The position numbers were made by a program, and so were the translations under genes. The notes below the pieces were generated by a model, which saw nothing but the letters and a program-made list of their open reading frames with translations, did no database searches and was not told the DNA's origin. From the IMG/VR virus record IMGVR_UViG_3300015607_003363, positions 43,910 to 107,909 of that record: DNA of 64,000 nucleotides; one strand, given 5' to 3'. This DNA comes from a virus. Lineage: Duplodnaviria; Caudoviricetes. This document shows positions 1 through 64,000 of this stretch, piece by piece; positions within the stretch are counted from its first letter, which is position 1; each line of letters begins with the position of its first letter.

Positions 1-115
1 TTCCTGTCTGTCTAAAGTTGTTGGTTTCTTTGTCATATTCCCAGATTATACCTAAATAATCTATATATTTGGTACCTTCTACTATGTTCGTTTTGGGAAG
101 AAATGGTATGTTCAT
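1..115 (-). CDS. 5' part of a hypothetical protein running off the window edge (MNIPFLPKTNIVEGTKYIDYLGIIWEYDKETNNFRQTG...)
   Basis: ATG at 115-113 with an open frame to position 1; translated by hand, not in the ORF track. Confidence 0.6.
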   Translation of the reverse strand, partial: MNIPFLPKTNIVEGTKYIDYLGIIWEYDKETNNFRQTG

Positions 116-134
116 AGTTTATGTATACTTAAAG

Positions 135-595
135 GGCTTCCCCCGTCATACAAATAACTTGCAAGACGAGAAGCTATATTATTTTTAAATTTCTTACAGT
201 CTTTGTACGATTGTGGTCAATGTGTATTGGCCTTACCCTGTTTGTTCGTATGACATCTGACCGGGACGCAGCCCTAATGTTAGATCAAATACTAACTCGT
301 TGCCCGGAGAAAAACCCAAGTTTCCTTGGTAAACGTGGTTGACCGAATACGTAGCCCCCGTTACGACTCATTGACACAAGTGGAGGTTAAAACACTCGTT
401 CGTATGTTCAGTTCTTCTTATCGCGGGTAAGAACTTCTGAATAAGATAGACCCGTCTGTTATATGAACAGAAGTTGACTATAATCATCCTCAACGAACCG
501 CATTCGCACACAGTTCGCCGAACATAAATACGTCATCACTAGCCATGACACTAATGGTATTATATGAGCATTAGATTCTCAGAATGACAGAATCG
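135..595 (+). ncRNA. Candidate structured non-coding RNA or structured DNA element
   Basis: No ORF in a 540-nt gap; a chain of about 12 inverted repeats; G-U pairs favour the + strand; possible pseudoknot 424-428/450-454. Confidence 0.45.
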
Positions 596-654
596 CTTTT
601 AATCAATAGTATCATCAGACAGTTCCAATTCACATCTATCGCAGGAAACAGCTA

Positions 655-1614
655 ATGCCTAAGTTTGTAGAACCACAAGTGCACTTTATTGGTGCAACCA
701 AACTCGACACCAAAGCCGTTGAGCGATATCTAATGGCTAGCGGAAATGAAGACTTTATCCATTCAATGATAGCTGCCGAAGATCAAGGGATCGACAGTGC
801 AGAAATCTTGTGTAGCATGCTGGCCAAACTCTGCTATAAGAGCCTGTCACTTGGCCATAATGCCAATATTAGTCGAACCAGAGACATCAAAGAAAACATC
901 GAGCATTGTTTTGAGACAGGTCACAATAGCGTCTTCAGACATGCCACCTTCAATTTCATAGTTTCTGGTTCACGTGTTTTCACACATGAACTGGTTCGCC
1001 ATGGTATCGGAACAGCATTTAGTCAGAATAGTGGCCGCTACATCAGAATCGAAGAAATCGAATATGTCGCCGATCCAATTTTGAGCGACTGCGTCGATGA
1101 ACAGATGGCCGTTCTTCAGCACATAGAGAAGGCCATCTATGATATCGAATGCAAGAAAAACATGCGGGTTCCCAATCCGGAATATCCCGGCGACAAGGAT
1201 GCCTATCTGACACAGGGAAAATTCTACAAGTGGATTCCAAACAAAGCTTTTCCCATGGATTTGAAGAAACAATTAACTTCTGCCATTCGTCGTATTGCCC
1301 CTGATGGCAGAAATAATGAGATCGGTGTGACGTTCAATATTACGGCGGTTCGACATATGATGATGCAACGCACATCACGATATGCCGAGTGGGAAATTCG
1401 ATTCGTTTTTGACAAGATCTATCGGATTCTCAAAGAGAAGTATAAGATGCTTTTCTACGGGGCAAGGGAGTTCGTTTGTCCTGATGGATTGATTGAAGTG
1501 TCCAATATGACCATGCAGCCTTATGATCGCCCAACCAAGGAACAGGTTCTGAAGTCTCTAACTGATGAAGAGGTTCAGAAACTGGCTCAAGAACGCGGTG
1601 TCATCAGCTTGTAG
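655..1614 (+). CDS. thyX: Flavin-dependent thymidylate synthase
   Basis: GHNSVFRH, SRVFTHELVRHGIGTAFSQNSGRY (ThyX motif) and AEWEIR. Confidence 0.93.
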   Translation: MPKFVEPQVHFIGATKLDTKAVERYLMASGNEDFIHSMIAAEDQGIDSAEILCSMLAKLCYKSLSLGHNANISRTRDIKENIEHCFETGHNSVFRHATFNFIVSGSRVFTHELVRHGIGTAFSQNSGRYIRIEEIEYVADPILSDCVDEQMAVLQHIEKAIYDIECKKNMRVPNPEYPGDKDAYLTQGKFYKWIPNKAFPMDLKKQLTSAIRRIAPDGRNNEIGVTFNITAVRHMMMQRTSRYAEWEIRFVFDKIYRILKEKYKMLFYGAREFVCPDGLIEVSNMTMQPYDRPTKEQVLKSLTDEEVQKLAQERGVISL

Positions 1615-1634
1615 TGGTAGTCCAGATGGCCGAC

Positions 1635-2726
1635 TTAAAGATCGCTTAGGTCGGCTTCTTTTTCGGCGATTATTGCCATTGTTTCTTCCACTATTTCGTT
1701 GTTTAGTTCGTTTAGTCTGGCAAGATTGTATTCGTTAGTTTCTATTTTTCGTGTCGTCAGGAATTTTGAGAAAATGTCGCGTACGTTGGTATGCTTGAGT
1801 TCAAGATTATTAGAGCTGATGATTTCTTTTTGTTTTCTTTCTGTATATCGTACTGATAATGCACCTTCGTGGTTCATTAGTCTTTCTCTAATGATTGATT
1901 TTTCAGCATCTGATATTGGTTCTTCCAGTAGGATTCTGATGTGATTTTTGGCGACATTCTGTGACTGTTCCAGTTCGTCGTATTTGATCATGACATAGTC
2001 GGCTGGCCGGTCTTTGTCGTTGAGGGCCATCAGGTTTACGAATTGGTGTGTTCTTTTGATGGTATCATAGACGATGATGCCATGTGGTACTCCTCCTTCT
2101 TCTGAGCGCAGTGGAATAGGACTGCCAATATACCATGTGTTATCACCTACTTGCTGGTGGATGTGGTAGTGGCCTGTATAGATTCTTTTGAATTTGGTTG
2201 CCGTCAGGTCTGTGTCTGACCAGTTTTTGGCCATGAAGCAGCTATTTAGTCTTGCTTTGTTGGTGCCGACGTGAGTCAGCAATATGGTGTTTTCTAGGTT
2301 CGGCTCTGCTTTTTGTTCCATTTCTGTCAGAACCATGTTATATCCGGCGTGGTCGTGGATGTAGGGTAGAATCATGAAGTCGATTCCATCCATTTTCAGT
2401 GTGGCTGTTTTGTTGATGACTTCCACGTTTTTATTGATGCTGAGCAGGCTGTTTTTGTTCCAGTTGTGTTTCATGTGCATGTCGTGGTTGCCGGGGAACC
2501 ACATCCAGTCTATTCCCATGCTTTTTGATTCTTGGAATATTTCATGAGCCATGTAGAGCGATTCTAGGGAAATAGCGTCTCGGTTGTCGAATAGATCGCC
2601 GAGTCCGAAGATCATATCGCAGTTGATTTGCTTGGCTATTTTCAGTGTCTTTCTTGCGGACCAGAGTACGTCTTTTGATTTGCTTCCGAATCCGAGGTGG
2701 TAGTCGGCGACTTGTATGATTCGCAT
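1635..2726 (-). CDS. SbcD/Mre11-like recombination nuclease subunit (T4 gp47-like)
   Basis: Metallophosphoesterase motifs DYHLG, GDLFD, GNHD, GHYH, YIGSP; the partner ATPase gene is nearby. Confidence 0.88.
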   Translation of the reverse strand: MRIIQVADYHLGFGSKSKDVLWSARKTLKIAKQINCDMIFGLGDLFDNRDAISLESLYMAHEIFQESKSMGIDWMWFPGNHDMHMKHNWNKNSLLSINKNVEVINKTATLKMDGIDFMILPYIHDHAGYNMVLTEMEQKAEPNLENTILLTHVGTNKARLNSCFMAKNWSDTDLTATKFKRIYTGHYHIHQQVGDNTWYIGSPIPLRSEEGGVPHGIIVYDTIKRTHQFVNLMALNDKDRPADYVMIKYDELEQSQNVAKNHIRILLEEPISDAEKSIIRERLMNHEGALSVRYTERKQKEIISSNNLELKHTNVRDIFSKFLTTRKIETNEYNLARLNELNNEIVEETMAIIAEKEADLSDL

Positions 2727-2769
2727 TATTCGTCCTTTTGTTAGTATTACTAGGTGTTATTGTGATACC

Positions 2770-4515
2770 ATGAAGGAGTTCATTAACGTGACAGTGGCAA
2801 CCGACTTATCAAGTATTCGTGAAGAAGCTATAAGGACCTTTCCATATCAGTCTTCTAGACCGGGACAGATAGAGGCTATTTCCCAGATCGTATATCAATT
2901 CAGATCCGGCAAGAAGCATGTGATTCTCGATGCTCCCACCGGGCAGGGCAAATCGATTATAGCTATCACTACCGCTATGATGATGGAGTCTAGCTTTTAT
3001 CTGACTTCCAGCAAGATTCTGCAGTCACAGATTTCTTCTGAATTTGGTAGAGAGGGAACTGTCAATCAGGTCTATTCAGATCTGAAGGGCAGGAATGCCT
3101 ATCCTTGTACTTTCTATGATGTTCATGGGCCTGATCTCTTAAAGCAGCAGAAGGTGAAAGAGTCGCGTCTGTTAGAGTTGCAGCAGGTCAAACGTGACTG
3201 CGGATCTACTAGCCATTGCAGAAAGCAATTAGGGCGTGGTCGCTGTACTCAGTGTTTCTTTCCTGAGAAACTGGACGATCAGGCACAGCAGAGGTGGCGT
3301 GAGAAGTTCGGCATGGTTGATACTACATGCCCTTATTATGAGCGTGTCTTTGAAGCCTCGTCTAACAAGCATGCCTCTATGAATTATCATAGTTTCCTAT
3401 ATCAGACGGCCTATACGGACAATTTCGTAATGCCTAGGGACCTCATGATTCTAGATGAGGCTCATGGGGCTTTCAAATCGATTTTAGATTTTACCCAAGT
3501 AAATATGTCCCAAGCTGTGTTTGGCAAGATTGTCATTCCGCGATTCGGGTCTTACATAGAATATGCAGAGTGGGCTATCGAGAATGATATTGCCGGTAAG
3601 TTGACTATTTTAGCCGCTGCTGCTTACGAGCAGCGGAAGTTGGAAGAGTCTGAGCGTCTTACAGAGGTAATCGGCAGACTTCAGATATTTATAGAGAGTG
3701 CCACCGGTGGCAATGAATGGGTTATGGTGATAGAGGATAATCCTACTGTCAGAGGACAGATCGACACTGTTAGATTGAAGCCTGTGATGGCTTGCGATTT
3801 TTCAGATAGGCTCTTTTTTAATCGGGCCAATCATTTTCTGCACATGAGTGCGACGATTTTAAGCCCTAAGCTGTTCGCTAAGAATCTTGGTATAACCGAC
3901 TATCATTATATCAAGATGGGTTGCGATTTTCCTGTGGAGAATCGCCCTATTTTCCTGATGCCAGCTTACAGGGCTTCTGGTGGCAAGGCCAATCAGGGTG
4001 GGTGGGAGCCTAAGCTCATCAAGGCTGTCGATGCGATTTTGGAGCGTCATGCTGATGACCGTGGGATCGTTCATACTCATAATTTTTCGATTTCTAAGGC
4101 CATCTTGGACAAGTCTAAGTTCAGAAATCGGATTACCTATCAGCATAACTTCCCGTCTAAGGAAGAAATGCTAGAGGCTCATGCTAATAAACATGCTTCG
4201 GTGATTGTCGCGCCTGCTATGCATGAAGGCCTTGATTTGAAGGATGATCTGGCTCGTTTTCAGATTATCGCCAAGTGTCCTTATCCGAACCCATATGATG
4301 ATGAGCAGTTAAAGAGGTTAATCGATGCATTTGATGGCATGTGGGATTACATCACTGCTCTGAAGCTCATTCAGGGTATTGGTCGTGGAGTGCGGCATAA
4401 TCAGGATTGGGCTAAGACGTATGTTCTTGATCAGGTTGCCTGTGACTTCCTTACTGGCAAGGGCAAGGTCTTCGTTCCTAACTGGATTTCCAGTGCTATC
4501 AAGAAGATCAACTAA
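2770..4515 (+). CDS. DinG/XPD-like SF2 DNA helicase with Cys-rich (Fe-S) insertion
   Basis: APTGQGKS, LKGRNAYPC, CPYY, DEAH, SAT, EGLD, QGIGRGVRH; start moved from 2716 (GTG 2788 is also possible). Confidence 0.85.
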   Translation: MKEFINVTVATDLSSIREEAIRTFPYQSSRPGQIEAISQIVYQFRSGKKHVILDAPTGQGKSIIAITTAMMMESSFYLTSSKILQSQISSEFGREGTVNQVYSDLKGRNAYPCTFYDVHGPDLLKQQKVKESRLLELQQVKRDCGSTSHCRKQLGRGRCTQCFFPEKLDDQAQQRWREKFGMVDTTCPYYERVFEASSNKHASMNYHSFLYQTAYTDNFVMPRDLMILDEAHGAFKSILDFTQVNMSQAVFGKIVIPRFGSYIEYAEWAIENDIAGKLTILAAAAYEQRKLEESERLTEVIGRLQIFIESATGGNEWVMVIEDNPTVRGQIDTVRLKPVMACDFSDRLFFNRANHFLHMSATILSPKLFAKNLGITDYHYIKMGCDFPVENRPIFLMPAYRASGGKANQGGWEPKLIKAVDAILERHADDRGIVHTHNFSISKAILDKSKFRNRITYQHNFPSKEEMLEAHANKHASVIVAPAMHEGLDLKDDLARFQIIAKCPYPNPYDDEQLKRLIDAFDGMWDYITALKLIQGIGRGVRHNQDWAKTYVLDQVACDFLTGKGKVFVPNWISSAIKKIN

Positions 4516-4533
4516 CAACAGGAGATAGAGATC

Positions 4534-4935
4534 ATGGCGGCGACTATTATAGGCGGGGACGATGTGGAAGCTCTTCGAAGGCGCGATGTGCCTTTCGAAT
4601 CCCGTGATGAGATGGCCGAGATGCTGGAAGATTTCTATATGCATTTGCGTGAGTTGTGTGAGCAGTACCATATTGCGCATATGTATTCCGTCATCAAGGT
4701 CGGCTACAAATGCAAGGATGAGAATGGTCAGGATGCCGTGGAAGGCGGAATGATGGTTAGTATGATTGGCGACACTTCAAGGGCTTTGGATTTCGCCGCT
4801 TTTGGTTATGGATTTGAGAAATCGTCTCATGATGAGCGTATTAAGCGTATGCTGGACAATGGTGCAGATATTGCTAAACAGCCGATAGTTTCTAATGAGG
4901 ATGATGTTGATGCCAGATCAAGTACCAAATCTTAA
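4534..4935 (+). CDS. Hypothetical protein
   Basis: AGGAG-type RBS upstream; coupled to neighbours. Confidence 0.7.
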   Translation: MAATIIGGDDVEALRRRDVPFESRDEMAEMLEDFYMHLRELCEQYHIAHMYSVIKVGYKCKDENGQDAVEGGMMVSMIGDTSRALDFAAFGYGFEKSSHDERIKRMLDNGADIAKQPIVSNEDDVDARSSTKS

Positions 4936-6700
4936 TGCAGTTGATGCACAGACTCTTATTATTAGAGGGTTTCAGTCATTTGGTGATTACGACACTTCGA
5001 TAGACATTGGGGCATTAGGTCCGTGTCTGATCATAGGTAGCACTAACGGTGATTTTGAGCGCAGTAATGGCTCTGGAAAGAGTTCTATTATCAATGCTAT
5101 GCTGTGGTGCCTGTTTGGTCGGACTATGCATGCTGACCAGCCCGGCGACAGGATTATCAATAAATTCTGCAATCAGGTTTCAGTGACTATTGTCATGAAG
5201 AATGGGACTGTGGTCACTAGAACACGTGCCAAAGGCGGGGAGACTGAGTTATCGATTAATGGCGAAGTGTATGGCACTACCAGCATTCAGAATAAGTATA
5301 TGGTTAAAATGATCGGGTCTGACTGGAAGCAGTTTACTAGCTCGGCTGTTATTACCCAATCGCACAAGGCATGGTTATCTTTACCTGCTCCTACTCGTCG
5401 TAAGGAATTTGAACGCCTTTTTAAGCTTGATATTATTAACGATCTGGCACAGACAGCTAAGCGTCGCATAGTCACTATGAATACGAGTGTGACTACGGTC
5501 AAGGATGAAATCTCTAAGCTGAAGAGTGAATTGACTGCCAATGCCAGCAGGCTGGTGTCTTTACGAGCTTCTGCTGAAAATTTCAGTGCTAATGTTGATG
5601 CAGAGGTCAAAGCTCTGAATGACAAGGCTGATGAGTATGATGCGCTGGCTGATTCGCAGCCGGTTATCGATGTGGATAAGATAAAGAAGAAATGGGAGAA
5701 TTATCAGGCTGCAGTGAAAGTAGTTGATCAGTTGAAGCAGAAGAAGGCCGGATTAGATGCTGAACTGAGGGCGGCGAAACTGCAGATAGCTTCTATAGAG
5801 AATAAGATCAAGTCTGCCAACACTATGTCAGGCACCACATGCTCTCTATGTAATCAGGAGATTTCTGGTGATCATATTGCGAATGAGATCGCTGCTCTGA
5901 CCGCCTCTAAGGATGAGTCTATTGCCGTCCGCGATGGTCTGATAGATCAGATTCAAAAGCACTCTGTTAAGATAGCTGAAGTTGATCAGATGCTGATCGA
6001 CAAGAAGCCACAGTATACACAGCAGGAGGCTGTCAATATAGCCAACTCCATTGTTCAATATAGGAAGTTCGCGCAGCGTGACCGTCTAGCTGCTGAGAAT
6101 AAGGCGAAATCGACTAATGCTTATCATTCTTTGATTCAGGAGGCAGAAACCAAAGCTTCTGAATTGGAAGAATCTATTAAGCTAAAGGAATCTGAATTGA
6201 CTGTGAGGGTGGATGACATAAGGCATGCCAATTTGATTTACAAGAGTTATAACGACAAGGACAAGATCAAGTCTGACTTAGTTGGTGATCTAGTCAAGTC
6301 CTTTAATAGTTATCTGCTGCATTTTACTGAGTTATTTGATTCTGACATAGGCATTGCTATTGACCGGGCGTTGAATATTATCACGTCTTGTGGTCATAGT
6401 TTCGATTTTTGCTCTGGTGGTGAGCATCAGAGGGTTGATCTGGCGATTGATTTGAGCATATTTTTGACTAATGTGTCATTGTATGGTAAGTACAGCAATA
6501 TTATGGTATTGGATGAGGTTGATTCTAAGATGGATACTGCTGGTGTTCAGGCTCTGGTGACGGCTGTTAATGATGATTTGTCACAGCGGTTTGATTCGAT
6601 CATGGTAGTTTCGCATATGTACAGGATGCGTGATTCTTTTCCTTCTAGGATTATTGTGGATAAGAGAGATGGTTTTAGTTATGCGACTGTTGAGCAATAG
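4895..6700 (+). CDS. SbcC/Rad50-like SMC ATPase (T4 gp46-like)
   Basis: GFQSFG, NGSGKS, coiled coils, zinc hook CSLC, CSGGE signature, LDE, SH; the true start may be 4910. Confidence 0.92.
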   Translation: MRMMLMPDQVPNLNAVDAQTLIIRGFQSFGDYDTSIDIGALGPCLIIGSTNGDFERSNGSGKSSIINAMLWCLFGRTMHADQPGDRIINKFCNQVSVTIVMKNGTVVTRTRAKGGETELSINGEVYGTTSIQNKYMVKMIGSDWKQFTSSAVITQSHKAWLSLPAPTRRKEFERLFKLDIINDLAQTAKRRIVTMNTSVTTVKDEISKLKSELTANASRLVSLRASAENFSANVDAEVKALNDKADEYDALADSQPVIDVDKIKKKWENYQAAVKVVDQLKQKKAGLDAELRAAKLQIASIENKIKSANTMSGTTCSLCNQEISGDHIANEIAALTASKDESIAVRDGLIDQIQKHSVKIAEVDQMLIDKKPQYTQQEAVNIANSIVQYRKFAQRDRLAAENKAKSTNAYHSLIQEAETKASELEESIKLKESELTVRVDDIRHANLIYKSYNDKDKIKSDLVGDLVKSFNSYLLHFTELFDSDIGIAIDRALNIITSCGHSFDFCSGGEHQRVDLAIDLSIFLTNVSLYGKYSNIMVLDEVDSKMDTAGVQALVTAVNDDLSQRFDSIMVVSHMYRMRDSFPSRIIVDKRDGFSYATVEQ

Positions 6701-6710
6701 TATAAAAGAA

Positions 6711-6741
6711 ACCCCACGAACTCTTGCGGTATTCGTGGGGT
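6711..6741. terminator. Hairpin between convergent genes
   Basis: ACCCCACGAA...TTCGTGGGGT 10-bp stem with an A-run on its left side (U-tail on the minus strand). Confidence 0.7.
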
Positions 6742-6762
6742 CGGGTTATAGCGGTATTTTGT

Positions 6763-7980
6763 TTATATTTCGGTTCTACTCAATCCTGATGAGTAGCATA
6801 ATTTCCTGATGAGGTGCAGCGATGATTTTACGGTGTTCGCATTGCATCCGAGGAAGTCGCTGATTTTGTTAAGGTGTGGCTTTTCGTTCTCTCCATATCT
6901 TGCTTGGAATTTCTCCCATGCACTTCCTTCGTTATGGAAGATTTCGAAGATAGCTAGTGCCTGTGGTGTCAGCTGTCCCTTGATGAAGTCTATTGCTTCG
7001 TTCAGTTCGATGGAGTGTGGATCGAGCACACTGCCATTGGAGTTGAAGAGGATAGAATCTGAGTTGGCAGAGTCTGGATCATTGGAGATTGTCGTTATTT
7101 TGACTACCTCCGATTTCTTGACTACTGCGTTTACTATGGGCAGGTCAGGATCGACGGTAATAGTCAGGTATTTGTCGTCGATGTTGGTGATGACTCCGTG
7201 TGCTTCATAGCCTAGTCGCAACGATTTTAATTCCTCGACAATTTTGTATGGCGTGGTGTTCTTTATATTGTGGATTATTCTGATTGTCTTTTCGTCTTTG
7301 ATGACGGAGACATTGTGGTTTTGCTTGGCCATGGCGTATTCGATATGGCTGGCTAAGGCGACATCGGCTGTGGCTGTGTCGATTGGGTATTCGATTTCTG
7401 TACGAGTTATCTTGCTTTCTTTCAGCGTCTGTCGGATGTAGTTCTTGATGACTTTCGTTATGAATTTGGCCATCCGCAGGCGATCACTCATGATAGTCTG
7501 TGATTTTTTGACGGCTTTGTTGTTTGATGGTGTGGCTATGAACGGTGATGAGCATAGCTTTGGATCGGCTTTGATCTTTGATATTGGGACGTATTTGTTC
7601 TTGTATTTGGTATGCTGGCATTGTGGACAGACCAGCAGTAGTCTCTGGTATTTCTTGCCATCTGATGCTTTACTGTTGCAGTGGCCACATTTAATGGAGT
7701 ACGTTGTATGGTACATCAAATAGCACAGGCTTTTTGTCAGTGCGATTTGAAATTCTCCAAACGCCTTATCAGGGTCTGCGTATTCGCCGCCAATGGTCGA
7801 TCTGAGTTGGTGTTTAAATCCTTCTCTGATGCTTTCGAGTTCAGGGGCTGAACTCCATTCGATTATTGCGTCTTCTAGCTTCCTACGCTGTTCTGATGTA
7901 AGGTTTACGAGAGTTATATTGAATAAGGCCCCTCGTAGGTATAATTTTGGTAGTTGATCAACCTTCGTGGTTACGGTCAT
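6763..7980 (-). CDS. Sigma-70-like transcription factor with zinc-finger insertion
   Basis: CGHC...CPQC, a region-2-like segment FITKVIKNYIRQTLK, and a C-terminal region-4-like HTH (LTPQALAIF...KISDFLGCNANTVKSSLHLIRK). Confidence 0.55.
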   Translation of the reverse strand: MTVTTKVDQLPKLYLRGALFNITLVNLTSEQRRKLEDAIIEWSSAPELESIREGFKHQLRSTIGGEYADPDKAFGEFQIALTKSLCYLMYHTTYSIKCGHCNSKASDGKKYQRLLLVCPQCQHTKYKNKYVPISKIKADPKLCSSPFIATPSNNKAVKKSQTIMSDRLRMAKFITKVIKNYIRQTLKESKITRTEIEYPIDTATADVALASHIEYAMAKQNHNVSVIKDEKTIRIIHNIKNTTPYKIVEELKSLRLGYEAHGVITNIDDKYLTITVDPDLPIVNAVVKKSEVVKITTISNDPDSANSDSILFNSNGSVLDPHSIELNEAIDFIKGQLTPQALAIFEIFHNEGSAWEKFQARYGENEKPHLNKISDFLGCNANTVKSSLHLIRKLCYSSGLSRTEI

Positions 7981-8015
7981 TGTCTACTCCGTTGTGCATG
8001 GTGAGGGAAGTTAGT

Positions 8016-8711
8016 ATGGCTAAGTCCAAGGGCAATTATTGCGATTCGGAGAAGCTGGAAGCAACGTGGTATGATTACGCCATTGCTTTACAATATCCTC
8101 AGCTAGAATCCTATCGCAAATCAGGGTTGATATGGTCCAGACCGAAGACAGATGTCCGGTCGGTGCAGAAGAATGGAACGATAATCCATGATCCGTATGT
8201 CAATGATGGCATTGACTATATCGTGTATGATGGAAAAACGTTTCGCTCTTTTTCGTGTATTACGATCGACAAACTGATTAATTTCTGCAATTCTGGCAAA
8301 AGTATAGCAATATCGGAGTTGCCGAATAATACTAAGTATGCTGGCTTTCGTCGTGAAGTACCACTTAATCATTCTTGGACAGAATTGGCCAATCAGGTCT
8401 ATTCTATCTGTTCTGGTATAGCTAAAAAGTTTGCAAACATTAATGATCCGAAGTATGATGATATAGTGTCCACTACTAATCTGGCGATCATTACCAAACT
8501 TAAGAATAAGAAACTCAAGTTCACTCCCGGACTTGCCCCGGTCTTCAGTTTGATGACTATGGCTATCCATCGTGAAACTTTCACAATATTCAATAGTGAC
8601 AAAAGACAAGACCGACTGATTGCGACCGCCAAGATCAAGACCAATCAGACTATCGTTCGGTCATTGTCACGAAATAGATCAGCGAGAAGGGCGTTAGTCC
8701 CGATGATGTGA
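8016..8711 (+). CDS. T4 gp55-like late-transcription sigma factor
   Basis: N-terminal KGNYCDSEKL and C-terminal KFTPGLAPVFSLMTMAIHRETFTIFNSDKR resemble the gp55 Y-V-N and FDP..NPFAYFTQI segments; RBS GAGGG before ATG 8016. Confidence 0.55.
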   Translation: MAKSKGNYCDSEKLEATWYDYAIALQYPQLESYRKSGLIWSRPKTDVRSVQKNGTIIHDPYVNDGIDYIVYDGKTFRSFSCITIDKLINFCNSGKSIAISELPNNTKYAGFRREVPLNHSWTELANQVYSICSGIAKKFANINDPKYDDIVSTTNLAIITKLKNKKLKFTPGLAPVFSLMTMAIHRETFTIFNSDKRQDRLIATAKIKTNQTIVRSLSRNRSARRALVPMM

Positions 8712-8758
8712 TTATTTTATCACATACAAGGCACCTTGTCAAGATTATCTAGTTTAAT

Positions 8759-9784
8759 ATGGGTCAAATCATCATAAAACCGGCGATCAACAGACAACAC
8801 AGCCAGCAAGCTAGGCGAATTGTCAATGTGAAATCGCCGACGATCACTAGGAAACGAATGCCGCCGACCCAAGTAGCGTCGGCGGCAGATCGTTTACGCG
8901 ATTTCGTCAAACCGACAATTATAATCAAGCCACAGCCAAAGCAGCAGGATATAAAAAACAATGGGATTATGATCGATCGGTCGCCACGATCCATCAGGCC
9001 ATCACGGCCATCAGTGCCAGTCAACAAGCGCGGCCCTGTGATCAAACGCATCACTAGTGAAGTATCAGAAAAAGACGTTCAGGCGATTGTAAGATTAAAA
9101 GATACCTGCAGAAATAGAATTCTGGTGATAATGGGTAATGGTCCTTCGCTGGCCGAAGTAGATACGTCAAAGCTGGTCGGACTTGAGTATGTTGACACAC
9201 TTATAGTCAATAAGCCAGATGAGAGATGCTGGCCGACGAACTATTGGGTCTTTTTTGATGCTTCTCAATATCAGCGCAACAAGGACAAATGGGAATCCTA
9301 TAATGGCACTATCTTTACGAGCAATGCTATAAAAGCGGAAAAACCGAAATCAATTAAATTGAAAAATGTTCCTACCGGTGGTTTTCAGCGTGATCTGTCG
9401 AAAGGCATTCATATAGGGCGATCTTCAGTATATGCCAGCATTCAAATAGGTATCTGGCTTGGTTATCAAAGAATATACATCCTTGGGTGTGACATGTCTG
9501 ATGTCGCCGGGAAAGTGCATTATTATGGTGTCAATCCTGATGTAAATCCAGAAGAGCGTAAACGTCGATTTGATGGGGAGGCGAAATTTTATTCTGATGC
9601 TGTTAAATCATTGTCTGAATCAGAGAGAAACAATATCATTTTCTGCTCGTCCTATCTGAAATATCAATTTGTGAATAAGTATCAAAAGATCGATCATAAG
9701 TTCGCCATCGAATTCATTACGCATGATTCGATTAAGATACGATCGTTACATGAAGCCAGGCAGATAGTGGAGAAGATGCAGTGA
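8759..9784 (+). CDS. DUF115/MAF-like (sialyltransferase-fold) glycosyltransferase with basic disordered N-terminus
   Basis: ILVIMGNGPSL, YWVFFD, SSVYASIQIGIWLGYQRIYILGCDM, HYY. Confidence 0.7.
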   Translation: MGQIIIKPAINRQHSQQARRIVNVKSPTITRKRMPPTQVASAADRLRDFVKPTIIIKPQPKQQDIKNNGIMIDRSPRSIRPSRPSVPVNKRGPVIKRITSEVSEKDVQAIVRLKDTCRNRILVIMGNGPSLAEVDTSKLVGLEYVDTLIVNKPDERCWPTNYWVFFDASQYQRNKDKWESYNGTIFTSNAIKAEKPKSIKLKNVPTGGFQRDLSKGIHIGRSSVYASIQIGIWLGYQRIYILGCDMSDVAGKVHYYGVNPDVNPEERKRRFDGEAKFYSDAVKSLSESERNNIIFCSSYLKYQFVNKYQKIDHKFAIEFITHDSIKIRSLHEARQIVEKMQ

Positions 9785-10182
9785 AAATCTACACAGCTAG
9801 CAAGTTAGCTAATGCCGAAGCAGTCAATGCCTTTAACGGTCTTTTGAAGCAGGCCGGTTTTGAAGTCACTTATGAATGGGCTACTCATGGTTATATCGAC
9901 AATTCTGATTCTGAACTGAAGAGGAAAGTCGCCCAGAATGAAATGGAGGGAGTGGCGAAAGCCGATTATCTGGTTGTGCTTCACCCCGGTGGTTTCGGAA
10001 CCCATATTGAGATAGGTGTTGCTTTAGCGATGAATATTCCTATTATTATGATTGGTTTCGATAAGACTCAACCAACTCCTTCGTTTTATTATTTGGATAG
10101 TATTACAATGTTTGATGGTATCACAGAAAGTATAGACTTTCTGTTAGCGTATAAGGACCGACAATGCAAATTGACATCATGA
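9781..10182 (+). CDS. Nucleoside 2-deoxyribosyltransferase / dNMP N-glycosidase-like protein
   Basis: KIYTAS, EMEGVAKADYLV, GTHIEIGVALA (catalytic Glu retained). Confidence 0.75.
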   Translation: MKIYTASKLANAEAVNAFNGLLKQAGFEVTYEWATHGYIDNSDSELKRKVAQNEMEGVAKADYLVVLHPGGFGTHIEIGVALAMNIPIIMIGFDKTQPTPSFYYLDSITMFDGITESIDFLLAYKDRQCKLTS

Positions 10183-10805
10183 ATGATACTGACATCAGTA
10201 TCATCACTCGGTTTTTAAATGATGACAGAATTGATACGGTCGCATGTTCTCCGGGCCTGTCTGGTAGTTTGATGGCTTTGAAACGCAAGCTTGCAGCTAA
10301 ATTCAAGATTATAGTTCACACCGATTGGGATAATGGTACCTCCAACGGGATAGACAAGTTTATAGGATTTTCTGCTGATGATCTGAATGCCGATGGTTTT
10401 GAAATTCACACCAAGATTTCCAATGACACGATTCAAAAGAACATCGATAGTATCAATGCGGCTTATGATTTTATTGTAGAACAAATCAATCCGGAGGCTT
10501 CGCTTTGTCTGGCGTTTCGACATGATAATAATCTGATTAATAGTGACTTGCTGCGTAAACTGCCTAGGCCGGAAGAATACAGATTCGGCATTGAGCATAA
10601 GCCTCCTACAGTATCGTTTAGCTATCGGACTTATGGTTCTGTTATTGAGAAATTGAAGAATATTATCGGGCCAGAGTATTGTATTAAGATTTGTGGAAAT
10701 ATTGATTCTAAAATCGCCGTATCAACTGTAAACTCCATAGAAGGTAATATTAAGTGTATTTTGAGCGCGAGACAGTTCACAACGTATCTCAAAGACAAGA
10801 GGTGA
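10164..10805 (+). CDS. Degenerate DeoC-like (aldolase TIM-barrel) protein
   Basis: IIVHTDWDNG...DKF...LNADGFEI...IKICGNI parallels DeoC (V.GFP.G...K...GADEID...IKASGG); the Schiff-base Lys is not evident. Confidence 0.4.
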   Translation: MQIDIMNDTDISIITRFLNDDRIDTVACSPGLSGSLMALKRKLAAKFKIIVHTDWDNGTSNGIDKFIGFSADDLNADGFEIHTKISNDTIQKNIDSINAAYDFIVEQINPEASLCLAFRHDNNLINSDLLRKLPRPEEYRFGIEHKPPTVSFSYRTYGSVIEKLKNIIGPEYCIKICGNIDSKIAVSTVNSIEGNIKCILSARQFTTYLKDKR

Positions 10806-10809
10806 CACC

Positions 10810-10959
10810 ATGTCGAATAAGACAACTACACCAAGAATCAGATGCCTCATAAAGAATATTAATCGTCTTCACATGGCATCCGAGGATTTGAAAGCTAGGT
10901 CGCTTATCCGGTCTATTCTCAATAAGAGCAGAAGGCCATCTAAGAAATCTGCGAAATAG
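10810..10959 (+). CDS. Small basic protein (49 aa, MSNKTTTPRIRCLIKNINRL...)
   Basis: GAGGTG RBS and ATG 10810; fills the gap before purZ; below the ORF-track cutoff. Confidence 0.5.
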   Translation: MSNKTTTPRIRCLIKNINRLHMASEDLKARSLIRSILNKSRRPSKKSAK

Positions 10960-10990
10960 GCCACTACCACATAGCCCGGAGAATGTTTCC

Positions 10991-12142
10991 ATGAAGCAAG
11001 GTAAGTTCAATGTTCTGTTTGATTCAGCTTGGGGTAGTAGTGGTAAAGGTGCCGCTGCCGCTAGGCTAGGATCTATTTTTGGGATTGACGCAGCGTCTTC
11101 CAACAATTTCCCAAATGCCGGGCATACTGTCGTAAAAGACGGCGAGAAGTATGTGTTTAAAGTTCTTCCATCGCCAGCCGCCCTATTGAAATCGGCTAGG
11201 AAAGAAATCAAATTGGTGATCGGACCAACTTCTGGTTTCTTCCTTGATCAATTATTTAAAGAAATCAAGCAGGTATCAAAAGATGGTACTGGTAATGATG
11301 TCAGCCTGATTGTTCACAGTAGAGCGTCTATCGTTTCTGACCGACATACGGAAATGGAGTCGCCTAATGGCGACATGTCCACGCTTCATATTTCATCGAC
11401 TATGAGTGGTAGCGGTGCCGCTGCTGCTGAGAAGATGATGCGAAAGAAATCCGCTGTCATTGTTGCCAGTCTGAGAGACGGCGCAAAGACAACGATCTTG
11501 GAGCCTATTGACTTTTATTCTTATATTAGAAGTATGATTATAGAAAACCAGAAAATATGGCTTCATGAAGTATCGCAGGGCTGGGCGTTGTCTCTGAATT
11601 GCGGAACTCACTATCCGACATGCACATTCAGAGACTGTACACCACAACAGGCATATGCTGACATGTGCATTACGCCAGATATGATTGGCGATGTCTACAT
11701 GAATATCAGGTCGTTTCCTATTCGAGTGGGAAATAACTATGATGGCCAGAATATAGTTGGATATTCTGGTGATTTTCTCCATGATCAGAAGGAAATGACG
11801 TGGGAGGAAGTCGGCCATGGTGCGGAAATGCCACCAGATTATATAGCGAAGTTGGCCGAAAATGAGAGGACGACTGTGACGAAAAAGATTAGGCGCGTAG
11901 CCACTCAATCGTGGAAGCTAGTGGCGAATAGTGCAAAACTTTCGGGCGCGACTAAATTGATTTTGAATTTCCCTCAATATATCCATTTCTCGGCACTGAG
12001 TGTCAGAGGAGGTATTTCTGACTTTAAGAAAATGCATCATAAAATTCATGAATATGTTGATAAATTACAGACTATTACCAATCTGCCGGTGGTCATGATC
12101 GGTACTGGTGCCGACCATGACGATTTTGTGTGGCTGGTGTAA
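10991..12142 (+). CDS. purZ: PurZ-type N6-succino-2-amino-2'-deoxyadenylate synthase (PurA paralogue)
   Basis: WGSSGKG (Ser replaces the PurA Asp of GDEGKG), PNAGHT, YPTCTFRDCT, PIRVG, SG...DQKEMTWEE, TTVTKKIRRV, LNF.QY in place of PurA TKLD. Confidence 0.85.
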   Translation: MKQGKFNVLFDSAWGSSGKGAAAARLGSIFGIDAASSNNFPNAGHTVVKDGEKYVFKVLPSPAALLKSARKEIKLVIGPTSGFFLDQLFKEIKQVSKDGTGNDVSLIVHSRASIVSDRHTEMESPNGDMSTLHISSTMSGSGAAAAEKMMRKKSAVIVASLRDGAKTTILEPIDFYSYIRSMIIENQKIWLHEVSQGWALSLNCGTHYPTCTFRDCTPQQAYADMCITPDMIGDVYMNIRSFPIRVGNNYDGQNIVGYSGDFLHDQKEMTWEEVGHGAEMPPDYIAKLAENERTTVTKKIRRVATQSWKLVANSAKLSGATKLILNFPQYIHFSALSVRGGISDFKKMHHKIHEYVDKLQTITNLPVVMIGTGADHDDFVWLV

Positions 12143-12179
12143 ATATAGTATAACAACAGTTACAAAGAAGGTGCGTGTA

Positions 12180-13808
12180 GTGGCAGAAGCTAAGCGTGAT
12201 ATTGCTTTGTATGTTGGATTTGAAAATGATCCGATAATTATTGATTTTGTCAGTGGTATGACACGTCGTGCATTAGGCGATAAGTATAAGAAATCACACC
12301 GTGCCATAGAGTCTTATATTAGAAGAAGAAGAGTTAATGATGTTGCTGATGTAGTACAGTTACATGATAAAGAATGGTTGACTGGTAAGTTGTCAGATGG
12401 GTGGACTTTAAATCAGATAGCCGAGTCATTAAAAGTTCATAGGGAACATGTTAGAAAGGCTATCAAATCTCATCAAATTGATATTTATAAAGTGTTTCAG
12501 ATGAGAGCCAGTAAGATATCAGGCAGGACATTATCATATAGCAGTGTCAAGGAATTATATGATAGTAAAAAGTCAACTATTGATATAGCTAGATATTTCG
12601 GTTTTTCTGGTGACAGTGTTATCCGTGATTTTATGAGGAAGAATGGTATAATTATTAGAAAGAATGGTGAGCACCAAATAAAACATGACAATCCAAAACA
12701 ATTATTAGCTCAATTGTCTGATCGATCTGTCATGCATAGACTGTATGTTGAGCAAGAGTTGTCTTCGACTGATATTGCTGATCGGCTTGGCTGTAATGGT
12801 GTGTTGGTGCAACGATGGTTGCGCAGGCATAAATTTAAGATCAGACACCATTCTGACTATTGGGCTAGGCGTAAGATCGGTGAATTACATCAATCATTCA
12901 TAAACTTGTTAAATAATTATTCTGTTAAGCATCAGACGTGTTTCGTATATTCTGGGCGTTATAATGGGAAGAATAGGGTATTTGAAATCGATGAATACCT
13001 GCCTGATCTGAAAGTTTTCATAGAAGTTAATGGCGATCATTGGCATGGTATTTCTAGAAGACACTGGAAATATCAAAGAGTTAGAAACAAATTATGGTCT
13101 GATTTGATTAAATATTTATGCGTTACACGAGACTATCCAGATCACAGATTTATATACGTTACAGACAATAACGTAACAGATGCATTCGTTTCGAGGCTTG
13201 CTGGAACTGCGAAATCTGAATATGCCAGTATTGATAGGCAGAATTTTAATATAGACCAATGCTCGTATGCCGATACTGCTCAATTTTTGATTGACAATCA
13301 CTATTTAGGTCCTACTAAAGGTAGAAGATATTATAGATTAATGGTCGGTGGTAGCACGGCGGCTATTGCCGTTGTTGCTTCCCCGACTAGAGCAGAGATA
13401 AAATTGAGTACCGGCCAGGAATGTCTTGAAATAACGCGATTGGCATCTTCAGATATTGGGCAAAATGGTCTGAGTTACTTTTTGGCAAGAGTGCTTCGTA
13501 ACGAGGCGCGGATTAATGATGCTGCTGGTATTGTGTCATTTGCCGACCAGAGTCCATTGTACAAACAACAGCATTGGGGGACTATATATAGAGCGTGTAA
13601 TTTTAAATTGATTTCAAGAACCGGATGGAATTATCGGTATTATAATTGTGATACTGATGAATTGATTCATAAGAAGACTATTTATAATCGTGCTGTTAAA
13701 TTGGATATGACTGAGTCAGAGTTTGTTAAAATTAATAGCCTCCACAAAATTCCTGAATGGCCTAAATTAAAATATGAGTATCTATTTGATCGATGTGGTC
13801 CGCATTAA
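12180..13808 (+). CDS. 3x HTH + Vsr/DUF559-like endonuclease + Mom-like GNAT fusion
   Basis: Three HTH repeats; FEIDEYLPDLKVFIEVNGDHWHG; NHYLG...LEITRLAS...IVSFADQ...HWGTIYRACNF. The start is uncertain (12171, 12180 or 12258). Confidence 0.72.
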   Translation: MAEAKRDIALYVGFENDPIIIDFVSGMTRRALGDKYKKSHRAIESYIRRRRVNDVADVVQLHDKEWLTGKLSDGWTLNQIAESLKVHREHVRKAIKSHQIDIYKVFQMRASKISGRTLSYSSVKELYDSKKSTIDIARYFGFSGDSVIRDFMRKNGIIIRKNGEHQIKHDNPKQLLAQLSDRSVMHRLYVEQELSSTDIADRLGCNGVLVQRWLRRHKFKIRHHSDYWARRKIGELHQSFINLLNNYSVKHQTCFVYSGRYNGKNRVFEIDEYLPDLKVFIEVNGDHWHGISRRHWKYQRVRNKLWSDLIKYLCVTRDYPDHRFIYVTDNNVTDAFVSRLAGTAKSEYASIDRQNFNIDQCSYADTAQFLIDNHYLGPTKGRRYYRLMVGGSTAAIAVVASPTRAEIKLSTGQECLEITRLASSDIGQNGLSYFLARVLRNEARINDAAGIVSFADQSPLYKQQHWGTIYRACNFKLISRTGWNYRYYNCDTDELIHKKTIYNRAVKLDMTESEFVKINSLHKIPEWPKLKYEYLFDRCGPH

Positions 13809-13866
13809 TCGGCTGGTCGATAGTATTATACTAGTGTAGGATTGCACTACACTTAGGAGATAGCCG

Positions 13867-14460
13867 ATGTCTGCCGAGATCGTTAATCAGTATGATGAGA
13901 AGTTGACTGCACTTGGCCTGACACCTGACAAGGTCGTTTTCTTTTTGAATAATGATCTTGTCAAGGTGCCATGCACTGTACATGGGCTTGGTAAGAATGG
14001 ATGCTTTTCTGTTCTCTTTGAGGAAGGAAGCGAATTGCAGGAAGTGCACTCTTCGCGAATCGTCTTCGATGCCTCTGCCATATATGTAAAGCCAAAGGTG
14101 GTCAAGGAGGCACAAGAGCCGAAGGCCAAGCATGCCCCTGTCAAGGTGGTTTGCCAGTTTAGCATCGATGATTTCGTTTTGGCTTTTCCTAAGGCTCGGT
14201 TGTATAGCCGAGTTGCTGAGAAATTCGATCACGAAGGCTTCAGTGTTTTGTCGCATGTGGCCATTCTCGACGATAATACCAAGGCCAATTTCAATTCGTA
14301 CAACGGCATTATCTATGGTAAGCTTAGTGCCGATGAACATACCAGACTTACCAACGGCGAATGGATTAAATTGACCTCGTCAATTAAGGATCTTGCCAAG
14401 TTAGAGAACAAGCTCGTTGAGGGGCAATATGTCAGACATGGTGAAAAGTCAAAATCCTGA
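13867..14460 (+). CDS. Hypothetical protein
   Basis: AGGAG RBS; 197 aa. Confidence 0.75.
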   Translation: MSAEIVNQYDEKLTALGLTPDKVVFFLNNDLVKVPCTVHGLGKNGCFSVLFEEGSELQEVHSSRIVFDASAIYVKPKVVKEAQEPKAKHAPVKVVCQFSIDDFVLAFPKARLYSRVAEKFDHEGFSVLSHVAILDDNTKANFNSYNGIIYGKLSADEHTRLTNGEWIKLTSSIKDLAKLENKLVEGQYVRHGEKSKS

Positions 14461-14704
14461 GCCGATTATAAAGGCTTCTCTGGATTTCATGACTAGACTG
14501 AATGTGATTTCCAATAAGGAATTAAGGAAATCACTTCAGTCTGAGTTCGTTAAGATATTAGATATGGCATTGGCTAACTTCTCACAATATATAGAAATTA
14601 TACAACGAGCCGATGATCTTATGGCGGATTTGTCATTAGAATCGACTAAGACTGCATTTGATATAGAGTGCCAAGTGCGAGAAATCGAGAGTGACAGTAA
14701 ATAA
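14429..14704 (+). CDS. Hypothetical helical protein
   Basis: GAGGGG RBS before ATG 14429. Confidence 0.6.
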   Translation: MSDMVKSQNPEPIIKASLDFMTRLNVISNKELRKSLQSEFVKILDMALANFSQYIEIIQRADDLMADLSLESTKTAFDIECQVREIESDSK

Positions 14705-14725
14705 TCCGTCTATTGGAGTTAGTAG

Positions 14726-15796
14726 ATGGATTATGCAAAGTACAAGGCCATTCAGGCCGGTGGTGCTACAGATCGTTTCAATCTGATGAAAGCAACACTC
14801 TGCGAATCTGGACGGGTTAGCACAATCAAGAATAATAAAGTGGTTGTGTTTGGTGGGCATGGTTTCGTTGGAAAGAACCTTCTTAATTACCTATCCGGAA
14901 GATTTTATTTATCCGGAAGATATCGGGTTTTCGCTCCATCTAGAATTGAGTGCGACTGTTTTTCCTTGGATGAGTGTGTCGAATATATTTCAACGATCCA
15001 GCCCGGTTATGTCGTCAATTTAGCTGCTTTTGTCGGCGGGATTGGTTTAAATAAAGCTTACCCGTTCACTATGGGTATGACCAACGCCAGTATTTGTTTG
15101 AATGTTTTGAATGCTATTATGCAACAGAGTCATGGTAGTCCAAAGCTGATTCAAGTCGGTACTGTGTGCATGTATCCTTGTGTGCCGACGACTATTCCCT
15201 TCAAGGAAGAAGAAATCTGGAATGGAATTCCGGAGATCACCAATGCTCCTTATGGACTGGCGAAGAAGTTCGTCGGGTATCTTGCCAAATGTGCTAACAT
15301 GGAACACGGATTAAATGTAGTCAATTTGATTCCAACTAATATGTATGGTGAGCATGATGACTTCAGTGATAACGCAAGCCATGTTATTCCAGCAATGATA
15401 AAGAAAATCTATCTGGCCAATCGGGACAAGACCGAGCTTGTCTTATGGGGTGATGGTTCGCCGACTAGGGAATTCCTTTTTGTCGATGATTTTTGCCATG
15501 CGATTCTGGCGGCAATTGAGACTGATGATGCTGTGGCTAATTCTGGCGAGTTTATCAATATTGGAAGTGGATATGAAGTGCGTATGAACGATCTGGTAAA
15601 AATGATTATTGATGAATTTGGCTATGATGATATGGTTGTGCAATGGGATAAGTCAAAGCCTAATGGCCAGCCAAGAAGAGCCATCGATACGAGTCGGGCT
15701 AAGGAGCTATTGAATTTTCAGGCCCGGACGGAATTTAAAGCTGGATTAAATCAGACTATCAACTGGTTTAAGCACAATATAGCCCCTTTGCTTTAA
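14726..15796 (+). CDS. fcl: GDP-L-fucose synthase
   Basis: GGHGFVG, NLAAFVGGIG, GTVCMYP, PYGLAKK, PTNMYG, SHVIPA, WGDGSPTREF, KPNGQPRR. Confidence 0.9.
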   Translation: MDYAKYKAIQAGGATDRFNLMKATLCESGRVSTIKNNKVVVFGGHGFVGKNLLNYLSGRFYLSGRYRVFAPSRIECDCFSLDECVEYISTIQPGYVVNLAAFVGGIGLNKAYPFTMGMTNASICLNVLNAIMQQSHGSPKLIQVGTVCMYPCVPTTIPFKEEEIWNGIPEITNAPYGLAKKFVGYLAKCANMEHGLNVVNLIPTNMYGEHDDFSDNASHVIPAMIKKIYLANRDKTELVLWGDGSPTREFLFVDDFCHAILAAIETDDAVANSGEFINIGSGYEVRMNDLVKMIIDEFGYDDMVVQWDKSKPNGQPRRAIDTSRAKELLNFQARTEFKAGLNQTINWFKHNIAPLL

Positions 15797-15847
15797 TGTT
15801 AATTCGAATGTTAATTTAAAATTACGATTAACATTCAAAGGTGATAG

Positions 15848-16636
15848 ATGCACACACCGCTTTTTCGATCGCTAGCATTCAAGAATAGATCATTCTGGTC
15901 TGTGTTTGCTATTCGAATGCTTTCTCCTATGAGTCTTCCTGTCGGGTGTCGTGATTTGACATCTGTTATCTATGATTCCTCGAAGCAATTATCTCCGGCG
16001 TATTTTAATCAGAATGCCGACCAGATCAATTATGATAAAATAGTCCGGTATGCACTAGATGTATCCAAGACTTTACTTGTTGATTTTTTGGATGGCGAAT
16101 CGTTGAGTTACTATGAATACTTTGAGATCAATGAGAGCCTGATTGAATTTTTTGTGAAGATTCATATTGCCAATGCTAATGTATGGGACAATGAAGATCC
16201 GTGTCGCCAGTATACTGGCACCGGTGATCTGAGTCATATTCCTAAATGCAAACAGGGAATTGATATAGCTAATCAGAGACGAAATGATCTGGTCGAAAAA
16301 TGTGATGATGTATTTTGTGCGTCAATTGCCACTTATGGGCTTCCGATAGATCGAAATGCCCGTCTGGCATCTGAAGGCCTTGGATCGCTCTTAGATCGTA
16401 TGAGCATAAATTCATTAAAGTTGTATCATACGACACTCTTAACACACGAAAAACAAGGTGATATGAGAGACAAGTTAATAGGGAAAATCGGTGCGATTAT
16501 AAATCAAAATATGATGCTTGCCACTCAATGCGATAATATGATCTATGATATGCTACATGGCAACTTGACATATATCAAGTTCAAGCAATATAAGCTGTAT
16601 AATTCGGCAGATACTAATTCACATTATCAGCGATAG
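15848..16636 (+). CDS. DUF4254-family protein with N-terminal extension
   Basis: WDNED..R, IDIANQRRNDLVE, SEGLGSLLDRMSI..LK.YH, KQYKLYN. Confidence 0.7.
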   Translation: MHTPLFRSLAFKNRSFWSVFAIRMLSPMSLPVGCRDLTSVIYDSSKQLSPAYFNQNADQINYDKIVRYALDVSKTLLVDFLDGESLSYYEYFEINESLIEFFVKIHIANANVWDNEDPCRQYTGTGDLSHIPKCKQGIDIANQRRNDLVEKCDDVFCASIATYGLPIDRNARLASEGLGSLLDRMSINSLKLYHTTLLTHEKQGDMRDKLIGKIGAIINQNMMLATQCDNMIYDMLHGNLTYIKFKQYKLYNSADTNSHYQR

Positions 16637-16638
16637 TA

Positions 16639-17553
16639 TTGTCTCATTTTCTACGGAGACAGAATGTGAAACTGGCATTTATTCAGGTGGCTTCGTGGGG
16701 TGACTGCTGTAATTCGACGATGATGTTCCGCCCGTTGCTGAACAAATACGTTGGTGCTCAGCTGCATGTTTTCACATCTATTCCATATCAGTCGGCTTTT
16801 CTCAATAATCCGCTTATTACGGCTATTCATGCTTCGCCTGCTGCTGGTAAGCATGAAGCATTTAGCTTATACGATACTCTACCTGATCAAGTTCGTAAAA
16901 TGGGCATATTTGACAAGATCTATTGCCCGGCTCCGATTTTGATGGGAGGTCGTCGTAATAGCCTTAGACATCCAGAAGTAGGAGAGAATCTATGGTGCTC
17001 ATTCTGGAGAGCCTTGGAGGAAGATGATGTGCCATATGAGATTCCGTTGTTGGCCGAGATCACGCTGACTGTTATGGAGCAGGCCTCAGCTAAATACTTT
17101 CTTAGTCAGATGCAGAAGCCAAAGGCTGGTAAAAAGAGAGTGTTAATGGAATGCTATGCCGAAAGCGGTCAGACATATTGGAATGAGCAGTGGATGGATC
17201 AGGTCGCCAGACTATTATTAGATCAGGGTCATCAGGTTATCTTGAGCAATAAAAGCTCCACTAAGGCTATCAGTGCCTTAGTCAAAGCAGGGGCGATCTT
17301 GGTGACTCTACCACTTCGTGAGTGCATTGAGATCTTTAATCACTCTGATATGTTTATTAGTATTAGTAGTGGATTCTGCAATGCATGTCGGTCAACTGCG
17401 GCTACTAAATCTGATGGTATATGGCTTGAGGCTGTTAATAGCCCGACAGTATCTAGTCGGACTCTGGTGAGAAAGGGTGCGACCGGAGTCAACGAATTCT
17501 ATTATGAAAACGACTTAAAGGGCTTTCTTAGGCTAGTCAGGAAACATGTCTAA
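16639..17553 (+). CDS. GT9 (heptosyltransferase-like) glycosyltransferase
   Basis: WGDCCNST...L.NNP.I; LPLRECIEIFNHSDMFISISSG; adjacent to DUF4254. Confidence 0.65.
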   Translation: MSHFLRRQNVKLAFIQVASWGDCCNSTMMFRPLLNKYVGAQLHVFTSIPYQSAFLNNPLITAIHASPAAGKHEAFSLYDTLPDQVRKMGIFDKIYCPAPILMGGRRNSLRHPEVGENLWCSFWRALEEDDVPYEIPLLAEITLTVMEQASAKYFLSQMQKPKAGKKRVLMECYAESGQTYWNEQWMDQVARLLLDQGHQVILSNKSSTKAISALVKAGAILVTLPLRECIEIFNHSDMFISISSGFCNACRSTAATKSDGIWLEAVNSPTVSSRTLVRKGATGVNEFYYENDLKGFLRLVRKHV

Positions 17554-17750
17554 TGAGAACTTATTTCAATCGTGCTGGTCTTATTTGTTTTTGCTGGGGA
17601 GAGCATTGTTCTCCTCGTGGCTCTTACAATTTGCACTTTTTTGTGAAACCTGCTCATTGGGTCTGGGGGAAGCGCATAGACTTGTATGGTGGGTCTTTAA
17701 CTTTAACGCATTATGGTTGTGGTCCATTGTTTCTTCTGGTCCATTGTTGA
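17553..17750 (+). CDS. Small hypothetical protein
   Basis: TAATG coupling to the upstream gene. Confidence 0.4.
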   Translation: MRTYFNRAGLICFCWGEHCSPRGSYNLHFFVKPAHWVWGKRIDLYGGSLTLTHYGCGPLFLLVHC

Positions 17751-17785
17751 GTGCGAAATATTGGTGATGTATTGACGATGCTCGC

Positions 17786-18934
17786 TTAGCCTATTATGAT
17801 CTTCCATCTGCAAGTGACGGTAAAAGCACTGTTTTTGCGGATGATTGGTGATGTGATTCTGTGGGCTACTATTTTATGGCCTTCTCTATAGACTCCAATA
17901 GTTCCACTGATTGGGACGTTACCTAGACTTGTGGGGATTCTATCCAGTGTCAGATCGTGACCTCCGGTCGATTTGCTAATTACCATGTAGAAGTCATTTG
18001 GTTGTGTGCCAATCCCATCGGCATCATTTGTACCACCGGACGCTACTATTTGAATTTGATCGCCTTCTTTTATAATGGTGGCGTAGCTACTCATCTCTGA
18101 TGTTAATGAGATAGTGTCGGTGCCGTTGGCAGTTGCTATCAGCGGTATTTGATTGGTTTGGCCTTGTCTGAATATGACTCTAGGGTCGCATTCGCAGGCT
18201 CCGGGCAGATCTATTTCTCGTGCTGCTACTAGTGCTACTTCCGATATATCAAAGTAGTCGTTGGTCGAATTGCCAAATCCATTATACTCATCTAATCTGA
18301 GTGTTGTCTCTATGAACATGATGTTATTGATGGCTCGAACATCATCATTGTTCAGTGGATTACCGGCTGGTTGATAACTTGGTTCGAAGAATACTCGTTC
18401 GATTCTTTTTAGTGGTCTGTCTGGGTCGGCAATGGGAATAGGGTTGATAAGACCGCCGTTGAAAGCAGCACCGGGGCTAAGTTGATTTGGTTTGAAGGAG
18501 TTGGTTGTGCTGTCGTAGTAATAGAAGCGAGTATCGCTGGTTCCTATCGGCTGGTTATTGTCATCGAATGAAGCACCGAACCATATGTATCTGGGGACGA
18601 ATTCGTCGATATCAATGCCGATGTCAACCCAGTCTCCTGCACCTGTGCCGCCGATTGGGTCCCATACTCTGGGAGGTGTGATTCTGTGTGGTATGACTTC
18701 TTTCATACCGATTTTGATTATGTTGTGGTCTTCCAGAACATCTATTACATTGCCTAGCTTGTCTTTGATGATGAAGGATACGCTGCCTTTCATCTCTTTG
18801 GTGTTATGAATTTCTGGTAGTGTTACATTGCTCATATCTGGCACTCTGGTGTTTCTCAGTATGTTTACGTCATTACTATATATGCTGATGAAGCTAAAGT
18901 AACCGTTTGATGGAGATGGAACGATTATGTACAA
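17786..18934 (-). CDS. Probable virion (baseplate/tail-fibre attachment) protein
   Basis: EDHNII...ISEVALV...IVAHRITSPIIRKNSAFTVTCRWKI resembles tail-collar/fibre N-terminal domains; the start is uncertain. Confidence 0.55.
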   Translation of the reverse strand: MYIIVPSPSNGYFSFISIYSNDVNILRNTRVPDMSNVTLPEIHNTKEMKGSVSFIIKDKLGNVIDVLEDHNIIKIGMKEVIPHRITPPRVWDPIGGTGAGDWVDIGIDIDEFVPRYIWFGASFDDNNQPIGTSDTRFYYYDSTTNSFKPNQLSPGAAFNGGLINPIPIADPDRPLKRIERVFFEPSYQPAGNPLNNDDVRAINNIMFIETTLRLDEYNGFGNSTNDYFDISEVALVAAREIDLPGACECDPRVIFRQGQTNQIPLIATANGTDTISLTSEMSSYATIIKEGDQIQIVASGGTNDADGIGTQPNDFYMVISKSTGGHDLTLDRIPTSLGNVPISGTIGVYREGHKIVAHRITSPIIRKNSAFTVTCRWKIIIG

Positions 18935-19163
18935 TATTTCAACAGTTGATGGTGAAGGGATTCAGGTATATCGCCAATATCCTGTAATCGCAGGATATGT
19001 TCAGGTTCCGCCTGTTCTTATAAAGGATAGAAACAGGTTGACACTTAGTCAGGTCTTGGCTGATTATCCTGAGGCTGAAACGATAAAATTGGGGAATCGA
19101 TCAAACACTTATGTTCGAATCCCGCTGGCAATAATTGATCCTGATGGGACTCTGAGTCTATAG
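18927..19163 (+). CDS. Hypothetical protein
   Basis: GGAG upstream; 78 aa. Confidence 0.5.
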   Translation: MYNISTVDGEGIQVYRQYPVIAGYVQVPPVLIKDRNRLTLSQVLADYPEAETIKLGNRSNTYVRIPLAIIDPDGTLSL

Positions 19164-19192
19164 GCACTGCCACTTGATTGGCTGATAGAGAT

Positions 19193-19669
19193 TCACGAGC
19201 CTGAACTCCCAAATCCATTTAACCCTCTTGTACTAGGAGGTAGTTCATCGACTTCGACACATGGAAAATTATATGTTTTAGAAATTATTAGTTGTGCTAA
19301 TCTTTGTCCGTGTTTTATGATAACGGGAAATGAATTTGAATTATGGACTTGAATTAATAATTCTGCGCGGTACTCATCTATTATCCCTTCAATTACTCGC
19401 AATCTGTATTTTTTCTCAGTGCTGCTTCTATGTACTATTCTACCCCAATAGCCAGCGGGGAACGCTGCGCAAATACCTGTATGCAATATAACGCGGTTAT
19501 CTGGGAAAATAGACAAACCACCTTCGAGTTCCTCTGATTTTGATAAGACTATTGGTAAGTCGATACCAGCGTCGCCGTCGTAGGCGCGTTTTATCAGGCC
19601 CAGTTTTTTAGCCGATCTACCATACTCATCGTCTGTGTATTTGATAAGTATGCTGTTGTTGATATCCAT
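19193..19669 (-). CDS. dut: Trimeric dUTPase
   Basis: DAGIDL, RSS, GIIDEYR, GQRLAQL, RGLNGFGSSG. Confidence 0.93.
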   Translation of the reverse strand: MDINNSILIKYTDDEYGRSAKKLGLIKRAYDGDAGIDLPIVLSKSEELEGGLSIFPDNRVILHTGICAAFPAGYWGRIVHRSSTEKKYRLRVIEGIIDEYRAELLIQVHNSNSFPVIIKHGQRLAQLIISKTYNFPCVEVDELPPSTRGLNGFGSSGS

Positions 19670-19748
19670 AGCATCTCCAGTTGATTAGCAACTTAATACT
19701 GGTCTAGTATTCCGTGATAAAATATAGTAAGTTTTAACATGGTGAGCT

Positions 19749-20408
19749 ATGCGTTTATCGACTATTCATACTCCTGACCGTTTGATGCTGATGATTGAAC
19801 AGTCTATCGGTACGACGACCTATCATCAGCATCGCAGTCTTCCCGATCCGAACGCTGAAACTTATAAACATGTCGGTCCGACTCAAAAGGACAACGGTCG
19901 TCAACAGCGTCCGCATAAGACCGTGACTGCTAAGGAATTGCACGATAATGCCCCTAGGACCAGCACTGAATCGCGAGATCAGCAGACTATTGATGATGAG
20001 TTCTTGGCCAAGAAGGATGTCAAGTTATGGTCTGAGTTGGTGAGTCGTGCCAAAGACATAGCCTCATCCATTTCTAGCTCAGGCCAGAATAAACTACAGA
20101 ACGCAGCCAATGTTATTCGTTCGATTTTAACCATAGCTTCTCCACCCGGTAAGAGGTGGAAGATGCGTCTAAAGGAAGCTGTGGAGCCTAGAACTAGTAT
20201 TTCCGATTTTGTGGGACTATTGACCAAGACCGGCATATCACCATATACAATGGGTGTTGCTCTCCATGCGTTCATAAAGGGCATAATTAAGAGTTCTGGA
20301 CTTTCGGTCGGTCAAGTAATTAATTATATGAACAACGCATACGGTGGGAACAAAAATGCACAGCCAAAACAGAACGCAGACATCAAGACGCAACCAGCAA
20401 AAGCTTAA
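19749..20408 (+). CDS. Hypothetical protein
   Basis: GGTGAG RBS; 219 aa. Confidence 0.7.
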   Translation: MRLSTIHTPDRLMLMIEQSIGTTTYHQHRSLPDPNAETYKHVGPTQKDNGRQQRPHKTVTAKELHDNAPRTSTESRDQQTIDDEFLAKKDVKLWSELVSRAKDIASSISSSGQNKLQNAANVIRSILTIASPPGKRWKMRLKEAVEPRTSISDFVGLLTKTGISPYTMGVALHAFIKGIIKSSGLSVGQVINYMNNAYGGNKNAQPKQNADIKTQPAKA

Positions 20409-20439
20409 ATCGAGATTCACCAAGCTGGGTGATAATCGA

Positions 20440-20589
20440 ATGCCCACCCCTGCAGAGTACATGTCGCAAGTTATTAGAATTCACTGTTCTGATATAGTTT
20501 CTAATTTGATTGATGACAATGCTGATAAATTGAAACCAGTTGTGACCACACAAAAATTATTTAATGGCAATAGTGATTCTACTAGCTGA
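20440..20589 (+). CDS. Small hypothetical protein
   Basis: GGGTGA RBS before ATG 20440. Confidence 0.45.
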   Translation: MPTPAEYMSQVIRIHCSDIVSNLIDDNADKLKPVVTTQKLFNGNSDSTS

Positions 20590-20625
20590 TTTGGACGCAT
20601 CGCCTATCTCTAATCTGGGCTTACG

Positions 20626-21168
20626 ATGGGTGGTGAGAAATCAGAAAAATTAATTGATCTTTTGACTAGGTTTCTCGGTGATAGCCTGATGGACGGGGCT
20701 ACATTAAAATCAGACGAGAAATCTACTGTCATTATGATTCCTAGACGCACAGAGAATGCGTCATGGAATATGGCTTTAGGAATGTTTGAAGAGTCGAGTC
20801 TGGTCACTATCGTTAGCACTGCAGTAGAGGTCGTCAGAGATAGATTAAAAGACGCTAGAGACTTAGTGTCATATATCAATGGTTCTTCATTTATGACTTC
20901 TTGGGTTATAGACGAAGATGAATTGACTATCAATGCTAACAGTTATTATGTTGTACCATCAAATAATTTTTCTGGTTTGCCTCTAGTCATAGACGATCAT
21001 ACCAAGCAAGTTGATCAGTGGTTGCCAGCATTGCATAGATTGAATAGTACTAATCATCATCCTAAACGAATATTTATGGCTAGTTTAAAACAGTATTATT
21101 CAAGAACCGGTGTTGATTTGAGCATTGAGGACAAGGAGGGGGATGATGAAGACACGCAGACAACTTGA
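20626..21168 (+). CDS. Hypothetical protein
   Basis: 180 aa; coupled to the downstream gene. Confidence 0.65.
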   Translation: MGGEKSEKLIDLLTRFLGDSLMDGATLKSDEKSTVIMIPRRTENASWNMALGMFEESSLVTIVSTAVEVVRDRLKDARDLVSYINGSSFMTSWVIDEDELTINANSYYVVPSNNFSGLPLVIDDHTKQVDQWLPALHRLNSTNHHPKRIFMASLKQYYSRTGVDLSIEDKEGDDEDTQTT

Positions 21169-21913
21169 TATTGTCATTCCTGCCAGAATGAGTTCGACAA
21201 GACTGCCTAATAAGATAATAATGCCTCTGGGCAATATGCCGTTGATTTTGAGAACGTATCAATCTGCCTGTCAGGTTAAGAGCGAGTTGAAGGAGCATCA
21301 AATTGAAGCGAATATTATCGTTGCTGTAGAATCAGACAAAACCAAGGAAGCCATTCTGAAACATGATAGCGATGTCAATGTAGTGATTTGTCCAGATGCT
21401 AACAGTGGCACAGAGCGTGCTATGCAGGCCTGTACATCCAATTTCCTGCTGGTCTGGCAGGCTGATTGGCCTTTGATCAATAGAAGTGATCTGGTCGATA
21501 TGATCGTGAATTCGCATGGTGATATCGCTAATATTTGGACTATGGCCATCAGGGTCAGGAACACGACTCCTATAGCTAATAATAAGAACCTTGTTAAAGT
21601 GGTTGTGTCTGATAGTGGTCGAGCGATTTATTTTAGCAGATCGCCTGTGCCATACAATTCTAGTGAGTTATTAATTCATTCTGGAATCTATTTGATGCAC
21701 AATGTTGAAGACATTAAAACATTGGATGTCGTCAAATTGGATCAGTTTGCCAAATTAGAGGATCTGGAGCAGTTAAAATATTTGAGCTGTGGTATAACTA
21801 TAAATTGTCGAGTGTATGACCGTGGGATTTACCATGGAGTCGACACAAGGCCTGAATATGAATATTATTCGCAGATTGTCGATAAAATAGAAGGTATTAT
21901 TGAGCATGATTAG
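21143..21913 (+). CDS. kdsB: KdsB-like (CMP-Kdo synthetase family) cytidylyltransferase
   Basis: IPARMSSTRLPNK, SGTER, QAD.P, VKVV, AIYFSRSPVPY, HSGIY, EDLEQLK, GVDT. Confidence 0.82.
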   Translation: MMKTRRQLDIVIPARMSSTRLPNKIIMPLGNMPLILRTYQSACQVKSELKEHQIEANIIVAVESDKTKEAILKHDSDVNVVICPDANSGTERAMQACTSNFLLVWQADWPLINRSDLVDMIVNSHGDIANIWTMAIRVRNTTPIANNKNLVKVVVSDSGRAIYFSRSPVPYNSSELLIHSGIYLMHNVEDIKTLDVVKLDQFAKLEDLEQLKYLSCGITINCRVYDRGIYHGVDTRPEYEYYSQIVDKIEGIIEHD

Positions 21914-22511
21914 CCAGAATAAAACAGAGATTTATTTGTCTAGCCTGGCATTGGCCATAAGAAAGTGCAGATTATGTTCGTATGGCATGGAAAATGTCAA
22001 ACCATCCGGGTCAAGGATCGAGTTCGATCCGCATGTGTTCAGCAGTGTAGATTGTGCGCAATATATGATTATCTATCAGAGTCCCGGTGACGCTGAAGTA
22101 GCAGAATCACAGCCTTTTGTTGGCGAGGCGGGTCTGATATTCGACAGGGAAATAGAATCTCATGGCTTGAGCAGACTCGATTTCTATATAACGAGTTTGG
22201 TCAAGTGCCATATACGTAATGACAATGTTCCTGATCAGAATTCAATTGCAGCGTGTTCGCCAGTATTGGCTTTGGAGTTGGCGGCTATAAAACCAAAGTT
22301 GATTATTACACTTGGGCGATTTGTTTTTGACTTTATGTGTTTGGAATCTAACTACGATGAATCGTTAGGTAGGTTACGAATGTCTCGTGAGCTATTTGGC
22401 CAATCTTATAATCTATTTCCAATATGCTGGCCCGACACAGATGAGTCCATGATTTTATTTCAGAAGCATATTGGAATTGTAGCCAAGGCGATTAAGTCTG
22501 TGAAGAAATAA
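21906..22511 (+). CDS. Family-4 uracil-DNA glycosylase-like protein with altered motifs
   Basis: CRLC, SPG..E..QPFVGEAG, YITSLVKC, AAC, IKPKLIITLG. Confidence 0.8.
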   Translation: MISQNKTEIYLSSLALAIRKCRLCSYGMENVKPSGSRIEFDPHVFSSVDCAQYMIIYQSPGDAEVAESQPFVGEAGLIFDREIESHGLSRLDFYITSLVKCHIRNDNVPDQNSIAACSPVLALELAAIKPKLIITLGRFVFDFMCLESNYDESLGRLRMSRELFGQSYNLFPICWPDTDESMILFQKHIGIVAKAIKSVKK

Positions 22512-22872
22512 TTTTATAAAATACGATTCCGTCGATGATCTTTTTCTCTATTTTGTCATTTTTGTTTATTGACAGCATAACGGCTCTTATCCTTGGAATG
22601 GCTGATGCTATTTTTAGGCCGGTAGTTGACATTATTTCATCGTCGCTGGCACCGTCTTCGCTCTTCATGAGATCGTATGCTTCTTCTATTTTAGTTCTTT
22701 CCTTTTGTAGTAGTTCTAATTTTTTCTCTACTACCATCTGTTCAGCCATGGCTACTGCTTTGGCTTCCTGTGCTCGTTGTATAATAATATTCTTATCGGC
22801 ATGAATTTGTTCATGTAGATATTGTTGGATGTTCTCGTTTAATTCGACTTCGATCACGGTGAATTTAGCCAT
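22492..22872 (-). CDS. Hypothetical protein, possible C-terminal winged helix
   Basis: Coiled-coil N-terminus, then ASDDEIMSTTG...KKIIDGIVFYKI; start inferred. Confidence 0.5.
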   Translation of the reverse strand: MAKFTVIEVELNENIQQYLHEQIHADKNIIIQRAQEAKAVAMAEQMVVEKKLELLQKERTKIEEAYDLMKSEDGASDDEIMSTTGLKIASAIPRIRAVMLSINKNDKIEKKIIDGIVFYKIISSQT

Positions 22873-23680
22873 GGCTGATTTAGAGCGATTATTAGGTGGT
22901 GTTGATGAGTCCGAACCACTTATGATACTAACTCTCAGCATTCCAAACACTGATACTGAGATTACTGGTGTCGTTCATAAGGGTGATCTGGAAAAGCCTA
23001 TTGAGGAGCTGTTTAATGTCGTGAAGGAAATTCACGATGCGGCTCAGAAACTGAAGAGGTTCGCCAAGGCCAAACCAGCACCTGTTGTTGCCTCCAGTCG
23101 AGTAGTGATGGCTACCGAAGATGACATACCACCAGTGGAAGACGTTCAAAATACCACGCCGATCAAGCAGTTCATTAGTCGGCAACCACAAAACTTACAA
23201 GGAGAAGCCTCTAAAGGCAAGTCTTTTCGACCAAACGCAGTTAGAAACATTGTCGTCAGTAAGGATGGCGCACAAAAACAAGATGGCACAGTCATTGCTG
23301 AAGGAAATATTGCTCAAGATGAATCTTGGTCTGATGTCGGTGACCAATCTGGGTCGGCGTATAAAGATGTCAATGACGATAACGATCTTGCAGATCAGGA
23401 AGATCTGCCTCTACCTCCTCCGCCACCTAGACGAAATCAGAAAGCTTCGAAAATAGACAGCAATAAAAATGTCAGCGTCGATGATATTAGAAGGCAGATG
23501 AAGCCAAAGGCACTCCTGCAAGAAACTGAATCCATGCAAGGTGTTACGTCGGTTCAAATACCACGTAGAATAGTCGATGAATTCGGTCAGACCGATATTA
23601 CTATCCAGAAATTCGATGATAGCAAGTTGCAGGCGAGAATACGCCGCGATCCGAATTTTTCTAGGGGTAATGAAGACTAG
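22871..23680 (+). CDS. Hypothetical, largely disordered protein
   Basis: Low-complexity acidic/Pro-rich sequence (PLPPPPPR); start inferred. Confidence 0.65.
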   Translation: MADLERLLGGVDESEPLMILTLSIPNTDTEITGVVHKGDLEKPIEELFNVVKEIHDAAQKLKRFAKAKPAPVVASSRVVMATEDDIPPVEDVQNTTPIKQFISRQPQNLQGEASKGKSFRPNAVRNIVVSKDGAQKQDGTVIAEGNIAQDESWSDVGDQSGSAYKDVNDDNDLADQEDLPLPPPPPRRNQKASKIDSNKNVSVDDIRRQMKPKALLQETESMQGVTSVQIPRRIVDEFGQTDITIQKFDDSKLQARIRRDPNFSRGNED

Positions 23681-24120
23681 TCGGGAATGCCGGTGCCATC
23701 ATCATAGATTTCTTTGTATTTCTCTGTGATGATTTTCGAAACCTTTGGCCATAATTCTTTTGGCGGTTTGTATCTAGCCAGATCCTGCATGACTCTGTGT
23801 ATTAGTGACGAGCCGGTGCAGCAGTAATCGTTTTTGTAATCCGGAATGAACGAATCGATCATTCGATCCAGAGAGCCAGTTATTAGATCTATATATTGTT
23901 GGCCAATATCACTATTGATAAGGCTGTCCTTCACCTCTTGGATAAATAATGTGCGTCTTAATTCATTGCTGCTCAATCTGGAATTGAGCGTGTCTTTTGC
24001 TTTTTTGGCAGCATGCTTCTGTGGCATCCCATGATTCTGGATGAATTGAGACAATGCACTTGTTATGGCGGCTTCATTCATGATTAATACACCTTCTCCT
24101 GTAGGTAAATTTTTCGACAT
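23677..24120 (-). CDS. Hypothetical protein
   Basis: 147-aa ORF filling the gap between convergent genes. Confidence 0.6.
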   Translation of the reverse strand: MSKNLPTGEGVLIMNEAAITSALSQFIQNHGMPQKHAAKKAKDTLNSRLSSNELRRTLFIQEVKDSLINSDIGQQYIDLITGSLDRMIDSFIPDYKNDYCCTGSSLIHRVMQDLARYKPPKELWPKVSKIITEKYKEIYDDGTGIPD

Positions 24121-24367
24121 TGTTAAGTTGAAGAACTATTCTATGGTTGGTGTTCTTAATGGGACAGTTGAGAACGATAGTGAATGGTACGTTATTGGTG
24201 TTCAGAATAAAATCGCTCTTCTGGTGAATCCAAAAGGATGTATAAAAACACCAGTATCTAATTTGGACGTGTTAGCGTCATTCGATCCCCAACAGGTACT
24301 ACAAGATGTCTTCGAAATCAAAGATCAAAATCCACAAAGACCTTCTGGCAATTCAGAAAAGCGTTAA
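24065..24367 (+). CDS. Hypothetical protein (start uncertain)
   Basis: ORF overlapping the start of recA. Confidence 0.4.
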   Translation: MAASFMINTPSPVGKFFDIVKLKNYSMVGVLNGTVENDSEWYVIGVQNKIALLVNPKGCIKTPVSNLDVLASFDPQQVLQDVFEIKDQNPQRPSGNSEKR

Positions 24368-25529
24368 TAGCAAAATAAAAGGCGGTATTGTAACCGGTGC
24401 TAGTTATGATCCTATCCAGTGCTATTCTACTGGCATTAAGACGCTTGATAAACAATTGGGTGGTGGTCTGCCTAAGGGTAAGATAGTTGAAATATTCGGG
24501 CCGGAATCTAGCGGCAAGACTACCCTGATGATCGCCTGCATAGCGGCGATTCAAGCTGCTCATAAGGACAATCTGGCTGCGTTTATTGATGTTGAACATG
24601 CTCTGGACATAAATTGGGCCGTCAGGAATGGCGTTGACCAGTCCAGACTGGCTGTTTCGCAGCCCAATAGTGGCGATGAGGCCTTCCAGATAGCGGAAGA
24701 GCTTATCAAGCATGAAGGTGTCAAAATAGTCGTTGTTGATTCGGTGCCTTCTCTTCAGCCACAGGAAGCTATCGACAAGATTGAGAAAGCCGGTGAGGAC
24801 AATACGATGGGTGCTCAGGCTCGTCTGATGTCCAAGGGTCTGCGATCATTGAATAATAAGCTGGCCACTACTAAGACTAATGCATGCATCGTCTTTGTCA
24901 ATCAGATCAGGCAGAAGATAGGCATCATGTTTGGCAACAATGAGACTACGCCCGGTGGGTTTGCTCTCAAGTTCTATACTGCTATTCGCATGAACATTAA
25001 AAAGAAGAGCACAGGCGATCCTAGTAAGCCCAATGCTAATCGACGGGAAGGAGCCATTTTTTCATCTATCAACATTATCAAGAATAAGATCGCTCCTCCA
25101 TTCAAGAATTGTGAAATTCACATTCATGCTGGCTCTCCTGTTTATGATGGCGGACCCAAAGTCTTCGGTGTTGATAAGATGACACCGCTCATCGAATCGG
25201 CGCTGGATTTTGGTATTATTACAATGAGAGGTAGCACATTCTATATGGGTGATCAAAAGATCTCCGCAGGCAAACTGAAATTGTACCAGTTCCTAAATAG
25301 CAATCCTGAAATAGTTGAGAAAATATCTGGGCAGATCGCATCTTGCATTGATGCTATGCGGCTTAGCCAAGATGACACAATGCAAAGTGTCATAGATTCG
25401 CCTCTTGATGATGAAGACGAGGTCGATTCAAGCGTCACTGATATTAGTGATCTGGTCGAAATCGATAATAAACCCGAAGAGGATGACACGACCGATGTAA
25501 AAACAGATAGTACCATTGCGGAAGAGTAA
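24306..25529 (+). CDS. recA: RecA/UvsX recombinase
   Basis: GGLPKGKIVEIFGPESSGKTT, FIDVEHALD, VVVDSV, QARLMS, NQIRQKIG, TPGG.ALKFY; acidic tail. Confidence 0.96.
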   Translation: MSSKSKIKIHKDLLAIQKSVNSKIKGGIVTGASYDPIQCYSTGIKTLDKQLGGGLPKGKIVEIFGPESSGKTTLMIACIAAIQAAHKDNLAAFIDVEHALDINWAVRNGVDQSRLAVSQPNSGDEAFQIAEELIKHEGVKIVVVDSVPSLQPQEAIDKIEKAGEDNTMGAQARLMSKGLRSLNNKLATTKTNACIVFVNQIRQKIGIMFGNNETTPGGFALKFYTAIRMNIKKKSTGDPSKPNANRREGAIFSSINIIKNKIAPPFKNCEIHIHAGSPVYDGGPKVFGVDKMTPLIESALDFGIITMRGSTFYMGDQKISAGKLKLYQFLNSNPEIVEKISGQIASCIDAMRLSQDDTMQSVIDSPLDDEDEVDSSVTDISDLVEIDNKPEEDDTTDVKTDSTIAEE

Positions 25530-25579
25530 TAGTAAGATCAGAAACACCAAAGAACTCGTAGAAAAACGGAGGGTATAGC

Positions 25580-25906
25580 ATGGAAATCACGATTAAGCTT
25601 TGGCATCTTGCAATCGGAATTATTGCTTTGATAGTGGTTTTTCTTTTTGTTAAGTTTAGAAAGAAAGTAACAGTCATCCTGCTATATCTAATCATATTGT
25701 TAATTCTTATGTCGCCATTGATCTTGATAACGTTAATGGTTATTACAGAACGACATCATGAAGATCTTGGATTAAGCCAAGAAGAATTGAGATATATAAC
25801 GTTCTATGAAAAATTAACTTGTCAAACTGTTCCATATAAAACAATTTTGGAACGAAAAACTGCTGAGCAAAATAAAATAGAGCAGTACAAAAAAGGGAGT
25901 CAGTGA
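25580..25906 (+). CDS. Membrane protein with two TM segments
   Basis: Two hydrophobic stretches; GGAGG RBS. Confidence 0.65.
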   Translation: MEITIKLWHLAIGIIALIVVFLFVKFRKKVTVILLYLIILLILMSPLILITLMVITERHHEDLGLSQEELRYITFYEKLTCQTVPYKTILERKTAEQNKIEQYKKGSQ

Positions 25907-26241
25907 TGAGTCTTCCGGCGATGAAATTTGATGTGCCCGGTCAGGCGTATGTTAAACAATCTGCTATGCGTGGGCAGATTACTCCGGTGCACCTTTATAG
26001 TGCGTCGTATGCGACTGAATGGGTCTATAGCATAGGGACGATGAAGCCGACTGTAGACCCAGCTCATTATGGTGAACGTAGAGGTTTCACCATGCAGAGT
26101 GTTAGAGTCTTTGCTGAATCAGAATTGTTGTCGTATTGCGATGCTCTGACGATAGCGATAGAATACCACCAGACGCAATTGGCGACTTTGGAGAGATTCA
26201 AAGCGTCGGCGGGATGTGACAATGAGTCAACAGCAGGTTAA
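25903..26241 (+). CDS. Hypothetical protein
   Basis: GGGAG RBS; coupled. Confidence 0.65.
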   Translation: MMSLPAMKFDVPGQAYVKQSAMRGQITPVHLYSASYATEWVYSIGTMKPTVDPAHYGERRGFTMQSVRVFAESELLSYCDALTIAIEYHQTQLATLERFKASAGCDNESTAG

Positions 26242-27499
26242 AGAATTTGGCGACTATGAAGAAGTGGCTTTGGTTTCGTTATTCATAGACTATCCAGAAG
26301 TGTATCAGGGCGTATACGAATATATCAAGCCAGAGACGATGTCGAAACCGGAAGTCTCTTATATTCTTGCTATTCTGAATGAAGAACAGATAAAACACGG
26401 TCAGATTCCAACTAGGGCTTTACTAAGAGACAGAATTATCAGAACATTGACTGCCGATGATGTTCACCAACAAGTCCTTGATATCATCGATACGCCAGTC
26501 AATGAACGTGACGTTGCCTCTCTGAGAGACAGAATTTTTTCGTGGTCTAAGAACAAGGCCTATGGTCAGCTTTATGCTCCAGAGACGATTCAGGCTTATC
26601 AGGCTGGTGAATTGGATAAAATAGCGAAAATCGTAGACGATGCTAACAAGATAACTAATGTCACTTCAGAGCCACTATGGGTGTTGGATAGAGCAGAAGA
26701 TATCATAAAACCTCAAGCTATAGAGAAATTACAGACTGGCAATCCAAGACTGGATTTGGTTCTTAATGACGGTGGGCCTTCTCCCGGTGAAGTCCTTTGT
26801 TATATGGCACCACCTAATGTCGGTAAATCGGCTGTTCTGGTCAATTCTGCTGTGAATTCGACCATGCTCGGATATAACACGCTGATGTTTGCTTTGGAAA
26901 TGACTGATATCAAGACCGCCATTCGAACTCTGGGAGCGATGACTGAAATACCGACTCGTGAATTAGGTTATAGGCAAGAGGAAGTATTGAGCCAGATCAA
27001 CTTGATCAAGGCCGGTTTAAAGTCGAAGCTGGGCATCTTTGAAACTGGTGAGATAAGCACGTCACATATCAGGCATCTAGTGAATTATTTAAAACGAACA
27101 AAGAACTTCGTGCCGAAAGTTATAGTCATAGATTACCTTGAGCTAATGATTAGCACCGATCCTTATGCTAATCGTGACGAATATCAGAGGCAGAAGCGGG
27201 TTGCAAAGGAACTTCTAGATCTAGCCAAAGAATTACGGGTTCTGATCTATACGGCTTCACAAGGCAATCGTGGGTCTACTAAACTAGAGACTCGCACCAT
27301 GGAAGACATGGCAGAAAGCTTTGGTAAGAATATGCCATTGACTTATATCGTGACCTTGAATCAGACTGATGTGGAATACGCACAAACACCACCACATATC
27401 AGATTGTTTGTGGCCAAGAATCGTGAAGGTCCGAAGAACATCACTATTTCATGTACTATGGATTATACTATGATGAAAATGAAGGAAATCATGACGTAG
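26216..27499 (+). CDS. Replicative DnaB/gp41-like helicase
   Basis: APPNVGKS, FALEM, IVIDYLELM, TASQGNR, AESFGK, AKNREGP. Confidence 0.9.
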   Translation: MTMSQQQVKEFGDYEEVALVSLFIDYPEVYQGVYEYIKPETMSKPEVSYILAILNEEQIKHGQIPTRALLRDRIIRTLTADDVHQQVLDIIDTPVNERDVASLRDRIFSWSKNKAYGQLYAPETIQAYQAGELDKIAKIVDDANKITNVTSEPLWVLDRAEDIIKPQAIEKLQTGNPRLDLVLNDGGPSPGEVLCYMAPPNVGKSAVLVNSAVNSTMLGYNTLMFALEMTDIKTAIRTLGAMTEIPTRELGYRQEEVLSQINLIKAGLKSKLGIFETGEISTSHIRHLVNYLKRTKNFVPKVIVIDYLELMISTDPYANRDEYQRQKRVAKELLDLAKELRVLIYTASQGNRGSTKLETRTMEDMAESFGKNMPLTYIVTLNQTDVEYAQTPPHIRLFVAKNREGPKNITISCTMDYTMMKMKEIMT

Positions 27500-27543
27500 T
27501 ACATAGTGCAGTCCATTAATTCCAAATCCGAGACGGTGATCTG

Positions 27544-27957
27544 ATGAGTGCGAAAATTCCTATGGCAAAGTCGGTTGGTGCCGGTGAACCCGGAAATGCC
27601 TTCACCAACTACTCTGCTCTTGGACAAGCCGCTGGTGAAGTTGACTATAGCAAGATTCCTCATGTCGCGACTCGTTTAAATTGGCTGATAGTGGTGCCTT
27701 TTAGATCACAGAAGCCATCTACGATAGCCTTACCAGATCAGACTGTAGAAAAAGGCGACAGCTATCTAGTAGTCGGGTCTAATCCGTCGATCGATGTTCA
27801 TGTTGGCGATATTGTCAAGATCGTTGAGACTTCCAAGAGAAAAATTCCTCTTGAAACCGATTTGGCTAGTCGCTTCCAGAATCAGATTGCGTTTGCTGTT
27901 CCGGCAGATTCGATAATTTGGGTTCTTAGTGATGAGCTTGCTAAACTAGTGGTGTAA
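27544..27957 (+). CDS. GroES-like co-chaperonin (gp31-like)
   Basis: LNWLIVVP...TIALPD...LVVG...VHVGDIV...DSII matches the GroES beta-barrel pattern. Confidence 0.55.
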   Translation: MSAKIPMAKSVGAGEPGNAFTNYSALGQAAGEVDYSKIPHVATRLNWLIVVPFRSQKPSTIALPDQTVEKGDSYLVVGSNPSIDVHVGDIVKIVETSKRKIPLETDLASRFQNQIAFAVPADSIIWVLSDELAKLVV

Positions 27958-27958
27958 A

Positions 27959-28381
27959 ATGCCGATTTATAATTATATCTGCCTGTCCTGTGAGAGTGCC
28001 TTTAAGAAGGCACATAAGCGTGAGCCTGATCAGGATAATGAGGACGAAATGGCTTTGGTTGTTTATGGGACTAAACATCCTATGAATCCAACGCCAGAAG
28101 ACCTCAAAGAGGCGCTGGTTTGTCCGCGATGCCAGAGTGGCAAGGCAGTTAGGACATTTTATGGTTCTAACATCGTCTGCTATACGAAATGGAGAGGTTG
28201 GAAAGACAAGTCCGGTGTTAAACGTGATATTGACATGCATAGATTGGCTAATAATGAGGACCCATATGCGCAATATCGTGTGCCCGGTGAAGTAGAGCAT
28301 TTGAAAAAGAAAATCAAGAATAGTGGTAAAAGAAATCCTAAAACGAGGTATTACACTAGCAAGAAGAAGAGTGATAAATAG
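27959..28381 (+). CDS. FmdB-family zinc-ribbon protein
   Basis: MPIYNYICLSC...CPRCQS. Confidence 0.75.
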   Translation: MPIYNYICLSCESAFKKAHKREPDQDNEDEMALVVYGTKHPMNPTPEDLKEALVCPRCQSGKAVRTFYGSNIVCYTKWRGWKDKSGVKRDIDMHRLANNEDPYAQYRVPGEVEHLKKKIKNSGKRNPKTRYYTSKKKSDK

Positions 28382-28390
28382 GATGAAAAT

Positions 28391-29569
28391 GTGCAGTGCA
28401 TCAGAGTCATTCCGATAATTGCGGATAATATAGTCCAAAAGATACACATTCTGACTAGGGACAGGCGAATAGATTTTAATGTCTTTGCTCGTGGTTACAA
28501 GACTACAATTTATGATGCAGAAAAGGCCATTAAGAAAGTTATATCTGTCATTGAATCAGCTGTGGCCGGTGGATGCCAGCTAGTATTCTATAACTGGCGA
28601 GGGTGGCTTAGGGCCACTCGGAAGTATGCTAATTCCAGTTTCTGGCATAACCATAGCGTCTTTGATACCGTCGAACGGTTTGATGAATCGGATGTTGAAG
28701 CTTTAATTCAGCATGTTTCTTCTATAGATCCCAAGCCATGGATGAACGTTTACGCCAATGCAGCCATTGCCTATGAGCGGTTAGAACAATCGCCTATATT
28801 AGTTGATGGTTTCAGATATTCGTCTGTGTGGGATTACGATTCATATTCAGGACGTTCGAAGTCGCACAATCGACCGCTACAGAATCTGGAAGACGGCGTG
28901 TTTCTGGCTGATCCCAATAATATCACTAGAACGAAAATCATAACTGTTGACTGGAAGGCGGCTGATTTAATCATCGCCGCTTATTTGTCTGGCGACTCCG
29001 AGTTAGTTAAGAGAATATCTGAGACTGATATTTATACAGAACCTGAATTCGCAGGTATAGCCGAGACAAGGCAGGGTGTTAAAACGGCCATTCTGTCAGC
29101 GTTATATAAGGCTGATAGCGATGCTTTAGCTGCGTTGTCTTTTAAGCTGGCGGAATGGGTGCAACGCCAGATGACCTTGGTGAAAGAAAACGCTAAAATT
29201 GAGTCCTGTTTTGGGCGTGTGTTTCATAAGCATGCCGGTCGATCCGAGTTGTCTATTTTTAACGCACAGATACAGGGCTGCATAGCTTTGGCTATGATGA
29301 ATAGTGTGCCTAAGGTTCAGATGGTTAGTGGTTCATCTATGCTCTTTGAGACACATGATGCTATAACTGTGGCAGCTTCGCCCGATATGGCTGCGCAGGT
29401 GTTAAAGAATATATGCAAAATCATGTATACGCCATTCGGTGATCTTATGACTATTAATGGGATGGATGTTATTATGCCGGTATCATTTATGTGTGGTGAT
29501 AGATATGGTTCAAAAACAGCCAGCGGCACTTTCGATGATGGCAAAATCAAATTGAAGAAGATACCATGA
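28391..29569 (+). CDS. Miniature family-A DNA polymerase-like protein
   Basis: SGRS, motif A DWKAADL...LSGD..L, motif B RQGVK...LY, FGR, NAQIQG, motif C THDAI; no recognisable exonuclease domain. Confidence 0.72.
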   Translation: MQCIRVIPIIADNIVQKIHILTRDRRIDFNVFARGYKTTIYDAEKAIKKVISVIESAVAGGCQLVFYNWRGWLRATRKYANSSFWHNHSVFDTVERFDESDVEALIQHVSSIDPKPWMNVYANAAIAYERLEQSPILVDGFRYSSVWDYDSYSGRSKSHNRPLQNLEDGVFLADPNNITRTKIITVDWKAADLIIAAYLSGDSELVKRISETDIYTEPEFAGIAETRQGVKTAILSALYKADSDALAALSFKLAEWVQRQMTLVKENAKIESCFGRVFHKHAGRSELSIFNAQIQGCIALAMMNSVPKVQMVSGSSMLFETHDAITVAASPDMAAQVLKNICKIMYTPFGDLMTINGMDVIMPVSFMCGDRYGSKTASGTFDDGKIKLKKIP

Positions 29570-30051
29570 CACCAGCCAATCCTTCCGTTCTTGATGAGAG
29601 ACTAGCCAATTTGATTTTTAAAATCAAATGCACTCTGTCTACGGGTGATAAGATTGAAGTAGATGCCAGAGCACAACTGGCTATTGATTATGAAAATGTC
29701 TTAGGTGAATTGATGTCCTGTGTGACAGTATATTCTGAGTGGGCGAATTTGTATGCTGAGGCTAAGTTTGTATTTGATTCTGTTGATTCGGCTGTGGAAG
29801 CCAGACGTGGAGTTATCTTGAATGAGTTGCTTGATTCATTCAGCGAGGGTGAGAAAAAGGTCAAATTGACTGATAAAATATTGACGCATATGATTAATGC
29901 CGATGAACAATTGACTAAGCTGATTCATAAGCGTAATCTGGCGAATAGAGCAGTTATAAAATTATATCACACTACTAAAGCTTTGGAGCATAAGATTGAA
30001 GTCTGTAGGTCTATCGCCGGATTCAAGAAGAAGGCTCAGGAAATTGTATAG
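29566..30051 (+). CDS. UvsY-like recombination mediator
   Basis: Helical; KLTDK...INADEQL; sits immediately upstream of the gp32-like SSB. Confidence 0.55.
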   Translation: MTPANPSVLDERLANLIFKIKCTLSTGDKIEVDARAQLAIDYENVLGELMSCVTVYSEWANLYAEAKFVFDSVDSAVEARRGVILNELLDSFSEGEKKVKLTDKILTHMINADEQLTKLIHKRNLANRAVIKLYHTTKALEHKIEVCRSIAGFKKKAQEIV

Positions 30052-30087
30052 AATATATTGCGATATTGATTGGAAATGTATTATAAG

Positions 30088-30158
30088 ATGGATATTGGGC
30101 GTTTTTTGCCACTCGTGCCTTTTGGCTTAACGGCGTTTCCTGTGCCCGAAATATCCAT
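30088..30158 (+). promoter_or_regulatory. Structured 5' leader of the SSB gene
   Basis: ATGGATATT-GGGC ... GCCC-GA-AATATCCAT stem with an inner GCC-TTTT-GGC hairpin, ending just before the GAGAGG RBS. Confidence 0.55.
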
Positions 30159-30170
30159 GAGAGGTGTAGT

Positions 30171-31355
30171 ATGACTACTAGTAGACGTGTCTACAATAAG
30201 GATGAGGCTCTCGCCCGTCTGAAGAAGCTGAAATCAGCTACCAATGTCGATCCTGACCGGTTTGTTCCGGGCAAGGCAACAGCCACAAAGACATACAAAT
30301 ATGTCTTTCTCATTCTCGCACCGCTCGAAGAAGGCGATGCTTGCTATGATTCCAAGACCAAGACTGCTGGCGGCAAGATCGCCACTATTGGTATGGATGG
30401 CAATTTCACCATCAAGAGTGGAGTCCACTGGTATTCGTCTCGACCATATGGCTGTCCACGCATTCAGCTGAATGAAGATTGCAAGCTGTGCGATGAGGGA
30501 TTTGAATTGCTTAAGCAATATCCCAAAGATGGCACTGAAGAAAACAAGAAGATCAGAAGTGCCATTGGCAAGAATTATCTCGGAAAAGAGCAGTTCTTCG
30601 CGAACATCTATTTTCCGATTGAATTCGCCAAATACAATCCGCCAGAACTAACTGGCCGGGTGATGTTTGCCGAGCTTCCACAGGCAGCTTTGACACGTTG
30701 CGAGGAGGTTCTTGACAGCGATCCGGAACTGAAGGGTAAGGCAGCTGGTATCTTCTTTGATCCGACTTGTTCTTATCCTTTCGAAATGGTTGTGAAGCTG
30801 GTGAACGGCTACAACAACTATGAAAGCTCTTCATTCCTTAGCAGCCCCATGCCACTGGCTGCAACTGATGAAGAAATCGATGAGATCCTGTCGCGTCGTC
30901 ATTACCTGTATGAAAAGATCGAGCCAGTAAAGCCTAGCGAGATCTTGAGAATCAGGGATGCATTGCTGGCTAGTACGACCGATTCCGCTTCCGATACCGG
31001 AGCCAGCAGCGAGACTTCTCTGATCAGTGAGCAGACACAGGTTGTGGAGGCTGCGGAAACAGTCGTGGAAGAATCAGAACCAGAGCCAGCACCGGCACCA
31101 GTACCGGTCAAACAGCCAGCTGGTCTGCCTTCTGCTAAGGCTCCTACTGCTGCACCTGCCGCTTCAAAAGCACCTGCCCCTGCTCCGGCAGCGAAAACTG
31201 CTGTAGCCCAGAAGCCGACACAGCCTGCCAAGCCAGCACAGGTCGCTAAGCCAGCGCAAGCTGTCAAGCCTGTGTCAAAGCCAGCTGTTCAGGCTCCTGT
31301 TACAGATGACGATGAACAACAACTCACTAGCATCTTACAGGGATTAGATGAGTAA
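30171..31355 (+). CDS. gp32-like single-stranded DNA-binding protein
   Basis: HW...CPR...CKLC zinc site, FFANI, FFDP, YNNYESS.F; Ala/Pro linker and acidic tail. Confidence 0.85.
   Translation: MTTSRRVYNKDEALARLKKLKSATNVDPDRFVPGKATATKTYKYVFLILAPLEEGDACYDSKTKTAGGKIATIGMDGNFTIKSGVHWYSSRPYGCPRIQLNEDCKLCDEGFELLKQYPKDGTEENKKIRSAIGKNYLGKEQFFANIYFPIEFAKYNPPELTGRVMFAELPQAALTRCEEVLDSDPELKGKAAGIFFDPTCSYPFEMVVKLVNGYNNYESSSFLSSPMPLAATDEEIDEILSRRHYLYEKIEPVKPSEILRIRDALLASTTDSASDTGASSETSLISEQTQVVEAAETVVEESEPEPAPAPVPVKQPAGLPSAKAPTAAPAASKAPAPAPAAKTAVAQKPTQPAKPAQVAKPAQAVKPVSKPAVQAPVTDDDEQQLTSILQGLDE
31212..31287 (+). repeat. Degenerate tandem (A/V)KPxQ repeats in the SSB linker
   Basis: KPTQPAKPAQVAKPAQAVKPVSKPA encoded by recurring AAGCC units. 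Confidence 0.7.
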
Positions 31356-32241
31356 GGCTAAATTGTCAGTTGATGAACTGAAACAGGTCGCCTCTGGCTA
31401 TGCCGGGGCGACCTTAGTTATTGATGGCAAGAATCTAGCCCATAGGTCTGCTCACGCTGTCAAGGACGATGCCTCTATTGCATTTAATAGAGCAGTTCAA
31501 TCATTATGCTTTATGATTAACACTTTCAATCCAGCTAGGGTGGTCATAGCATGGGACGATACAACAGAGAATCTGTGGCGTACGGCGATCTATTCAGCCT
31601 ATAAGGAAAGACGCAAGTCTGATGAAGTCCATAAGGCCATTATTCATAAGATACAAGACATCCTGATTCATACGGCAGAGCATTTTGGAATTCATTCTCT
31701 TTGGGTGTCTACTCAAGAGGCTGATGATCTGATAGCCGCTATCTGCAATTGCTCCACTAACAATGTCGTGATAGCCAGCAATGATGGCGATTTGAGACAA
31801 CTGTTGACCATTGATGGCGTTGTGATTTATGATCCTCTGAACAGACGGATCATAGACCAAGAGTATGTTGGGCGTTTCGCTCTGGAGAATCATGTCAAAT
31901 TGAGAGCGTTAGAAGGTGATAGCTCTGATAATATTATTGGCTATATGGGCATCGGCCCTGTCAATGCCGCTAAAATTATCAGAGAGAATACGCTCGATAG
32001 CTTTCTGGAGTCAGTTGGTCGCGAGAAATACGATTTAAATGTGCAGCTGATCGATTTGATGAATTCGCCTTATATAAATGGCAATATTGATATAGTTCAG
32101 AATGAGTTGAGCAGAGAATTGAAATTTGATATTGCCAGTGCCGTAAAAATAGCTATAGCCAAACGTGCAGGTTCATATATTAATTGGACCAGAGATTTAT
32201 CGCAGGCTATGAGGAGGGTTAGACAATGGCGACTAGAGTAG
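31348..32241 (+). CDS. 5'-3' exonuclease / flap endonuclease (T4 RNase H-like)
   Basis: VIDGKNL, AWD, WR..IY..YK..R, EADD, SNDGDLRQL, GDSSDNI.G..GIGP. Confidence 0.9.
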   Translation: MSKAKLSVDELKQVASGYAGATLVIDGKNLAHRSAHAVKDDASIAFNRAVQSLCFMINTFNPARVVIAWDDTTENLWRTAIYSAYKERRKSDEVHKAIIHKIQDILIHTAEHFGIHSLWVSTQEADDLIAAICNCSTNNVVIASNDGDLRQLLTIDGVVIYDPLNRRIIDQEYVGRFALENHVKLRALEGDSSDNIIGYMGIGPVNAAKIIRENTLDSFLESVGREKYDLNVQLIDLMNSPYINGNIDIVQNELSRELKFDIASAVKIAIAKRAGSYINWTRDLSQAMRRVRQWRLE

Positions 32242-32477
32242 CTTATATTTCACCAATGATGATTGCCAGTGATGGATCGGTCATTGATCGAACTAACAAA
32301 ACGACGACTTATAATGATGTGATGGCTAATGTAGCCACCGAAATGCGTATTGTAGCCGATCCTAATAATTCTAACTCATTAAGCAATCCGACCATCGATA
32401 GTTATATACAAGCGGAAGCAACTGCAGGACGTTTGCCTGTTACGCTTACTAACACGATGATAATCACATCTACATGA
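32226..32477 (+). CDS. Small hypothetical protein
   Basis: GGAGGG RBS; coupled. Confidence 0.65.
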   Translation: MATRVAYISPMMIASDGSVIDRTNKTTTYNDVMANVATEMRIVADPNNSNSLSNPTIDSYIQAEATAGRLPVTLTNTMIITST

Positions 32478-33145
32478 TCAATATTCATCCGCTTCCCGGT
32501 TTCACTTCTGATCTGATGCCGATTGTACCACCGCCACACAAGGGCTGGTGGCAGGACAATGTAAAAACTAGAAATCACGCTCAGCACTGCTTGCCTCTTG
32601 CCATGGCCAATAGCCTTGGATATTATATTCTGTCACCGGTTACGTTTTCAGTCGAATGGAATGGTGATATTCAGGCTGATGCTGTAGTAAAGACACTGAC
32701 CGACACCAACGGATTCATAACGGCTGACGCTCATGCGACTCATGGTGGTTTTACTATTCAACCCGGTTTCATAGCCACTACGGATGTGCCGGGCGATTTC
32801 ATTATGATAAAGAACCTTCCGAATGAGCGGTTTCAGTTCTTTACGTGCATGGAAGCACTGATAGAGGGGTGGTGGAGTAAGGCTAGGTTCGGTCTTGTGT
32901 GTCTAATGACTAGGCCGGGCAAGTTTTTGATTAATCGTGGCGATCCTGTTGCTCAGTTATGTGTTTACAGGCAGGAAGCTGCATTGCATGATATTGTTAT
33001 GAAGGATATGCCTCCAGAATACACACAATGGGAAGAAAAACGGAAGAACACCGAATATAAGAAGCTTTTCGATTATTTCAAAGGATTGCATCCAGACGGT
33101 ACGCCAGAACCAACGCATGTCCAATATTGGCCAAAAAGGAAATAA
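32474..33145 (+). CDS. DUF6065-like protein (dUTPase-like beta fold)
   Basis: HCLPLAMANSLGYYILSP, PN, EALIE.WW, INRGDPVAQL. Confidence 0.65.
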   Translation: MINIHPLPGFTSDLMPIVPPPHKGWWQDNVKTRNHAQHCLPLAMANSLGYYILSPVTFSVEWNGDIQADAVVKTLTDTNGFITADAHATHGGFTIQPGFIATTDVPGDFIMIKNLPNERFQFFTCMEALIEGWWSKARFGLVCLMTRPGKFLINRGDPVAQLCVYRQEAALHDIVMKDMPPEYTQWEEKRKNTEYKKLFDYFKGLHPDGTPEPTHVQYWPKRK

Positions 33146-33149
33146 CGAG

Positions 33150-33941
33150 ATGTCTCTATTAGCTGAGTGGATAAACCCTAAATATCTATCGCAGGATGGG
33201 ATTTTCGACATACGCGAGTCCATCAAGGCTAAACCTGACATTAAGTATTGTGTTTTAGATGATTTCTTCCTACCGCATAAAATCGAGGAGATGGTAAAGC
33301 ATCATGCTACCTTGACTTTTAGTGAAGCTGCTGATAGAACTAGCGGTATTGAAATTCTTCCATATGATGGCGCTGTCAAGTGGGCGGATCAGACTGATGT
33401 CGGGCATCAGTTCTATTTTTCCGAGGAGACACAGGTCTATTTCTGCCATCTTCTGAATAAATTCAGGCCACAGAATGTCGGTATAGAGTTGAAATTGCGA
33501 TGGCATAAACCATATGCTAATGGATTTTGGATTCATAGCGATTCGGTCTGGCGTTCGGTTGTAGCTATTGTTTACTTCAACAAACATTGGTCTGCATCAC
33601 ACGGTGGTCTGTTGCAGCTTTGGCGACCTGATGAATCTTCTTCGCCTCTGGCAGTTGAGATTAATGGTGTCAAGCCAGATCAGCGGCTTGATTGTCTGGT
33701 GGGACCAAGGAGGATCAGAACTGACACGCCGGGCGGCGGATGGCCCAAGGAATGGACATACCAGTCTAGGGACATGATTTTAGTTGATCAGATAGTTCCT
33801 GCTTATAATAGATTGTTTCTTTGCGATCTTGATGCTAATCCGACTTTCCATTCAGTTACGCCTAGTCTTGGTCGTGAACGCACTGGATTTGTTTACTGGT
33901 TAAATAATAAATCGCATCCATCCTTAAGAGATAGAAAATGA
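33150..33941 (+). CDS. 2OG-Fe(II) dioxygenase (prolyl-hydroxylase-like)
   Basis: VLDDF, HSD, IVYFNKHW...GGLL, P.YNRL, FHSV...R. Confidence 0.82.
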   Translation: MSLLAEWINPKYLSQDGIFDIRESIKAKPDIKYCVLDDFFLPHKIEEMVKHHATLTFSEAADRTSGIEILPYDGAVKWADQTDVGHQFYFSEETQVYFCHLLNKFRPQNVGIELKLRWHKPYANGFWIHSDSVWRSVVAIVYFNKHWSASHGGLLQLWRPDESSSPLAVEINGVKPDQRLDCLVGPRRIRTDTPGGGWPKEWTYQSRDMILVDQIVPAYNRLFLCDLDANPTFHSVTPSLGRERTGFVYWLNNKSHPSLRDRK

Positions 33942-34486
33942 GTGCTAGTAATGTTCGTCGTGGTAAGGCTTATGAGCGTAAAATAGTCAACGCATTGAAT
34001 GGTATTTCGCAGCATTTCAAGTATAGGCGGCGAATAGTCACAGGGCATTCTGCGTCTATTGTTGATGTCGAATCGGTTGGTGATATTATTTCTATAAATG
34101 GCAAATTACGTTTTGTACTTGAAATGAAAAATCAGGCAGGATTTAGTCTGGAAGCCATTTTAAATCTTGGAGACAAATCCAAATTCTTTTCTTGGTGGAC
34201 TCAATGTCTGCGTGATGTCGGCATAGCCAAGAATCCAGATTTAGAACCTATGGTCTTCTTTACTAGTCGCACTACGAATATGGTAGCTATGTCCTATGAG
34301 GGTTTTTCGCGTCTTTTTCTTCAGCCTGTGCCGCATCTAATTATTGGGTCTGGTGTTTTTTCTAGCTATGGTAAACCAATAATAATAGTGACCTTGAATG
34401 AGTTTTTAAGTAAATGTGATGTAGATGCTTTGTGTGTTCAATCTGATGGTGATGCATGTGTTGCAACAATGCCCCAAGGACAATAG
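33938..34486 (+). CDS. Hjc-like Holliday junction resolvase (PD-(D/E)XK)
   Basis: RRGKAYER, GDII, LEMKN, WWTQ...D. Confidence 0.75.
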   Translation: MSASNVRRGKAYERKIVNALNGISQHFKYRRRIVTGHSASIVDVESVGDIISINGKLRFVLEMKNQAGFSLEAILNLGDKSKFFSWWTQCLRDVGIAKNPDLEPMVFFTSRTTNMVAMSYEGFSRLFLQPVPHLIIGSGVFSSYGKPIIIVTLNEFLSKCDVDALCVQSDGDACVATMPQGQ

Positions 34487-34599
34487 TTGTTAAGCCCGTT
34501 AACAGGGTCAGTAAGGCAGTACCGCAATCTGTCGCCGTTCGTAGGACTACGAACAAATCCAGAGCTAATAAACACCTTATAGACAGGCATAGATCATAA
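34456..34599 (+). CDS. Small basic protein (47 aa, MCCNNAPRTIVVKPVNRV...)
   Basis: GGTGA RBS and ATG 34456; its TAA overlaps the next ATG; below the ORF-track cutoff. Confidence 0.6.
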   Translation: MCCNNAPRTIVVKPVNRVSKAVPQSVAVRRTTNKSRANKHLIDRHRS

Positions 34600-34790
34600 T
34601 GTGCTGCGGAAAGCCAGCTAGACCTGTGAGATCGAGGGCGGTCAAAAAGGCTCCCAAGAAGGCCACTGTGTCTAAATCATCGAGTTTGAGCATTACCAGT
34701 CAGAAATGCAAATGGTGCGATTTGCGAGTATATATTGTATACACTTCTAATATGGAACGTCTACAATGCTCGAAATGTGGATTGCAGTAA
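34599..34790 (+). CDS. Small basic zinc-ribbon protein (MCCGK...CKWC...CSKC)
   Basis: TAATG coupling; two CxxC pairs. Confidence 0.65.
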   Translation: MCCGKPARPVRSRAVKKAPKKATVSKSSSLSITSQKCKWCDLRVYIVYTSNMERLQCSKCGLQ

Positions 34791-35257
34791 AGATTCTGCT
34801 GTGCATCATTGCCGTTGAATCGCTTGTTGAGTTGATAACCGATTCAAGATTGATGAAAGGCGCACGCAGGCTTATAAAGTCCAGTTATAGGAATATCAGT
34901 TATACAGTAGCGGCGTTGCCTATGGGAGTTAGAGGCGATGAGTCTTTCATTCTTTCTGCTATAAAGACGATTCTCTATTTTCCTTATTGGTGGGTTAAAT
35001 GCGGTTACTGTTGTAGCTATATTGTTTCATTATGTGTTGTATCTATTGTCGATTTGAAACTTGAGATTGTTAATTCTACGTTATTGAATTTGGCTTTTCA
35101 GACTGTTATACTAGGAAGGCTATCCAATTGGCTCCATGATTTATTGCAAGTTGTGCTGCGTGGACGAGTGAAGTACGTAGATTTGACGACCCATATAGTT
35201 TTTGATGGCGAACAGGACAATGCTGGCACAAAATCCATCCAGACCGGAGAATCATAA
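34766..35257 (+). CDS. Membrane protein with CxxC (DUF1360-like)
   Basis: Hydrophobic segments; LITDSRL...R; CGYCCSY. Confidence 0.55.
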   Translation: MLEMWIAVKILLCIIAVESLVELITDSRLMKGARRLIKSSYRNISYTVAALPMGVRGDESFILSAIKTILYFPYWWVKCGYCCSYIVSLCVVSIVDLKLEIVNSTLLNLAFQTVILGRLSNWLHDLLQVVLRGRVKYVDLTTHIVFDGEQDNAGTKSIQTGES

Positions 35258-35765
35258 GAACAGCTCTATGCTTGATGACGAGGCTGCTCGTAGGCAGAAA
35301 GCAGAGGAGAACAAGCGGAAATTCAATCTGGACAGAAAGTCAAGATTTAAACCGCCAGTTGTTAGAGATATCAATGATATAAAGCGAATCTTGCATGATT
35401 TGGGAACTGGAATGCCCGGTTCTAACATCAGTGCTGTTGTGGATATTGTTGATGATGATGGCAAATCGGCTAAGGTCAAAGTGGCCAGTACATCACCCAA
35501 CAAGACCAGATATGCAATGATCAGAGACGGTCTGGCGATTTTCAAGAATAGATTTGATGTTAACAAGGCTGATTCTGAATTGGTCATTAATAAGAAAAAG
35601 ATGAAGCAGCCTGCTATTATGGGTAATCCTACACACTCATGGATTGATTCTGTCATTGAAAGATGGACCGGGGGTAAAAGAAGTGGTTTTTTAATTATGT
35701 GGGAAATAGGTTCCCGTAAGTATTATTTTGACATCTTTGAGATGAAATTGTTTGGAGATGAATGA
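35202..35765 (+). CDS. Hypothetical protein
   Basis: Coupled ORF. Confidence 0.65.
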   Translation: MMANRTMLAQNPSRPENHKNSSMLDDEAARRQKAEENKRKFNLDRKSRFKPPVVRDINDIKRILHDLGTGMPGSNISAVVDIVDDDGKSAKVKVASTSPNKTRYAMIRDGLAIFKNRFDVNKADSELVINKKKMKQPAIMGNPTHSWIDSVIERWTGGKRSGFLIMWEIGSRKYYFDIFEMKLFGDE

Positions 35766-36088
35766 TGCCTGAGATACAACCGAATCGCGATGCAACACTT
35801 GATCTTATTAGATATAAGAATATCACTGAGTATATACCAGTCATAGGCGATTTAGTGATCCATGTAGGATGGTTCAGAACGAAATTCGGTGTCATATCTG
35901 GTATCTCTGGCCATACTATTTCGATTATTTATTCTGGTACCTTCTTCTCCTTATGCAACATGTTACAGTCTGACATGCCTAAAAACACGATCCAGATGCA
36001 TGTTGGAGACATGGTAAGATCAAGAGTCGGTGAGTATACTGTGCTTAGCGTTGATCCGGAGACTGGAATCCAAGTCACTTACGTTTAG
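35762..36088 (+). CDS. Hypothetical protein
   Basis: GGAG RBS; coupled. Confidence 0.65.
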   Translation: MMPEIQPNRDATLDLIRYKNITEYIPVIGDLVIHVGWFRTKFGVISGISGHTISIIYSGTFFSLCNMLQSDMPKNTIQMHVGDMVRSRVGEYTVLSVDPETGIQVTYV

Positions 36089-36095
36089 GTGTAAC

Positions 36096-36608
36096 ATGCA
36101 GTATCCCAGATTTCCGAAGTACGTCAGCGGAATGTATGCTAAGGATTCGACAGTTTATGTCTTTCCATCGTATGCGGAATCTGACCTGTTTTCTCTGGAG
36201 ATCTTTGTTGATGCTGATAAGGCTGGTAAGACTTTTAAATGTACAGCGTGCGATCATGACAATAAGCCTATTATCATCCCTAATGATAAAATAGTAAGCA
36301 GTATCATAATGAATGATTTTGCCAAGATTGTGGAAATAATTTCTCAGATCAGATTGCCATCGTGTTATCTCTTTTATAGTCGAGTTACGGCCCAATTAGT
36401 CGAAGTAGCAGACGATAAGCAGCGTCTGATATCACCCGGATTTATGAGCGATTTATTCAGTAAAGCAGTTAATGTGTTAAAGCCGCTTGAGCTAGTAGTA
36501 ATTAAGGAGCCGACCGATCTGGACAAATTTCAGAATGTAATATTTAAACCGGCATTGATGTCTAGGGCATTCGGTGTAACTAAGATAACATATACTAGGA
36601 AAGACTAA
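36096..36608 (+). CDS. Hypothetical protein
   Basis: AGGTG RBS before ATG 36096. Confidence 0.6.
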   Translation: MQYPRFPKYVSGMYAKDSTVYVFPSYAESDLFSLEIFVDADKAGKTFKCTACDHDNKPIIIPNDKIVSSIIMNDFAKIVEIISQIRLPSCYLFYSRVTAQLVEVADDKQRLISPGFMSDLFSKAVNVLKPLELVVIKEPTDLDKFQNVIFKPALMSRAFGVTKITYTRKD

Positions 36609-38540
36609 GTGCATCAATACATTAATAATGGATCTAGAACTATATACCTAATTGGCCCTGCTGGTGAACGTGTCGCTATGGTTCCCGGCAAGCCAGAGAC
36701 TTTGCCTGAATTTTTCGAAATATACGTTAGACGACATAAGATAGCCAAACTAAATCAGCCAGTTCAACAAAAGCAAGCGATTCAGCCCATGAGTAAGAGA
36801 AGAGTCCAGCCGGTACAGCCAAGACACATTGTGACCGTAAAGCCGAATCGCATTTCTGCTAATCGGTTAGTGGAAGAGGCACCCAGACAAACAATTGTTC
36901 CACAGGATCGTCAGAACAGAGTCAGATCGACAATAGTTAGTAGGCCAAAATCTGCTACTCCTGTGACCGCTGTGCGTAGGCCTTCTAATCGTTCCAGACG
37001 ACCGGTGGTGGGTAGGACGCTTGATGTCAATGCTATAAAGCATCTTAATGAAATACTGACTATTGATCAATATCCGATTAGCAATGGAATAGGTGTCGGT
37101 ATTTTGTCGTATAATCGGCCATTAGCACTTAAGAGGCTTGTAGAATCAATTCGACGATTCACTAGATTGAATAATACGACCATTTTCATTTCTGATGATG
37201 CTTCTACTAATCCGGAATTGCTTGAGTACTTACGAGAGCTAAAACGCCAGAGTGATTTTATAATCATAACCAACAGTACTAGGCTTGGAATTGCCGGAAA
37301 TTCCAATCGTCTGTTGCAATGCCTACAGAGATTCGATCATTGTCTGTTGTTGAATGATGATGTAGAGGTAAAGGCAAATGGTTGGGATGTTTGGTACAGG
37401 GATTCGTGCCTCAAGACTGGCATGCATCATTTCTGTTACCGAGAGCCGGGTGTATATGGAGCCGTTTCTGGCAATTCAATAAAAATGAACGGGCTGGAGT
37501 TGCGAGTCGTATTAGATAAGCCGCATGGGGCAGTTCTAGCTTTTACTAATTATGCTTTTAAGCAAGTTGGCTATTTTGATGAGTCCTTTGGCGTTTACGG
37601 CTTTGAGCATGTTGATTGGTCATCTAGACTTCAGGCATCCAATTCCATACCCGGCTTTTTCGATGTTTCTGGATCTAACAATTTTTTCAAGATTCATCCA
37701 GAAGTCTCTGCTGTAGAAAATAGGCATGAGAATTATGCCAAGGCCAAGGCGATATGGTCCAGCAAGAAACTGTCCAGCCGATATCTAGAATGTCCCTCTG
37801 CTCCTCTGGACAGCATCTCTTATGTTATTCCCTATCGTGATATTGGTAGAGTTGGTTCGATTGTGGATGTTGTTGATAATATAAGAGCGCAACGGTTTCC
37901 TGTTATCGATATCGTTGTGTCTGAACATGATACAGTTAGAAAATGTCCTGATGTGGCGGCTAGGCATATTTTAGAGACACGTAATGGCCATTTGCCATTT
38001 AATAAGTCTATTGCGTTTAATAAGGGCGTTTATTCTGCATTGAATAATAAGATCGTTTTGCATGATGCAGACATGCTGGTGCCTGTGAATTATACAGCTA
38101 AGGTCTATAATCTACTCGATTCTTACGAATCATGTCATATTGGTAAAACTGTTGCATATTTGGAGCAGGAGTCGTCGGAATTTGTTCATAAGAATAAGCT
38201 AGTCGTACATGGAATGTCTACGGGTAGAGTTATTGGGTATTTTGAGGGCGGCTCTCTGGCATGTACCAAGTCTGCTTATTCCAAGGTTGGCGGATTTAAC
38301 GAGTCATTTGTCGGTTATGGAGTGGAGGATTGTGAATTCTATGAGCGATTGTCATCGAGCACGAAATGGCACGGCGATCGAACAGAGAACCTAATCCACT
38401 TATGGCATCCCAGATCGGCAGAATGGAACAGTTGTCACATCAAGAACACAGAGATATATAATGGATTGAAGAAGCTATCGCTCGATCAGCGCATAGCTGC
38501 TCTGAGACGGTCTTTGATGGACAACGGATTCATTTCATGA
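36609..38540 (+). CDS. Two-domain GT-A (GT2 / GT7-like) glycosyltransferase with basic disordered N-terminal region
   Basis: ILSYNRP, DDAS, LLNDD, GYFDE.FG.YG.EH.D; second domain VIPYR, FNKS, HDAD, GGFNESF.GYG.ED, HLWH. Confidence 0.88.
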   Translation: MHQYINNGSRTIYLIGPAGERVAMVPGKPETLPEFFEIYVRRHKIAKLNQPVQQKQAIQPMSKRRVQPVQPRHIVTVKPNRISANRLVEEAPRQTIVPQDRQNRVRSTIVSRPKSATPVTAVRRPSNRSRRPVVGRTLDVNAIKHLNEILTIDQYPISNGIGVGILSYNRPLALKRLVESIRRFTRLNNTTIFISDDASTNPELLEYLRELKRQSDFIIITNSTRLGIAGNSNRLLQCLQRFDHCLLLNDDVEVKANGWDVWYRDSCLKTGMHHFCYREPGVYGAVSGNSIKMNGLELRVVLDKPHGAVLAFTNYAFKQVGYFDESFGVYGFEHVDWSSRLQASNSIPGFFDVSGSNNFFKIHPEVSAVENRHENYAKAKAIWSSKKLSSRYLECPSAPLDSISYVIPYRDIGRVGSIVDVVDNIRAQRFPVIDIVVSEHDTVRKCPDVAARHILETRNGHLPFNKSIAFNKGVYSALNNKIVLHDADMLVPVNYTAKVYNLLDSYESCHIGKTVAYLEQESSEFVHKNKLVVHGMSTGRVIGYFEGGSLACTKSAYSKVGGFNESFVGYGVEDCEFYERLSSSTKWHGDRTENLIHLWHPRSAEWNSCHIKNTEIYNGLKKLSLDQRIAALRRSLMDNGFIS

Positions 38541-39502
38541 GATTATTATTGACACATAAGCCCGGTGGCGCTTATGGAATTATTTCCGAGTCGTGGGCGA
38601 ACGCTGCCAAGGACATGGGAATAACAGTAGCCAGATGGAATGGCGATATTCATTCTTGGTTCTCTTTCAAACCGGATGTCTATATTGGCTGCAGTGGTCA
38701 CAGACAACCTATTCCTGTCAATCATGGCGCTAAGATCGCTATCCATGTCAATCCTATTGACAAGAAGTGTGGATTTGATGATTCCTCAGAAGCAGCCGAG
38801 TGGGTCGTAAGACATAAGCCAGATGTTGTTTTCGGATATGCTTTACCTTGTGATGCTCATTGGTGGGACAGATGGACTGGTAGATACAATATTCCTTTTG
38901 TCCCCATGGCGACTGCCGGGGACATCACGCTTTATAAGCCAGATTATGCGATTCCTGATTCGATCGATCTGGCTTATGTTGGCGGCTACTGGCCTTATAA
39001 GGCCAAATCAATCGATAAATTCTTGATTCCTGCGATTAAGCAATTTAACTCTCAGGTCTATGGGTGGGGTAACTGGCCAGTCGCTGCTGGTCAAATTGAG
39101 GACAGTCAAATACCTGTTTTGTTGAATAAGGCAAAAGTCGGTCCTTGTATTTCCGAGCCGCATACGCATTCGTTGGGATTTGATTTGCCGGAGCGTGTGT
39201 TTAAAGTTATTCTTTCTGGTGCTATTCCTGTGCACGATCCTGCTTTAAACATAAACAAGATTGTTGATGGGATACCATCGGCAAAGTCACCTGATGATTT
39301 CGTTCATTTGTGTCGTGTCTGGATTGAAGCTCAGGAAACGGTGCGTAAGAAATTGTCATTCAAATTGGTTAAGAGTCTGGTGGAGAATGGTCATACTTAC
39401 CACCATAGATTAGCTAATCTGCTGCGATTTCTTGGTTTTGAATACGTAAATATTGCTAAGGAGAAATGCGACGCATATCTCTCTAGCATTGGGAATCCTT
39501 GA
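38537..39502 (+). CDS. GT-B glycosyltransferase (CgeB/GT4-like)
   Basis: DLAYVGG, YGWGNW, ERVFK...GA, HTYHHR. Confidence 0.72.
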   Translation: MRLLLTHKPGGAYGIISESWANAAKDMGITVARWNGDIHSWFSFKPDVYIGCSGHRQPIPVNHGAKIAIHVNPIDKKCGFDDSSEAAEWVVRHKPDVVFGYALPCDAHWWDRWTGRYNIPFVPMATAGDITLYKPDYAIPDSIDLAYVGGYWPYKAKSIDKFLIPAIKQFNSQVYGWGNWPVAAGQIEDSQIPVLLNKAKVGPCISEPHTHSLGFDLPERVFKVILSGAIPVHDPALNINKIVDGIPSAKSPDDFVHLCRVWIEAQETVRKKLSFKLVKSLVENGHTYHHRLANLLRFLGFEYVNIAKEKCDAYLSSIGNP

Positions 39503-39525
39503 TAACAAGCTGTTTAGGAAGAAAC

Positions 39526-40506
39526 ATGAGTAAGTGTGCATTGATTACTGGCATATCTGGCCAGACTGGTTCGTATCTCGCTGAGCTTCTCTTGTCTAAG
39601 GGTTATGAAGTTCATGGAATCGTAAGGAGAACCACAGCGAACGATAAGTTTCATAGGCTGACTACGATTCTTCATGATTTGGTCATTCATGATGGCGATC
39701 TGCTCGACCAAGGCTCTTTAGAAAAAGCAATAAAGGCAGCTAACCCCGACGAGATTTACAATTTGGCTGCTCAGAGTTTCGTTGGCACAAGCTGGACGCA
39801 ACCGGGTCTGACAGCTATGACGACTGGCCTTGGTACTCTTAATGTTCTGGAGGCAATGAGGAAATATGCGAAGGATGCTCGATTTTATCAGGCTTCAACT
39901 AGCGAGTTGTTTGGTGAGGTCAAGGAGACACCACAGGACGAGGATACTCCTTTCTACCCGCGAAGCCCCTACGGTGCTGCAAAGGCGTATGCTCACTACA
40001 TCACGGTGAATTATCGTGAATCGCACGGTCTTTTCGCTTCTTGTGGCATTGCCTATAATCATGAATCGCCACGAAGAGGCACTGAGTTCGTTACCAGAAA
40101 GATTACAAAGGCTGTGGCCGACATTGTCGCTAAGAAACAGTCAGAGGTCAGGCTTGGCAACTTAGAAGCAAAGCGTGACTGGATGTCTGCCAAATGTGCT
40201 GCGCGGGCCATGTGGATGATTCTACAGCATGATAAGCCGGATGATTTCGTCATTGGTACAGGCGAGACGTGGTCAGTCAGGCAGTTCGCTGAGGCGGCTT
40301 TCAATTATGTTGATTTGGATTATAGAGATTATGTCGTTGAAGATGCTTCTCTGATTCGTCCTGCTGAAGTTGACATCTTATTGGCCGATCCTACCAAGAT
40401 TAGGGCTGTTCTAGGATGGAAACCTGAGATGTCGTTTGCACAGCTGGTGGAATGGATGGTACAAAGTGATTTGAAATTGAATGGTGTATGTTGTAATCAA
40501 AAATAA
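39526..40506 (+). CDS. gmd: GDP-mannose 4,6-dehydratase
   Basis: LITGISGQTGSYLAELL, YNLAAQSFV, YQASTSELFG, PRSPYGAAK, NHESPRRG.EFVTRKI, LGNL.AKRDW. Confidence 0.95.
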   Translation: MSKCALITGISGQTGSYLAELLLSKGYEVHGIVRRTTANDKFHRLTTILHDLVIHDGDLLDQGSLEKAIKAANPDEIYNLAAQSFVGTSWTQPGLTAMTTGLGTLNVLEAMRKYAKDARFYQASTSELFGEVKETPQDEDTPFYPRSPYGAAKAYAHYITVNYRESHGLFASCGIAYNHESPRRGTEFVTRKITKAVADIVAKKQSEVRLGNLEAKRDWMSAKCAARAMWMILQHDKPDDFVIGTGETWSVRQFAEAAFNYVDLDYRDYVVEDASLIRPAEVDILLADPTKIRAVLGWKPEMSFAQLVEWMVQSDLKLNGVCCNQK

Positions 40507-40536
40507 TGTGAATAGTTCTCGTAAGGAATAAAAACC

Positions 40537-40926
40537 ATGGCTGCTCAACCACTCAATGCGGACATTTCTGTTCGTTACAACATCAGATCGTATCGCTCCG
40601 TTAAGAGGTCCGATACTGTTGCCGCTGGCATCTACCGTCTGCGACCATTGAATGTGGCAGTGCCCGGTATTGATGGTATCAAGGCTGAAGTTCAGACCCG
40701 CGATACCTCCAAGGCCGATTTCTCGCCATATGCTTCCGCTGGCTTCCCAATTGTCTACGGCCTTCATGGCGAGACTTCCTTCAAGGATATGGTGGACAAT
40801 ATCGCTGGTGCTGGGTTCGCCTTCAAGATTGGCACTGATAAGTTCATCCCACAAGCTGATAGTGCTTTGGAAGATGATATGTACGGCAGTGCTAAGACTG
40901 TGGATGCCACCTACGCCGCGGTATAA
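40537..40926 (+). CDS. Probable abundant virion protein
   Basis: AAGGA RBS, followed by a terminator, at the head of the structural module; function unknown. Confidence 0.55.
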   Translation: MAAQPLNADISVRYNIRSYRSVKRSDTVAAGIYRLRPLNVAVPGIDGIKAEVQTRDTSKADFSPYASAGFPIVYGLHGETSFKDMVDNIAGAGFAFKIGTDKFIPQADSALEDDMYGSAKTVDATYAAV

Positions 40927-40940
40927 TTAATTCGATCTTG

Positions 40941-40970
40941 AAATAGCCCAGAGTAATCTGGGCTATTTTC
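40941..40970 (+). terminator. Intrinsic terminator
   Basis: AAATAGCCCAGA-GTAA-TCTGGGCTATTT(T). Confidence 0.8.
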
Positions 40971-41007
40971 GTATACAAAATTACAAAGAATCATAGAGGT
41001 ACATGAT

Positions 41008-41544
41008 ATGTCGTTTGTTCAATTCACTGCTGAGATAAGCTTCGCTGAAACTGGAGACAGTAGAACTGCAAGATACGCTAGAATGAAAAAGCTTTCCATG
41101 AATTTATACAATCTGCTGTCAGCTGAGAGCAGTATCAACATGCCTAGGCCAGCTAGTGGGCATGATGTCAAGGCTAACGGCTGGTCATTATCGCGATTAA
41201 TATCGGGAATGAAATATGTTCCACAGTTTGGCGATTCACCGGCTAAATTGACTATGGTAGCTATTCATGATCTTGATCGTGAATTGCCGAACCCTTATGA
41301 AGACACGTTGGTTTTGGCTCATGGTGAATACTATGAGGGCTATCTGGCTACTGTACAAAAAGCAGCTGTAGGCAATCTGCAGGCCAGTTTCATGGCTTGT
41401 GTTAAAGAGGTCTACGATATACTGGTCACTGCTGTCAATTCATTGAATAGTGACCATGACGCTGGTGCATCTGTCTTCAGGCTTGAGTATGCCGGAATCA
41501 ATTTTGGTGGTCTGGTAAGAGGCTATCATTTCCCAAGAGATTAA
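41008..41544 (+). CDS. Hypothetical (probably virion) protein
   Basis: GAGGT RBS; upstream of the neck gene. Confidence 0.65.
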   Translation: MSFVQFTAEISFAETGDSRTARYARMKKLSMNLYNLLSAESSINMPRPASGHDVKANGWSLSRLISGMKYVPQFGDSPAKLTMVAIHDLDRELPNPYEDTLVLAHGEYYEGYLATVQKAAVGNLQASFMACVKEVYDILVTAVNSLNSDHDAGASVFRLEYAGINFGGLVRGYHFPRD

Positions 41545-41546
41545 TC

Positions 41547-42320
41547 ATGGCCATCATTGGACCACCAGACCTGCCGGTCGTAGTCAAATTGCCCGGCAGG
41601 GAAAACAACCAGATGAAGAGATGGGTTTGTGCCAAGCTCGGATTCCCTGTTACCTTACCAGAATTAACAGAAGACCAGTTTGAAATTGCCGAGAAATCAG
41701 CGCTTGATTTCATAGCTGGATATTTTCCTCGCGAACAGAAACTGGCGGTCTTTTATACTAAGCCGATGCAGAATACCTATCCTATGCCAGATGATGCATA
41801 TTGGATAGAGACTGTCTCTTGGGACCCTGCTCTAACCAATCTATTTGACATTTTTAATGCTGAAACGTTCCTGTTCAATTCGGGCTATCTGGCCGGTGTG
41901 AACGGTATGCTTCTTGATTACCACTTATTGCAGGCCTATCAGAAGTTTTCGAGGCGAGTCTTGTCTGTAGAAGGAAAATGGGAAGTAATAAATGAAGGAG
42001 GTCCGGACGGACCCGGTAAGCAGCTGATTAGACTCTATCCGACTCCAAGAGGGGCGTTTCCTGTCCTTGTGCTGTACTATCCTGTAGTCACTTACTTCAG
42101 AAGTCCGCAGGCCAGAGCGATAGCTTATGACTATATGCTAGCAGAATGTAAAGAAATGCTTGCTGCCAGTCGTAGGAAGATAGCAAACATGCCCGGTCCG
42201 AATGGTGGCAATATTTCATTGGATGGTGACCAGCTGATGCAGGAAGCCATAGCGATGAAGGCCGATCTCGTAACAAGGGCTATAAATCAAGGCGAGCCAA
42301 TGCAGTTTATCATCTACTAA
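41547..42320 (+). CDS. Neck protein (T4 gp13-like)
   Basis: KLGFPVTLPELTEDQ, LIRLYPTP, RRK...MPGPNGG.ISLDG..L..EA. Confidence 0.78.
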   Translation: MAIIGPPDLPVVVKLPGRENNQMKRWVCAKLGFPVTLPELTEDQFEIAEKSALDFIAGYFPREQKLAVFYTKPMQNTYPMPDDAYWIETVSWDPALTNLFDIFNAETFLFNSGYLAGVNGMLLDYHLLQAYQKFSRRVLSVEGKWEVINEGGPDGPGKQLIRLYPTPRGAFPVLVLYYPVVTYFRSPQARAIAYDYMLAECKEMLAASRRKIANMPGPNGGNISLDGDQLMQEAIAMKADLVTRAINQGEPMQFIIY

Positions 42321-42335
42321 CGAAGAGTAGTCATA

Positions 42336-42788
42336 ATGCCCAATGATGCGACTTATTCTTTGAAGATTTCCATTCTAGCCAATGATACTATTATCATTCC
42401 CGGCTGTGAATTTGCTACTTCTGTCACTTCTACTACTTATAATGCTAACGACATGCAAGGTTGTACTGTTCCAACCTTGAGTGTAAAGAAGGTTCTTGCT
42501 GCCATTCCCGGTAGCAAAGTAGTCAGGTTGTCCAATGGTACCGGAATTCCGACCAACAGGTTTTTACAGCTTCCTGAATCGTATGCTGGTTTGTGTTGTC
42601 TAAACCCAACTGACTGGTACAAGATATTACGTGATTTGGCGGCGATTCCTGATGATCTTGCGCCCGATTATGATAGCTGTCGGGTTGTCAATTACGATCC
42701 CGCTTATGATAATTATTGTGCAACCGGTGCGAAACGTCCAAGCAGTCCATATATCACTGACCCTAGTTCCATATTTTCTGTCAATTAA
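42336..42788 (+). CDS. Cys-rich hypothetical virion protein
   Basis: Located between the neck genes; six Cys. Confidence 0.6.
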   Translation: MPNDATYSLKISILANDTIIIPGCEFATSVTSTTYNANDMQGCTVPTLSVKKVLAAIPGSKVVRLSNGTGIPTNRFLQLPESYAGLCCLNPTDWYKILRDLAAIPDDLAPDYDSCRVVNYDPAYDNYCATGAKRPSSPYITDPSSIFSVN

Positions 42789-42796
42789 TATAATAT

Positions 42797-43408
42797 ATGC
42801 TCCATGAATTCGCCGGTCAAACTACAAACCCTGATGTCGCTGCTATTTTACCAAGATCATTGGTTGATTATAGGACTGATATACAACAGAAGTACTCGAT
42901 AATATCACAGCAGAATGAAAATTCGCCCGATATTGATATGGTCGGCTGTGTCAGTAAGGAAGTAGTGAGAATCAGCGGTGCTGAGATTCAGGTTTTCAGT
43001 CGCACTGACAATAACGACATTGACCATGTTTATCAAGAAGATCAGAACCCGACTTTTTATGCACCTATCCCGATCAAGGCGGTCTACAATGTACCGACTA
43101 TAGCTGTTTCTAGTGAGACATGGGGTCCGGATGCGAAGGTGTCTTTTGATGTGTTCTTCTCATATCAGGAACTTCTTGAGGTGTTTGGTGAGAGAATGAT
43201 CAGAATGGGCGACGTATTTAAGCTTCCATTGAATTTCGTCAAACCCGTAAAGATCAGGAACTTTGAGGTCACCTCTTCTTCTCCGCATCTTGTTTATATG
43301 AATCACTATGTATGGTGGAAATGCACAGTAATTAATATAACTGGCGATCCAGCCATTCGACCGGAGAAACGAGAGACTATTAGTATTGGTGATCATGAAC
43401 GCGAATGA
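42797..43408 (+). CDS. Head-closure/neck protein (gp14-like)
   Basis: E..RISG, DHVYQED...F..P, RMGDVF, FEV; position in the module. Confidence 0.6.
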   Translation: MLHEFAGQTTNPDVAAILPRSLVDYRTDIQQKYSIISQQNENSPDIDMVGCVSKEVVRISGAEIQVFSRTDNNDIDHVYQEDQNPTFYAPIPIKAVYNVPTIAVSSETWGPDAKVSFDVFFSYQELLEVFGERMIRMGDVFKLPLNFVKPVKIRNFEVTSSSPHLVYMNHYVWWKCTVINITGDPAIRPEKRETISIGDHERE

Positions 43409-43673
43409 GTTAATAGCTGCTATCGGTAGCGATGTCAACACTGTTTACGGTGATTTGACTGATGATGTCGTATGCCGAATTGAAGAACTCATTATGTTGA
43501 GACTCGGCGATCATAGGAATTCTGTACGTGTAAAATGCGGAATTAATTGTCAGCAGGAAGGGCGATATGGGATTGATCTAGAGATTTCTGCTGACAATGA
43601 AGATTCTCTAGCCTTAGCTGAAATGGTTTCCAATGATGTTTTGAATTTATTGGAGGCGGAAAATGATTCATGA
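43386..43673 (+). CDS. Hypothetical protein
   Basis: Coupled ORF. Confidence 0.55.
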   Translation: MVIMNANELIAAIGSDVNTVYGDLTDDVVCRIEELIMLRLGDHRNSVRVKCGINCQQEGRYGIDLEISADNEDSLALAEMVSNDVLNLLEAENDS

Positions 43674-44505
43674 TTTCAATAACTCTGTTACACAATTTAA
43701 TAACGGCATATCTACTATGCCAACGCCGAATCACCCAATAGGTCTGACTCAGTTGTCTGATCTTAATACGCCAGTTATTGGCAGTATTTCGATGCCTAAG
43801 CCCGGTCAGACTGATATATTGACCGGCAATCAAATGTGGACTGCTCCTTCTGATATTCATGATTTTACGGAGCCTGCTCTAAGACCGCTGGAAGAATCGA
43901 TGAAGATGTTCTTTTCTGGCATTAGAGTCCCTTATAAGGACGGATATCGGATGCTGAGGATCAGGATTGCTAATCCTCAGCGTGCTCTAGCGATTTGGCG
44001 TGATGAGTTGCTGGATGGTCGTGCTACTATTCCGGTCGGAGCTATTATTCGTGGCGGGTTCGACTATGACCGGACTAGGTATGCTCCTCCATACCATCCT
44101 ATGGCCTATCGATATAATAATCGATCAGGATCTTCTGTATCCATGGTGTATAAGCCCACTCCGATCAATGTGACTTATAGCTTGTCTGTGATGACTGAAT
44201 CGAAGACCGATGAAGGCCATTGTATGACTTCGATCATGCGTCGATTTCAGTCTGGTATTGCCGAATTTGTTGTCAATAGTGCTTACTCTCAATGGGTTGC
44301 TCGTGCCAATTATTCTGGCTCTGACACTCAAACTGAGCAGAGAGTTGATGATGGAGCTAAATCATTTGTTGTAACTGTATATAAGATGTCTGTGGAAGCT
44401 TGGCTTCCTCTGCCAGAGAGGTCAGTGCCTACTACTTTGGCCATCAACAGACAAATAGAGGCTGCAGACGGCACTACATTATTGCAGCAGAACGCATGGG
44501 GCTAA
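43663..44505 (+). CDS. Tail terminator / sheath stabiliser (gp15-like)
   Basis: IPVGAI.R.GFDYDRTR, PTPINVTYSL, VEAWL; upstream of the sheath gene. Confidence 0.68.
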   Translation: MIHDFNNSVTQFNNGISTMPTPNHPIGLTQLSDLNTPVIGSISMPKPGQTDILTGNQMWTAPSDIHDFTEPALRPLEESMKMFFSGIRVPYKDGYRMLRIRIANPQRALAIWRDELLDGRATIPVGAIIRGGFDYDRTRYAPPYHPMAYRYNNRSGSSVSMVYKPTPINVTYSLSVMTESKTDEGHCMTSIMRRFQSGIAEFVVNSAYSQWVARANYSGSDTQTEQRVDDGAKSFVVTVYKMSVEAWLPLPERSVPTTLAINRQIEAADGTTLLQQNAWG

Positions 44506-44506
44506 G

Positions 44507-44728
44507 ATGATTCGGAAAATCGATGAACAGGAAGAAGTTACCGTCTACAATAAATCTGGACAACTTATTTCGCTGCAATTGTCCGATGTTGGAGCTGATT
44601 TCTACCAGCAACAACAAGCTCATTTGATGGCCAATAAGACAATGACCATTCCCACTAAGTATCTTAATATCAATCAGATTAATAACTTGTTGATGAAAGG
44701 GTTTTTGTTGCTTGTGGCATCCAAATAG
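44507..44728 (+). CDS. Small hypothetical protein
   Basis: 73 aa between the gp15-like and sheath genes. Confidence 0.6.
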   Translation: MIRKIDEQEEVTVYNKSGQLISLQLSDVGADFYQQQQAHLMANKTMTIPTKYLNINQINNLLMKGFLLLVASK

Positions 44729-44739
44729 CTTTTATGTCT

Positions 44740-44789
44740 ATCACCCTGCTTTAGGCAAATTTGTAGTAGTTTCATGACAGCAGGGTGAT
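44740..44789 (+). promoter_or_regulatory. RBS-sequestering hairpin of the sheath gene
   Basis: ATCACCCTGCT (44740-50) is the perfect complement of AGCAGGGTGAT (44779-89), which contains the RBS. Confidence 0.7.
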
Positions 44790-44792
44790 CAA

Positions 44793-47636
44793 ATGTCTTC
44801 AATTTTCCTGTCGCCGGGTGTTTACCTTTTTGAGCAAGACCTTAGCCCACTGCCATCAGTGGCCGGTGCATTGCGCATCGCATTTGTCGGCACTGCTCAA
44901 AAAGGTCCGTTCAATACTCCGGTTTTACTCACTTCAGCTAAACAAGCAATCGACACTTTTGGCGAACCGATTCCTGAAGCATATATGATGTATGCCATTT
45001 TGGAATATTTCCAAGAAGGCAATCAATGTTATGCAGTCCGTGTTGGCGTTGAATGCGAAGACGGCCAAGATGCGGAACTGGATGCGATTTGTGTTGACCA
45101 GTCCGGTGCAAAGGTCGAAGGCTGGGGAAGAATTCCAGTCTTCACTGGTATCGATAAAGGTCGAATCGCATTACGCAACATCACTGCTGAAAACCCGATC
45201 ACCTTTCAGGCGGCAGCGCTCTCTACACCAGAATACTCTGATGCTGATTTGAGTTCCACTGACGGGGCGACGAATGCAGCTGCCGTTCTAACAGGTACTT
45301 ATACTGGCTCTATCTTTGAGAGCTATACCCTCATCATCACTGGCGAACCGAATCTGTCCAGTGCTGAAGCCATGGCCGGTGCGACTTACGAGATAGTTAG
45401 GTCGAGTGATGGTGAAATAGTCACATCCGGTATCTTAGCCGACCCTCTTCATACTGATGTCAGTCAGGTTATTGCGGTTGAGGAAGGCGTTAGCATTCAG
45501 ATTACTGTCAATTCTGGCCGACTTGATATTAATGACACGTTCACTTGGAACGCAACCCCGGACAACCGCACATTCCAATTCTCTGTAGAAGGTGTTGCTG
45601 GAGCGTCCTATCAGATGCCATCGGCAACCTATACTACAAATGCAACATTCGTGGCAGCTATCAATGCCCTAGTGGCTTCTGAAGACTATGCAGCCATTGA
45701 ATACACTGTGGATGGTGACACCATTCCACAGATTACGACCAATTTAGTTGGTCGATGGATTCAGCTACTCGGTTCTGAAGCATTTGCCACCTCAGTGGGC
45801 GTTGATCAGTACAAGTTTGATATTCCCAGAAGCTATCTGATTGGTACTGATGAAGAGCCATTCAACATCAATTCTGGCAACAACAAGCTAGTCATGAAGG
45901 TAGTGGGTTCCACTGAAACCTTGTCCGTCTCATTCTCTGTGGCGACAGGAACAAACTTCACTGCTAGTCAAGTCGCTGCCCTCTTTGACCCATCTGGTGT
46001 GATCAGCGGTAACAACGTTTACGATGTTATAACTATCACCGGAACAGATGGCAATGAGCATGTGGTCTTCATCGTCACCACCGATTACATGCTGTACACT
46101 CTCAAGATGATGGCTGATTTCACCAATCTTAAGACTATGAAATTGGCCCAGACTCTTGGAATCAACGCACCATACCAACTGAGCTATCGCGGATTCTTTG
46201 ATTCGAGAGTCAGCTTGCCAGCTGGTAGCATTGCCGATCCTGCTATCCCAGAATCTTGCAGCGATGATCCGCTGAGTGCTGCCTGTAATGCCGATTCTGA
46301 CTACTACAACAGTATTGTGGGCTGGTTGGTTGCTCCATCGGCTGGTACTTGGGTTGATCAGTATACAGTATCGCTTGATCTCTACACTGGTGGTCTGGGC
46401 AGTCCATCTGGGCGTTACCAGATTACCATCAGGGATCAGTCTGGTGTTACGATCAGTTCCATTAGGGATGTGACCTTTGACAAGACCAGCGACCGATATA
46501 TCGGCAATGTGCTCAATCCGGGTCAGGCTTTGGCTGGTGCTGCTGGCAATCCATTTGTCAATTGGGAACCACGTCCTGATTACCTTGAGTTCGATGTGAA
46601 TGCTGCTGATTACGAAGTCAGACAGCCTTCGACATTCAATGGACGTGTCTTTGCTGGTACTGCTAATGGCATCCCAACCGATTCGGCATACTCAAGCTTG
46701 CTTGATGCCGCTGTCATTGGGAATTCCGCCAATGGAACCGGCATTTTCGCTTTCCAGAATAGCGAAACATACGACATCAATTTGTTGGCCACTCCCGGTT
46801 TCAGTTCTGGATCGGTGATTGGTCAGGCCTTGCAGCTGTGCGAGACACGTGGAGATACCATTTATCTGGTCGATCCACCATTTGGTCTTCGACCTTCCGA
46901 AGTGGTCGATTGGCACAATGGCATTCTTACTAGCTCGCTGTCCTCGGCCATCAATTCGTCATACGGTGCTCTGTATGGTACTTGGGTCAAGGTCTTCGAT
47001 CAGTTCAACCGCATCGAGATCTGGATTCCACCATCAGGCCCGGTGTCTTCGGTCTTTGCCAGAACCGCTCGTACCACGGAACTATGGTTTGCTCCAGCCG
47101 GTCTGAACCGTGGTCGCCTGCTCACGGCATTGGATGTCGAATTCAATCCGACCGCTGGCGAACGAGACTTGATGTACGGGAATGAGAATGCAGTTAATGC
47201 TATTGTCAAGTTCCCTAACATCGGCACTGTGGTCTACGGCAATAAGACTCTTCAGCGAGCAGATACGCTGCTGAATCGAATCAGCACGAGAATGCTGGTA
47301 TCTTACTTGAAGAAGAATTCCACTCAGTCGCTTCGGCAGTTCCTGTTTGAGCCGATTGATGAGGTGTTGTTCGCTCAGGTGATTTCTGTGCTTGATCCTC
47401 TGGTAGGCAATGTTCTGGCCAAGCGTGGTGTTCGTGGATATAAGATTATCTGCGATAATACCAATAATACGCCGGATTCCATTGCACAGAATATTCTGAA
47501 TGTGGCAATTCTGGTTGCCCCATCCAGCCCAGCGGAATTCATCGCAGTCACAGTCGGTATCGTCAGAAGTGATGCAAGCTTCAGCATCGCAGAAGCTCTG
47601 ATCGCCGGAAACTTTATCACTGGCCTAGCAGCCTAG
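44793..47636 (+). CDS. Contractile tail sheath protein (gp18-like)
   Basis: LSPGVY..E.D, FVGTAQKGP, IPPSG, WFAPAGLNRG, RDLMY...VNAI, YGNKTLQ, RISTR, LFEP, CDNTNNTP. Confidence 0.95.
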   Translation: MSSIFLSPGVYLFEQDLSPLPSVAGALRIAFVGTAQKGPFNTPVLLTSAKQAIDTFGEPIPEAYMMYAILEYFQEGNQCYAVRVGVECEDGQDAELDAICVDQSGAKVEGWGRIPVFTGIDKGRIALRNITAENPITFQAAALSTPEYSDADLSSTDGATNAAAVLTGTYTGSIFESYTLIITGEPNLSSAEAMAGATYEIVRSSDGEIVTSGILADPLHTDVSQVIAVEEGVSIQITVNSGRLDINDTFTWNATPDNRTFQFSVEGVAGASYQMPSATYTTNATFVAAINALVASEDYAAIEYTVDGDTIPQITTNLVGRWIQLLGSEAFATSVGVDQYKFDIPRSYLIGTDEEPFNINSGNNKLVMKVVGSTETLSVSFSVATGTNFTASQVAALFDPSGVISGNNVYDVITITGTDGNEHVVFIVTTDYMLYTLKMMADFTNLKTMKLAQTLGINAPYQLSYRGFFDSRVSLPAGSIADPAIPESCSDDPLSAACNADSDYYNSIVGWLVAPSAGTWVDQYTVSLDLYTGGLGSPSGRYQITIRDQSGVTISSIRDVTFDKTSDRYIGNVLNPGQALAGAAGNPFVNWEPRPDYLEFDVNAADYEVRQPSTFNGRVFAGTANGIPTDSAYSSLLDAAVIGNSANGTGIFAFQNSETYDINLLATPGFSSGSVIGQALQLCETRGDTIYLVDPPFGLRPSEVVDWHNGILTSSLSSAINSSYGALYGTWVKVFDQFNRIEIWIPPSGPVSSVFARTARTTELWFAPAGLNRGRLLTALDVEFNPTAGERDLMYGNENAVNAIVKFPNIGTVVYGNKTLQRADTLLNRISTRMLVSYLKKNSTQSLRQFLFEPIDEVLFAQVISVLDPLVGNVLAKRGVRGYKIICDNTNNTPDSIAQNILNVAILVAPSSPAEFIAVTVGIVRSDASFSIAEALIAGNFITGLAA

Positions 47637-47668
47637 TCAGAAAGGTATTTCCTGACCCAGAAGAGGAC

Positions 47669-50600
47669 TTAATCGTCCTCTTCTGGCGTTTCTGGGGCTG
47701 GTGGGATAGTAATATCCAAGTCTTGGACTTTCTTTAACAATTTAGCGCAGTCCTTTTCGAATCTGCTGCATGAAGCAAACCGTGAATCTCCATCTACCAT
47801 TTTTAGAATCTTGTCGAGCCTGATGCAGTGTTTGCATTCCGAGTTGCGATGCATTTCTTCTGTGGGATTGTTGTTCTTTATTCTGAATAGTTTGATCATC
47901 TTTTTGATGAAATGGTTTAATTTCATTCCGACAATGTCGATATTTCTAAGTGATGCCATGTTTAGGAAGTTTCGAAGAGTAGTGAATTCATCATCTCTTC
48001 TGTTCATGGAGTGTACGGGTCGATTTTTGATCCATTCATTCCACAGGTCTTCGTTCCAGATGCCGCCGTATTCAGTGTCGAATCTGGTTCTTCTAGCGAT
48101 CATGGCCTGCTCTTTGGCTATATGGATTATATGGTCGATGATATAGCTATATCTGTTGGTAATTGCTTTTTGGGCAGCAACTAATTCTGCCTGATTCTTT
48201 TTGTAGATCTTCATCATTTTATCGAATATTTTGGTGTCATATTTGATCGCACAGACTCCCTCGTTCCGTCTGGAGACGTATGTGCTTGGATATTTGCTTA
48301 GTGTGCAGGTGATGCCGTTATTATTTCGGCCTATGTTGTGTGCGTCTGCTTTTTTGATTTGTGGTTCGGACAGTGATTGGCAGAGCGGATTTTTGTTTCT
48401 ATCGAATTTGATTTTGCCGCTTATCTCGACATACCAAGCAGAGGCATGCATACCATCTTCATAGACAACGATAGAGTCAGGGTATTTACTTCGCTCTCTT
48501 AATTGTCGATCTATTTCGTCGATGTGGTCTTGAGTGACAAGTTTATAATAGTTGGCGTTTCGCGGCCAGTCAGCCCATTTTGGGCTTTCATAAGAAATGA
48601 GCCATCTGATATGGCGATTGTCTACCACGGTTTCTTTTTTGTCTTTGGCCAGAGAGGCGATACCGGCATCGACTGTCCATTCCTTTTCGTCTACTAGGAC
48701 AGAACTCCATGGGTGACAGATTTCATAGGTCACGTAAATGTCGTGCTGGCCTTTTTTAGCAATAAGCAGGGCTTCCTTCTTCAATTCCTTCTTGATTGTT
48801 TCAATTGCATCATGATTTATAGAAGTGTCTTGGCGTTTTAGTAATTGTTTGTATTCGCTTATGATCATTCTATAGGCCTTAGAATCATCTGATAACAGGG
48901 CACGATGGGTCTTATTTTTCAGTTTCCACCATTTGATCAATTGGTCGATTTCTTTTTCGACTTTTTCTGGATTGACTTTGTATTTCTTGGCGATTTCTGC
49001 TACCAGTAGTGTTCTGAATGGCTTTTCGTCCTGCTGCTCTTCTAGGCGTATCTTGAGCACCTTCTGCATGACTGGTATCATCTGGTTATACCTGTTATTA
49101 TTTCTTTCCTTTCGGCTTCTCAGGTAATACTGAATATCTGCAATTTCGCAGTTATCAACATCAATGATGAACCAGTCAGAGCGTTCTACTGTACAGCGAG
49201 CTTTTGCTTTTGGTCTGCGTTTTTCATATTTATAGCCTTCTCTTCGTCTCTGGCTTCCCCATGAAGCTTCGTAATAGTTTTCTTCTATTCTGTCATAAGT
49301 AAAGAAAAATTTCGGTTCTTTGGCGTAGTCTGTTTTGGTGAGCAGATAGATATTATCATTGGATGGAGCTTCTGCACTTGGTGGATATATCTGGTTGTCT
49401 TCGCGATTTCTACTATATCGGCTGACTCCATTGAAATAACCACAGATACGATGGCCGACATCTAATGCTGAGTTGACCTTGGCCAGCCAAGTGTTATAAG
49501 GAAGCTTATCTTCTTCAAGTAGCTTGTTGGCATTAGCGTCATCAATTAATGTTATATGTTCGTCGAAGTCGACATAGCTGCAGATGTTGATGTGGTCGCC
49601 CTTGAATGGACGGAATACTTCTGTGCGATCAAAGAGTCCCTGCAAGACGAGCAGAATACGCATATAGTGTTTAGTATTACCATTGGCTTTTTCCATAGCA
49701 TCGGCGAATTCTTTTGATTTTGGGTCTAATGGTTCGGAAGTCCAGCGATTCCTTTCTTTGTCATAGATTCGTTTACTGAGGTTTTTTTCGAAATCGTCTG
49801 GAGTAGGAAACATTTTGCCGCCAAAATGAATGTCGGCATAGATGCGATAAAGAGCGTCACCATTCTTGATTAATAGGAAACTGGTTCTGAGATTCTTTTC
49901 ATTCTTTTGGGCGGCTGTATATGAATCTGAATCTTTATATTCTTTAAATGATTTGCGAATGCACAGGCCCACTATGCCTTTCTGTTCAGGAATGAGTTTT
50001 TGGACAGCCGCTGGATTGTCTAGTAGCCATTTGTCAAATTTGTGCAGGTTTTCACAATCTATACTGTCTGGCATGGAATAGAACTCTTCTGCTGCTTCTT
50101 CATCCATCGCCAGAACTCTTTGACGTAGATGAAGCTTTACATCAGCTGGTGCATGAACGCCATCACGAATGACAGTAGTCTGCTGGTTGACACCAAGATA
50201 GAGGTTGACTGTCCATAGAGCTTCCTCTGCTTTGGCGAGCATAGTACCCGTGTCTTTCATTTTCTGTTCAATTTCTTCACTCATGTTTTTGGCTTTGAGA
50301 GCCAGTTCTCTAGCCAGTTCTTTTGCCTTGAGTGAGTATAATTTTTTAATGTTCTCAACGTATCGTTTTGCCTGTATGCTATAGGATAAGGCATTGGCCG
50401 TCATTTTGGCGGCTTCGAGCTTAAAGTCTTTGGCTGCATTGACGATATCTGTTGAGCTTGCTTGTTTGGTTTCTGCTGAGGCAGAAGCGAGAAGGTTCTG
50501 GATTGAGGCTTGTTTTAAGCTGATTTCAGGGTCTTTGGGTGCATTGGTTTGCACATGATTGATGGCTTCATCTACGGTGTCAAAGTCAGCGATAGTTTCA

Positions 50601-50788
50601 ATGGGATGGTCGAATTTGCCATCTTTGTAATAGTAGTTTTCGTAATCAACGTTCAACATGCCCCAGCGCGAGTCTTCTATGCCGAGTTCATCATCGTAGC
50701 TTTCAAGGACTAAATAAACAATATCGCCTGCGACGTATGATGACGATGAGCGTTTGAAACCAGTTACGACTCTGCACTTTCTGATCAT
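47669..50788 (-). CDS. Large hypothetical protein (1039 aa) with N-terminal coiled coil
   Basis: Long uninterrupted ORF on the opposite strand; no motif recognised. Confidence 0.85.
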   Translation of the reverse strand: MIRKCRVVTGFKRSSSSYVAGDIVYLVLESYDDELGIEDSRWGMLNVDYENYYYKDGKFDHPIETIADFDTVDEAINHVQTNAPKDPEISLKQASIQNLLASASAETKQASSTDIVNAAKDFKLEAAKMTANALSYSIQAKRYVENIKKLYSLKAKELARELALKAKNMSEEIEQKMKDTGTMLAKAEEALWTVNLYLGVNQQTTVIRDGVHAPADVKLHLRQRVLAMDEEAAEEFYSMPDSIDCENLHKFDKWLLDNPAAVQKLIPEQKGIVGLCIRKSFKEYKDSDSYTAAQKNEKNLRTSFLLIKNGDALYRIYADIHFGGKMFPTPDDFEKNLSKRIYDKERNRWTSEPLDPKSKEFADAMEKANGNTKHYMRILLVLQGLFDRTEVFRPFKGDHINICSYVDFDEHITLIDDANANKLLEEDKLPYNTWLAKVNSALDVGHRICGYFNGVSRYSRNREDNQIYPPSAEAPSNDNIYLLTKTDYAKEPKFFFTYDRIEENYYEASWGSQRRREGYKYEKRRPKAKARCTVERSDWFIIDVDNCEIADIQYYLRSRKERNNNRYNQMIPVMQKVLKIRLEEQQDEKPFRTLLVAEIAKKYKVNPEKVEKEIDQLIKWWKLKNKTHRALLSDDSKAYRMIISEYKQLLKRQDTSINHDAIETIKKELKKEALLIAKKGQHDIYVTYEICHPWSSVLVDEKEWTVDAGIASLAKDKKETVVDNRHIRWLISYESPKWADWPRNANYYKLVTQDHIDEIDRQLRERSKYPDSIVVYEDGMHASAWYVEISGKIKFDRNKNPLCQSLSEPQIKKADAHNIGRNNNGITCTLSKYPSTYVSRRNEGVCAIKYDTKIFDKMMKIYKKNQAELVAAQKAITNRYSYIIDHIIHIAKEQAMIARRTRFDTEYGGIWNEDLWNEWIKNRPVHSMNRRDDEFTTLRNFLNMASLRNIDIVGMKLNHFIKKMIKLFRIKNNNPTEEMHRNSECKHCIRLDKILKMVDGDSRFASCSRFEKDCAKLLKKVQDLDITIPPAPETPEEDD

Positions 50789-50961
50789 TGCCTATTCCAG
50801 TGGTTCGATGTGTATGAACGTACTACCGTAGACAATACTATTAATTGCAATCTAGCGAGTTGGTCCGGTGACTTTATTTTGGTTAATATAATATATAGTA
50901 TTACGAAGATCCTGAACGGCCCATCAGGATGGATCGATTCTTTGTTCAAGAGGAACGTACA

Positions 50962-52224
50962 ATGCTTGCTTTGTTGTTGCTCCTATGTATGCCAGACGAT
51001 GTTAGCCCAGCCGATCTCATAAAACCAGAGCCAGTCAGAGTGATCGATGGCGAAACGCCAGATAAATTAGTTCGTACTTTGAAATATAGACGACCTGCTG
51101 CACCAGCAGGATATGTCGATCCCAATATTAGATATATGAGTGTCGAGGAAGAGGATAAATGGTTGGCCGTCTTACCAGTCCTGACTACTGATTTAGAACT
51201 GAGAGAGATTTTGAATCGGCCTATGATTCCTTATAATCACACTGTTCTTCCAAGAGTATCCCAACAGACTCTTGGTGATGTGATGGATGGCGACTACAAT
51301 ATGTCTGCTGGTAAGGACGATCCTAATAACAGGGTTGCCCAAGTTGGCTCTATGACTCTTGATCGACAGTGGCGGCATACCGCTGGCACCAAAGAGGACC
51401 ATATAGTCTGCCATTATATGGTCTGGCCGGACACAGGTGATATTCAAGTTTACGCCACTAGTATTCCATCGACCTATATTGAAGAATCAGTTCTAAGTGA
51501 GTATGTGCCTTATTTTGTTCGACATAAGTTTCCTGTAGGCATGCAGTTTCTGGAAGCAATCTGCAACAAGATTGATGGCGAGATCATAGCATGCGAGATC
51601 AGAGTGTGGTCTAAAATCTCTGACGGTATCGGTCATAAGCACTGGTCTATGAATGCCTATGCTCCTTTTCCTACTCCAGAGGATTATGTCGCTGCCGTGT
51701 CGAGGTACCATCAGCCACAGCCCGGATTGCTGGCTCGACTGTCCAATCGATCAGAGTATCAGCGCAGCAAGCTAGTATTCGATTTTCCTCGATATCCGTG
51801 GCAAGTCTTCAAATCTACTGGCCGAGTCGTTAAGCTAGATAAGTTGCCAGCCAAGACGGTGGCGACCATGATCAGAAACACCCCATTCAAATCAATCAAA
51901 AATTCGGCTTGGTTGACTTTTGATGATGGGACACATTCTTTTGCTCCGGTGACTGATGATCCTGAGCAGATCTATCCTGCTGGATACGACAGGTCTGCTA
52001 TTCCTACCACTATGGCTTCCTGTATCAGATGCCATAAGGATGATGCTTTGGGAGCATCTGCGGTTGCTCGTGGTGAATGGTATGGTTTCAGGAATGGTGA
52101 TGACAATATTATAAGCTGGACTCCCATTAGACTCAGGCGCAATAGCACGAGTGTCAGTGATAATCGTGCTTCTATTGATCCAGTTATCGCTAGTTCGCCG
52201 AGAGTGAAGAATGAATTAAGATAA
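50962..52224 (+). CDS. Exported protein with a c-type heme motif
   Basis: GAGGA RBS; hydrophobic N-terminus MLALLLLLC; FPVG..F.E...EIR; SCIRCH (CxxCH). Confidence 0.6.
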   Translation: MLALLLLLCMPDDVSPADLIKPEPVRVIDGETPDKLVRTLKYRRPAAPAGYVDPNIRYMSVEEEDKWLAVLPVLTTDLELREILNRPMIPYNHTVLPRVSQQTLGDVMDGDYNMSAGKDDPNNRVAQVGSMTLDRQWRHTAGTKEDHIVCHYMVWPDTGDIQVYATSIPSTYIEESVLSEYVPYFVRHKFPVGMQFLEAICNKIDGEIIACEIRVWSKISDGIGHKHWSMNAYAPFPTPEDYVAAVSRYHQPQPGLLARLSNRSEYQRSKLVFDFPRYPWQVFKSTGRVVKLDKLPAKTVATMIRNTPFKSIKNSAWLTFDDGTHSFAPVTDDPEQIYPAGYDRSAIPTTMASCIRCHKDDALGASAVARGEWYGFRNGDDNIISWTPIRLRRNSTSVSDNRASIDPVIASSPRVKNELR

Positions 52225-52240
52225 TATCGGTCTGTTTGAT

Positions 52241-52290
52241 ATTTGAGCCATTTGATAACAGCTTTAATGTTGTTGTCAAATGGCTCAAAT
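52241..52290. repeat. 20-bp inverted repeat
   Basis: ATTTGAGCCATTTGATAACA / TGTTGTCAAATGGCTCAAAT with one T-G pair. Confidence 0.85.
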
Positions 52291-52349
52291 GCTATGTAAG
52301 ATTGTTTAATAAAAATATATATGTTCGATTGTTGTTGATAGGAGAGATC

Positions 52350-54818
52350 ATGCGATACGCCTTGTCTGTAGTAGCTATGCTATTAAGTATGCTTCCTGTA
52401 TTCGCACAGACGGAATACTGGTCTACAGTTCCTGCACCAAAAACAGCACCAGCCGTCTATCAGACTGGATTTGCTCAAAATTCGGATTACACATGGAAAT
52501 ACCCATATCAGCGTCCAACACCAGCCGGTGTGATTAGGGTGCGTAATGCCATTGTTGACAGTGATGGAGGGATAGGTGAATGGAGTGAGTTTGCAGAATT
52601 AACAGTAAAAAGTGGCTGGAGGTTATGGGGTGGTTCATGGAACCAGCCTGTTGTTGAAGATGCCAGCGGAATCGCGTGGCAATTGGAAATCGTTAGCATA
52701 GAGGCTAAAGACGATTGGGAATATAACCCATATAAACCGGGACGCATAGCTTATTTGTACACAGGTTGGGGTGGTAGCTATTACAAAAACACTTTGGCTC
52801 CTACTTCATCTCATTCGCCTTACCTTGAACAGTTGACAGAAGATGCGTGGAGTTCTTATACTGTTGAGCGGTTTGGTAAGAAGGGACGATATGCGACTGT
52901 TTCGAAACCACCCATAGTCGTAGCAGCATCTATTCCTAACAAGACCTACCAGTTGGCCTACTGCCGGAAGGCCGAGACGGGCGAGACCGACCTTTCGCCA
53001 CCATATACTTACACTCCATCGCCCTTGCCCGATGGGACATTTCCTGCTGAGGCTTCATGGATTCGATGTGTTATTCATGAGTATCATCCTCAGGGTACGC
53101 TTGGTTTGCATTTTTATCGTCGTGAAATGTTGAAACCGGCTTCTGGCACCGATCCGCCAATATGGGGTGAATGGAGACGTTTGCCGGATGCCGAGTGCTA
53201 TGGTACACCTGATAAGCCCGACGATTGGCTGTGGCCTATCTGGAAACGCCAATGTCTTATGTTGAGATATGTTGATAACGCTCCTGTCCACACGCCAGTA
53301 GCGAATCCACAAAGCAGATTGACTAAATTGCACAGGTTGCTTCGTGGAGATCCTGTAAAAGACAGGGACGTTTTACTTGATTACTTCCGATTGCCTGATA
53401 CCTATGAGCTGAAGACGACTCCTGTCCCTCCTAAGGACGGTGTAGCGCAGCCTCCGATTGTGGAACTGGTTGTTGTCAAGAACTATAATCCTACACACGT
53501 CAAAATAGATGCAAATGGCCAACCGCAGATCATACGCACTCTATACGGCGATGTGGTTCTGAAGGCTGGCGAAAAGTTTGTAGTTCATTGTCCCGTCATA
53601 GACGAATGGGGCAATGGAGATTCTGGCACTACTGGTGGTGTTGGCGACCAGAAATTCGAACGCAATATTAGAGCAGGTAATGGTGACGCATGGTATATTG
53701 AACAAGCACCAAGCTTAGAAGGTCAAGTCTCTTGGCCTGTTTTGTTGATTCATAATCATAAAAGCCAATGGTCAGTGGCCAAAATCACTGCCAAAGGTGG
53801 CGATGCCTTAGCCTATTCTGATTATTCAGGTGGGCAATGTTTTGGCAATCGGTTCTATAAATGCAGTTTTGAGGCTCCTATGTTAGGGAGCCGTGTGACA
53901 TGTGGCATCCGCATTGATCATGATTGTGCTCCTAGCCATCATCCTTCGGAGCAATTCTATCAGTTCTGTAGTGCCAGTGGTGGCATAGGGGTTATGTTCG
54001 GAGGGAATCAGTCGGCAAACCTTCGAGCCGAAGAAATGTATGCAAACAGTAATGCACCTGATCCTAGGGGCAGTGTGTTTTACATCAACAACCCTAATCC
54101 GATTCGTTGGTTCAATGGTCTATTTGTTGATTCATACATTAGATCACAGATGCTTCTCACTGGCCAACGCGGAGTTATTTTCCGTTGTTCTGGATATGGT
54201 GCCGATCTGGATATAAATGACATATGGAATGATGCTGGATTCGTTCGATTCATCGAATCGAACGGCGTTCCTGTAGCATTGAAAATGAATGGTGGTAAGC
54301 TCAATACGAGAGGCGTTCGACCTGTGCTCGGATTATTTGCCGGGACTACGATTCATAATATAAAATCGACTTGGGCGATCAGTGGTACGAGAGTGCAGCC
54401 TGATCCCGGAACGCAGCCTTGTGTAGTCATCAATCATAATTATCGGACATTTGAACCATTGTTCAGTGGTCGCACCGGCTTAAGCGACATGGTGCTAAAA
54501 GAACCGAGCGAGGCTACGGCTTTGGCTATGTTGCAGAGATTTGCGCCGACCGGCCAGCTTTCACCGATGCCGGAAACTGGTTATCGAATGACTATTGATG
54601 TTCCTGTTCAGGTGACGCGAGAGCGGACTCCGGCAGAGATAGAAATAGCATTTGAGCCATATAAGAAGATTAGGAACTTGCCTGCATGGGGTAAGACGTT
54701 TATAAAGGAGTACTACTTGAAGTATGTCACAGAGACAAAGACCACTCCAGTGACCACTATCTTCAATGATCAGTTTACTGGTAAGAGAGTCGCTACAGAG
54801 GATGTGATTCTGAAATAA
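52350..54818 (+). CDS. Secreted protein, possible C-terminal beta-helix
   Basis: AGGAG RBS; Sec-type signal MRYALSVVAMLLSMLPVFA|Q; Gly/Asn-rich beta-strand repeats in the C-terminal half. Confidence 0.7.
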   Translation: MRYALSVVAMLLSMLPVFAQTEYWSTVPAPKTAPAVYQTGFAQNSDYTWKYPYQRPTPAGVIRVRNAIVDSDGGIGEWSEFAELTVKSGWRLWGGSWNQPVVEDASGIAWQLEIVSIEAKDDWEYNPYKPGRIAYLYTGWGGSYYKNTLAPTSSHSPYLEQLTEDAWSSYTVERFGKKGRYATVSKPPIVVAASIPNKTYQLAYCRKAETGETDLSPPYTYTPSPLPDGTFPAEASWIRCVIHEYHPQGTLGLHFYRREMLKPASGTDPPIWGEWRRLPDAECYGTPDKPDDWLWPIWKRQCLMLRYVDNAPVHTPVANPQSRLTKLHRLLRGDPVKDRDVLLDYFRLPDTYELKTTPVPPKDGVAQPPIVELVVVKNYNPTHVKIDANGQPQIIRTLYGDVVLKAGEKFVVHCPVIDEWGNGDSGTTGGVGDQKFERNIRAGNGDAWYIEQAPSLEGQVSWPVLLIHNHKSQWSVAKITAKGGDALAYSDYSGGQCFGNRFYKCSFEAPMLGSRVTCGIRIDHDCAPSHHPSEQFYQFCSASGGIGVMFGGNQSANLRAEEMYANSNAPDPRGSVFYINNPNPIRWFNGLFVDSYIRSQMLLTGQRGVIFRCSGYGADLDINDIWNDAGFVRFIESNGVPVALKMNGGKLNTRGVRPVLGLFAGTTIHNIKSTWAISGTRVQPDPGTQPCVVINHNYRTFEPLFSGRTGLSDMVLKEPSEATALAMLQRFAPTGQLSPMPETGYRMTIDVPVQVTRERTPAEIEIAFEPYKKIRNLPAWGKTFIKEYYLKYVTETKTTPVTTIFNDQFTGKRVATEDVILK

Positions 54819-54823
54819 AGAGT

Positions 54824-54858
54824 TTTGGTGTCCGGATAATGATTATCCGGACACCAAA
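54824..54858. repeat. Perfect 17-bp inverted repeat (1-nt spacer)
   Basis: TTTGGTGTCCGGATAAT-G-ATTATCCGGACACCAAA. Confidence 0.9.
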
Positions 54859-54876
54859 TGTGCGTATTGAGATAAG

Positions 54877-56277
54877 ATGGCTATCGATTGGGCAAGGACA
54901 TATCTACTATTCAATACCGATGAATTGACTACAAAGTCAAAAATGAAAGTTGCTGTCTATTGTGATAAGTGCAGGAAGGAAAGTACGACACGGCGTGACA
55001 ATCATACATCTAGTATGAATAAGAAAGGCGCGTTTTGGTGCCATCAGTGTGCTATAAATGAGGCACGTGAAAATGGAAAATACATTCGAACGGCAGAACA
55101 GACAGAAGCGGCAAGACAGAGAACTCGTGAATTATGGCAGAATCCTGAATTTAGGTCTAAGGTAGTTGAAATTTCTAAAATCGCACCACAGTCACGAGAG
55201 ATGAGAAAAGAAGCTAGCGATAGAGCTAAAAGGCAGTGGGAGAGTCAGGAATTTAGGAATGCTGTTTCGGCTGGTGTAGAGGCAGCTATGGCTAGACCAG
55301 ATGTGAAAAGGAAAGTAAAAGATGGGTTAAAACGTAGATGGCAAAATGACGACTATAGAAAGAAAATTGCGGCTGTTATTGAAAAGCAGCCGAGGATTAG
55401 CAGTTTACAGTCTGCATTATATGATTATCTTGACGATCTTAACGTTGAATATATTAAAGAAGGTGAGGGTACAGTTGTCGGATGTTATGTCTTTGATTGC
55501 TTGATTCCAAAGCGTGGGAAAATGTCAAAGAGTTTATTGATTGAATGCCATGGAGAATATTGGCATAATCTAGCTAAAAATGCAAGAAATGACAGATCGA
55601 AATTCACTTATATCGACCGATATCATCCAGAATATGAAATCATGTATGTATGGGAGCATGAGTTTATCGCCAATGGTAGAGTATTAGATCGATTAAAAAT
55701 CAAACTAGGAATTGAATTACAAGTACACGATTTTGATTTTAAGTCAGTGACGGTGAGGCCAATTGATTTTGGTATTGCCAATGTTTTTCTTAGGAATTAT
55801 CACTATTTAAAGGGAGGTAAAGGTGGGACACATTTCGGAGCATATATTGAAAATAAACTTATTGCCGTTATAACTTATGCTCACCCTGTTAGACAGAATA
55901 TTGCTTCTGCTATTGGAGTGGAAAAAGTGATAGAATTAGCCAGAATGTGCATCCACCCATCATATCACAAGAAAAATTTCTCAAGTTGGCTTATTTCTAG
56001 AACCATCAAAAGTTTTGAAGTTCCTGTGGTCGCTTTTTCTGATAAGACATTAGGACACGATGGGACGATCTATAAAGCGTCAAATTTTGAGTTACACCAT
56101 GAAGCAGAATCTGATTATTGGTATATTGATGAGGATGGTTACGAAATGCACAAAAGGACTCTTTATCGTCATGCTGTATCGTTGAAAAAGACTGAGGCTG
56201 AATATGCTATAGAACATAAATTCATGAAACAATGGGGCGGTCCAAAATTGTGTTTTGTATATATGCCACGCAAGTAA
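54877..56277 (+). CDS. Zn-finger + helical repeats + Vsr/DUF559-like endonuclease + Mom-like GNAT fusion
   Basis: CDKC..CHQC; W-x-x-x-(E/D)-(F/Y)-R repeats; VFD...LLIECHGEYWH...VWEHE; NYHYL...IELARMC...AFSD..LGHDGTIYKASNF. Confidence 0.75.
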   Translation: MAIDWARTYLLFNTDELTTKSKMKVAVYCDKCRKESTTRRDNHTSSMNKKGAFWCHQCAINEARENGKYIRTAEQTEAARQRTRELWQNPEFRSKVVEISKIAPQSREMRKEASDRAKRQWESQEFRNAVSAGVEAAMARPDVKRKVKDGLKRRWQNDDYRKKIAAVIEKQPRISSLQSALYDYLDDLNVEYIKEGEGTVVGCYVFDCLIPKRGKMSKSLLIECHGEYWHNLAKNARNDRSKFTYIDRYHPEYEIMYVWEHEFIANGRVLDRLKIKLGIELQVHDFDFKSVTVRPIDFGIANVFLRNYHYLKGGKGGTHFGAYIENKLIAVITYAHPVRQNIASAIGVEKVIELARMCIHPSYHKKNFSSWLISRTIKSFEVPVVAFSDKTLGHDGTIYKASNFELHHEAESDYWYIDEDGYEMHKRTLYRHAVSLKKTEAEYAIEHKFMKQWGGPKLCFVYMPRK

Positions 56278-56355
56278 AGATAGTTTGGATAATGGTGTAA
56301 GGCCATGGTGGACAATTAATAAATAATTGTTCATTACACTAGTGGAGAATTGTTC

Positions 56356-56943
56356 ATGCCCGGATTCAATGTGAGCGGACTAGGTTTGGCTGGCCAACCA
56401 TCTAATACTGTCGAATCAAGGCGTACATATCGCTGGGTCTTTCGCACCCTTGGCCGTGGCGCTGGCACTTTTTCTCGACAGGAACTTCTGCACTTACGTT
56501 CTACTTCCAGACCACACCTGAAGTATGAGCCAATTAAGATGCATCATAATCAGGAACGTGCTCGATTCGCTGGTCAGACTGAAGTCGATCCGATTGAAAT
56601 GACTTGGTATGACATTGAGCAGAACCCTGATATTTCCAAGGGTATTTATTATTGGTTTGAAACTGTTTCGGATCAGCGAACAGCCAATGTTGGCCATCCG
56701 TCAACGTACAAGAAGAACGCCGAACTAGTCATGCTGACTGGTATGAATACCATCAGCGAGCTTTGGACCATGTATGGTTGCTGGCCTGAAGATGTTGATT
56801 GGGGCGGTCTTGATTATGAACAGAATCAGATTGCTTTATTGAAGGCCAAGATGTCTATTGATCGTGCTGTCCGTGATTGCCAGAATAACGCTCAGGTTCT
56901 CGGTACTACTTCCGGATGTTCGATTCCAGCAATTAATTTCTAA
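56356..56943 (+). CDS. Tail tube protein (gp19-like)
   Basis: RFAG...PIEMTWYD, YKKNAEL.ML, WTMYGCWP..V.WG.LDY. Confidence 0.85.
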   Translation: MPGFNVSGLGLAGQPSNTVESRRTYRWVFRTLGRGAGTFSRQELLHLRSTSRPHLKYEPIKMHHNQERARFAGQTEVDPIEMTWYDIEQNPDISKGIYYWFETVSDQRTANVGHPSTYKKNAELVMLTGMNTISELWTMYGCWPEDVDWGGLDYEQNQIALLKAKMSIDRAVRDCQNNAQVLGTTSGCSIPAINF

Positions 56944-56945
56944 AT

Positions 56946-56986
56946 TACTTAAATGGCGACGAATTTATTTCGTCGCCATTTAAGTA
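56946..56986. repeat. Perfect 18-bp inverted repeat
   Basis: TACTTAAATGGCGACGAA-TTTAT-TTCGTCGCCATTTAAGTA. Confidence 0.9.
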
Positions 56987-57004
56987 TGCTTAAAGGAATT
57001 TGAA

Positions 57005-57589
57005 GTGCCGGGATTCAATGTTGTAGGACCATGGCCACAGGATGCTGAACTACCAAGTAATGTGGTAGAGACAGATAGAAATTATAGGTTTAATGTTTCC
57101 TTTGGCAATATAAAGATATCCAGATCGCATATCAAGTCAGTTACTAGGCCTTCTATAAAGATTAGACCATTTGAAATGCATCATCGTTCTGAAGAGATAT
57201 CATATCCGGGCAAGATATCCTATGAGCCGATGACATTGACGTTCTATAGCCATGCCGGGCAGACACTGCGAGAAATCAAAGAGTGGTTTAATAATAAGGT
57301 ATATGATATTAGTAGATCACAGACTCTTGATAATTCAGCTAATAGAGCTGATGTCATATTAGAAGAAACGAATGGGTTTGGGGAGCCGACTTATAGATAT
57401 ACTATGGCTGGTGCGTTCATTGTTGAAAGATCAGGATCTATAGCTAGCTATGAGGACAATAATATAGCTGAGCTTGTTTTGGTCATAAGGTATATGAAAT
57501 TGATTGAAGAGGATCTGGATGCCACCTTCCCGGCTACCGATCCGGAGTGTAAGACTGACAATCCCGTTACTCCATCGGGAGTAAGATAA
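57005..57589 (+). CDS. Tail tube-like protein 2 (gp19/gp54-like)
   Basis: YRFNV, KSVTRPS, YPGK..YEPMTLTF, W, Y.MAGAF. Confidence 0.75.
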   Translation: MPGFNVVGPWPQDAELPSNVVETDRNYRFNVSFGNIKISRSHIKSVTRPSIKIRPFEMHHRSEEISYPGKISYEPMTLTFYSHAGQTLREIKEWFNNKVYDISRSQTLDNSANRADVILEETNGFGEPTYRYTMAGAFIVERSGSIASYEDNNIAELVLVIRYMKLIEEDLDATFPATDPECKTDNPVTPSGVR

Positions 57590-58128
57590 TGCCCGGATTT
57601 GCAGTTCGTAATATCGGAATTGGCCCACCCATCGCTGAAAGCCCAAAGACTAAGTATTCATGGCACTTGAATCAGGTATTTGGCGATCATGTCGTCATAA
57701 GGGGCCAGCGTGTCCTTACTCCTGTCGTGTATGCTAAGGATTGTACTCTACCAACGATGTTTTTCAAGTTAGGCTCTATCAAGGGTGCGTCTCTTGAATA
57801 CAAGTATGCTCAATCTGCTGGATTTGATGATGTCAGAATAGTATGGTATGACACTATTGGTTTGCGAGATATCATTAAGGGTTGGACTGACAGGATCTGG
57901 AATGAAGAGACTGGCATCCAACCAGCCGCGACATATAAGAAGATAACTCAAATAAAGCACTACGATTATACTGATTCCAAATTCGATCTATGGATCTTAC
58001 ATAATAGTTGGCCTTCAAGAATAGCTGCTGGTCAGTTGTCGTACGTAGATAATGAGATCAATCTGGTAGAGACGGTCGTAACTTACGATTGGGCTACCAA
58101 GGAATTACAAGCGGAGTTTGCCGGATAA
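57589..58128 (+). CDS. Tail tube-like protein 3 (gp19/gp54-like)
   Basis: AKDCTLP, F.DV.I.WYD, YKK, W.LHNSWP....GQLSY, V.YD. Confidence 0.75.
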   Translation: MPGFAVRNIGIGPPIAESPKTKYSWHLNQVFGDHVVIRGQRVLTPVVYAKDCTLPTMFFKLGSIKGASLEYKYAQSAGFDDVRIVWYDTIGLRDIIKGWTDRIWNEETGIQPAATYKKITQIKHYDYTDSKFDLWILHNSWPSRIAAGQLSYVDNEINLVETVVTYDWATKELQAEFAG

Positions 58129-59054
58129 TGCCAAACGATAATACACGTATCGTGAATGAAATTCCATTAGATTTAGAAATTCCTCATCGATCAAGTGACG
58201 ATAGTGTCTTAGATGAGATTTTGAGTCTTGGTCAAGACACTGTCACTCCATACTCTCAAGTCAAGCTGCCTAGTCTTGGACTTTATTATGATTGGAATGG
58301 CATCCAGTCTTGTGAAGTCCGTGCGATGAGTCGCAATGTTGAAAAGTTGATGACTAGACAGGATATGGCTCAGGATGGAACGGCCATTGATCAGATGCTG
58401 GCCTATTGCTGTCGTTTTCCAGTGCCGACAGATCCGCTGGATTTGCTGATCGGTGACAGAATGTATCTGATGTATTACATCAGAGGGCTGACCCATGGTA
58501 ATATGTATAAGTTCAGCACTGAATGTGGCAATTGCGGTCAGGGCGGTGTTTACGAATTCAATTTGGTTGATCTGCACAAGACAGTGATTTATGCAGATCC
58601 TAAGATTAAAGAGCCTCATGATGTGGTCTTGCCGGTCTACAGTGAGCGGCTGGGTCGGGAGATAACTGCTGGTATCTCATTCTTGCGTGGTCGTGACCTG
58701 TACAACTCCTTGCATGAGTATAAAGTGCAGAAATCCATGGTCAGGGGCGGCGGTAGAGTCAGGGCCGGTAAGCCGAAGGCCGAAACAAATGATCGAGCAA
58801 TGATGCTTGACAAGATCTCTGATGATGTGACTCTCAAGTCGATCTATTCGATCTGTGGTGTCCATAATCCTGAAAAGGTCAAGGCTATTGTCGATCAGAT
58901 GCACAGTTCTGATGTTGAAGTGATTAGAGCTTTCCTTGATCAATATATGCCTAGTATTGACACTACTGTCACCATTCAATGCGATAAATGCGATAAGGAT
59001 TTCGCAGTGGAGTTGCCTTTCACGGAATACTTTTTTCGGCCTAAGAAAACCTAA
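58128..59054 (+). CDS. Baseplate hub assembly chaperone (gp26-like)
   Basis: VKLPSLG..Y, VRAM...E, LLIGDR...IR...G..Y, two CxxC; ends FFRPKKT. Confidence 0.72.
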   Translation: MPNDNTRIVNEIPLDLEIPHRSSDDSVLDEILSLGQDTVTPYSQVKLPSLGLYYDWNGIQSCEVRAMSRNVEKLMTRQDMAQDGTAIDQMLAYCCRFPVPTDPLDLLIGDRMYLMYYIRGLTHGNMYKFSTECGNCGQGGVYEFNLVDLHKTVIYADPKIKEPHDVVLPVYSERLGREITAGISFLRGRDLYNSLHEYKVQKSMVRGGGRVRAGKPKAETNDRAMMLDKISDDVTLKSIYSICGVHNPEKVKAIVDQMHSSDVEVIRAFLDQYMPSIDTTVTIQCDKCDKDFAVELPFTEYFFRPKKT

Positions 59055-59268
59055 CGAAACCGATTACGAATATTTTCTCCGGCTTCAGGAGATAGAAAAG
59101 CGATGGTATGATCTTCAGGAGGAGCAATTCCTGCTGAAGAGGTACTGTAAGTTGTCTATTTTCGAACAAAATATGCTGACTGCAGAAGAAAGATTGTGGC
59201 AGCTGGAGAGAGAACAAAAAGAATTAGAAAAAGAAAATGAGAGGGCAAAACGAGAACAACCAAGCTGA
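59032..59268 (+). CDS. Start-less +1-frame extension of the gp26-like gene (gp51-like peptide)
   Basis: FFGLRKP...EQFLLKRYCKLSIFEQNMLTAEERLW; no usable ATG/GTG at its 5' end; overlaps at TTT TTT CGG. Confidence 0.55.
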   Translation, partial: FFGLRKPNETDYEYFLRLQEIEKRWYDLQEEQFLLKRYCKLSIFEQNMLTAEERLWQLEREQKELEKENERAKREQPS

Positions 59269-59284
59269 TAGATGAAAATACTAT

Positions 59285-60082
59285 ATGGACTCTCGAATAT
59301 CTGCTCGCGCTGGTCAAATAGTCAAACTCGACACCGTCTTTTACAGCGGTGGCGAGGTCTATGATCCATACGCTATTCGCGAAATCAATATCTATCGTGA
59401 TCAGGTACAAGCAGAGAATCTAGTTGCTTCTATTCCTATAGCAAACCCAGAACCGGATGACGATGCCTATCCAGATCCGATAGTGCAGACCGATACTGGC
59501 AAATACTACATGCCGTTTCTGGTCCCTGCGGATGCTGTAGTTCCTGCTGTCTATCTGGATGTCTGGACTTATTTTCCTACCAATCCGTGTGGTGGGACTG
59601 GCGGGACTGGCGGAACTAATCCATGTGATTTGGATAGTGCCGAGTTTACTGGCCTGTTGCTTTCATGCTGCCATAGGTTCTGGGCATATCCGGATAATTT
59701 ACATTGTGCAGACAACCTATTATCATTTCAGCTTGCTTTTGAACCATTAAATCAGAAATTTGGTACGACTGACAAGAGATATCTAGAAGTCGGTTTCATG
59801 CCAATGCCTTTATATGATTTTGATTATAATTTCTTTGCTCCTTTCTTGCCGAGTTTAAAGGCCACTATTAGCATTTATACTCGAAATGAGGAATTGCTGG
59901 TAGATTGCGATGATATGATAACTGGCCTTAGGCAGGGTCATTATCGGACGAATCCATTTGTGTTTAAGTGGCTTTTGAACGGATCTCAGTTTTTGATCGG
60001 TACGTACAAGTACAGAATAGCTGTTCAGTTTCCTGATGGAACTGTGCAGAATTCGTCTTATTTCAATTTCACGATCTTTTAA
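59285..60082 (+). CDS. Probable virion protein (Ig-like beta domains)
   Basis: DTGKYY, YLDVW, GTYKY; TNPC-GGTGGTGG-TNPC insertion. Confidence 0.6.
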   Translation: MDSRISARAGQIVKLDTVFYSGGEVYDPYAIREINIYRDQVQAENLVASIPIANPEPDDDAYPDPIVQTDTGKYYMPFLVPADAVVPAVYLDVWTYFPTNPCGGTGGTGGTNPCDLDSAEFTGLLLSCCHRFWAYPDNLHCADNLLSFQLAFEPLNQKFGTTDKRYLEVGFMPMPLYDFDYNFFAPFLPSLKATISIYTRNEELLVDCDDMITGLRQGHYRTNPFVFKWLLNGSQFLIGTYKYRIAVQFPDGTVQNSSYFNFTIF

Positions 60083-60083
60083 T

Positions 60084-60524
60084 ATGTCTACCGGCACTGG
60101 CGACAATCTGTATGTCTCGATTGACGATATCAATCCAGATCCGTTTGTATCGCTAACAACTATATATCAGGAACTATTGTATGTGACGTATGTTCCCGGA
60201 GATATACTAGTGGCTATCAGCACAGAAAGAACATCGTGTGGTGAATGCGTTCAAGTTCCATCTTTTCGATCCCAGCGTGAATTATTCTACGGTTTCAAAT
60301 ACAAAACTGTTCGTGTGATGTTGGCTGCGAATCTGAGAGATTACACTGATTATACTGTATATAGAAGAGACTTCCTCACTAATACTGTAGTGGAAGTGAC
60401 GTTTGATACTGTTTTGAAACCAAGAGACAGTATTGTGGCTATCTTGCCGGAAGTTGTCAATATTGATAGGTATCTCGAATTTTTGAATTCTCACAAGGAA
60501 TTGATTCCTACACGCGAAGTATAA
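60084..60524 (+). CDS. Hypothetical protein
   Basis: ATG 60084 right after the upstream stop. Confidence 0.6.
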   Translation: MSTGTGDNLYVSIDDINPDPFVSLTTIYQELLYVTYVPGDILVAISTERTSCGECVQVPSFRSQRELFYGFKYKTVRVMLAANLRDYTDYTVYRRDFLTNTVVEVTFDTVLKPRDSIVAILPEVVNIDRYLEFLNSHKELIPTREV

Positions 60525-60575
60525 TTATATAAAGCCATTTGATCTATAGGTATGGTGTGTTAGGAGAAATTCTAT

Positions 60576-60848
60576 ATGAAATTGTCGTTTTCTACAGGTG
60601 ATGCTGCTGCGGCTACTCATTTGAGCCAGCAGACTATAATAAGAAGCATTGATACTGGCATATTAAAAGGATATCGTGTGCCGAATTCGAAGTTCAGAAG
60701 AGTCTCTAGAGCAGCACTGATAGATTTCATGAATGAGTACAACATTCCTATTGAATTTTTAGAAGCTTTTGATATCAAACAGGCAGAAAAAGATCAAGCA
60801 AAACAGGCTAAGGCGATAAAGCAGACTGATCGGGCTGGCTGTTTCTAG
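60576..60848 (+). CDS. MerR/excisionase-like HTH_17 protein of Planctomycete response-regulator type, lacking the receiver domain
   Basis: FSTGDAA...SQQTIIRSIDTG.LKGYRVPNSKFRR...FM.EYNIP; AGGAG RBS. Confidence 0.8.
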   Translation: MKLSFSTGDAAAATHLSQQTIIRSIDTGILKGYRVPNSKFRRVSRAALIDFMNEYNIPIEFLEAFDIKQAEKDQAKQAKAIKQTDRAGCF

Positions 60849-60857
60849 CAGTATTAG

Positions 60858-61913
60858 TTGAATATGTACGTTCCATCAGAAACGCAGATTAGAAAGTTCG
60901 TCGCTGAACACTTCCCTAATTTCAAGGAAGCCAATTCGTCTAAAGTAGGCCCTATATTAAAGATAAATTCGCCTTTTGATGACGATCCGGACAGCAATAA
61001 ACGCAAATTCAATATTATTATAAGATCCGGCAAATGCAAGGATTTTCGAGGCGATTCTAAATGGACTACTGGCAATACCTCATTCATTTATTTTGTTCAG
61101 CTTTTTAAACGCTGTTCTTATAAAGAAGCCATTGAATTATTGGGTAAGTATGGCAAATTCGATCAGAAACGTGGCTTCAGTCTAAGGAAGCCTGAGGAAA
61201 TAATAGATGACGAAGCGAATACCAGTCTTATTCAATTGCCTGCTAGTGCTCAAGCGATAAATCCCAGCAGCACAAATTCTGCTCATGCTATTGCCATTCG
61301 ATGGCTCAAGAGGAGAGGATTTGGGCTGGAGTTTATTGAGAAGTACAATATTATGGTAAACGGATTGAATGTCCTATTTCCTTACTATGAAGGTGGCGAA
61401 CTGGTCTATTGGCAGCAGAGATCGACGGCAAATAAGTTCTTCGAATACCCAGATACTGAGAAGTGTAAGGTTGGCAAGGCCGATTTTCTTTATAATTTCG
61501 ATAATGTAGATCCGAATTTGCCTGTGGCTTTATTTGAGTCTATTTCTAATACTTTGACTATTGAAAGGCAAGCTTTGGCTACTGGTAGTGCTGATATTAG
61601 CCCCAAGCAGATCAAGAAATTGAAGATGGTCAATAAATGTCGGTGTGTCATACTGGCTTTTGATAATGATAAGCCCGGCATCAGTGCGATGGTGAAATTC
61701 TATAAAATATTGAATTCTGAAGGTTTTCGAGTCCAGTATGTCCTGCCACCGAAAATGCCTTCGAAAAAGGGCGGTGATATTACTGACTGGAATGAATTGT
61801 ATACTGATTTAGAAGAACCATGGTCTTTTGGCAGAATAAGAGATTATTTTAGGAAATCCATCCTTGAGCTAAATATGATTGAGGCGATCAAATTGCAAAT
61901 GCAGATGCGATAG
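60858..61913 (+). CDS. DNA primase (Toprim)
   Basis: WLKRRG, FPYY...YWQQR, LYNFD, FES, AFDNDKPG, DWNE. Confidence 0.85.
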   Translation: MNMYVPSETQIRKFVAEHFPNFKEANSSKVGPILKINSPFDDDPDSNKRKFNIIIRSGKCKDFRGDSKWTTGNTSFIYFVQLFKRCSYKEAIELLGKYGKFDQKRGFSLRKPEEIIDDEANTSLIQLPASAQAINPSSTNSAHAIAIRWLKRRGFGLEFIEKYNIMVNGLNVLFPYYEGGELVYWQQRSTANKFFEYPDTEKCKVGKADFLYNFDNVDPNLPVALFESISNTLTIERQALATGSADISPKQIKKLKMVNKCRCVILAFDNDKPGISAMVKFYKILNSEGFRVQYVLPPKMPSKKGGDITDWNELYTDLEEPWSFGRIRDYFRKSILELNMIEAIKLQMQMR

Positions 61914-61923
61914 AGGGATAGAT

Positions 61924-63213
61924 ATGCCAAATAGTAAGCCGGTTTCGGCATACTCGGCTATTGATTTGGTTCTTGGTGAAGATGGGTGTGCTAAAGACAC
62001 AGGTAATATTGGGATTTTATGTACTTCTTTGGAATGGTCTTCTTTTCTGAATCACGGGTATAAATTAAAGGTGTCTATTGATGATCCCGGTTATAAAATA
62101 TTAAAATCATTGAATGTGGATTCTGGCTATTTCAGATCAGCTATGGCCTGCAAGTTTAAGGCCAGATGCAGGCTAAGAGCAGTCAGGCCAATGGTAGAAA
62201 ATGAAACGCCGTGGACTGATTTCTTTGTGACATCTTTGTTTGATACGGCAAATAGCTCTGAACGTGCTTCTTTTGTTTTTACTGCTATCGATCTGCCATC
62301 ATGGTATCTCTGTGCCAATCCGGCTAGTGGTAAGGCCTATCGGGGTTCTATATCCGATGTGGTCAGGCAGGTTGCTACTGAGTTTGCTCCGGGTATTGTG
62401 GTCAATGTTGATGACACTATTGATAATCGCCAAAATGTTTGGTACTTGAACAGGCAATCGCCTAAGAATTTGATTATGCGTCTGATTGATTTCGGATCTT
62501 CTGTTTCTTCTATTAAGGGCAGAGTAGTTGTTAGTTCTGGCTCGCCGAATGTTTTAAATGTGGTTGATCAGTCCAAGATTAAATCGACGGACAGGGGATT
62601 TTTCTCGTGGCCGTCCGGAAATGTAGGCGATACCGCTATTTTTTCTTATGATGCTGTTAAGAAGAATTCATGGTCTAGATTGATTTCGGAAGTCTATACT
62701 TCTGGCATATCAATTACTACTGGTCAGCTTCTTGATCAGATCACTGATGGTGAAGGAAGATACACTAAAGTCGATGATAAGATGACTTCTACTAAAATTA
62801 ATGTCAAGGTGCCTATCGATCGTGCTTTTTCAAAGCCTAATGAGTCTGATCCTCCAGAAATAGGGAGGACTTATGTAGAGCCGGTCACTCCAATTTATTC
62901 GGCTGGCGACCTGGGTCTGAAATATCGTGATTATATTTCAGGCAAGGGCAGGCAGATGTATTTAGATGCTCAATATGATGTCAATAAGCTTGTTATTCAT
63001 ACTGTTGGACAGGGCGGATTTTTTGATGGTACTGGTTTAGGTGCTGATACGGTTACTATCGAATTTATTGATGCTGCCGGGCTACCTTTCTATATTCATG
63101 GTCAATGGATTGTGATGGGTTTCAGGCACTCATATAATAGAGGCCAATGGCGAACATCACTCTATCTTTCTAGACTTAGCTATAACAGTGCAGCCAAGAT
63201 AGTCGGACAGTAA
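61924..63213 (+). CDS. Baseplate hub / late-control-D-like protein (gp27-like)
   Basis: KAYRGSISDVV...RQSP..LI..L; G.W.V.GFRHSY....W.T.L.LSR. Confidence 0.6.
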   Translation: MPNSKPVSAYSAIDLVLGEDGCAKDTGNIGILCTSLEWSSFLNHGYKLKVSIDDPGYKILKSLNVDSGYFRSAMACKFKARCRLRAVRPMVENETPWTDFFVTSLFDTANSSERASFVFTAIDLPSWYLCANPASGKAYRGSISDVVRQVATEFAPGIVVNVDDTIDNRQNVWYLNRQSPKNLIMRLIDFGSSVSSIKGRVVVSSGSPNVLNVVDQSKIKSTDRGFFSWPSGNVGDTAIFSYDAVKKNSWSRLISEVYTSGISITTGQLLDQITDGEGRYTKVDDKMTSTKINVKVPIDRAFSKPNESDPPEIGRTYVEPVTPIYSAGDLGLKYRDYISGKGRQMYLDAQYDVNKLVIHTVGQGGFFDGTGLGADTVTIEFIDAAGLPFYIHGQWIVMGFRHSYNRGQWRTSLYLSRLSYNSAAKIVGQ

Positions 63214-63217
63214 TAAA

Positions 63218-63225
63218 TATAAATA
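63218..63225 (+). promoter_or_regulatory. T4-type late promoter consensus TATAAATA
   Basis: Exact octamer 20 nt upstream of the tape-measure start. Confidence 0.45.
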
Positions 63226-63245
63226 GAATAACTAGCGGGTGTTTT

Positions 63246-64000
63246 GTGCCACCATCAGGAAGCAGATTAACCAGAACTATCTCTGTCCAGCTTAATCTGG
63301 AAAAGGCGGATCAATATGCCTCTCAATTAAATGGAGCAGCCAGATCTGCTATAGAATTACAACAAAATGTCGAATCAATTGGCAAGGCTACGTCTAATAC
63401 TGTTGTTGAAATGCAGGCCCTTGTTGAGACGCAGACGCATCAAGTCGCTCAATTGCGGGAAATGCATAAGTCACATCTAGCTATAAGTAATGTTAATAAG
63501 GTCAGTGCATCGGCAGCGGACAAAATCTCCAAATTGAATCAGCAGGAAGTCGATTTATTAAAGACTCAGACCTCTAAAGTCTGGACGGAAATAAATAAGT
63601 CTCTGGAACAAAAGAATGCTAAGCACCAACAAGAACTGAAGCATGTTCAGGATGAGAACAAGAATCTTGTTGATATGATGAAGCTGTGGGATGGCATTAA
63701 GAAGAATATCAGAGACATCAATACAGCTACTACCAATTATATGTTGACAATGTTCAATGTATACGAAGCTATCCGCGCTGCCAATAAGGCATCCGACAAT
63801 TTCAACACTGCTAATTATCGCGTGTTTGGTTCTCAAATTCAGATCACCGCAGAGGCATATCGAACAGCAGCCGCTTTTGGATTGATGGGTGATGAAGTCA
63901 TACAGGCTTATAAGGCTTTGGGTGCACAGAGGCTGACCAATAATATCAATGACTTTAAGAAATTGTCTTTTGAAGCATTGGCCTTTTCACGTTCTACTGG
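63246..64000 (+). CDS. Probable tape measure protein (5' part; runs off the window)
   Basis: GTG 63246 with the frame open to the end (MPPSGSRLTRTISVQLNLEKADQYASQL...); helical, Ala/Gln/Asn-rich; follows the hub gene; absent from the ORF track. Confidence 0.65.
   Translation, partial: MPPSGSRLTRTISVQLNLEKADQYASQLNGAARSAIELQQNVESIGKATSNTVVEMQALVETQTHQVAQLREMHKSHLAISNVNKVSASAADKISKLNQQEVDLLKTQTSKVWTEINKSLEQKNAKHQQELKHVQDENKNLVDMMKLWDGIKKNIRDINTATTNYMLTMFNVYEAIRAANKASDNFNTANYRVFGSQIQITAEAYRTAAAFGLMGDEVIQAYKALGAQRLTNNINDFKKLSFEALAFSRST

Follow-up and report, generated by a model that had tools for sequence, protein, structure and literature searches.

The purZ locus and its genes

We examined a window of 64 kb, by which we mean the whole stretch of viral DNA that was analysed, taken from a source record of 108 kb that is estimated to be about 30% complete. 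Two genes in this window, referred to below as copy 1 (or the fusion gene) and copy 2, encode proteins in which a nuclease is joined to a domain of the Mom family, and the first of them stands behind a purZ-like gene. The features that concern us are the following.

10991-12142, + strand: purZ-like adenylosuccinate-synthetase homolog (PF00709, E 6e-27; phrog_1211, E 9e-49), the putative homing target
12166-12172, + strand: Shine-Dalgarno-like GAAGGTG, 6-7 nt before the GTG start, read from the sequence
12180-13808, + strand: fusion gene (copy 1), 542 aa, with four HTH modules, a Vsr-like EDxHD nuclease and a Mom-family domain
12228-12329, + strand: HTH-like module 1, aa 17-50, divergent; three AF2 helices, no Pfam match
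12351-12473, + strand: HTH module 2, aa 58-98; sub-threshold Pfam matches to Sigma70_r4, HTH_17 and HTH_11 at aa 73-104, and AF2 helices
12534-12644, + strand: HTH module 3, aa 119-155; sub-threshold HTH_18 match at aa 124-154, and AF2 helices
12693-12830, + strand: HTH module 4, aa 172-217; HTH_23 (E 2.6e-8) at aa 191-217, and AF2 helices
12882-13169, + strand: Vsr-like (EDxHD) nuclease domain, aa 235-330; active site D271, N284, H289, D308
13233-13793, + strand: Mom-family GNAT domain, aa 352-538; PF25680, with profile and Foldseek matches to 8bv8
54877-56277, + strand: copy 2, 466 aa, with a Zn-finger-type head, a nuclease and a Mom domain, before tail-tube (gp19-like) genes

PurZ makes the unusual DNA base 2-aminoadenine and is the key gene of Z-genome phages. 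The open reading frame behind it (12108/12180-13808, + strand) gives 542 aa when read from a GTG at 12180, which is the likely start because GAAGGTG lies 6 nt upstream and the alignments of homologs begin there. With the upstream gene being purZ-like and only 37 nt lying between its stop (12142) and the GTG, the preliminary description of this DNA was right to place the fusion gene directly behind purZ. It was also right that the gene is more AT-rich than its surroundings: the GC content is 36.8%, compared to 44-45% in the flanks and a window mean of 42.8% (sd 2.3, in 1.6-kb windows), and no other 1.6-kb stretch within the 64-kb window is lower. All of the motifs that it quoted can be found in the protein (FEIDEY...FIEVNGDHWHG, NHYLG, LEITRLA, VSFAD and HWGTIYRACNF). 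A scan for promoters and terminators returned sites no more frequently than in shuffled sequence, no direct or inverted repeats of note flank the fusion gene, and tRNA genes are absent from the 64-kb window.

Domain architecture of the fusion protein

An AF2 model of the fusion protein, built on an alignment of 68 relatives, has a mean pLDDT of 87.9 and is confident for all domains: four HTH-like modules, an alpha/beta nuclease and a GNAT domain. Pfam HTH matches fall at aa 73-104, 124-154 and 179-225, and phrog_8446 and phrog_7545 both match at aa 177-253, in the region of module 4. The pattern of module 1, judged by eye, appears to be like that of modules 2-4. Since MAFFT aligned the four modules poorly, their count rests on the AF2 helices together with the Pfam hits. 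Thus, of the three HTH repeats claimed earlier, the HTH head stands but the number does not, as the model has four modules.

The nuclease and Mom domains were matched to known structures with a profile built from the 68 relatives, which was needed to reach both 3r3p and 8bv8; phmmer of the single fusion protein against the PDB found nothing, and an 8-sequence profile found HTH-like chains only. The best-supported nuclease match was the catalytic domain of I-Bth0305I (3r3p, E 7.4e-13), and the Vsr structures 1cw0 and 1vsr were matched only weakly. In I-Bth0305I, residues D196, N208, H213 and D222 superimpose on the Vsr active site (PMC3239194). The alignment equates these residues, with N208 standing in the position of Vsr H64, with D271, N284, H289 and D308 of the fusion, and across the 68 relatives they are widely kept (D271 in 57, N, Q or H in the N284 column in 56, H289 in 59 and D308 in 62). 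For the fifth acidic residue (E170, Vsr E25), an E is found nearby in GELHQ, in a poorly conserved region where the column varies. I-Bth0305I resembles the fusion in its homologous catalytic domain, in the common IEVNG..W(H) motif and in having a DNA-binding N-terminal region, with NUMOD motifs that may span HTH. However, its gene lies within a group I intron of recA, and the protein has no Mom domain. As judged by catalytic-domain homology, then, the fusion nuclease belongs to the I-Bth0305I/Vsr-like EDxHD class, the same family in which the Hef-type endonucleases have been placed (PMC3239194). The profile match to 3r3p and the intact active-site residues bear out the earlier call of a Vsr/DUF559-like nuclease.

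The C-terminal domain scores 54 bits against PF25680 (Mom), at aa 356-536 and well above the gathering cut-off of 27.1, and is also matched by the Mom-like phrog_1384. The 68-relative profile found phage Mu Mom (8bv8) in the PDB with E 1.3e-13, and a Foldseek search of the PDB with the AF2 model likewise put 8bv8 at rank 1 (E 2e-6, TM 0.64 on the target). The GNAT of Mom type named in the preliminary description, and the Foldseek check that it had proposed for this domain, were therefore both upheld. A 2026 structure-function paper (PMC13219725) defines the Mu active site as H58, Y59, R111, S124, D149, R151 and Y159. Six of these correspond to fusion residues (H374, Y375, R420, S432, D456 and Y470 to Mu H58, Y59, R111, S124, D149 and Y159, respectively), and these six are kept in 65-68 of the 68 relatives. 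The fold is common to Mu Mom and the fusion as well, and so is a two-helix insertion between the last strands, which in the AF2 model of the fusion spans aa 498-518 (helices 498-507 and 512-518, with pLDDT >90 there). Unlike the fusion, Mu Mom has R151, reported to be essential (PMC13219725), and is not joined behind a nuclease and a reading head. The R151 column holds S458 in the fusion and T or S in 60 of the 68 relatives, and here the whole family departs from Mu Mom. The relatives also have an invariant His (H465) that follows this position and is extra to the Mu site, and the profile alignment shows no conservation of W48, a dimer residue of Mu Mom.

Because the Mom catalytic residues are near-invariant, we favour an active enzyme over a mere DNA-binding or dimerisation module, and the fusion Mom domain is probably active. 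With the residues of both nuclease and Mom aligned and conserved, both catalytic centres look intact. Of the two, it is if anything the Mom pocket in which conservation is stronger. Mom biochemistry is known for Mu Mom and two homologs only, and the donor used by Mu Mom is Gly-tRNAGly rather than acyl-CoA, with glycine being transferred and adenine in dsDNA modified at N6 (PMC13219725). Acetyl-CoA binding, by which the preliminary description would have judged the domain, is therefore out of date as a criterion.

A second copy and the wider family

Copy 2 shares 26% identity with copy 1 across nuclease and Mom (E 2e-18). Their heads differ, that of copy 2 being Cys-rich. Pfam finds PF25680 in copy 2 with E 2.5e-22, along with a weak match to MTES_1575, and its GC content is 37.8% compared to 46% in the flanks. 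In tblastn searches, copy 2 matched annotated Hef-like homing endonucleases in 180 phage records, across both nuclease and Mom, with several such copies per genome in Campylobacter phages. The same search of phages with copy 1 returned two weak matches only, neither of them annotated as Hef, and a DNA search with positions 9000-16900 against 50,697 phage records gave no match.

Nonetheless, the nuclease-Mom fusion is itself already known and belongs to the class of Hef-like homing endonucleases. Proteins of this kind (Hef of U5; those of the Campylobacter phages CP30A, CPX and NCTC12673; F-LimIII, VII, VIII and X of LIMEstone) are free-standing, occur in multiple copies beside conserved genes, and have the fusion's order of domains, a Vsr-like nuclease followed by a Mom-like C-terminal domain. 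Hef of the T-even phage U5 is reported, in the account given in PMC2988022, to cleave nrdB. The Dickeya phage LIMEstone1 has four free-standing Hef-like genes, one of which lies beside the tail-tube gene (PMC3296691); this gene, F-LimVIII, thus has the same kind of neighbour as copy 2. As a Pfam search of the CP30A Hef-like protein gave no match, we turned to HMMs built from the family, copy 1 included, and these found both domains (E 4e-12 and 2e-18). The CP30A protein has lost the HY motif and the family-invariant His, and the Mom pocket is far better kept in copy 1. Copy 1 differs further from the Hef-like proteins in its four-HTH head and in its home, the 3' end of purZ.

Two PHROG families named as homing/HNH endonucleases are related to the fusion: phrog_559 matches its nuclease and Mom domains, and the C-terminal part of phrog_3339 matches its Mom domain. 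An exhaustive HMMER search yielded 613 representative clusters at E <= 1e-3, and among the best 150 of these 613 most proteins have 400-750 aa, with a variable N-terminus before the nuclease-Mom core. Fusions of Mom with a nuclease (REase) were described in jumbo phages by Iyer et al. 2021 (PMC7824862, section 3.4.7), who predicted that they act by restriction combined with protective modification, to cut and to protect. The single-polypeptide cut-and-protect element that the preliminary description proposed is thus a prediction already in print. These fusions resemble ours in architecture and in the kind of genome that carries them, the backbone relatives of the window being genomes of 234-388 kb. 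However, that reading was made without a link to purZ, and the fixed site, the patchiness and the trees described below favour homing. Our literature searches for purZ together with a homing endonuclease or an intein, and for fusions of Mom, Vsr and GNAT, found nothing relevant. What appears to be a fresh aspect here is a lineage with an HTH head that always lies directly behind purZ.

Position behind purZ and patchy distribution

The closest relatives of the fusion (35-53% identity) form with it an HTH clade with 100% support. Taking as informative those members whose gene context could be read, all seven lie directly 3' of purZ and on the same strand: the window, L012 (P0002), L002-L004 (P0003), L001 (P0004), L010/L011 (P0005), L048 (P0009) and L049 (P0010). 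Where they meet purZ, the extremes are an overlap of 41 nt and a gap of 53 nt. In the next clade out (P0006), the gene is not beside purZ. Two of the purZ-linked relatives, P0004 (407 aa) and P0005 (490 aa), have lost the GNAT core by deletion, but their HTH modules and C-terminal tail remain and their nuclease motif is intact.

Related purZ loci are without the gene, and none of 34 unbiased IMG/VR purZ loci carries an HTH-type fusion. Other nucleases are found at these loci: in two of the 34 (L014 and L017, the latter being the same contig as L005) a Zn-type nuclease-Mom gene converges on the 3' end of purZ, and in three (L020, L022 and L039) a gene for a Vsr/DUF559-type nuclease lies directly upstream on the opposite strand. 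In addition, the purZ genes of L001 and L045 are split by inteins with LAGLIDADG domains. With the Zn-type fusions, the Vsr-type genes and the inteins, purZ is a repeated target of selfish nucleases. One conserved block of purZ, the invariant TT.TKK.RRV region, is found about 250 nt ahead of its stop.

The preliminary description had proposed a search for purZ alleles lacking the insert, and this search was successful. In L002, purZ is kept apart from a 254-aa gene (10336-11100) by the fusion gene and two small antisense ORFs. The DNA that comes immediately behind purZ in L035 has its homolog in L002 about 600 nt past the fusion, where this 254-aa gene starts, and L035 thus represents the empty site to the occupied one in L002. 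We found no near-identical pair of genomes with and without the fusion gene. At the level of whole genomes, the number of Mom-family matches in the five examined was zero in G001, G003 and G005, one in G004 and eight in G002. G003 is the closest complete relative of the window's backbone (99% complete), and it has purZ and no Mom-family gene.

Disagreement between the purZ and fusion trees

The gene order g8759, NDT, g10164, purZ is common to the window and L002, L030, L034, L035 and L046, and part of it recurs in L032, L033 and L037. The tail sheaths of G003 and G004 share 49-51% identity with that of the window. The window's purZ falls in clade A (98% support), but these backbone relatives carry a clade-B purZ. 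The nearest relative of the window purZ, at 53% identity, is that of L013, a complete phage of 41 kb with no detectable sheath homolog. In the fusion tree, however, the window's gene nests within the clade that is attached to clade-B purZ. Pairwise identities agree with this picture: the window and L002 have purZ genes of 28.6% identity but fusions of 44%, and for L002 and L012 the values are 60% (purZ) and 53% (fusion). We also considered that purZ and the fusion had simply been inherited together by vertical descent, and rejected this on account of these identities and the disagreeing trees.

Since the two trees disagree and the pairwise identities agree with that disagreement, recombination has parted purZ from the fusion precisely where the two meet. 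The simplest account would be a replacement of purZ in place, beside the nuclease gene.

A probable homing endonuclease gene at the 3' flank of purZ

We consider it likely that the fusion gene is a purZ-targeted, free-standing homing-endonuclease gene of the Hef-like, EDxHD (Vsr-fold) class, with its home in the 3' flank of purZ. This reading draws on its class membership, the intact nuclease, the fixed neighbour, the patchy distribution, the empty site, the low GC content and the incongruent trees. Homing into purZ, one of two explanations that the preliminary description had offered for the gene's position, is thus well supported by comparison, namely by the conserved 3' position, the presence and absence among relatives, the disagreement of the trees and the low GC content. 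These features are observed; cleavage, target, homing and the role of the Mom domain we infer. The four HTH modules would recognise a long stretch of DNA, within purZ or beside it, in a co-infecting phage that is without the gene, and the Vsr-like domain (D271/N284/H289/D308) would cut there. When the break is repaired by recombination, the gene would be copied into the cut genome together with adjoining purZ sequence. Any such spread does not appear to be recent, as members of the HTH lineage have diverged to 35-53% identity.

The Mom domain, which keeps almost all catalytic residues of Mu Mom, probably works as a DNA purine-N6 aminoacyl-transferase that draws on an aminoacyl-tRNA, and its most plausible job, which we put forward as pure inference, would be to mark the element's own recognition site or sites so that the carrier genome escapes cutting. 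Free-standing homing genes leave their target undisrupted on insertion. Because the target would remain whole, a modifier that shares the reading head could serve to immunise the carrier. An obligate role for Mom as an antidote is nevertheless weakened by P0004 and P0005, which keep an intact nuclease without the GNAT core, and such Mom-less variants indicate that the nuclease can persist without an antidote in cis. A Mom copy elsewhere in the genomes of P0004 and P0005 could still protect in trans.

Other readings have to be weighed against homing. The fusion could be a weapon resembling a restriction-modification system, in which Mom broadly modifies phage adenine or 2-aminoadenine, so that self DNA is spared by the fused nuclease or by host nucleases, and the DNA of host or competitors falls to the nuclease, as in the published prediction for the Mom-REase fusions of jumbo phages (PMC7824862, section 3.4.7). 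An intact nuclease active site and a Mom pocket conserved in 65-68 of 68 relatives speak for such a weapon. However, the four HTH modules of the head point to a site that is long and rare, not to modifying or degrading DNA in bulk, and the fixed position beside one gene is in the style of a homing element. Moreover, the five genomes hold from zero to eight Mom copies, with none in the closest complete backbone relative, and variants with the GNAT core deleted retain the nuclease. We therefore regard a weapon of this kind as unlikely. That the gene is instead a resident remnant, no longer mobile and either not yet decayed or put to a new use, such as DNA-binding regulation of the purZ region, seems to us quite improbable. 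Homing genes commonly decay after fixation, and the members are indeed old and divergent (35-53% identity), with internal deletions in two relatives. But the window copy is a full-length ORF with the catalytic residues of both nuclease and Mom intact, and its AF2 model is confident for every domain.

We give least credence to a role as partner of PurZ, in which Mom would further modify 2-aminoadenine or residual adenine, the gene would be kept near purZ for co-expression, and the nuclease and HTH modules would amount to a DNA-binding scaffold. Strict adjacency on the same strand holds in seven of seven members, whose junctions are tight or overlap, and could equally be expected of an operon partner. 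In line with such a partner are also the conserved Mom residues and the second type of Mom fusion that converges on purZ in L005/L017 and L014. However, purZ is found without any Mom-family gene in G003 (99% complete and of the same backbone), the HTH type is absent from all 34 unbiased purZ loci, and the trees of purZ and the fusion disagree. The nuclease is kept in P0004 and P0005 without the GNAT core, its catalytic residues are conserved, which would be needless in a mere scaffold, and inteins and Mom-less nucleases are also drawn to purZ. Further modification of Z or A, the other explanation offered in the preliminary description, is accordingly disfavoured by the purZ of G003 without Mom and by the two purZ-linked relatives that have no GNAT core.

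Returning to homing, a more elaborate form of it can be conceived, although we think it rather unlikely in full: a single-chain element acting on 2-aminoadenine DNA, in which nuclease and Mom share the reading head and either cut or mark. Such an element would aminoacylate a purine N6 in its own site within the carrier genome, cut the unmarked site of rivals and thereby push complete purZ alleles from one phage into another that is unrelated, at which the clade-A purZ in a clade-B backbone hints. If this were true, immunity would be gained without changing purZ.

Implications for Hef-like elements and Z-genome phages

Most restriction enzymes are unable to cut Z-substituted DNA, and the enzymes of the purZ-linked lineage would have to both read and cut such DNA. 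With Hef-type genes on either side of it and inteins within it, purZ is a hot spot for selfish nucleases, and the exchange of a purZ allele between unrelated phages at the junction with the fusion bears on how the Z-genome trait spreads. For the Hef-like homing nucleases, the HTH lineage offers a handle on the role of Mom, as it combines a defined lineage and a purZ neighbour with natural Mom-deleted variants and empty sites.

Probable in-place replacement of the purZ allele, and the flanks of purZ

The purZ gene of the window, an adenylosuccinate synthetase homolog, was compared with those of L013 (a complete 41-kb phage), L030-L037 and L046. It and the syntenic purZ of the jumbo-phage backbone relatives fall into separate deep clades of purZ; it shares 53% identity with purZ of the 41-kb phage and 27-29% with that of the backbone relatives. 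It looks as if the purZ allele in the window had been replaced in place. The relevant features of the window are:

8759-9784 and 9781-10805, block 5' of purZ (NDT-like gene, 213-aa gene, DUF115/MptE-like gene)
10991-12142 (+), purZ

The DUF115/MptE-like assignment derives from a weak, sub-threshold Pfam match, and no family match was found for the 213-aa gene. This three-gene block is kept upstream of purZ in a group of phages (L002, L030, L034, L035 and L046) and partly kept in L032, L033 and L037. Behind purZ in L002, two small antisense ORFs of 132 and 73 aa (9732-10309, -) lie between the fusion gene and a homolog of the gene found immediately 3' of purZ in the empty-site locus L035; the pair appears to belong to the inserted segment.

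Other loci carry a Vsr/DUF559/MTES_1575-type nuclease gene directly 5' of purZ, on the strand opposite to it:

L020 2516-3973 (-)
L022 2078-3523 (-)
L039 2199-3173 (-)

A Mom-like match is weak in the L020 gene and was not found in those of L022 and L039. These opposite-strand genes are a third mode of nuclease occupancy at purZ flanks. Within purZ itself, inteins with LAGLIDADG endonuclease domains split the gene in two loci (L001 5783-8041 and L045 2597-5059). An additional free-standing LAGLIDADG ORF was observed closely 5' of the intein-bearing purZ of L001.

Mom-family domains and the second copy

ARAGORN found no tRNA genes across the window (1-64000), so either the host or the unsampled remainder of the genome would have to supply the Mom domains with an aminoacyl-tRNA donor. 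The 362-kb phage G002, the record containing locus L014, has eight Mom-family matches (for example, C1:146128-146661 and C1:123502-124056), two of which carry one in-frame stop each (one TAG, one TGA); these copies may be decaying or recoded.

Copy 2, the paralogous nuclease-Mom gene (54877-56277, +), has an 860-aa ORF on one side and a pair of gp19-like tail-tube genes on the other. Likewise, the Hef-like F-LimVIII of Dickeya phage LIMEstone1 adjoins a tail-tube gene (PMC3296691). Since both adjoin tail-tube genes, the tail-tube flank may be a recurrent homing site.
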